From: Candidatus Methylomirabilota bacterium
GTDB taxonomy: Bacteria; Methylomirabilota; Methylomirabilia; Rokubacteriales; CSP1-6
NCBI GenBank assembly: GCA_036556905.1
Contig: DATBIM010000035.1
Span: 1-12,505, forward strand
DNA: 12,505 bases
Reading direction: 5' to 3'
The position numbers were made by a program, and so were the translations under genes. The notes under the pieces are model-generated. The model was not told the origin of the DNA, did not search any database, and saw only the letters and a program-made list of their open reading frames with translations. Positions within the stretch are counted from its first letter, which is position 1. Every line of letters starts with the position of its first letter. This document shows positions 1-12,505 of this stretch, piece after piece.

Positions 1-75
1 GCTGACGAGATGGAAGGCGATGCTGGTGCCAGTGACGCCGCCTCCGATGATCACGACGTCGGCTGTGAGCGCCAT
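1..75 (-). CDS. FAD-dependent oxidoreductase, N-terminal 25 codons only; the gene continues past the window start
   Basis: Minus-strand ATG at 75-73 with a GGAGGA Shine-Dalgarno 7 nt upstream. The translation MALTADVVIIGGGVTGTSIAFHLVS carries the GxGxxG dinucleotide-binding motif typical of DadA/glycine-oxidase-type FAD enzymes. It starts 25 nt after the MOSC stop, so the two are probably an operon. Confidence 0.5.
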   Translation of the reverse strand, partial: MALTADVVIIGGGVTGTSIAFHLVS

Positions 76-99
76 GCCGTGTCCTCCGCGGTCAGGCTA

Positions 100-744
100 T
101 CACGGGTCGACCAGCGCCACGCGGTCGCCGACGGCGATCGCTCCTCCTTCGATCACGTCGCAGTCGAGCGCCATGCGTCCGCCGAACTCGCTGACGATGC
201 GCTTGAGGACCGAGAGATCCTGGACCTGCGTGTCGGGATCGTACGTCGTCATCACGCAGCGGCCACGCAGCTTCGCCACCTGGATCAGGACCGGGCCGAT
301 GCGGAGGCGGCGGCCCGGCCATCGGCGCTCGGCGAGGCCGCCCACGCCCTCGATGACGATGTTCGGGCGGAGGCGGCGGTGATCGACACCGAGCGCGGCG
401 ATCGCGCCGTCGGTGGCGACCAGGAGGGGGAGCACGTCGAAGCGCTCTCGCCCGTCGTAGCGGACCAGGTGCGCCTCGGCTCCGGCCGCCGCCTGGATGG
501 CGGCGGTCGAGGCCGGGGACGTCCACGGCGAGCCGTTGATCCGGGGCTCGCCATCGGGGCCGAGGACGGCGGTGAGCCCGAGCAGGCGCGGAGTCGTCCG
601 CGCCGTCACGACCCGGCCGCGCTCATCGGTCACGTGGACGACTCGATCACCGGCGATCCCATTCGCGGTCACGTCGGCGCGCTCGAGCCGCTCGCCCGCG
701 AGCGACTTCACCGGATAGCGCCAGAGCTCGGCCACCCGCATCAT
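100..744 (-). CDS. MOSC-domain protein (YcbX-like; MOSC_N beta-barrel plus MOSC domain). It is 214 aa and lacks the C-terminal ferredoxin domain of full-length YcbX.
   Basis: The N-terminus MMRVAELWRYPVKSLAGERL matches the MOSC_N signature (xYPVKS). The conserved Cys lies in KLRGRCVMTTYDPDT. The ORF runs ATG at 744-742 to TGA at 102-100. There is no obvious SD, but the gene is coupled to an upstream small ORF. Confidence 0.8.
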   Translation of the reverse strand: MMRVAELWRYPVKSLAGERLERADVTANGIAGDRVVHVTDERGRVVTARTTPRLLGLTAVLGPDGEPRINGSPWTSPASTAAIQAAAGAEAHLVRYDGRERFDVLPLLVATDGAIAALGVDHRRLRPNIVIEGVGGLAERRWPGRRLRIGPVLIQVAKLRGRCVMTTYDPDTQVQDLSVLKRIVSEFGGRMALDCDVIEGGAIAVGDRVALVDP

Positions 745-797
745 CGCCGCGTCTTGCCGGTCGCCGGGTCACGATCGACCGGGTTGATCCTGGCCAT
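741..797 (-). CDS. Candidate 18-codon upstream ORF (MARINPVDRDPATGKTRR) whose stop overlaps the MOSC start as ATGA
   Basis: Minus-strand ATG at 797-795 is preceded by a GGAGGA SD (rc of 806-811) with an 8 nt spacer. The ORF ends CGA-TGA, and the TGA overlaps the MOSC ATG. MOSC itself has no SD. I found this by manual reverse-complement translation; it is below the ORF-track length cutoff. Confidence 0.25.
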   Translation of the reverse strand: MARINPVDRDPATGKTRR

Positions 798-860
798 CGT
801 CGTTGTCCTCCGTGGATCGGGTGTATTGCTTTAGACACTAACCTGTGAGATAGGGATTCA

Positions 861-1493
861 GTGGTTAGCAAGAAAGCCCGCCCGAGCCCGGCCGCGGAGC
901 GATTTGTGTTTATCGGCGGCCGCTTGTGCGTGGATTTCGCCAACACCGTCTACGCGCCCGAGAGCCCCGCCGGGGCGCTGGACGGCTTCGACGACGTCGT
1001 GGCCTTCCTGGCGGCCGCCGGCGCCGTGGAGCGCGGGGAGGCCCGGCGTCTGCGAGCGCTGGCTGGCGAGAGCCCGCGGCGGAGCGCGACCGCGTTCGCC
1101 CGAGCCCTGGTCTTGCGGGACATGCTACGCGCGCTTCTCGGGGCGCTCGCGGCCGGCCAGTCCGTGCGGCGGCAGTGGGTGGAGCTGGTGAACCAGATCC
1201 TTCGATCGGATCTCGGCTACGCGCAGCTCGTCGCTCGTGGCGGCGGCTGGTCGCTCGTCCCGGTGGCGTCACCGGAGGAGCCGCTGGCGGCGCTCGTCCC
1301 CATCGTCCGATCGGCCGCCGAGCTCATCCAGGAGGGCCCCGGCGCGCCCGTGCGGAAGTGCGCCAACCCGAAGTGCGTCCTGTACTTCTACGATGCCTCG
1401 CGCACGGGCCAGCGACGCTGGTGCGCGATGGCCGTGTGCGGGAATCGGATGAAGGTCGCCGCTCACGCGCGGCGCGAGCGGGCGCCGGACTAG
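861..1493 (+). CDS. CGNR zinc-finger protein with N-terminal ABATE domain (putative stress-responsive transcriptional regulator)
   Basis: GTG start at 861 sits behind TAGGGA. The C-terminus CANPKCVLYFYDASRTGQRRWCAMAVCGNRMKVAAHARR is the canonical zf-CGNR motif (CxxxxC...RRWC...CGNR). The N-terminal 150 aa are Ala/Leu-rich and ABATE-like. The gene is divergent from the MOSC operon. Confidence 0.8.
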   Translation: MVSKKARPSPAAERFVFIGGRLCVDFANTVYAPESPAGALDGFDDVVAFLAAAGAVERGEARRLRALAGESPRRSATAFARALVLRDMLRALLGALAAGQSVRRQWVELVNQILRSDLGYAQLVARGGGWSLVPVASPEEPLAALVPIVRSAAELIQEGPGAPVRKCANPKCVLYFYDASRTGQRRWCAMAVCGNRMKVAAHARRERAPD

Positions 1494-1497
1494 GAGA

Positions 1498-1726
1498 TCA
1501 AGGGACCAGTACCTCGACCAGTCGCGCTGCGCGATCGCGCTGTTCGGTGTCCCAGGTCACCAGCGGGAGGCGGAGTCGCGCCGCGATCGCGATAGAGATG
1601 GCATCGGCGCCACGGACACGGAGTCTCCCGGCCGGCCACGTGTCGGGCAAGCCAGTGACGGCTGGCCTCGTGATGGACGTCGTGCCGCACGAGACGACTG
1701 ACCACCACGCTCGCGTCCACGACCAT
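1498..1726 (-). pseudogene. vapC: vapC-like PIN-domain toxin remnant with an internal deletion of about 50 codons and a frameshift
   Basis: Frame A reads MVVDASVVVSRLVRHDVHHEASRHWLARHVAG, the PIN N-terminus with the first catalytic Asp. It then runs into nonsense and stops at 1490. Near 1620-1630 a different frame reads RLRVRGADAISIAIAARLRLPLVTWDTEQRDRAARLVEVLVP*, the PIN C-terminus (DAxxxAxA...PLVTxD). The span is 229 nt, which is not a multiple of 3, and the central part of the domain is missing. The start ATG overlaps the antitoxin stop as TGATG. Confidence 0.55.
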
Positions 1727-1989
1727 CAGAGCTCACGCCGGCCGTCTCGCACCGCCTTGGCCGCGGAGCGCCCCTTCGGCCAGCGGGCGCCGATTTCCCT
1801 GGCAACCTGATCGAGGGACGCCCACGCCGCCACCGTGGCGCGAGGCCGCCGGGGCTCGCGCGGTACCGGGACGAGCCGAGCGACCACGCGTCCATGATGC
1901 GTGACCTCGATTTGCTCCCCGCGCTCACGTACCCGGCGGAGCACCTGGCTCGTGTGCTCCTTCAGCTCCCGAACGCCGATGGCCGGCAT
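1726..1989 (-). CDS. Phd/YefM-family antitoxin, 87 aa
   Basis: MPAIGVRELKEHTSQVLRRVRERGEQIEVTHHGRVVARLVPV matches the Phd/YefM N-terminal fold signature. The ATG at 1989-1987 is preceded by AGGGAGG with a 5 nt spacer. The ORF track extends this to a GTG at 2022, but that upstream stretch would be the 5' UTR. Confidence 0.75.
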   Translation of the reverse strand: MPAIGVRELKEHTSQVLRRVRERGEQIEVTHHGRVVARLVPVPREPRRPRATVAAWASLDQVAREIGARWPKGRSAAKAVRDGRREL

Positions 1990-2000
1990 GGCGACCTCCC

Positions 2001-2023
2001 TGGTGACCACAAATGTGGCCACA
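2001..2023. promoter_or_regulatory. Candidate antitoxin operator: perfect 10-bp palindrome TGTGGCCACA (2014-2023) plus an adjacent degenerate copy TTGTGGTCACC, overlapping the predicted promoter and transcription start
   Basis: On the minus strand the upstream region reads TTGCCG-N18-GATACT-TGTGGCCACATTTGTGGTCACC-AGGGAGG-ATG. The palindrome sits between the -10-like hexamer and the SD, where TA antitoxins typically autorepress. Confidence 0.3.
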
Positions 2024-2117
2024 AGTATCCCCCGGGGGTCTATCCCGCGGCAACTGACTACAGATCTTGACGGACCGCCACCCTCATCGCTACGCTTCCG
2101 CGCGTGATGGGCGCTCC

Positions 2118-3146
2118 GTGACCCGCGCGCCGGCCACCCTCCTGCTCGTGCTGCTCCTGGCGCCGGGCGTGGCGAGCGCCGAGCTCGCGCTGCCCTCCGG
2201 ATTCAGCGCCGACATCTACGTCACCGGGAGCGGATTCGGCTCGAGCCCCGCGCAGGCCTTCGAGGGCATTCCCGCGGCGTCCACCATGGCCTTCGACGAC
2301 GCCGGCATGCTCTATCTGGCCCGAACCGGCCGCCGGTATGGCGGCGGCGAGGTCGATGACCGCTGGCCCCTCTACCGGATTCCCCTCGGCGGCGCCCGTC
2401 TGACGCGGGACAACGAACACCGGTTCTTCCATGGCCCGCCCCTCCCGAGCCCGCAGGTCGTCGCCATCCGCGGCGGGCGAGAGCTCTTCGTGACGACCTT
2501 CGATCGCGACCGGAAGATCGGGGTGCTCTATCGGCTGCTCAGCGGGACGATCGAGCTGTTCGCCGGGGGCACACCGCCGCGGGGCACGGCGCCACTGCTG
2601 CGCCAGCCCGAGGGCGCCGCGATCGACTCCGCCGGCCACCTCTACGTCGCCGATCGCGCGGCCGGGCGCATCGTGAAGCTGGACCCGCACGGGCGCGTTC
2701 TCGACCCTCAGTGGCTGACGGTGACGCGCCCGCGCACGCTGGCCATGGGCGAGCAGGACTACCTGTGGGTGGGCAGCGATGGCCCGGCCGAGGCCCCGTG
2801 GGGGGTGGGGCCAGGCGAGATCTGGCGGGTGAGCCCCGACGGCCTGCCGTCGGTGGTGCTGCAAGGCCCGCTCGCCGCCGCGATCAGCGTTGGGCCCGGC
2901 GGCCGGCTCTTCGTGGCCGACCGGCAGGCCGGGCTGATCTTCGCCCTGAGCCCGCAGGGCGAGCGCACCGAGCTCGTCCGCTTCAGCGGGGGCGATGCGC
3001 CGCGCGGCCTCTGCTTCGCGCCGGATACCCCGGCCACGCGGCGCGCGGGGATCGCCGGCGACCTCTTCGTCGTCACGATCCGGCGCGGCGCCTGGCCGCT
3101 CAACGAGGTGGTCCGGATCTCCGGGCCCTTCGATCGCCGGCCCTGA
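2118..3146 (+). CDS. Secreted NHL-repeat / six-bladed beta-propeller protein
   Basis: Probable GTG start at 2118 gives MTRAPATLLLVLLLAPGVASA|ELAL, a classic signal peptide with an AxA cleavage site. The ORF track starts at TTG 2067, adding 17 non-signal residues. Repeated NHL-like blades are present: GHLYVADRAAGRIVKLDPHG, GRLFVADRQAGLIFALSPQG and AGMLYLARTG. Confidence 0.65.
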   Translation: MTRAPATLLLVLLLAPGVASAELALPSGFSADIYVTGSGFGSSPAQAFEGIPAASTMAFDDAGMLYLARTGRRYGGGEVDDRWPLYRIPLGGARLTRDNEHRFFHGPPLPSPQVVAIRGGRELFVTTFDRDRKIGVLYRLLSGTIELFAGGTPPRGTAPLLRQPEGAAIDSAGHLYVADRAAGRIVKLDPHGRVLDPQWLTVTRPRTLAMGEQDYLWVGSDGPAEAPWGVGPGEIWRVSPDGLPSVVLQGPLAAAISVGPGGRLFVADRQAGLIFALSPQGERTELVRFSGGDAPRGLCFAPDTPATRRAGIAGDLFVVTIRRGAWPLNEVVRISGPFDRRP

Positions 3147-3149
3147 CGG

Positions 3150-3179
3150 CTTGACGCTCGGCCCGCCTGTCCCGTAGAT
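3150..3179 (+). promoter_or_regulatory. Possible sigma70-type promoter (TTGACG-N18-TAGATT) ending about 8 nt before the outer-membrane protein ATG, which would make the mRNA near-leaderless
   Basis: TTGACG lies at 3150-3155 and TAGATT at 3174-3179. There is no SD before ATG 3187. This is a weak motif call only. Confidence 0.2.
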
Positions 3180-3186
3180 TCAGCCA

Positions 3187-3915
3187 ATGCGACGGCGTGG
3201 CCTGCTGATCGTGGCGATCGTCCTGGCCCTGCTGCTCTCCCTCGCGCCGGGGCCCGCGTCCGCCGAGGTGGTCTTCGACCTCTACTTCGGCGGCGCCTTC
3301 ACCGCCTGGGACGACCTTTCGGCTCGATTCGACCAGACCTTTCAGATCCTGGAGGACGTCGGCTACGACGACTCCATCATCGGCGGTGGCCGGATCGCGT
3401 ACTGGTTCGATCGCCCGATCGTGGACCGTCTCACCTTCGGCATCGGGCTCGATGTCTTTCACTTCACCCCGGATATAGATTTCCAGACGGTGGACGGCGC
3501 CCAGACCTTCGGGGGGCTGACGCTCGCCGGAGAGTTCGCGGTCTTCCCGATCGATATTTCCGTCGTCGCCGTCGGCCTCGATCTGATGGTCCGCTGGCCC
3601 TTGATGCCGAGCCGGGACTTCCCCCGGGGTCGGCTGCAGCCCTACCTGACCGCCGGGCCGGCCGTGTTCTTCTCCGAGATCGAGGATACGGACAATTTCT
3701 CGCCCGGCAATCAGTCGGACAAGGACACGACCGTCGGCTTCAAGATCGGGACGGGCATGGTCTGGTACCTGGTCCCGAATCTGGCGGTGTTCGGCGAGTG
3801 GCGCTTCACGTACTTCAGCCCCGAGTGGAACGTCACCGACAACGGCGTCTCGGGAAAGCTGGAGACGGACATCAGCACCTTTTACCTGCTGGTCGGCCTC
3901 TCCCTCCGCTTCTAG
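3187..3915 (+). CDS. Outer-membrane beta-barrel protein (OmpW/OmpA-like small porin family)
   Basis: Signal peptide MRRRGLLIVAIVLALLLSLAPGPASA|EVV. The mature protein has alternating amphipathic beta-strands and ends ...FYLLVGLSLRF with a C-terminal Phe, the BAM-recognition signature. GC is about 60%, against about 73% in the flanks. Confidence 0.65.
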   Translation: MRRRGLLIVAIVLALLLSLAPGPASAEVVFDLYFGGAFTAWDDLSARFDQTFQILEDVGYDDSIIGGGRIAYWFDRPIVDRLTFGIGLDVFHFTPDIDFQTVDGAQTFGGLTLAGEFAVFPIDISVVAVGLDLMVRWPLMPSRDFPRGRLQPYLTAGPAVFFSEIEDTDNFSPGNQSDKDTTVGFKIGTGMVWYLVPNLAVFGEWRFTYFSPEWNVTDNGVSGKLETDISTFYLLVGLSLRF

Positions 3916-3927
3916 CCTGACCGGACG

Positions 3928-4875
3928 CTATTTCTTTTCTCGGGGCGTGCCGCGCAGGACGTCTGCGTCCAGGATGAAGTTCTGGCCTGAAGGCAGCATC
4001 ATGACCTGGATCTTGTCGCTCAGCTTCTGAACCATGGCGTAGCGCACGAGCTCGGGCGTGAGCGACGCCGCCAGCTTTCTGTTCGCCTCGGCCTCCTTCT
4101 CGGCCCGGAACAAGATTGCGCTGCCTTCTCCTTTGGCCCGTTCAATGGCCTGCTGGGCCTTGTGCTTTTCCCCCTCGATCTTCTGCTGCTCTTCCAGGGC
4201 GCGCTGGGTGGCGATCTGCTTGTCTTCGATGGCTTTCTTGAATTCTGGATTGAAGTCGATGTTGTCCAGCAGCAAGTCGACCACCTCGATCGAGAAGGGG
4301 GACAGTTCTTTCTCCAGTCGTTCCCGGACGGCCTTTCTGATGTTCTCCCGATTGGGGGCAATCTCGACGCTCCTGTACTTCACGGTTTCATCCTTGAAAT
4401 TCTGAATCACCCTCGATTCGACCAGGACATTGAAAAAGTTGGGGCCGACGGTCCGGTACAGCTCCTGGATGGCTTGCGGAGACACGCGGACATTGAGACT
4501 GGCGCGGACGAAGACATCCTGGCTTTCTTCGCTGAAGGCGTTGAGCTTATCGAACACGCGACGCTGCACCTGGATGTTGGCAAGCAGGACGTTGCGCCAG
4601 GGCGCCACGAACTGCAGCCCCTCGCCAATCTGGCCTTTGATGCCGCCAAATTCATAGACGACGCCGATGTGGCCGGCGGGCACCTGGTGGACGGAGGCGA
4701 ACAACGTGAGCAAGACCATGAGGACCAGGATTCCGACCCTTCCCGGTCCCAGCAAACCGGCCAGGTCGCGCACCCGGGATGGCCCGTAGTCACTGATCCC
4801 GGGCAGGTTTCGTCTGGCGGTGAACAGGAGGACCGCCACCACGGCAAGGACGATCATCGCGAGAATGTACAACAT
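3928..4875 (-). CDS. SPFH/Band-7 (prohibitin/HflC-like) membrane protein
   Basis: N-terminal transmembrane segments are followed by VPAGHIGVVYEFGGIKG...VRASLNVRV...EVVDLLLDNIDFNPEFKKAIEDKQIATQRALEEQQ, i.e. an SPFH core plus coiled-coil. A strong SD AAGGAAGGAG lies 7 nt before ATG 4875. GC is only about 59%. Confidence 0.85.
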   Translation of the reverse strand: MLYILAMIVLAVVAVLLFTARRNLPGISDYGPSRVRDLAGLLGPGRVGILVLMVLLTLFASVHQVPAGHIGVVYEFGGIKGQIGEGLQFVAPWRNVLLANIQVQRRVFDKLNAFSEESQDVFVRASLNVRVSPQAIQELYRTVGPNFFNVLVESRVIQNFKDETVKYRSVEIAPNRENIRKAVRERLEKELSPFSIEVVDLLLDNIDFNPEFKKAIEDKQIATQRALEEQQKIEGEKHKAQQAIERAKGEGSAILFRAEKEAEANRKLAASLTPELVRYAMVQKLSDKIQVMMLPSGQNFILDADVLRGTPREKK

Positions 4876-4905
4876 GGACGGCTCCTTCCTTAGCGTCGGG
4901 CCGGG

Positions 4906-6123
4906 TCAGAAGATCTCCGGGCACCAGGGCGCCCGCGCGGTGCGGAACAGCGCGTCGGCGCGCGCGATGGCGCCGGGGCGCAGCTCCTCGACCCGTAGCG
5001 CCTGCGCGAGCTGGGCCCAGGTGAAGCCGCCCAGGTACACGGAGCCGAGCGCGGTCACATCGCAGCGCAGCTCCGGCTCGCGCTCGGTTCGCTTGCTGCC
5101 GCCCTCGCCCACCTGCCAGCGGCCTTCGTTCCACGGGCAGAACTGGTCCACGAACTCGATGATCACGACCCCCGGCGCCGCGTAGGAGCGCGCCGACAGG
5201 GCGGCCTCCACATCCACCAGCCGGACCCAGAGGCCGTCCCGGAGGCTGAAGCGCAGGCGGCGCGGCTCGGCCAGCAGCAGGAGCAGGGGATGATCGAGGG
5301 GCAGCGGCCACGCCCGCAGCCGCGCCATCCAGTCGATGTCCAGCAGATACCGCCAGATCGCGCGTGTCGCCTGGGCCGAGTCGCCCATCGCCTCGACGGC
5401 TTCGATGACCCCCGTCTGCACGCCGCGATCCCACGCGGGTTGGAGCCGGTAGAGCGCGTATGCTGCGGGGCGGCCCTCGGCCTCGAGCACCGCGCACTGC
5501 AGCTCGCCCCCTCCCCGCCGCCGCCACTCGGGATCGACGAGGACACGGGTCTGCCACCACGCGGCCGTGCGCGCGAACATGCCGGGCGTCTCGGCCGCGA
5601 CGTGCTCGTAGACGGGGGCGACGAGGTGCGCGGCCTGCGCGAAGGGCACGAGCCGGGTCGCGCCGACCGGCTCGAAGCGCGCATAGTACGCGGATCGCTC
5701 GCGCGGGAGCTCGATCTCTGCCGCGAACGAGGCGATGCCGTAGCCGAAGCGGCCGTAGATCATGTCTTCGGTCGCCCACAGGTAGGCGACGGATTCGCCG
5801 CGGTCGTGGCAGGCGTCGAGCTGCGCCCGCATCATCGCGGTGAGAATGCCCCGCCGCCGATGGGTGGGCAGCACGCCGACGATGGTCACGCCGGCGGCCG
5901 CAATGCGCCCACCCGGCACGGTCAGCTCGAACGGGTAGGCGCCGGCGCCGCCCACGGCGTGGCCGTCCTCCCAGGCGGCGTGGGCGCGCTCGGCGGGCAT
6001 GAGGCGCTCGAGGCTCGACAGCTGATTCTCGTTGGGCGCCGAACGTCCGAAGTAGTGCGAGATCGGAGCCGCCGCGGCGCGCAGCTCGTCGGCCGAGGCG
6101 CAGGGCCGCACCTGCCAGGGCAT
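4906..6123 (-). CDS. Eis-like GNAT N-acetyltransferase (tandem GNAT plus C-terminal SCP2-like domain), 405 aa
   Basis: GNAT motif A is GVLPTHRRRGILTAMMRAQLD. A second GNAT-like region follows, then a C-terminal SCP2-like segment (GSVYLGGFTWAQLAQALRVEE). The length of about 400 aa is typical of the Eis family. The SD GGGAGG lies 6 nt before ATG 6123. Confidence 0.75.
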   Translation of the reverse strand: MPWQVRPCASADELRAAAAPISHYFGRSAPNENQLSSLERLMPAERAHAAWEDGHAVGGAGAYPFELTVPGGRIAAAGVTIVGVLPTHRRRGILTAMMRAQLDACHDRGESVAYLWATEDMIYGRFGYGIASFAAEIELPRERSAYYARFEPVGATRLVPFAQAAHLVAPVYEHVAAETPGMFARTAAWWQTRVLVDPEWRRRGGGELQCAVLEAEGRPAAYALYRLQPAWDRGVQTGVIEAVEAMGDSAQATRAIWRYLLDIDWMARLRAWPLPLDHPLLLLLAEPRRLRFSLRDGLWVRLVDVEAALSARSYAAPGVVIIEFVDQFCPWNEGRWQVGEGGSKRTEREPELRCDVTALGSVYLGGFTWAQLAQALRVEELRPGAIARADALFRTARAPWCPEIF

Positions 6124-6215
6124 GGCAGCCTCCCTCGAGAAGCCCGGTCATTCTAGCAAGAGATCGCCTCCCACGAGATGGCGCGGCATCGCCGGGCGAG
6201 ACCGCGGAAAGGCTT

Positions 6216-6243
6216 CTTGACAACCGACGGCGGCCGCATAGAG
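6216..6243 (+). promoter_or_regulatory. Candidate sigma70 promoter for the DUF1326-DUF2182 operon: TTGACA-N16-TAGAGT
   Basis: TTGACA lies at 6216-6221 and TAGAGT at 6238-6243, about 40 nt upstream of ATG 6286. The intervening leader contains the GGAGGTG SD. Confidence 0.35.
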
Positions 6244-6285
6244 TGGTGCGCATCAGGCCCGGTCGAACTTCAATCGGAGGTGCCT

Positions 6286-6912
6286 ATGGCGACCGCGACG
6301 AAGACTCGATGGCAGATGAGCGGACAGGGGTACGAATTCTGTAACTGCGACTTCGGTTGCGGGTGCAACTTCGGCGGGTTCCCGAACTCGAAGGATGGCA
6401 GCTGCCGCGCGCTGGTCGGCTTCACGGTGACGAAGGGGCGCTGCGGCGACACCGATCTCTCTGGCGTGAAGGGCGCCGGGATCTTCGTGTGGCCCAAGGC
6501 CATCCACGAGGGCAACGGCAAGGCCGCCTTCATCGTTGACCCCGCCACCACCGACAAGCAGGTGGAGGCGCTCGCCCAGATCTTCACTGGCCAGCTCGGC
6601 GGACTGCCGTGGGAGCTTCTGGGACCCACCTTCCAGGTCGCCGGCCTCGTGAAGGCGAAGATCAGTATCGACGGGACCGGACGCAAGAGCACGTTCCGCA
6701 TCGACGGCGTCGGCGAGGCACGCGGGGAAGCCTTGAAGAACCCGGTCACCGGCGAGGACCACATCGTCAACGTCGATCTGCCCACCGGCTTCATCTGGAA
6801 AAAGGGCGAGGCGGGCTCGGGCTCGTTCCGCGCGGCGGCCGCCGGCCTCTCCGTCGAGTCCAACAAGACGAACTGGATCTACTACAAGTATGACTGGTCG
6901 AACGCTGCCTGA
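6286..6912 (+). CDS. DUF1326-family protein with N-terminal Cys cluster CNCDFGCGCNFGG
   Basis: The start is ATG 6286, with a GGAGGTG SD 5 nt upstream. The ORF-track start at 6178 is an out-of-context extension. The CxCxxxCxC motif at residues 19-27 plus Cys at 46 and 59 is the hallmark of DUF1326. The rest of the protein is soluble and beta-rich. Confidence 0.7.
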   Translation: MATATKTRWQMSGQGYEFCNCDFGCGCNFGGFPNSKDGSCRALVGFTVTKGRCGDTDLSGVKGAGIFVWPKAIHEGNGKAAFIVDPATTDKQVEALAQIFTGQLGGLPWELLGPTFQVAGLVKAKISIDGTGRKSTFRIDGVGEARGEALKNPVTGEDHIVNVDLPTGFIWKKGEAGSGSFRAAAAGLSVESNKTNWIYYKYDWSNAA

Positions 6913-6930
6913 CGCGGCCGGCCCCGCGCG

Positions 6931-7743
6931 ATGAGCGAGGCGGCGCTCGAGTCGCTGCTCCGTCGCGACCGGCTCGTCGTGAGCGTCGCGCTGGCGGTGC
7001 TGGTCGTCGCCGCCTGGGCCTATCTCCTCTATCTCGCGTCCGCGATGGCGGACATGGCGATGCCCGATATGCCCGGGATGCCGGGCATGGCCATGGCGAT
7101 GCCCGCCATGCATCCGTGGAGCTGGGTGGAGGCGGGTGCGCTTGCCGTCATGTGGGCGGTGATGATGGTCGCCATGATGACGCCGTCGGCCGCGCCGATG
7201 ATCCTGATGTTCGCCACCATCCACCGGCGCCGTGCCGCCGAAGGGCGTGCCGCGGTGCCCACGGCGATCTTCCTCCTGGGCTATTTCGTCGTCTGGACGA
7301 TCTTCAGCGTCGTCGCGGCGCTCGCCCAGACCGGCCTCCACGCCGCCGCGCTGCTCTCGCCCGCCATGGCGGCCACGAGCCCGCTGCTCTCCGGCGGCCT
7401 GCTCATCGCCGCCGGCGTGTTCCAGTGGACGCCGCTCAAGCGCGCCTGCCTCGCCACCTGCCGCTCACCGCTGTCCTTCCTCATGACCAGCTGGCGCGAA
7501 GGCCGCGGCGGCGCCTTCGTGATGGGGATGCGCCATGGCCTCTACTGCCTCGGCTGCTGCTGGGCGCTCATGGCGCTGCTGTTCGTCGCGGGCGTGATGA
7601 ACCTCCTGTGGGTCGCCGCCATCGCGGTGACCGTCCTCGTGGAGAAGGTGGTGCCGGGTGGCGACCTCGTCGGTCGCCTCGCCGGCCTGGGGCTCGTCGC
7701 CGCCGGCGTGCTGCTTCTGGCTCGAGTGATCGTGCCCGCCTGA
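6931..7743 (+). CDS. DUF2182-family predicted metal-binding integral membrane protein with a Met-rich motif
   Basis: It has 6-7 hydrophobic transmembrane segments. Between TM1 and TM2 lies MADMAMPDMPGMPGMAMAMPAMHP, with MxM/MxxM spacing like copper-binding Mets motifs. Conserved C...C and CxxCC features are present: TPLKRACLATCRSP and LYCLGCCW. DUF2182 is a known partner of DUF1326. Confidence 0.7.
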   Translation: MSEAALESLLRRDRLVVSVALAVLVVAAWAYLLYLASAMADMAMPDMPGMPGMAMAMPAMHPWSWVEAGALAVMWAVMMVAMMTPSAAPMILMFATIHRRRAAEGRAAVPTAIFLLGYFVVWTIFSVVAALAQTGLHAAALLSPAMAATSPLLSGGLLIAAGVFQWTPLKRACLATCRSPLSFLMTSWREGRGGAFVMGMRHGLYCLGCCWALMALLFVAGVMNLLWVAAIAVTVLVEKVVPGGDLVGRLAGLGLVAAGVLLLARVIVPA

Positions 7744-7750
7744 TACCGAC

Positions 7751-8722
7751 CTACAGGCTCCTGAGGAAATCGAGCATCGCGGCAGTGACCTCCCGGGGCC
7801 GTTCCTGCTGCGTCCAGTGGCCGCACCCGGGGAGCATGATCGTCTTCCGGAGCTGGGGGACGAATGTCTTGAGGTTCGGGATGAGCTGGTCCATGCCCCG
7901 GAAGGCGACGACGAGGTCCCGGTCGCCGGCGACGTAGAGGGCGGGGACGGTCACCCGCGCCCCGGCAAAGGGCGCCAGCAGCTCCCAGCTGCGGTCGATG
8001 TTGCGGTACCAGTTGAGCCCTCCGCGGAAGCCGGTGCGCGTGAATTCCTTCGTGTAGAAGTCGAGGTCGGCCTCGGACAGCCACGCCGGCAAGGCCGAGG
8101 GCTCGACCAGGCTGCTGAGGAGGCCACCACGCCTCGGCACCAGTCCGACTCGATCGGCATCGGGAAATGCTGCGTCCCCGCGGGGCAGGTCGCCCGAGGC
8201 CGTGTACAGGAGGCAGCGCAGGGAACGACGGACGTCGCGCTCGAGCTCGGCCTCGGCCACGCCCGGCTCCTGGAAGTAGAGCTGGTAGAACAGCCCGTCG
8301 TCGGTCTGGGGCATGACGGTGGTCGGACGGACCCGGCCGCGCGGCCGGAACGGGACGCTGAGAGCGATGACTGCGCGCACGCGGTCGGGACGGAGCAGTG
8401 CGGCGTGCCAGGCCACCGGGGCGCCCCAGTCGTGGCCGACGATCACGGCCGATTCAGCGCCCAGCGCCTCGATCAGGCCGACGATGTCGCCGACGACGTG
8501 CAGCAGCGTGTACTGCTCGATCGCCTGCGGCTGATCGGTCTGGCCGTAGCCGCGCATGTCGGGCGCGACGGCATGGAAGCCCGCCGCGGCGAGCGCGGGC
8601 ACCTGGTGCCGCCAGGAGTACCAGGACTCCGGGAACCCATGGCAGAGGATCACCGCCGGGCCCTCCCCCTGCTCGGCGATGTGCATGCGGATACCGTTCG
8701 CCTCGACGAAGCGATGGATCAT
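7751..8722 (-). CDS. Alpha/beta-hydrolase, epoxide hydrolase-like, 323 aa
   Basis: MIHRFVEANGIRMHIAEQGEGPAVILCHGFPESWYSWRHQ carries the HGFP oxyanion motif. VIVGHDWGAPVAW supplies the Asp nucleophile, NWYRN a cap Tyr, and GCGHWTQQERP the catalytic His. The 773-aa ORF in the track is an upstream frame extension across the neighbouring gene. The real ATG at 8722 overlaps the S41 stop as ATGA. Confidence 0.85.
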   Translation of the reverse strand: MIHRFVEANGIRMHIAEQGEGPAVILCHGFPESWYSWRHQVPALAAAGFHAVAPDMRGYGQTDQPQAIEQYTLLHVVGDIVGLIEALGAESAVIVGHDWGAPVAWHAALLRPDRVRAVIALSVPFRPRGRVRPTTVMPQTDDGLFYQLYFQEPGVAEAELERDVRRSLRCLLYTASGDLPRGDAAFPDADRVGLVPRRGGLLSSLVEPSALPAWLSEADLDFYTKEFTRTGFRGGLNWYRNIDRSWELLAPFAGARVTVPALYVAGDRDLVVAFRGMDQLIPNLKTFVPQLRKTIMLPGCGHWTQQERPREVTAAMLDFLRSL

Positions 8723-10125
8723 CGCGACGGCCTGGCCCCCACCACGTCGAGGGCCCGGCGGAGCTGGGGATCCCGCGCGGGGTCCCAGAGCCACCGGTCT
8801 TCGTCGACGCTGCGGGCGACCTCTACGTCCGGAGTGAGCCCGCGCCGATCGATGGAGCGGCCCGCGGGCGTGAACCAGTGGGCCGTCGTCAGCCTGAGCC
8901 CGGCGCCGTTGGTGAGCGGGATGATGCTCTGGATCGACGCGCGCCCTTGCGTGGTCGTCCCGACGAGCCGGGCGCGCTGCCACTCCTGGAGCGCGCTGGC
9001 CACGATCTCCGCGCCCGCCGCCGTGCCCTCGTCCACCAGGACCACGAGCGGCGCGTCGAGGCTCGGACGCTTGGCGTGGGCGGGGAACCGCACGCTCTGT
9101 TGCGGCGTCCGTCCCTCGGTATAGGTCACCAGCCTCCCCGCGGGCAGAAACAGCTCGGCCACGCCGATCGCCGCCGTCACGGGCCCACCGCTGTTGACCC
9201 GGAGATCGAGCACGAGCGCCCGCGCCCCCGCCGCGCCCAGCGTGTCCAGCGCGGTCTGGACTTCCGGGGGCGTCGAATCCTGGAGCCGACGGATCCGGAT
9301 GTAGCCGACGCCCGGACGAACCACCTTCGACTCCACGCTGCGGGCCCGGCTCGCCTCCCTGACGACGGAGATCTCTCGAGGCTGGGCCCACTCTCGCCGG
9401 GCGACGGTCAGCGCCGCGGCGCTGCCCGGTCTCCCCCAGAACAGGTCGACGGCATCGGTGAGCTTCATGCGCTCGGTCGATACCCCGTCGATCCGCAGAA
9501 TCCGATCGCCCGCGCGAAGCCCGGCGCGGGCTCCCGGGCCGCCCTCGATCGGGGCGACGACCGTCAGGGCCCGGTCGCGCAGCGTGACGTCGAGGCCGAC
9601 CCCGGCCGGTGGGGCGTTCTTGAGCGTCGCGTACCGCGTCGGATCGAGGTAGGCGCCGTTGTCGTCGAGGGCCATGAGGCCCCGGAGCATGGTGGCATTG
9701 AGGTCGTCGACGCTCGTGCCCAGCCGGGTCCGCACGAAGTCCGACGCCCGCTGGACCGCCCGGAGCATATCGGCCGCCGAGGGATCGGGTGGCCAGGACA
9801 GCACGAGCATGGACTCGGGGGACCGTGACTCGCCCTGCATGATCGTCGCGCCGTAGCCACCCTCGACGACGCGGATCGCGCGCTTGGGGGGAATCGCCTC
9901 CAGGCTGCGGAGGGCGGTCAGGCCGAGAGTCTCGACCGGAATCTCGGCCACATGCTGGGCGCGCACGACGGTGATCGCCTCGGCCACGGGCCCACTGGTC
10001 TCTCGGGGCGTCCCCCCGGGCAGGACCACGCGATCCTGATGCTGGCCACCCGTCGTGCAGGCGGCCGCCCACAGCAGGAGCCCCGCCGCGCCTCCGAGGT
10101 AGCGGACCCGTGGTCGCTTCGTCAT
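8719..10125 (-). CDS. S41 (C-terminal processing peptidase/Tsp) family lipoprotein with PDZ domain, predicted catalytically inactive
   Basis: The real start is MTKRPRVRYLGGAAGLLLWAAAC, a lipoprotein-type signal with the ATG at 10125. The PDZ domain is GVGLDV...GLRAGDRILRIDG. S41 core motifs are GYIRI, LDLRVNSGG and VLVDEG-TAAGAE-IVASALQ...TQGRASIQS. The Ser and Lys dyad positions read Ala370 and Arg395. The ATG overlaps the dinB stop as ATGA. Confidence 0.8.
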   Translation of the reverse strand: MTKRPRVRYLGGAAGLLLWAAACTTGGQHQDRVVLPGGTPRETSGPVAEAITVVRAQHVAEIPVETLGLTALRSLEAIPPKRAIRVVEGGYGATIMQGESRSPESMLVLSWPPDPSAADMLRAVQRASDFVRTRLGTSVDDLNATMLRGLMALDDNGAYLDPTRYATLKNAPPAGVGLDVTLRDRALTVVAPIEGGPGARAGLRAGDRILRIDGVSTERMKLTDAVDLFWGRPGSAAALTVARREWAQPREISVVREASRARSVESKVVRPGVGYIRIRRLQDSTPPEVQTALDTLGAAGARALVLDLRVNSGGPVTAAIGVAELFLPAGRLVTYTEGRTPQQSVRFPAHAKRPSLDAPLVVLVDEGTAAGAEIVASALQEWQRARLVGTTTQGRASIQSIIPLTNGAGLRLTTAHWFTPAGRSIDRRGLTPDVEVARSVDEDRWLWDPARDPQLRRALDVVGARPSR

Positions 10126-11216
10126 GACGTCGGCTCCGCCGCCCGCACGAGCTTCTCCGCGCGCACGCCGATCAGCCGGATCTTGCGCTGGCGGGGGTTC
10201 TCGCGGTGATCCAGGAAGGGCAGGAGCAGGCGGACGGCCCCGGTGTAGAGGGCGTTCTCGGTGGTGAGCGGTTCCCGGGGCGTGTGCGAGCGGGTGAAGG
10301 TCATGAAGTTCTCGAAGCGCACGGTCACGGTGACGGTGCGGAAGGCCGAGAAGCCGTGGCCGCCCAGGCGCACGAAGACGCTGCGGGCCAGCTCGCGCGC
10401 GCGCTCCAGCACGAACGCCGCCTCCAGGGTGTCGCGCTCGAACGTCTCCTGCTCGCCGACGCTCTTGGGCTCCCACTCGTTGGACACCGGGCTGTCCGAA
10501 TTGCCGCGGGCCTTGGCGTAGAGATCTTCCCCCCAGCGGCCGAACCAGTCGACGAGCTGGAGGAGCTCGAGGTCACGGAGCTGGCGGACGGTGCGAATCC
10601 CGCGCTCGTGGAGCAGGGCCTCGGACTTGGGCCCGATGCCGGGGATGACCCGGATCCGGAGCGGATCGAGGAAGGCCTGGACCTCGTCCGGGCGCACCAC
10701 GGTCAGGCCATCCGGCTTCTTGAAGTCGGAGGCGATCTTGGCCACGAGCTTGTTGGGGCCCAGCCCCACGGTGCAGGTGAGCCCCTCCTGCGCGACGATC
10801 TCACGCTTGATGGCCAGCGCGCGCTCGGCGGCGGCCTCGAAGGTGGCCAGCGTCGAGAGGTCCAGGTAGGCCTCGTCGATACTGGCCTCCTCGAAGAGAT
10901 CGGCGCGCTGGGCCAGCAGGGCCATGATGCGCTGGGAGACCTCACCGTAGAGCTTGTGGTTGCCCTCGATGAAGACCGTGGCGGGCTCGCCCCGGCGCTG
11001 GGCAGCCTGGGCCAGCCGCCAGGCCCGGGTGATCGGCAGGGCAGACCGGATGCCGTACTTGCGGGCCGCGTAGTTCGCGGCGGTCACCACGCCTCGGCCC
11101 TGCCCGTCCTTGGGGTCGGCGCCCACGACCACCGGCCGGCCCCGGAGCTGTGGGTTGTAGCGCTCCTCGACGGCGGCGTAGAAGGCGTCCATGTCCACGT
11201 GCGCGATGATCCGCAC
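10122..11216 (-). CDS. dinB: DNA polymerase IV (Y-family translesion polymerase)
   Basis: GTG start at 11216. The sequence VRIIAHVDMDAFYAAVE...EASIDEAYLDL...PGIGPKSEALLHERGIRTVRQL is canonical DinB/UmuC. It is 364 aa, and the TGA stop overlaps the next gene's ATG. Confidence 0.9.
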   Translation of the reverse strand: MRIIAHVDMDAFYAAVEERYNPQLRGRPVVVGADPKDGQGRGVVTAANYAARKYGIRSALPITRAWRLAQAAQRRGEPATVFIEGNHKLYGEVSQRIMALLAQRADLFEEASIDEAYLDLSTLATFEAAAERALAIKREIVAQEGLTCTVGLGPNKLVAKIASDFKKPDGLTVVRPDEVQAFLDPLRIRVIPGIGPKSEALLHERGIRTVRQLRDLELLQLVDWFGRWGEDLYAKARGNSDSPVSNEWEPKSVGEQETFERDTLEAAFVLERARELARSVFVRLGGHGFSAFRTVTVTVRFENFMTFTRSHTPREPLTTENALYTGAVRLLLPFLDHRENPRQRKIRLIGVRAEKLVRAAEPTS

Positions 11217-11268
11217 GATGGGCCCACGCTATCGCCGCGGGCCGGCGACGGTCAAGGCCGGGGGCGTC

Positions 11269-11748
11269 TCAGCCGAGGTAGGCTCGGACCAGGTCCTCCT
11301 GGCCTCGCGTCTCCACCGCGCCCGGCACCAGCCGGCGGATCCACACCAGGGCTTCGTTGCCCGAGAGCCCCAGCACCTCGCGGGCCAGGCACGCGGCGAA
11401 CATCCCGGTCCGGCCCATGCCCGCGCGGCAGTGGACGGCGACGTGGCGGCCGACCCGGAGCTCCTCGAGCACCCGCCGCACGTAGGGCCGGATGGGCTCG
11501 CCCTTGCCGGCGGTGAAGTCGCGCATGGGCAGGTGGATCACGTCCAGGCTCCGGCTGCGGTAGAGCCCGATGAGATCGCAGCGGGCCGTGTCCAGGCACT
11601 CCTGCGCTTCGGCCAGGACGACGATCAGCGAGATCTCGTTCAGCGTGAACAGGTCGAGGAGCAGGCCGGCCCGGTCGAATTCGCTGAAGGGCATGGGGCA
11701 CCGGTAGAGCCGGCCGGGCAAATTCAGCGGCAGCTCCGTCAGCGCCAT
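11269..11748 (-). CDS. Dual-specificity / protein-tyrosine phosphatase (CX5R P-loop), 159 aa
   Basis: VAVHCRAGMGRTGMFAACL is the HCxxGxxRT catalytic loop at the position expected for a DUSP fold. AGGGG precedes the ATG at 11748. It is the first gene of the minus-strand cluster ahead of dinB. Confidence 0.7.
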   Translation of the reverse strand: MALTELPLNLPGRLYRCPMPFSEFDRAGLLLDLFTLNEISLIVVLAEAQECLDTARCDLIGLYRSRSLDVIHLPMRDFTAGKGEPIRPYVRRVLEELRVGRHVAVHCRAGMGRTGMFAACLAREVLGLSGNEALVWIRRLVPGAVETRGQEDLVRAYLG

Positions 11749-11757
11749 CGCCCCTAT

Positions 11758-11788
11758 CTTGCCGTGACGGGCAACCCGGGGCGTAGAA
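11758..11788 (+). promoter_or_regulatory. Candidate promoter and operator region for the P5C dehydrogenase gene: TTGCCG-N19-TAGAAT, with a TTGCC-N6-GGCAA inverted repeat
   Basis: TAGAAT lies at 11783-11788, about 25 nt before the GGAGGT SD at 11801-11806. The inverted repeat at 11758-11773 overlaps the -35 region. The region is divergent from the phosphatase/dinB cluster. Confidence 0.3.
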
Positions 11789-11813
11789 TCAAATGCAGCA
11801 GGAGGTACCGGTC

Positions 11814-12505
11814 ATGGCCAACGCCGTGTTCAGCGTCCCCACCCCTCGCAACGAGCCCGCCCTCACCTACGCGCCGGGCACGCCGGAGCGGCCGGCGCTC
11901 CGTGGCCAGCTCCAGAAGATGGCCAGCGAGGTGATCGAGATCACCCCGTGGATCGGCGGCCGTCCGGTGAAGACCGGCCGCGTCGCCGAGGCCACGATGC
12001 CGCACGACCACCGCCACGTGCTGGCCACCTGGCACAAGGCGGGCGCGCGAGAAGTCGAGCGGGCGATCGGGGCGGCCCTGGGCGCGCACGCCACGTGGTC
12101 GCGGATGGCCTGGGCCGATCGCGCGGCGATCTTCCTCAGGGCCGCCGAGCTGCTGGCCGGGCCCTGGCGGCAGGTGCTCAACGCCGCCACGATGCTGGGA
12201 CAGTCCAAGACCGCGCACCAGGCCGAGATCGACTCGGCCTGCGAGCTGATCGACTTCTGGCGCTTCAACGTCCACTTCGCCGAAGAGATCTATCGGCAGC
12301 AGCCGCTCTCGACGCCCGGCGTGTGGAACCGGCTCGAGCACCGGGCGCTGGAGGGCTTCGTCTTCGCGGTGACGCCGTTCAACTTCACCGCCATCGGCGG
12401 CAACCTGCCGACGGCGCCAGCCATTCTCGGGAACATCGTCGTGTGGAAGCCGGCCTCCTCGGCGATCGTCTCGGCGCACTACATCATGGCGCTGCTGGAA
12501 GCCGC
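11814..12505 (+). CDS. pruA: 1-pyrroline-5-carboxylate (L-glutamate gamma-semialdehyde) dehydrogenase, 5' partial; continues past the window end
   Basis: ATG 11814 with a GGAGGT SD 7 nt upstream. The translation MANAVFSVPTPRNEPALTYAPGTPERPALRGQLQKM...FAVTPFNFTAIGGNLPTAPAILGNIVVWKPASSAI resembles monofunctional P5CDH/ALDH4-type enzymes of the Thermus/Bacillus RocA type. It has no stop in the window, which is why it is absent from the ORF track. Confidence 0.85.
   Translation, partial: MANAVFSVPTPRNEPALTYAPGTPERPALRGQLQKMASEVIEITPWIGGRPVKTGRVAEATMPHDHRHVLATWHKAGAREVERAIGAALGAHATWSRMAWADRAAIFLRAAELLAGPWRQVLNAATMLGQSKTAHQAEIDSACELIDFWRFNVHFAEEIYRQQPLSTPGVWNRLEHRALEGFVFAVTPFNFTAIGGNLPTAPAILGNIVVWKPASSAIVSAHYIMALLEA

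What the first reader, a model, noticed from the sequence alone, without database searches (positions are those of the whole stretch)
6286..7743. DUF1326 and DUF2182 pair with a Cys cluster and a copper-type Met-rich motif: candidate uncharacterised metal-handling module
DUF1326 carries CNCDFGCGCNFGG (CxCxxxCxC) at residues 19-27. The partner 7-TM DUF2182 protein carries a Mets-motif insertion MADMAMPDMPGMPGMAMAMPAMHP in its first loop, at 7045-7116, plus conserved Cys pairs (ACLATC, CLGCCW). MxM/MxxM clusters are the Cu(I)-binding signature of Ctr, CopB, PcoC and CusF-type proteins. The two genes lie 18 nt apart behind a good TTGACA-N16-TAGAGT promoter, and both families remain functionally undescribed. 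The MPGMPGM codons also form an 18/20 nt palindrome (7069-7088) in the mRNA.
Basis: partly seen in the sequence, partly recalled or inferred. Interest (0 to 1): 0.6.

Follow-up and report, generated by a model that had tools for sequence, protein, structure and literature searches.

The report
Two-gene copper-handling membrane module
This is an intact copy of a widespread bacterial gene pair: a seven-helix membrane protein of the PpoB2 "copper chaperone" family and a soluble protein with five invariant cysteines; it most likely passes copper across the inner membrane, and it is an ordinary member of a pair already described in the literature.

Summary
Both genes are clear Pfam members: PF07040 (DUF1326) and PF09948. 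The claim that both families are undescribed is out of date. PF09948 is now named "PpoB2, copper chaperone" after a Marinomonas protein needed to load copper into tyrosinase. The same pair was named DmdE/DmdF in Roseobacters in 2026.

The finding passes its own refutation test.
- Five DUF1326 cysteines (C19, C21, C25, C27, C40) are invariant in 73 sequences from more than ten phyla.
- C173, C177, C206, C209 and C210 of the membrane protein are conserved in at least 98% of family members, and H202 in 90%.
- A methionine ladder in TM2 is also conserved.
- The TM1-TM2 loop is methionine-rich across the family (median 4 Met in 23 residues), although its sequence is not conserved.

Charge distribution places that loop in the periplasm and the Cys/His sites on the cytoplasmic side. 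One relative carries a PCu(A)C copper-chaperone domain in exactly that loop.

DUF1326 lies next to the membrane gene in 71 of 77 assessable loci, with no third conserved partner.

My best reading is a Cu(I) relay from periplasmic Met sites through the membrane to a cytosolic Cys5 acceptor (confidence 0.5).

The mRNA palindrome is real but is a by-product of codon choice.

The parts
6217..6244 (+). Promoter: -35 TTGACA (6217-6222), 16-nt spacer, -10 TAGAGT (6239-6244)
   Evidence: This is the only sigma-70-like site in 5900-8000, against 0.2 expected. The motif CTTGACAcGCGACGGcGGCaGAGTAGAGT is recognisable in 6 related Rokubacterial loci, with a few substitutions in the hexamers, while sequence further upstream cannot be aligned. 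DNA homology to relative L081 (89% identity) starts at 6216, one base before the -35.
6276..6280 (+). Shine-Dalgarno GGAGG, 5 nt before the ATG of the DUF1326 gene
   Evidence: Read directly from the sequence. GGAGG is invariant in the relatives' alignment.
6286..6912 (+). DUF1326 gene (208 aa): a soluble, predicted cytoplasmic protein with an acetoacetate-decarboxylase-like beta fold
6340..6405 (+). Codons of the Cys5 cluster: C19-x-C21-x3-C25-x-C27 (6340-6366) plus C40 (6403-6405)
   Evidence: All five Cys are invariant in 73 of 73 DUF1326 sequences from the genome loci, and in alignments A2 and A3. C53 is not conserved; other members have F, Y or H there.
6913..6930 (+). 18-nt intergenic spacer between the two genes
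   Evidence: The gap is 18-19 nt in all the Rokubacterial relatives fetched. Across phyla the estimated median gap is about 8 nt, and the two genes often overlap.
6931..7743 (+). DUF2182/PpoB2-family gene (270 aa): a 7-TM inner-membrane protein, N-terminus inside and C-terminus outside
7045..7116 (+). Met-rich TM1-TM2 loop (residues 39-62, 9 Met in 24 aa), predicted periplasmic and flexible
   Evidence: The model shows a coil with pLDDT 57-65. Across the family the loop has a median of 4 Met in 23 aa, 75% of members have at least 3 Met, and a minority are His-rich or carry CC. Mean K+R is 0.8, against 3.1-4.3 in the inside loops. In relative P0372 a PCu(A)C domain sits at this position.
7069..7088 (+). 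18/20 palindrome (hairpin) inside the Met-Pro-Gly codons; incidental
   Evidence: MFE is -28.4 kcal/mol for 7055-7105, z = -2.7. It is present only where the peptide MPGMPGM is present (window, L081, L082) and is lost in L083.
7150..7185 (+). TM2 methionine ladder M74-W75-x2-M78-M79-x2-M82-M83-x-P85
   Evidence: Each position is 94-99% conserved in 126 sequences (the query plus 125 family representatives clustered at 50% identity), and W75 and P85 are invariant in A1. It lies in the outer half of TM2 by the topology.
7447..7461 (+). C173-x3-C177 in the cytoplasmic loop after TM4
   Evidence: C173 is conserved in 98% and C177 in 99% of members. This loop carries the highest K+R count (4.3), which places it in the cytoplasm.
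7534..7560 (+). H202-x3-C206-x2-C209-C210 in the inner half of TM5
   Evidence: H202 is conserved in 90% of members and C206, C209 and C210 in 98-99%.

Best explanation
The two genes form one self-contained operon with its own conserved promoter. It encodes a relay for a soft, thiol-loving metal ion, most likely Cu(I).

**Proposed path (inferred).**
1. The flexible Met-rich periplasmic loop of the 7-TM protein captures Cu(I).
2. The ion moves down a stack of conserved methionines in the outer half of TM2 (M74, M78/79, M82/83, with M214 and M223 of TM5).
3. It reaches a Cys/His site on the cytoplasmic side (H202, C206, C209, C210 and C173xxxC177).
4. It is handed to the soluble cytoplasmic partner DUF1326, which holds it in a CxCx3CxC...C thiolate site.
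5. DUF1326 stores it or delivers it to cytoplasmic targets.

The driving force would be the affinity gradient from thioether ligands outside to thiolate ligands inside, as in eukaryotic Ctr1 with its chaperones.

**What is shown here:** family membership, residue conservation, the Met-outside/Cys-inside partition, the predicted topology, the gene linkage, and the fusions to copper-chaperone domains.

**What is inferred:** the identity of the metal, the direction of movement, and direct hand-off between the two proteins.
For: 1. PF09948 is the family of PpoB2. PpoB2 is required for specific copper transfer to a tyrosinase in Marinomonas (PMC2855505).
2. Ligand residues are conserved. The TM2 Met ladder, C173, C177, C206, C209 and C210 are conserved in 94-99% of 126 diverse sequences, and H202 in 90%. 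Five Cys of DUF1326 are invariant in 73 of 73 sequences.
3. Ligands are partitioned across the membrane (113 sequences).
   - Mean Met counts are 4.1 and 1.3 in the two outside loops, against 0.1-0.5 in the inside loops.
   - All conserved Cys lie in the inside loop or the inner half of TM5.
   - K+R counts run 3.2 / 0.8 / 3.1 / 0.7 / 4.3 / 0 / 2.5 / 0.1 along the chain.
4. Domain fusions among family representatives.
   - P0372 has a PCu(A)C domain (PF04314, E = 4.6e-28) inserted exactly in the TM1-TM2 loop.
   - P0309 has a C-terminal YtkA-like domain (E = 1.5e-13). The same domain follows the CopD membrane part of the copper importer YcnJ (PMC13344008).
   - P0344 has a C-terminal AhpC/TSA-Redoxin domain.
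5. Linkage: DUF1326 is adjacent in 71 of 77 assessable loci across more than ten phyla, and immediately upstream on the same strand in 67. No third gene is conserved.
6. DUF1326 has no signal peptide or TM segment.
7. CxC-type motifs are typical of Cu(I)-thiolate clusters, for example CopY CxCx4CxC and Mac1/Ace1. This point rests on my own knowledge.
Against: - No metal-binding or transport data exist for this pair or for any DUF1326 protein.
- Purified DmdF (a DUF1326 protein) was reported as a peroxidase, and copper was not considered (PMC12992908).
- No copper enzyme, regulator or exporter lies in the window.
- Among 147 immediate neighbours in other genomes, no family recurs more than 4 times. 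Only one neighbour seen was a heavy-metal P-type ATPase (L075).
- The informative fusions are rare: 3 with a Pfam hit among 150 representatives.
- A Cys5 site could instead bind Zn or an Fe-S cluster.
- The direction of transport cannot be read from sequence.
The spatial clustering of the ligands is therefore inferred from topology, not measured.
Confidence: 0.5

Rival explanations
1. The pair protects against oxidative stress, as proposed for DmdEF. DUF1326 is a peroxidase or catalase-like enzyme that removes H2O2, and the membrane protein has an accessory role that is not yet known.
For: - Purified DmdF consumed H2O2 and released O2, and a dmdF mutant had higher ROS on DMSP (PMC12992908).
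- A DinB/DinB_2 gene lies directly upstream of the pair in a close relative (L081), as in the Roseobacter operon.
- An AhpC/TSA domain is fused to one family member, and AhpC/TSA genes lie downstream in L089.
Against: - The O2-release test used 1.76 M H2O2 and 10 mg/ml protein. Any protein carrying a redox-active metal could score under those conditions.
- This reading does not explain the conserved Met ladder, the periplasmic Met loop or the PCu(A)C and YtkA fusions of the obligate partner.
- The DUF1326 fold is ADC-like, not a known peroxidase fold.
- The DMSP phenotype fits copper supply equally well, because methanethiol oxidase in that pathway is copper-dependent (PMC5739008). That link is my inference.
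Confidence: 0.15
2. The pair handles a soft metal but in a different way: it exports or detoxifies the metal, or its substrate is another thiophilic ion (Hg(II), Ag(I), Cd(II), Zn(II)). This would resemble the MerP-MerT-MerA cysteine relay.
For: - The arrangement of a Cys pair within a TM helix plus a cytoplasmic Cys pair recalls MerT/MerF (my own knowledge).
- One locus has an adjacent heavy-metal P-type ATPase with YHS and HMBD domains (L075).
- In C. necator pHG1 a 75-aa protein with 14 Cys (GDCCVxC family) follows the pair.
- The pair is common on plasmids and megaplasmids: 210 records.
Against: - There is no mer, czc or cad context in the window. No family recurred among the 147 immediate neighbours in other genomes.
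- There is no energy-coupling domain for export.
- A Met-rich periplasmic loop and fusions to PCu(A)C and YtkA point to Cu(I) specifically.
- The PpoB2 genetics indicate supply of copper, not removal.
Confidence: 0.15
3. The membrane protein is a transmembrane thiol-disulfide or electron relay, like CcdA/DsbD. DUF1326 would be a cytoplasmic redox partner, possibly carrying an Fe-S cluster, that feeds reducing power to periplasmic targets.
For: - Five conserved Cys lie in or near the membrane and five in the soluble partner.
- One family member has a C-terminal thioredoxin-fold (Redoxin) domain predicted to lie outside the cell.
Against: - All conserved Cys of the membrane protein sit on the cytoplasmic side. 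None sits on the periplasmic side to complete a relay.
- No internal repeat of the CcdA type was detected (hhalign probability below 1%).
- CxC spacing is poor geometry for a cubane Fe-S cluster (my own knowledge).
- This reading does not explain the Met ladder or the Met loop.
Confidence: 0.1
4. The membrane protein is a dedicated tyrosinase-loading chaperone, the strict functional equivalent of Marinomonas PpoB2.
For: It belongs to the same Pfam family with a full-length match.
Against: - No tyrosinase gene lies in the window.
- No tyrosinase is next to the six DUF2182 genes that lack a DUF1326 partner.
- No neighbour family recurs across 80 loci.
- The usual partner is DUF1326, not a tyrosinase.
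Confidence: 0.03

Closest known systems
PpoB2 of Marinomonas mediterranea (founding member of Pfam PF09948, COG5486)
   Same: The window protein belongs to the same Pfam family, with a full-length match (187 of 188 model positions, 228.7 bits). PpoB2 is a polytopic membrane protein with genetic evidence for specific copper delivery to a cuproenzyme (PMC2855505).
   Different: PpoB2 is encoded in an operon with the tyrosinase PpoB1. Here the operon partner is DUF1326 and no tyrosinase is present. Whether PpoB2 also has a DUF1326 partner could not be checked.
DmdE/DmdF of Ruegeria lacuscaerulensis (EMBO J 2026, PMC12992908)
   Same: It is the same two families, reported as always adjacent. Both genes are needed for one phenotype. 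A DinB-family gene is associated, as also seen in relative L081.
   Different: The gene order is reversed there (DUF2182 first). That order occurred in only 1 of 81 genes in my sample (L003). The Roseobacter pair is regulated by DmdR and linked to dmdA and acuI; none of these is in the window. The authors describe non-Roseobacter pairs as phylogenetically distinct. Their proposed function (peroxidase) differs from the copper-relay reading given here.
Ctr1 copper transporters with cytosolic chaperones (eukaryotes)
   Same: The logic is the same: extracellular Met-rich motifs, MxxxM-type methionines inside a TM helix, Cys/His at the cytosolic exit, and hand-off to a cytosolic thiolate protein without ATP.
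Bacterial copper importers CopD/YcnJ and CcoA
   Same: These are inner-membrane proteins that bring copper in for cuproenzyme assembly. YcnJ carries a C-terminal extracellular YtkA domain, as does DUF2182 family member P0309. CcoA uses Met and His motifs in TM helices (my own knowledge).
   Different: They are unrelated families. CopD is PF05425 and CcoA is an MFS protein; neither was matched. Neither has a dedicated Cys5 cytosolic partner.
MerP-MerT-MerA mercury relay
   Same: A thiophilic metal is passed from a periplasmic site to Cys residues in a TM helix, then to a cytoplasmic Cys pair, then to a soluble cytoplasmic Cys-bearing protein.
   Different: There is no homology and no mer genes nearby. 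The periplasmic ligands here are Met rather than Cys.
Acetoacetate decarboxylase-like superfamily (ADC, MppR)
   Different: Sequence identity is 7-13%. No lysine is among the invariant or nearly invariant DUF1326 residues, so a Schiff-base catalytic Lys is not conserved. The N-terminal Cys5 cluster is a defining feature of DUF1326; whether ADC-like proteins carry anything similar was not checked.

Membership tests
Pfam PF09948 (PpoB2 / DUF2182, COG5486) | Score above the curated Pfam gathering threshold over the full model | tested here: met
   228.7 bits against a cut-off of 28.7, E = 7.1e-68, model positions 2-187 of 188.
Pfam PF09948 (PpoB2 / DUF2182, COG5486) | Family-invariant residues: MWxxMMxxMMxP, CxxxC, HGxxCxGCC, M214, E238-K239 | tested here: met
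   The window protein has the majority residue at all of these 90-100% conserved positions.
Pfam PF09948 (PpoB2 / DUF2182, COG5486) | Function of the founding member: copper delivery to a co-encoded tyrosinase | tested here: not met
   There is no tyrosinase in the window and none next to partner-less family members. Copper delivery itself cannot be tested with these tools.
Pfam PF07040 (DUF1326) | Score above the curated Pfam gathering threshold | tested here: met
   142.8 bits against a cut-off of 25, E = 1.7e-41, model positions 2-175 of 177.
Pfam PF07040 (DUF1326) | Invariant CxCx3CxC...C cluster, G51 and Q92 | tested here: met
   C19, C21, C25, C27, C40, G51 and Q92 are all present in the window protein and invariant in 73-78 diverse sequences.
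DmdEF-type pair (DUF2182 + DUF1326 operon) | The two genes are adjacent on the same strand | tested here: met
   The gap is 18 nt, on the same strand, behind one promoter. The same arrangement holds in 67 of 81 family genes.
DmdEF-type pair (DUF2182 + DUF1326 operon) | Linkage to dmdR, dmdA or acuI (DMSP or acrylate catabolism) | tested here: not met
   The window neighbours are a GNAT/Eis-like protein, SPFH, an alpha/beta hydrolase, an S41 peptidase, Pol IV and others. None is a DMSP gene. The paper itself says non-Roseobacter pairs lack this linkage.
DmdEF-type pair (DUF2182 + DUF1326 operon) | Peroxidase activity of the DUF1326 protein | not testable with these tools
   This needs a biochemical assay. 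The only report is PMC12992908.
Ctr copper transporter family (PF04145) | Sequence membership; three TM helices forming a trimeric pore | tested here: not met
   Pfam returned only PF09948 at E <= 0.01. The protein has 7 TM helices and no PDB fold relative. It resembles Ctr only in the arrangement of its ligands.
CcdA/DsbD thiol-disulfide transporters | Fold similarity, an internal inverted repeat, and a Cys in each half | tested here: not met
Acetoacetate decarboxylase-like superfamily | Beta-cone fold | tested here: met
Acetoacetate decarboxylase-like superfamily | Conserved catalytic (Schiff-base) lysine | tested here: not met
   No Lys is among the invariant or nearly invariant DUF1326 columns.

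The most novel reading that the evidence does not exclude
DUF2182 plus DUF1326 is a widespread, so far unrecognised two-protein Cu(I) uptake relay. It would be the bacterial functional counterpart of Ctr1 plus a metallochaperone, and it occurs in more than ten bacterial phyla. The membrane part has a fold with no solved relative. The cytosolic acceptor is an ADC-like beta protein with a Cys5 copper-thiolate site. If this is right, the 'peroxidase' DmdF and the DmdEF requirement for DMSP demethylation would be reinterpreted as copper supply, for example to the copper-dependent methanethiol oxidase. Many bacteria would then have a dedicated route for bringing copper into the cytoplasm.
Probability: 0.35. 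Interest if true: 0.65.

Novelty: new member of a known kind. Interest (0 to 1): 0.42.

Why it matters
How bacteria bring copper into the cytoplasm is still poorly understood. Only a few importers are known (CcoA, CopD/YcnJ).

This pair is very common: 7,190 clusters (50% identity) of the membrane protein have E <= 0.001 in a 1.84-billion-protein library. It is spread over many phyla and is frequent on plasmids.

Its ligand layout (Met outside, Met ladder in the membrane, Cys/His inside, obligate Cys5 soluble partner) makes a concrete and cheaply testable hypothesis. It also offers another reading of a 2026 result on marine sulfur cycling.

The window's own copy adds nothing beyond being a typical, intact member in a Rokubacterium.

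Tried and rejected
- **Solved structures by sequence.** I searched the PDB with both proteins and found nothing at E <= 1.
- **Internal duplication in the membrane protein.** hhalign of the two halves found none.
- **A third conserved gene.**
  - Clustering all ORFs of at least 110 aa in 80 loci showed the next cluster in only 7 loci. The three representatives I scanned, from the 7-locus and 5-locus clusters, were a histidine kinase, an ABC ATPase and an SDR.
  - A Pfam scan of 147 immediate neighbours found at most 4 sharing a family (radical SAM).
- **Tyrosinase next to partner-less DUF2182 genes.** None was found.
- **GDCCVxC Cys-rich small protein.** It is present after the pair only in C. 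necator pHG1, and in none of the other loci.
- **Fusion of DUF1326 to DUF2182.** None occurs among 149 representatives.
- **Structured RNA.** Rfam at gathering thresholds found nothing in the window.
- **The palindrome as a functional element.** I rejected this because it is not kept where the peptide changes.
I used a shallower alignment instead (A3).
  - The AFDB fold libraries were unavailable.
  - The original 2007 PpoB2 paper is not held. Details such as 'six TM helices' and 'His/Met motifs' are therefore my recollection only.
Full report
**1. Observation**

- The DUF1326 gene is 6286-6912 (+, 208 aa). CxCxxxCxC lies at residues 19-27.
- The second gene is 6931-7743 (+, 270 aa), 18 nt downstream.
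- Its residues 39-62 (nt 7045-7116) read MADMAMPDMPGMPGMAMAMPAMHP, with 9 Met in 24 residues. That gives P = 3.7e-6 against the Met content of the rest of the protein, or about 9e-4 after correcting for all windows.
- ACLATC and CLGCCW are present.
- TTGACA-N16-TAGAGT at 6217-6244 is the only sigma-70-like site in 5900-8000, against 0.2 expected from shuffles.
- A GGAGG lies 5 nt before the ATG at 6286.
- The 18/20 palindrome at 7069-7088 is real and forms a 9-bp hairpin (z = -2.7).
- Pfam confirms both memberships: PF07040 at 1.7e-41 and PF09948 at 7.1e-68. NCBIfam has no model for either.
- The nearest homologues of both proteins are from Candidatus Rokuibacteriota / Methylomirabilota soil metagenomes.

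**2. What is already known**

The statement that both families are undescribed is out of date.
- Pfam now calls PF09948 "PpoB2, copper chaperone".
- PpoB2 of Marinomonas mediterranea is encoded with the tyrosinase PpoB1. [quoted passage not shown] It was the first COG5486 protein given a role (PMC2855505).
- A 2026 paper named the DUF2182/DUF1326 pair DmdE/DmdF in Roseobacters.
  - The genes are 'always adjacent' and often lie with a dinB-like gene.
  - Both are required for growth on DMSP.
  - DmdE is not a DMSP transporter.
  - Purified DmdF consumed H2O2.
  - The pair also occurs in other phyla without DMSP genes.
  - Copper was not considered (PMC12992908).

**3. Family survey of the membrane protein**

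An exhaustive HMMER search found 7,190 clusters (50% identity) at E <= 0.001.
- In 126 full-length sequences (the query plus 125 representatives), the conserved positions (90-100%) are M74, W75, M78, M79, M82, M83, P85, C173, C177, H202, C206, C209, C210, M214, M223, E238 and K239.
- The TM1-TM2 loop cannot be aligned, but its composition is conserved.
  - Median length is 23 residues with a median of 4 Met.
  - 75% of members have at least 3 Met and 37% have at least 5.
  - A minority carry His clusters or a CC pair instead.
- Within Rokubacteria the loop keeps its Met-rich character but varies by insertion or deletion of short Met-Pro-Gly/Thr-type units.
- The loop is therefore neither a lineage-specific insert nor a conserved motif. 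It is a selected composition, and the window's copy sits at the rich end.

**4. Topology**

- AlphaFold2 with 113 sequences gave a confident model (pLDDT 93.4, pTM 0.88). Helices run 3-43, 65-103, 111-138, 151-164, 168-186, 191-220, 225-240 and 244-267. The Met loop is a low-confidence coil.
- Mean K+R counts across 113 members alternate along the chain:

| Segment | Mean K+R |
|---|---|
| N-terminus | 3.2 |
| Loop 1 | 0.8 |
| Loop 2 | 3.1 |
| Loop 3 | 0.7 |
| Loop 4 | 4.3 |
| TM5-TM6 turn | 0 |
| Loop 6 | 2.5 |
| C-terminus | 0.1 |

- This pattern fits seven TM helices with the N-terminus inside and the C-terminus outside.
- Under this topology the ligands are partitioned.
  - Methionines fill the two outside loops (4.1 and 1.3 per loop, against 0.1-0.5 inside) and the outer half of TM2.
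  - Every conserved cysteine, and H202, lies in the cytoplasmic loop 4 or the inner half of TM5.

**5. Domain fusions**

Among the 150 best representatives:
- P0372 carries a PCu(A)C copper-chaperone domain (PF04314, 4.6e-28) between TM1 and TM2, exactly where the window protein has its Met loop.
- P0309 carries a C-terminal YtkA-like domain (1.5e-13). YtkA/CtaK is an extracytoplasmic CuA-assembly factor, and the same domain ends the copper importer YcnJ (PMC13344008).
- P0344 carries a C-terminal AhpC/TSA-Redoxin domain.
- These fusions are rare. They independently support an outside location for loop 1 and the C-terminus, and a copper context.

**6. The partner protein**

- DUF1326 has no hydrophobic segment, so it is predicted to be cytoplasmic.
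- In 73 sequences taken from genome loci in more than ten phyla, C19, C21, C25, C27 and C40 are invariant, as are G51 and Q92. C53 is not conserved.
- No conserved lysine corresponds to the ADC catalytic residue.
- The cysteines lie at the end of strand 1, in the following turn, and at the start of strand 2. They probably form one site.

**7. Gene linkage and context**

- A pattern scan of 185,579 species genomes returned 80 loci. They come from Acidobacteriota, Rokubacteria, Actinomycetota, Chloroflexota, Pseudomonadota, Cyanobacteria, Bacteroidota, Verrucomicrobiota, Nitrospirota, Gemmatimonadota and one record titled 'uncultured archaeon'.
- The loci hold 81 DUF2182 genes.
  - 67 have DUF1326 immediately upstream on the same strand, often overlapping.
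  - 4 have it adjacent in another arrangement.
  - 4 lie at contig ends.
  - 6 lack it.
- No third gene is conserved.
- A single neighbour is a heavy-metal P-type ATPase (L075).
- The pair also occurs on 210 plasmid records, including Bacillus, Nocardioides and Cupriavidus.
- In Rokubacterial relatives the pair keeps an 18-19 nt gap, but the flanking genes differ in every lineage.
- The promoter CTTGACAcGCGACGGcGGCaGAGTAGAGT and the region around the ribosome-binding site are largely conserved in six relatives, while sequence further upstream cannot be aligned.
- DNA homology to relative L081 (89% identity) begins at 6216, one base before the -35. Promoter plus two genes therefore behave as one unit.
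- The window neighbours show no copper link: GNAT/Eis-like, SPFH, alpha/beta hydrolase, S41 peptidase, Pol IV, an OMP, an NHL-repeat protein, MOSC and a CGNR regulator.

**8. Mechanism**

The best-supported reading is a Cu(I) relay.
1. The flexible periplasmic Met loop captures the ion.
2. The ion passes along the TM2 methionine ladder.
3. It arrives at the Cys/His site on the cytoplasmic side.
4. It is transferred to the Cys5 site of DUF1326.

The thioether-to-thiolate affinity gradient would drive the movement. This is how Ctr1 and its chaperones work, but it is an analogy, not homology.

The steps shown here are conservation, ligand partition, predicted topology, gene linkage and the fusions. 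The metal, the direction and the hand-off are inferred.

The DmdEF data can be reconciled with this. DMSP demethylation yields methanethiol, and its oxidase is copper-dependent and makes H2O2 (PMC5739008). A copper-supply defect could therefore give both the growth phenotype and the ROS phenotype. That link is my inference and is untested.

The rivals are scored in the report sections: a peroxidase/stress module, export or another soft metal, a thiol-disulfide relay, and a tyrosinase-specific chaperone.

**9. The palindrome**

The hairpin arises because Met-Pro-Gly codons (ATG CCS GGS) are nearly self-complementary when repeated. It is present in L081 and L082, which share the peptide MPGMPGM. 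It is absent in L083, where the peptide differs. I see no evidence for a separate RNA function. Rfam finds nothing in the window.

**10. Verdict**

The module is not new. One family already carries a copper-chaperone name, and the pair has been described. The window holds an ordinary, intact member.

What remains open, and moderately interesting, is the biochemical role of the DUF1326 Cys5 protein and whether the pair is a general bacterial copper-uptake route.

Noticed in passing
window 3914-6215 and 7744-10139, compared with L081: The window is syntenic with relative L081 in blocks: MOSC, NHL+OMP, the DUF1326-DUF2182 pair, Pol IV and a phosphatase. Two segments are specific to the window. 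SPFH plus a GNAT/Eis-like gene (3928-6123, minus strand) sits where L081 has a DinB/DinB_2 gene directly upstream of the pair. An alpha/beta hydrolase plus an S41 peptidase (7751-10101, minus strand) sits where L081 has a toxin-antitoxin pair.
   Followed up: partly
window 6223-6238 and 6262-6285; alignment A5: The 16-nt promoter spacer (core CGACGG) and the 5' UTR just before the ribosome-binding site (consensus GAACCCGTTCACCGGAGG; the window's copy differs at several bases) are conserved among Rokubacterial relatives, although the flanks are unrelated. This could be an operator for an unknown regulator. No palindrome or known box was recognised.
   Followed up: partly
L091:5598-5825 (Cupriavidus necator H16 megaplasmid pHG1): A 75-aa protein with 14 Cys, annotated 'GDCCVxC domain-containing (seleno)protein', follows the DUF1326-DUF2182 pair directly. 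The motif was not found in any other fetched locus or in the window.
   Followed up: partly
L016, L019, L067, L069, L058: Some genomes carry two DUF1326 paralogues next to one DUF2182 gene (L016, L019, L067, L069). L058 (Verrucomicrobiae) has two complete pairs within 6 kb.
   Followed up: no
L075:5628-8294 (Burkholderiales MAG): A heavy-metal P-type ATPase with YHS and HMBD metal-binding domains lies right after the pair on the opposite strand. It is the only clearly metal-related neighbour seen.
   Followed up: no
P0340, P0345 (DUF2182 representatives): In some members the TM1-TM2 loop is expanded to 60-90 residues of repeated M-x-M / MDM / MKMDMG units, far richer than the window's loop.
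   Followed up: no
window 1490-2022 (minus strand): A Phd/YefM-type antitoxin gene (1726-2022) is followed by a short 78-aa ORF (1490-1726) that abuts it. This may be a short or truncated toxin gene. The 139-aa ORF encoded next to the Phd/YefM antitoxin in L081 has no match in the window.
   Followed up: partly
window 6253-7341 (-), 7116-7937 (+), 6178-6285 (+): Long ORFs overlap the two genes on other frames or strands, and the ORF list extends the DUF1326 ORF upstream to 6178. These are high-GC artefacts. Homologues and the conserved promoter fix the real start at 6286.
   Followed up: yes

Follow-up and report, generated by a model that had tools for sequence, protein, structure and literature searches.

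The four genes for a phosphatase, DinB, an S41-like lipoprotein and an epoxide hydrolase, which follow one another on the minus strand of the window (the whole stretch of 12,505 nucleotides that was analysed), are best explained as an ordinary lineage-specific operon of soil Methylomirabilota (Rokubacteria), built by stepwise gene accretion, rather than as a dedicated stress module. We give this reading a probability of about 0.7. The chain appears to have been put together recently, one gene at a time, and relatives beyond a narrow clade do not keep it; for these reasons it looks like an ordinary operon.

Gene identities and active sites

The genes were identified by reading the minus strand together with the list of open reading frames and Pfam/NCBIfam matches. 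The run is headed by a Cys-based, dual-specificity/tyrosine phosphatase of the DSP/PTP type (11748–11269, minus strand, 159 aa), followed by dinB, encoding DNA polymerase IV (11216–10122, minus, 364 aa, GTG start), by the gene for a predicted S41/PDZ lipoprotein, a catalytically dead CtpA paralogue (10125–8719, minus, 468 aa), and by that for an alpha/beta hydrolase, an epoxide hydrolase of the sEH/EphA type (8722–7751, minus, 323 aa). A preliminary description of this DNA had named the same four genes and placed a DUSP-type phosphatase before dinB on the same strand, and both points are borne out, the identities also by alignments with structurally solved relatives. The cluster is bounded by the convergent gene ppoB2/DUF2182 (6931–7743, plus strand; PF09948, 7e-68), whose stop lies 7 nt from that of the hydrolase, and pruA (plus strand, ATG at 11814) is divergent from the phosphatase gene. 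An Rfam scan of the whole window gave no match. Purifying selection acts on all four genes (dN/dS 0.09–0.30).

The phosphatase (dN/dS 0.14–0.20) matched PTP-SAK (PF22784; 2e-10, 41 bits against a cut-off of 27) and Tc-R-P (7e-10), its other phosphatase scores in Pfam being mostly near or below the gathering thresholds. Its nearest solved relatives are the Thermococcus Tk-PTP (5z5b, 1e-15), SsoPTP and DUSP23, and the HCX5R(T) P-loop (HCRAGMGRTG) and the general-acid Asp in PMRDF were aligned with 5z5b.

DinB (dN/dS 0.09–0.16) has the Pfam domains IMS, IMS_HHH and IMS_C (PF00817, 4e-41; PF11799, 1e-16) and scores 310 bits with NF002677, for which the cut-off is 256. The GTG is the only start that preserves the catalytic Asp of the HVDMD motif. 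This Asp and the Asp-Glu of SIDEAYLD are intact when compared with 7yll, with which HVDMDAFYA and SIDEAYLD align, and the protein has both the catalytic carboxylates and the aromatic steric gate. Judged from these residues, DinB is predicted to be an intact cytoplasmic Y-family polymerase. A QLxLF-type beta-clamp motif was sought at its C-terminus (...RLIGVRAEKLVRAAEPTS) and none was seen; the C-termini of DinB relatives of 53–76% identity likewise present no QLxLF-like clamp motif, although an internal or divergent one may be present.

The hydrolase has EphA (5cw2, E 5e-98) as its best solved relative, followed by bacterial, plant and human sEH (about 1e-78 for the human and plant proteins). 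The motifs HGFP, GHDWGA, YFQEPG, NWYRN and GHWTQQE were all aligned with 5cw2 and the sEH structures, and the oxyanion motif (HGFP, of the HGXP type), the Asp nucleophile (in GHDWGA, of the Sm-X-Nu-X-Sm-Sm type), the His-Asp charge relay with the His of GHW, and both lid Tyr residues are present. The earlier assignment as an epoxide hydrolase was correct, and the protein is predicted to be intact and cytoplasmic.

The S41-like protein matched PF03572 (1e-44) and PDZ_6/PF17820 (2e-12) in Pfam and scored 226 bits with TIGR00225 against a cut-off of 218.6; its AF2 model has the CtpA fold, and Foldseek matched it to CtpA 8sxg at 5e-30. It begins with a signal peptide, MTKRPRVRYLGGAAGLLLWAAA-C23, in which a basic n-region and a hydrophobic core precede a lipobox; the last residues are ...LLLWAAAC (codon of Cys23 at 10059–10057, minus). 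This Cys is conserved in all full-length orthologues, the distant ones having canonical L-A-A-C and L-V-A-C lipoboxes, which upholds the earlier claim of a lipoprotein signal. An extra N-terminal module (residues ~45–135) is followed by the PDZ domain (9603–9394, minus), which retains the carboxylate-binding loop (GVGL), and by the S41 core (9309–8818, minus). When compared with P. aeruginosa CtpA (7rpq, wild type, and 7rqh, S302A), the nucleophilic Ser is replaced by Ala370 (9018–9016, minus; GTAAGAE versus GSASAAE) and the general-base Lys by Arg395 (8943–8941, minus; QGRAS versus FGKGS). The dyad is lost in every orthologue examined, down to 39% identity, while canonical Rokubacterial CtpA retain Ser and Lys. 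Lacking the Ser-Lys dyad, the protein is predicted to be a non-peptidase homologue that would be unable to cleave peptides; the preliminary description had judged it probably inactive, and rightly so. Most likely it is a non-catalytic envelope protein that binds C-termini or regulates CtpA. The active CtpA paralogue of the same phylum is a separate protein of 427 aa. C-terminal extensions of the S41 protein in two sister contigs (P0007 and P0008) were dismissed as antisense read-through of ppoB2, a gene-calling artefact.

Among the 150 best representative S41 clusters, 50 are without the Ser and/or the Lys. Catalytically dead S41 homologues thus form a broad set, in which lipoprotein-like members are numerous. 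Our literature search found no bacterial S41 pseudoprotease and no characterisation of a dead S41 lipoprotein family. Regulation of active enzymes by their pseudoenzyme paralogues is a theme that recurs, and proteases of the CtpA/Prc type are known to need lipoprotein partners. The family of dead S41 lipoproteins, which is under purifying selection (dN/dS 0.22–0.30 for the gene in the window) and is found in many sequence clusters, is a lead worth keeping. A stronger proposal would place this lipid-anchored paralogue in a broad and as yet undescribed class of S41 pseudoproteases, acting as envelope adaptors or regulators of active C-terminal processing proteases, and would have its synthesis in this clade deliberately slaved to dinB translation, coupling envelope remodelling to DNA-damage tolerance; this we consider very unlikely.

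Junctions and spacers

The two stop/start overlaps claimed for the cluster are real, as a direct reading of the minus strand confirmed. The dinB TGA overlaps the ATG of the S41-like gene at 10125–10122 (..ACG TCA TGA with ATG ACG AAG), with GGAG 8 nt upstream of this ATG, and the TGA of the S41-like gene overlaps the hydrolase ATG at 8722–8719 (..TCG CGA TGA with ATG ATC CAT). The first overlap is also found in three relatives (L008, L010 and L014) and is retained exactly in at least four species-level genomes; the second is retained in L014 and in the JGI contigs L176–L178, a junction common to two lineages at a dS of about 0.17. In the gene tables of annotated relatives, a four-base overlap occurs in 2 of 32 unrelated same-strand neighbour pairs, and overlaps of 1 or 14 bases are seen in other such pairs. 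In these genomes an overlap of four bases is nothing unusual, and the two in the cluster are not beyond chance. An overlap of this kind permits translational coupling and is silent on stoichiometry or shared function. We propose that ribosomes may terminate and reinitiate at the ATGA junctions, by which the downstream genes would ride on dinB expression.

The spacer between the phosphatase gene and dinB (11217–11268, minus) contains a promoter-like element, with a -35 TTGACC (11255–11250) and a -10 TAGCGT (11231–11226) separated by 18 nt, the latter ending 9 nt before the GTG. Across the five genomes aligned, the 3' 40 nt of this spacer do not vary, and all five retain a -35-like TTGA with a spacing of 17–18 nt. 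A stricter scan for consensus sigma-70 promoters matched nothing in either spacer, and for this reason TTGACC-N18-TAGCGT is a promoter that we infer. Transcription would probably start from it, giving a near-leaderless dinB mRNA, and may also begin in the divergent spacer between pruA and the phosphatase gene (11749–11813), which is about 90% conserved in five genomes. Each spacer has a palindrome. The one in the pruA spacer, TTGCC-N6-GGCAA (11774–11759), is only partly conserved. The one before dinB, TCGCCG-N5-CGGCGA (11248–11232), is conserved, lies between the -35-like and -10-like hexamers and is rare as an exact pattern; by a rough estimate, however, a 6-bp GC-rich inverted repeat is not improbable in a 52-nt spacer of 70%-GC DNA, and we therefore treat it as a lead only. 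The only terminator-like match in a terminator scan was at chance level and inside the S41 coding region.

No LexA box had been recognised upstream by eye, and this agrees with a search of both spacers with 14 published LexA-box consensus patterns, which need not include the one proper to Methylomirabilota: nothing matched, and the best candidates had at least two mismatches in 8–17 specified positions. A literature search found no work on a Rokubacterial SOS system.

Distribution of the cluster and insertion of the hydrolase

The oldest link in the chain would be that of dinB with the dead CtpA paralogue exported as a lipoprotein. The two genes are adjacent only where S41 identity is at least 72%, reaching back to 72–73%. 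Adjacency to this depth and the exact ATGA of the two genes in at least four genomes are compatible with selection for co-expression. Within the clade the whole 12-kb neighbourhood is syntenic, pruA, ppoB2, DUF1326 and further genes being collinear, and dS between the window and its syntenic relatives is 0.13–0.35. At S41 identities of at most 57%, or DinB identities of at most 76%, the two genes are no longer linked, in a sample where many contigs are short and few distant relatives have readable flanks. Dead-S41 orthologues of 39–57% identity, on five contigs, have no dinB nearby, and one distant orthologue is overlapped instead by a phosphotriesterase-like gene. DinB orthologues of 53–76% identity have no S41, phosphatase or hydrolase gene within their flanks, and their downstream genes vary (a patatin-like lipoprotein in one, HtrA in another). 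Of 76 canonical S41 loci in other phyla, not one lies within 7 kb of a dinB gene. Only one of 80 DinB loci has a canonical S41 nearby, and it is unrelated. An S41 fragment near dinB on contig L168 was rejected as a candidate: it is an unrelated, canonical Ser/Lys S41, about 800 nt away, from an organism of 58% GC. Adjacency across lineages past the neutral decay of synteny, as expected of a conserved module, was thus not found.

These distributions also bear on the possibility that dinB and the dead S41 gene form a functional pair by themselves, the CtpA paralogue serving in the envelope as a sensor or adaptor (by tethering or inhibiting active CtpA, for example) and being deliberately tied to DinB expression so as to link wall remodelling to damage tolerance, with the phosphatase and the hydrolase as passengers. 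No part of the cluster is older or more constant, the two genes staying together down to 72% S41 identity; the exact ATGA with its upstream GGAG is found in four genomes, and the dead S41 gene is constrained. P. aeruginosa CtpA requires a lipoprotein partner (PMC8764530, PMC11021448), which makes a lipoprotein paralogue mechanistically conceivable as a regulator. However, the two proteins would act in different compartments, the more distant orthologues of each have other neighbours, and in a clade as shallow as the one that shares the arrangement, synteny is no evidence. We consider such a pair quite unlikely.

The hydrolase is the latest addition to what we take to be an ordinary operon. At this locus it is present only in the window, in L014 (90% identical) and in the JGI contigs L176–L178 (99%); five sister contigs (L008, L010, L015, P0007 and P0008) lack it there. 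In the three of these with readable DNA, the S41 and ppoB2 stops abut; in L010 and L015 the S41 gene ends in TCG CGC TGA and the ppoB2 stop follows 4 nt later, which resolves the insertion point to the nucleotide. These comparisons point to a recent insertion at the operon end in the sub-lineage of the window and L014. The gene was probably copied from a family abundant in Rokubacteria, where hundreds of orthologues of 77–83% identity occur; those of about 80% that were examined stand alone, in unrelated neighbourhoods and with upstream spacers of their own. Its insertion into the 4 nt that separate the two convergent stops would be very recent, with a change of the last S41 codon from CGC to CGA giving the ATGA junction. 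No direct or inverted repeats that would mark a mobile element were found flanking the hydrolase.

Could the junction instead be an assembly artefact, a chimeric contig fusing a hydrolase to the dinB-S41 locus? On Logan contig L001 the S41 gene is identical and the hydrolase gene is matched for roughly its first 130 nt, after which the sequence becomes that of a hydrolase paralogue (58% identity across the entire aligned stretch), and several Logan contigs end near the point of divergence. However, L014, which is an independent MAG, and three JGI contigs of separate sample origin also have a 90–99% identical hydrolase followed by ppoB2. The divergence of L001 falls inside the highly conserved HGFPESWYSWRHQLPA stretch, which makes L001, rather than the window, the likelier chimera. 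Alternative hydrolase "cassette" alleles, suggested by L001, were also set aside, since L176–L178 share its CAGCTG allele and continue as the window-type gene. An artefact in the window is scarcely credible.

The preliminary description had proposed a dedicated genotoxic or electrophile-stress module with stoichiometric coupling. In such a module the hydrolase would clear epoxides, DinB would bypass the adducts that escape, the phosphatase and lipoprotein would provide signalling or an envelope barrier and the ATGA overlaps would fix the protein ratios. DinB and Pol kappa bypass N2-dG adducts of the kind that epoxides form, and this makes a link plausible and a possible rationale; the genes share a strand and two ATGA overlaps, all are intact and constrained, and the window, L014 and three metagenome contigs have all kept the hydrolase insertion. 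Nevertheless, the proposal is in good part contradicted by the absence of the hydrolase from five sister contigs and by the narrowness of the clade, outside which the dinB/S41/hydrolase association is not kept and no two components are linked. The phosphatase, upstream in most relatives, is itself missing from one sister contig (P0008), and no known LexA box is present. The S41-like protein, exported and catalytically dead, could not act directly on DinB or on DNA damage. Neither such an operon nor one of dinB with an epoxide hydrolase was found in the literature searched. We consider a dedicated module unlikely.

The ordinary-operon reading has little import for DNA-damage biology. It does offer a clean example of operon growth by insertion of single genes exactly at stop codons, which creates ATGA junctions, and a warning against reading functional modules into stop/start overlaps or into synteny between genomes that are very close.

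Likeness to known systems

In the dinB-yafN-yafO-yafP operon of E. coli, dinB leads a short same-strand operon whose downstream genes are non-polymerase and lineage-variable. That operon is SOS-regulated and its passengers are a toxin-antitoxin pair and an acetyltransferase, whereas here the passengers are a dead S41 lipoprotein and an epoxide hydrolase and no LexA box was found. The phosphatase resembles the minimal Cys phosphatases of archaeal type (Tk-PTP, SsoPTP) and DUSP23/VHZ in its length of about 150 aa and in having a general-acid Asp that precedes the HCX5R(S/T) P-loop by about 30 residues.

The S41-like protein shares with CtpA/Prc (for example P. aeruginosa CtpA, which acts with LbcA) the fold and the domain order of N-terminal helices, PDZ and S41 core, at about 40% identity (E 1e-67). 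Unlike CtpA, it has Ala-Arg in place of the Ser-Lys dyad (in relatives, Gln or His), and it is a lipoprotein in its own right, with an additional module of some 90 residues behind the signal peptide. The hydrolase aligns over its full length with EphA/EphB/sEH (M. thermoresistibile EphA, 5cw2; the C-terminal domain of human EPHX2) and has all of the catalytic motifs. As a protein it is unremarkable, and only its position, overlapping the stop of the S41-like gene, is unusual and lineage-specific.

Gene layout and junctions

The four genes lie in DNA of 70% G+C whose nearest relatives are metagenome-assembled genomes labelled Candidatus Methylomirabilota/Rokuibacteriota. They are all on the minus strand and comprise a gene for a Cys-based phosphatase of 159 aa (11748-11269), dinB with a GTG start (11216-10122), a gene for a PDZ + S41 protein of 468 aa (10125-8719) and a gene for an alpha/beta hydrolase of 323 aa (8722-7751). 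The flanking genes are a divergent pruA-like gene on the plus strand upstream (from 11814) and a convergent ppoB2/DUF2182 gene downstream, which ends at 7743. The pruA-like gene was recognised from its translation, read by eye; Pfam had no match for the submitted frame, and an Aldedh-family gene is found at the same position in the tables of the relatives. The preliminary description had reported four genes with two ATGA overlaps, and this is confirmed, both the dinB/S41 and the S41/hydrolase junctions being genuine ATGA overlaps when read from the sequence. At the dinB/S41 junction a GGAG lies 8 nt 5' of the S41-like ATG.

We consider it probable, at roughly 70%, that the four genes form an operon specific to this lineage and put together recently, whose downstream genes ride on dinB expression via termination-reinitiation. 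Such reinitiation by terminating ribosomes would tie the downstream genes to the expression of dinB. The proposal of a dedicated genotoxic or electrophile-stress module is unsupported, since the hydrolase is a recent insertion and dinB and S41 are unlinked in distant relatives.

Conservation of the neighbourhood and the hydrolase insertion

The conservation of the cluster was examined from three sides, S41, DinB and hydrolase. Orthologues sharing the dead active site of the S41-like protein form a close group of 72-92% identity and a distant group of 39-57%. The independent genome L014 (S41 92% identical) has the same locus as the window, including the hydrolase (90% identical). Three further relatives, L008, L010 and L015 (S41 82-83%), and the contig encoding the JGI-called S41 protein P0007 (73%) carry pruA, phosphatase, dinB, S41 and convergent ppoB2, and the hydrolase is missing at their S41 locus; on the contig of a second such protein, P0008 (72%), the phosphatase and the hydrolase are both missing. 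No dinB was found near the distant orthologues (L011, L012, L013, L016, L030), whose neighbours include ABC ATPases and a Zn-peptidase and, from translations read by eye, an apparent alcohol-dehydrogenase gene end and a phosphotriesterase-like gene. The latter, also read by eye, overlaps the dead-S41 stop in L012 (1450-1551). Scanning 185,579 species genomes turned up the dead S41 in only four species, all Methylomirabilota; the remaining 76 loci returned were canonical Ser/Lys CtpA genes in other phyla, and none of these 76 had dinB within 7 kb.

From the side of DinB, no S41, phosphatase or hydrolase gene was found in the flanks of its metagenome relatives of 53-76% identity (L094-L108, L113). 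The gene after dinB, or after the dead S41, differs among other Rokubacteria. By eye, the translations indicate a patatin-like lipoprotein gene overlapping the dinB stop in L095 (1576-3213) and an HtrA/DegP protease gene 129 nt past dinB in L113 (730-2235). Orthologues of the hydrolase number in the hundreds in Rokubacteria (77-83% identical), and both of those examined on long contigs stand alone in unrelated neighbourhoods.

Linkage of dinB with an S41 and an alpha/beta-hydrolase gene, which had been proposed as a check on the module, was seen, among the loci examined, only in close relatives. The conservation that remains means very little, because dS is only 0.13-0.35 when the window is compared with L014, L008 and L010, the whole neighbourhood is collinear (pruA, ppoB2, DUF1326, GNAT/SCP2 acetyltransferase, OMP beta-barrel, NHL propeller), and 4-base overlaps also occur in 2 of 32 unrelated same-strand gene pairs of these contigs, alongside 1- and 14-base overlaps. 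The dN/dS values (DinB 0.09-0.16, phosphatase 0.14-0.20, dead S41 0.22-0.30, hydrolase 0.28) show each of the four genes to be functional.

The S41 gene of L010 and L015 closes with TCG CGC TGA, and the reverse-complemented ppoB2 stop follows four bases on; the stop codons of the two genes overlap in L008. It is exactly this gap between S41 and ppoB2 that a 972-nt hydrolase gene fills in the window and L014, where the final S41 codon is CGA, yielding the ATGA. No repeats flanking the hydrolase gene were found. By parsimony on the S41 tree, the hydrolase was inserted once, in the common ancestor from which the window and L014 descend.

An assembly artefact was considered and rejected, given that three independent JGI contigs reproduce the same arrangement with a 99% identical hydrolase. 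The Logan contig L001 (1599-2261 against window 8722-8590) has an identical S41 gene followed by the opening ~130 nt of the hydrolase gene, beyond which it continues into a different epoxide-hydrolase paralogue, 58% identical over the entire aligned stretch. Its break falls within the conserved HGFPESWYSWRHQLPA stretch, and several Logan contigs stop near this point. L001 probably reflects k-mer chimerism instead of a cassette swap, and it is more likely to be the chimera than is the window arrangement.

Elsewhere in the window, an SPFH/band-7 (prohibitin-like) gene was identified by eye at 3928-4875 on the minus strand, in a stretch of ~57% G+C versus ~70% elsewhere. No such gene is listed between the OMP beta-barrel and GNAT/SCP2 acetyltransferase genes of L008 and L010, which suggests that this region has received a second insertion of a single gene.

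The spacer upstream of dinB

The phosphatase-dinB spacer contains a promoter-like TTGACC-N18-TAGCGT ending 9 nt upstream of the GTG. The 3' 40 nt of the spacer are invariant across five genomes, with the TTGA -35-like element kept at 17-18 nt. A stricter consensus scanner called no promoter upstream of dinB, and for this reason we infer the dinB promoter here as putative. Between the two hexamers lies a perfect palindrome, TCGCCG-N5-CGGCGA (11232-11248), invariant in five related genomes and with a chance expectation of 0.01 per window for the exact pattern; it is a candidate operator for some regulator. No LexA box of a known type was found upstream, although the known consensuses may not be those of this phylum, and the literature searched held nothing on a Rokubacterial SOS system. 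No Rfam element was found.

The encoded proteins

DinB is intact, scoring 310 bits against a curated Pol IV cut-off of 256 and keeping the HVDMD and SIDEAYLD catalytic motifs; the GTG is the sole start that retains the catalytic Asp of HVDMD. Its C-terminus reads RLIGVRAEKL, in agreement with RLIG(V/L)R.EKL across the lineage and the 53-76% relatives, and no C-terminal QLxLF-type beta-clamp motif is recognisable in the window protein or in those relatives (L094-L106). In the clade with an S41 gene after dinB, the DinB tail (window 10122-10180) has 6-7 additional residues (AAEPTS), and these carry the GGAG and the overlap. In the NCBI call for L010 (8811-9881), dinB begins at an internal ATG that lies within HVDMD and the product is 356 aa long, so that the first catalytic Asp would be lost; the plausible start is the GTG 24 nt upstream, as in L008 and the JGI calls.

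The hydrolase has all the expected motifs (HGFP, the GHDWGA Asp nucleophile, two lid tyrosines and the catalytic His) and matches EphA (5cw2) at 5e-98 and human sEH at ~1e-78, and by these features is a textbook soluble epoxide hydrolase. The phosphatase resembles minimal archaeal PTPs and DUSP23 in its HCX5R loop and general-acid Asp.

The dead S41 lipoprotein is a mildly interesting residue of this analysis. A profile search over 1.84 billion representatives was followed by active-site mapping in the best 150 clusters (P0241-P0389), and the catalytic Ser and/or Lys was absent in 50 of these; therefore dead S41 homologues appear widespread. Ala/Arg is the commonest replacement pair among the 50, many of which have lipobox-like or lipoprotein-like N-termini. 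They also appear undescribed, no bacterial S41 pseudoprotease having been found in the literature searched. The JGI calls P0007 and P0008 carry C-terminal extensions of 50-60 residues, which are antisense read-through of convergent ppoB2; the peptide recurs in a spurious window ORF (7542-8084, minus strand), and the extensions were rejected as genuine protein, being a gene-calling artefact of the source annotation.

The window protein has a CtpA fold (AlphaFold2 mean pLDDT 73.5; Foldseek match to 8sxg, 5e-30), a basic/hydrophobic signal peptide with a conserved Cys23 at its end, and an additional module of ~90 residues preceding the PDZ domain, in which the GVGL loop is kept. It might bind the C-termini of proteins without cleaving them, or regulate an active CtpA. 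Compared to P. aeruginosa CtpA it is ~40% identical (E 1e-67), with the nucleophile Ser replaced by Ala370 and the general-base Lys by Arg395, and this active-site loss, together with the Cys23 signal peptide and the retained PDZ loop, makes its earlier designation as a probably inactive PDZ lipoprotein correct.

Follow-up and report, generated by a model that had tools for sequence, protein, structure and literature searches.

Can a protein keep the whole architecture of a carboxyl-terminal processing protease (CTP), lose both residues of the catalytic dyad and still be maintained, and if so, as what? The question is raised by a minus-strand gene in a 12,505-nucleotide stretch of DNA from a Candidatus Methylomirabilota bacterium (GenBank assembly GCA_036556905.1, contig DATBIM010000035.1; the whole stretch is referred to as the window). 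A preliminary description of the sequence had proposed that the gene encodes an S41 peptidase homologue in which the nucleophile Ser is replaced by Ala and the general-base Lys by Arg.

The open reading frame has a GC3 of 0.89, as found in the true genes of the window (70% GC). A 773-aa ORF (7751..10072), like other long ORFs in antisense orientation, was set aside as a high-GC artefact or as a chimera in which the hydrolase gene is joined to out-of-frame sequence. The translated protein matches Pfam PF03572 (Peptidase_S41) over profile positions 2-165 of 165 (E 1.4e-44, residues 273-436), and passes the NCBIfam TIGR00225 ‘prc’ model (226.4 bits; cut-off 218.6). The domain order is that of CTPs, with a PDZ domain inserted ahead of the protease core, and the full architecture is present, comprising signal peptide with predicted lipobox, N-terminal region, PDZ domain, S41 core and C-terminal helix. 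The closest solved relative by sequence is CtpA from P. aeruginosa (phmmer, E 1.1e-67, about 39-44% identity). An AF2 model (pLDDT 80.4) gives the CtpA-LbcA complex as best Foldseek match (8sxf, E 1.5e-34), and the top 50 matches in the PDB are all CTPs (CtpA, CtpB, D1P, Prc and an A. baumannii S41 peptidase). The resemblance to S41 CTPs is homology, not a chance occurrence. About 65 residues within the N-terminal region (44-150) are an insert that is missing from CtpA-type CTPs. Alignment of relatives shows conservation of the core motifs LDLRxNxGG, E373, Q399, LRLTT and PD, with D307, L308, R309, G313 and G314 invariant in dyad-less and active relatives alike. Pfam, AF2 and Foldseek agree that the PDZ domain, the LDLRVNSGG motif and the rest of the fold are intact, as had been noted before. 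The features of the locus are listed in the table.

Table. Position and basis of assignment of the features at the locus (window coordinates)
Feature	Position	Strand	Basis or remark
dinB (DNA polymerase IV family), upstream gene	10122..11216	minus	Pfam IMS, IMS_C
Dyad-less S41/CTP homologue, complete CDS	8719..10125	minus	468 aa + stop; ORF and translation
Signal peptide and lipobox, MTKRPRVRYLGGAAGLLLWAAA-C23 (predicted lipidated Cys)	10057..10125	minus	read from sequence
N-terminal alpha/beta region, residues 44-150	9676..9996	minus	
PDZ domain, residues about 175-244	9394..9603	minus	PDZ_6 E 1.6e-12, also PDZ, PDZ_2
S41 protease-fold core, residues 273-436	8818..9309	minus	Pfam PF03572
LDLRVNSGG motif, residues 306-314	9184..9210	minus	retained; read from translation
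G367-T-A-A370-G-A-E-I374, replacing G-S-A-S-A-S-E-I	9004..9027	minus	alignment to CtpA wild type and S302A
Ala370 codon, nucleophile column	9016-9018	minus	minus-strand GCG
T392-Q-G-R395-A-S-I-Q399, replacing T-F-G-K-G-S-V-Q	8929..8952	minus	phmmer alignment to CtpA
Arg395 codon, general-base column	8941-8943	minus	plus-strand GCG, minus-strand CGC
Gln399 codon, third triad residue	8929-8931	minus	retained
Alpha/beta-hydrolase gene, downstream	7751..8722	minus	Pfam Abhydrolase_1 E 4.8e-34

The catalytic triads of CTPs are Ser302-Lys327-Gln331 in P. aeruginosa CtpA and Ser309-Lys334-Gln338 in B. subtilis CtpB (PMC8764530), and the title of a structure entry gives S300/K325/Q329 for H. pylori CtpA. 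Residues Ala370, Arg395 and Gln399 of the window protein align to the CtpA triad and match the spacing of 25 and +4 residues in all three enzymes; the preserved 25-residue distance had already been pointed out. Wild-type CtpA (7RPQ, GSASAAEI...FGKGSVQ) and its S302A variant (7RQH, GSAAAAEI) differ in a single column, which is the one that holds Ala370, and the window protein has the same residue there as the engineered, protease-dead enzyme. In the AF2 model, Ala370 is located at the N-terminus of a helix (370-381). Arg395 is placed under the CtpA Lys in the phmmer alignment, while Gln399 (Lys+4) is present and nearly invariant among relatives. Comparison with the solved structures of CtpA, CtpB and Prc confirmed the dyad columns of the preliminary description, whose span, 8941..9018, runs exactly from the Arg395 codon to the Ala370 codon of the minus-strand ORF, and its statement that all three Ser residues of the motif are lost (T368, A370, A372) is correct. 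The nucleophile column contains Ala in 24 of the 25 dead-group sequences versus Ser in all 28 active ones, and position 395 is R, Q, H or L versus Lys in 28 out of 28. Thus, of the residues that an active CTP requires, the nucleophile Ser and the general-base Lys are both missing, and the triad Gln is present. CtpA S302A has no activity either in vitro or in vivo, and MepM is among the substrates that it traps (PMC6050968). Because Ser302Ala abolishes proteolysis in the closest solved homologue, we infer by analogy that the window protein would be unable to cleave.

The loss of the nucleophile is shared by a whole group of relatives. The motif G-T-A-A-G-x-E-I is kept in every clade member examined (39-100% identity), and the Ser to Ala exchange goes together with the adjacent substitutions S368T and A371G in all examined members of a well-supported Methylomirabilota/Rokubacteria clade, the core of which is recovered in 98/100 neighbor-joining bootstrap replicates when the motif columns are masked. 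Among 185,579 species, each represented by one genome, GTAAG[AS]EIV occurs in an S41 relative only in Methylomirabilota/Rokubacteria. The former Lys position switches between R, Q and H even among 80%-identical orthologues, as expected of a site no longer needed for catalysis rather than of a fixed ‘A/R’ state. The expectation of a clade defined by both substitutions therefore holds for Ala, found in all clade members examined, and not for Arg. The Ala370, Gly371 and Trp417 states are common to sequences down to 40% identity. Trp417, located near the cleft, and Arg416 are a conserved gain of the dead clade, which points to a newly acquired constraint and not just to loss. In the PDZ domain, the G-V-G-L carboxylate-binding loop is retained, with G175 and G177 nearly invariant. 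The residues that flank this loop in active CTPs (F173, T196 and H156) are not conserved in the dead clade, and binding of C-termini by its PDZ domain may consequently be altered or lost.

The gene is under purifying selection and is not decaying. Between the window and its relatives, dN/dS is 0.22 (L006; dS 0.18) and 0.28-0.33 (L001 and L002), within the range of 0.09-0.46 obtained from these genome pairs for six neighboring genes. When the three main regions are compared (N-terminal, PDZ and core), dN is lowest in the core in every pair, and the reading frame is open in all eight independent DNA copies, which encode proteins with 39-92% identity to the window protein. Since dN/dS lies at the upper end of the local range, there may be some relaxation of selection. 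The decaying gene that the preliminary description had named as the outcome that would speak against it was not seen (dN/dS 0.22-0.33, intact ORFs).

The N-terminus consists of a K/R-rich n-region, a hydrophobic core and the sequence A-A-A-C23, with Ala instead of Leu at position -3 in the window copy. Orthologues and distant clade members keep the Cys together with the hydrophobic stretch ahead of it, as in LLLAAC (P0011) and PLLAAC (L008), and in many group-1 representatives the N-terminal motif ends in L-x-[AGS]-C. The earlier description of the protein as a conserved, non-catalytic PDZ lipoprotein is supported, as a prediction from sequence, by the retention of Ala at 39-100% identity, by purifying selection and by the conserved lipobox Cys.

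Methylomirabilota also have an active CTP, which keeps GSASASEI/FGKG and sits in an ftsE-ftsX-M23-ctp operon. The aligned active paralogues have a hydrophobic N-terminus without a lipobox Cys, which is present in the dead copy, and dead and active paralogues from Rokubacteria have the C-terminal helix motif D-P-Q-L-R/Q-R-A-L in common. There is no linkage between the two genes. A search for both paralogues in a single genome traced three canonical NCBI proteins, all of them from other assemblies.

In the window, the gene overlaps both its neighbors: the TGA stop codon of dinB overlaps its ATG (ATGA), and its own TGA overlaps the ATG of the hydrolase gene (ATGA). The S41 homologue and the downstream hydrolase gene are probably co-transcribed, judging from this overlap. 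Neither L001, L002 nor the JGI contig has the hydrolase gene at this site, and the gene is specific to the window genome. The order dinB, S41 homologue, PpoB2, DUF1326 is conserved only in relatives of at least 72% identity, and relatives of 40-50% identity are found in unrelated contexts, for instance beside GAF-cyclase, glyoxalase and DAO genes (L004). In L008, the gene lies beside ABC ATPases, an unassigned gene and a convergent Zn peptidase. No conserved partner gene was found across the neighborhoods of the window, L001, L002, L004, L008 and the JGI contig. The adjacency to dinB, confined to close relatives, was rejected as a guide to function and is considered incidental.

We consider it probable that the window protein is a naturally protease-dead CTP (S41A) paralogue, most likely a lipid-tethered, non-cleaving binder of C-terminal tails in the cell envelope. 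A loss of the S302A type would leave the S41 homologue non-cleaving, yet folded. The lining of the peptide cleft, made up of the PDZ carboxylate-binding loop, the LDLRxNxGG loop, Gln399 and the LRLTT strand, would be kept, and it is this retention of fold and cleft motifs without catalysis that makes binding of protein C-terminal tails without cleavage the most likely activity. The predicted lipid anchor would tether the protein to a membrane in the cell envelope. There, it might sequester client proteins or shield them from degradation by the ftsEX-envC-linked active CTP of the phylum, or it might itself serve that CTP as adaptor or non-catalytic partner.

Two alternatives question whether the protein is a stable, inactive product at all. 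It is very unlikely that the protein is still an active peptidase with another nucleophile and base, such as Thr368 with Arg395 or Gln399, or with an activated water. Such an enzyme could draw on Thr368, which is invariant in the core clade, and on the retained Gln399, E373 and LDLRxNxGG loop. However, Thr at the -2 position is ordinary in Ser/Lys CTPs (TASASEIV in Blastocatellia and Planctomycetota) and thus does not compensate for the missing Ser; we rejected Thr368 as replacement nucleophile because Thr is common at this position in active CTPs. Moreover, the base position toggles between R, Q, H and L in close relatives, as a position with a conserved function in catalysis could not, and engineered S302A, in which the -2 Ser is kept, is dead. 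Recent inactivation followed by gradual conversion to a pseudogene would explain why dN/dS, at ~0.3, is above that of the nearby dinB and DUF1326 genes, why position 395 varies, and why two homologues (P0007 and P0008) have a C-terminal read-through extension. We find this scenario barely credible, and it is largely refuted: the ORF is intact in 8/8 copies, dN/dS is far below 1, high GC3 is maintained, the clade has 98% bootstrap support, and sequences down to 40% identity share Ala370/Gly371/Trp417.

Other alternatives accept the loss of catalysis and differ in what is bound. The modules of the vertebrate protein IRBP have the S41 fold, have lost the Ser and bind retinoids (PMC10120077), and they match the window protein at E 2.9e-14. 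A similar recruitment, in which a lipid, quinone or fatty acid would take the place of peptides as a small hydrophobic ligand, would be in line with the altered flanks of the PDZ loop and with the conserved Trp417 gained close to the cleft. We regard it as quite unlikely, because the window protein keeps the PDZ domain and the peptide-cleft motifs, the match to IRBP covers only the core, CtpA is far closer (E 1e-67), and the examined neighborhoods contain no ligand-related genes. As a sub-variant of the preferred tail-binding reading, the protein could be a non-catalytic subunit that hetero-oligomerizes with the active CTP, like ClpR with ClpP. CTPs are obligate oligomers, and CtpA is a hexamer (PMC8764530); the helix motif common to dead and active Rokubacterial paralogues would suit such an assembly, and the lipobox Cys of the dead copy alone would allow membrane tethering similar to that by LbcA or NlpI. 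Nevertheless, the 65-residue insert makes the N-terminal region differ and the two genes are unlinked, and we consider a mixed oligomer unlikely.

Dyad loss is not confined to this clade. When 1.8 billion representatives were searched with a profile, 20,426 S41 representatives were found at E below 1e-30, and the dyad was scored in the best 150 of these. The dyad is S/K in 100 of the best 150, both residues are absent in 34, only Ser is absent in nine and only Lys in seven; in this set, loss of Ser and loss of Lys are strongly coupled. Ala/Arg is the commonest replacing pair among the ~50 dyad-defective clusters, which fall into several groups and never form one clade. When a profile of 15 other dyad-less sequences was used in a word-indexed search, almost only canonical Nitrospirota CTPs were recovered (S325 and K350 at least 90% conserved). 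Some dyad-defective homologues are fused to ankyrin, TPR, Sel1 or PG_binding_1 domains. Repeat-domain fusions are seen in Ser/Lys-bearing S41 proteins too, and thus no enrichment is demonstrated; by analogy, the dyad-defective fusions provide circumstantial support for a binding or scaffold role.

We tentatively speculate that dyad-less CTPs may be recurrent, unrecognized pseudo-proteases of the bacterial envelope, serving as substrate traps or adaptors for the clients of active CTPs. Exchange of Ser for Ala (or Gly) and of Lys for Arg would then have arisen independently in several CTP lineages, with products that are often lipoproteins or fused to ankyrin, TPR, Sel1 or peptidoglycan-binding modules. 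Clients, for example the cell-wall hydrolases of the ftsEX-envC-ctp pathway, would be protected, sequestered or delivered, and such a class would add an anti-protease layer to the control of peptidoglycan hydrolases.

The dead homologues have consequences for annotation. They pass the curated TIGR00225 threshold and are named ‘carboxyl-terminal processing protease’ by JGI; therefore, active CTPs are over-counted in Methylomirabilota/Rokubacteria and evidently in other lineages. CTPs control peptidoglycan hydrolases via lipoprotein adaptors, and a conserved, lipid-anchored ‘S302A-like’ paralogue would plausibly represent a new type of regulator of envelope proteolysis (trap, decoy or adaptor). 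With Ser to Ala and Lys to Arg exchanges recurring in several groups that together form no single clade, these proteins offer a tractable system for the repurposing of a protease as a binder, in parallel to IRBP.

Among known systems, P. aeruginosa CtpA (7RPQ, 7RQH; CtpA-LbcA, 8SXE-8SXH) and the other MEROPS S41A members (CtpB, H. pylori CtpA and Prc) have the same domain order and fold as the window protein, and share with it the PDZ domain, the LDLRxNxGG loop, the triad Gln, the LRLTT strand and the C-terminal helix. Unlike CtpA, the window protein has Ala for Ser and Arg (Q or H in relatives) for Lys, contains the extra ~65-residue alpha/beta insert, and has a predicted lipobox of its own, whereas CtpA relies on a TPR lipoprotein partner. 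In contrast to the active CTP of the phylum, the dead copy is encoded outside the ftsEX-M23 operon.

The preliminary description held that inactive S41 homologues are uncharacterized. For bacteria this agrees with the open-access literature, in which no characterized inactive S41/CTP homologue was found; it does not hold in general, as vertebrate IRBP/RBP3 is well studied. The catalytic Ser is lost both in IRBP/RBP3, which binds retinoids, and in S41 homologues of amphioxus (PMC10120077). IRBP and the window protein are alike in retaining the S41 fold without the Ser, and the match of the IRBP chains is confined to the core (residues 273-414 of the window protein). IRBP modules are not known to contain a PDZ domain. 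IRBP is eukaryotic and secreted, and its modules are arranged in tandem and derive from another S41 branch, whereas the window protein is a single-module bacterial protein of the CtpA type with a PDZ domain.

The TPR lipoproteins LbcA and NlpI are adaptors of CtpA and Prc, respectively, and bind the CTP or its clients (PMC8764530, PMC6050968). They would resemble the window protein in having a lipid-anchored envelope role of the kind proposed here, but they are TPR solenoids with no relation in sequence or fold, and the window protein has no repeat domain. The closest parallels in mode of action may be iRhoms and ClpR, the latter a non-catalytic protease paralogue in the Clp cores of cyanobacteria and plastids. 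Both have lost catalysis, kept the fold and the binding of clients or partners, and taken on the role of regulator or subunit. Their families and folds are unrelated to the S41 homologue, and the likeness is one of working, not of homology.

The gene of the S41 homologue is read from the minus strand, and its product contains a full-length Peptidase_S41 domain (residues 273-436, Pfam E 1.4e-44) preceded by a PDZ domain. The N-terminus, MTKRPRVRYLGGAAGLLLWAAA-C23, resembles a lipoprotein signal, and this lipobox-like character is conserved. With a GC3 of 0.89 in a window of ~70% GC, the reading frame behaves like the other real genes, unlike many long antisense ORFs. The very long wrong-frame or wrong-strand ORFs in the window are by-products of the 70% GC and are clearly distinguished from real genes by their GC3; on this basis we rejected a 773-aa ORF (7751-10072, minus strand), in which out-of-frame sequence of the S41 region is fused to the hydrolase gene. 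The window protein scores 226.4 bits against TIGR00225 (NCBIfam 'prc' subfamily, cut-off 218.6), and automatic pipelines would therefore call it a C-terminal processing peptidase (CTP). Features are summarized in the table.

Features of the window and of locus L008 (Rokubacteria AR5)
Feature	Position	Strand	Remarks
S41 homologue gene	8719..10125	minus	468 aa
Alpha/beta-hydrolase gene	7751-8722	minus	Abhydrolase_1 E 4.8e-34; ATG overlaps S41 stop (ATGA)
DUF1326 gene then PpoB2 gene	6178-7743	plus	beside S41 homologue in all close relatives
SPFH/Band 7 gene	3928-4875	minus	Pfam E 6.1e-28
L008 putative neutral zinc metallopeptidase gene	9717-10562	minus	PF04228 E 1.9e-117

The closest solved relative is CtpA from P. 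aeruginosa (E 1.1e-67). Wild-type CtpA (PDB 7RPQ, ...GSASAAEIVA...FGKGSVQ) and its S302A mutant (7RQH, ...GSAAAAEIVA...) differ in a single column, which in HMMER alignments is that of Ala370 in the window protein; Arg395 lies under the Lys. The triads of CtpA (Ser302-Lys327-Gln331) and CtpB (Ser309-Lys334-Gln338) (PMC8764530), and of H. pylori CtpA (S300/K325/Q329, from the structure entry title), have identical spacings of 25 and +4, which are therefore universal in CTPs, and which A370/R395/Q399 reproduce. In an AlphaFold2 model (pLDDT 80.4), Ala370 is the first residue of helix 370-381, the place of the catalytic Ser in S41 enzymes (PMC10120077), and the top Foldseek matches are CTPs only (CtpA-LbcA, 8sxf, E 1.5e-34). 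The interval 8941..9018 begins with the codon of Arg395 and ends with that of Ala370. Given the dyad alignment, spacing, model and Foldseek matches, the preliminary description, which had placed here an S41 homologue with Ser replaced by Ala and Lys by Arg at the preserved distance of 25 residues, was correct in every detail. The protein, an S41 member by descent, lacks both defining features of an active S41 peptidase and is therefore a 'non-peptidase homologue'.

A search of 5.8 billion proteins provided relatives with 39-100% identity to the window protein (P0001-P0012, P0014 and P0028). Every one that covers the first motif has G-T-A-A-G-[A/S/C]-E-I, with Arg, Gln or His in the Lys column, and the next-best matches (~45% identity), which bear names such as Methylomirabilota and Rokuibacteriota, retain GSASASEI and FGKG. 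When one genome per species (185,579 species) was scanned with the pattern GTAAG[AS]EIV, alongside a second pattern, S41 relatives with the former were found only in Methylomirabilota/Rokubacteria MAGs (loci L006, L007 and L008, with 92%, 82% and 50% identity); all other loci came via the second pattern and have Ser/Lys. A further clade relative, L022 (46% identity), is truncated before the motif. With the motif columns masked, a core clade (the window protein, P0002, P0003, P0007, P0011, P0012, P0014 and P0121) received 98 of 100 neighbour-joining (NJ) bootstraps. Two orthologues with 72-73% identity, P0007 and P0008, carry a ~50-residue C-terminal extension that represents the adjacent PpoB2 gene translated in antisense and corresponds to the minus-strand ORF 7542-8084 of the window; it results from either the loss of a stop codon or an error in gene calling, and the JGI gene call overlaps PpoB2 by ~200 nt.

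Reading frames are intact in all eight DNA copies. Pairwise dN/dS is 0.22 against L006 (dS 0.18) and 0.28-0.33 against the close syntenic relatives L001 and L002 (dS 0.18-0.35), compared with 0.09-0.46 for six neighbouring genes in the same genome pairs. The gene thus evolves under purifying selection, towards the relaxed end of what is seen locally, and, with Ser replaced by Ala clade-wide, a decaying gene has a low probability. In the Lys column, Arg and Gln interchange among ~80%-identical orthologues and others have His, as would be expected of a residue freed from catalysis. The conserved state is therefore 'no Ser, no Lys' and not 'Ala/Arg': of the pair that the preliminary description proposed to trace in orthologues, Ala is present throughout the clade, but Arg is not fixed.

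When 25 dyad-less sequences were compared with 28 that have Ser/Lys, the positions that tell the two sets apart were concentrated in the two catalytic motifs (S368T, S370A, A371G and S372A in the first; F393x, K395R/Q/H, G396A/T/S and V398I in the second). Further differences are found around the PDZ domain (H156D, F173x and T196G), and the dyad-less group has gained a conserved Trp417, which is Tyr in active enzymes. The dyad-less clade has kept the G-x-G-[LI] carboxylate-binding loop of the PDZ domain, LDLRxNxGG, E373, Q399, the LRLTT strand and the C-terminal D-P-Q-L-R-R-A-L helix.

From 1.84 billion representatives at 50% identity, a clade profile retrieved 20,426 S41 proteins with E-values below 1e-30. 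The 150 best matches, a set skewed towards the query, comprise 100 proteins with Ser/Lys, 34 with neither residue, nine that lack only Ser and seven that lack only Lys; Ala/Arg is the commonest dyad-less pair (19 cases). The group of the window protein in NJ trees (~20 clusters, nearly all dyad-less, many with lipoboxes; whole-group bootstrap only 49%) adjoins Ser/Lys proteins with the same N-terminal alpha/beta insert (P0126, P0127, P0135, P0140 and P0153). Two of the latter, P0140 and P0153, have a long extra N-terminal region (VALVIGN..Y......L.NP.NDA...) that by eye seems caspase/C14-like. Other dyad-less groups are placed elsewhere, for example beside canonical Nitrospirota CTPs, and monophyly of all dyad-less sequences was recovered in 0 of 100 NJ bootstraps. 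Several independent losses of the dyad are likely, and no more than likely, since the trees were built from distances and have long branches. Additional domains are fused to some dyad-defective proteins, namely ankyrin repeats (P0175, P0185), TPR (P0149) or Sel1 (P0167); in P0201 (1467 aa), PG_binding_1 is joined by a PDZ-S41 unit that has Ser but Leu in place of Lys, by TPR and by 10 or more ankyrin repeats. These fusions are circumstantial evidence that such proteins act by binding or as scaffolds in the envelope; we claim no enrichment, because S41 proteins with Ser/Lys reach multi-domain length too.

The gene has ATGA overlaps with dinB upstream and the alpha/beta-hydrolase gene downstream, and is predicted to be translationally coupled to both. 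Adjacency to dinB, followed by PpoB2 (a Met-rich membrane protein with the Pfam label 'copper chaperone') and DUF1326, is kept in relatives of at least 72% identity; more distant clade members have unrelated neighbours. None of the syntenic relatives has the hydrolase gene between PpoB2 and the S41 homologue; it is an insertion found in the window genome alone, where, from its overlap with the S41 stop, it appears to have become part of the dinB-S41 transcription unit. The SPFH/Band 7 gene lies within a low-GC stretch (~3500-5000; GC 0.60 versus ~0.72 elsewhere in the window). In L001, L002 and a further syntenic locus (JGI contig), no such gene separates the OMP beta-barrel gene from GNAT-SCP2, and it looks like a recent insertion. 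In L008, the dyad-less CTP gene and a putative neutral zinc metallopeptidase gene converge, an arrangement not seen in the other loci examined; a 372-aa ORF without a Pfam match precedes the CTP gene.

The canonical Ser/Lys CTP of the phylum is encoded in a conserved ftsE-ftsX-M23 peptidase-ctp operon. In three Methylomirabilota-type metagenome assemblies (L086-L088) the ctp gene is at 3001-4284 and the gatB / ftsE-ftsX-M23 peptidase-ctp arrangement is conserved, which points to an FtsEX-EnvC-CTP cell-wall module in the phylum. The operon links this CTP to the control of cell-wall hydrolases; likewise, in P. aeruginosa, M23/NlpC-P60 hydrolases are degraded by CtpA together with LbcA, a lipoprotein that is its partner (PMC6050968).

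CtpA that carries Ser302Ala no longer cleaves proteins, either in vitro or in vivo, and acts as a trap with which substrates co-purify (PMC8764530, PMC6050968). Residual activity of the window protein via another nucleophile is improbable; we rejected Thr368 as a compensating nucleophile because Thr is common at this position in Ser/Lys-bearing CTPs. We hypothesize that the protein is a CTP paralogue that is tethered to a membrane and does not cleave, and that it still presents its PDZ domain and peptide cleft. It would work by binding, and may sequester or protect C-terminal tails of envelope proteins; alternatively, it may partner an active CTP as adaptor or subunit. We consider it quite probable that the protein is a non-catalytic pseudo-protease, maintained by selection, that has a role in binding or regulation, and to that extent the interpretation in the preliminary description holds. 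Any specific version (trap, decoy or hetero-oligomeric subunit) is doubtful.

That inactive S41 homologues are uncharacterised, as had been stated, does not hold overall: vertebrate IRBP is a well-studied S41-derived protein without the catalytic Ser, which amphioxus homologues have lost too (PMC10120077). For bacteria, open-access full texts yielded no characterised, naturally inactive CTP, an absence that is weak evidence; a 2008 survey covers inactive serine-protease homologues in prokaryotes generally and does not mention S41 (PMC2605481). IRBP chains are detectable matches of the window protein; however, IRBP is eukaryotic, consists of tandem modules and binds retinoids, whereas the window protein is bacterial. 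To our knowledge, IRBP has no PDZ domain. An IRBP-like binder of small ligands is given little probability. The window protein is probably a conserved bacterial lipoprotein pseudo-CTP, among several independently evolved dyad-less lineages that are currently annotated as active proteases. Pseudoenzymes are common. Because identical substitutions recur and the protein resembles engineered substrate traps, it is a reasonable candidate for experiments.
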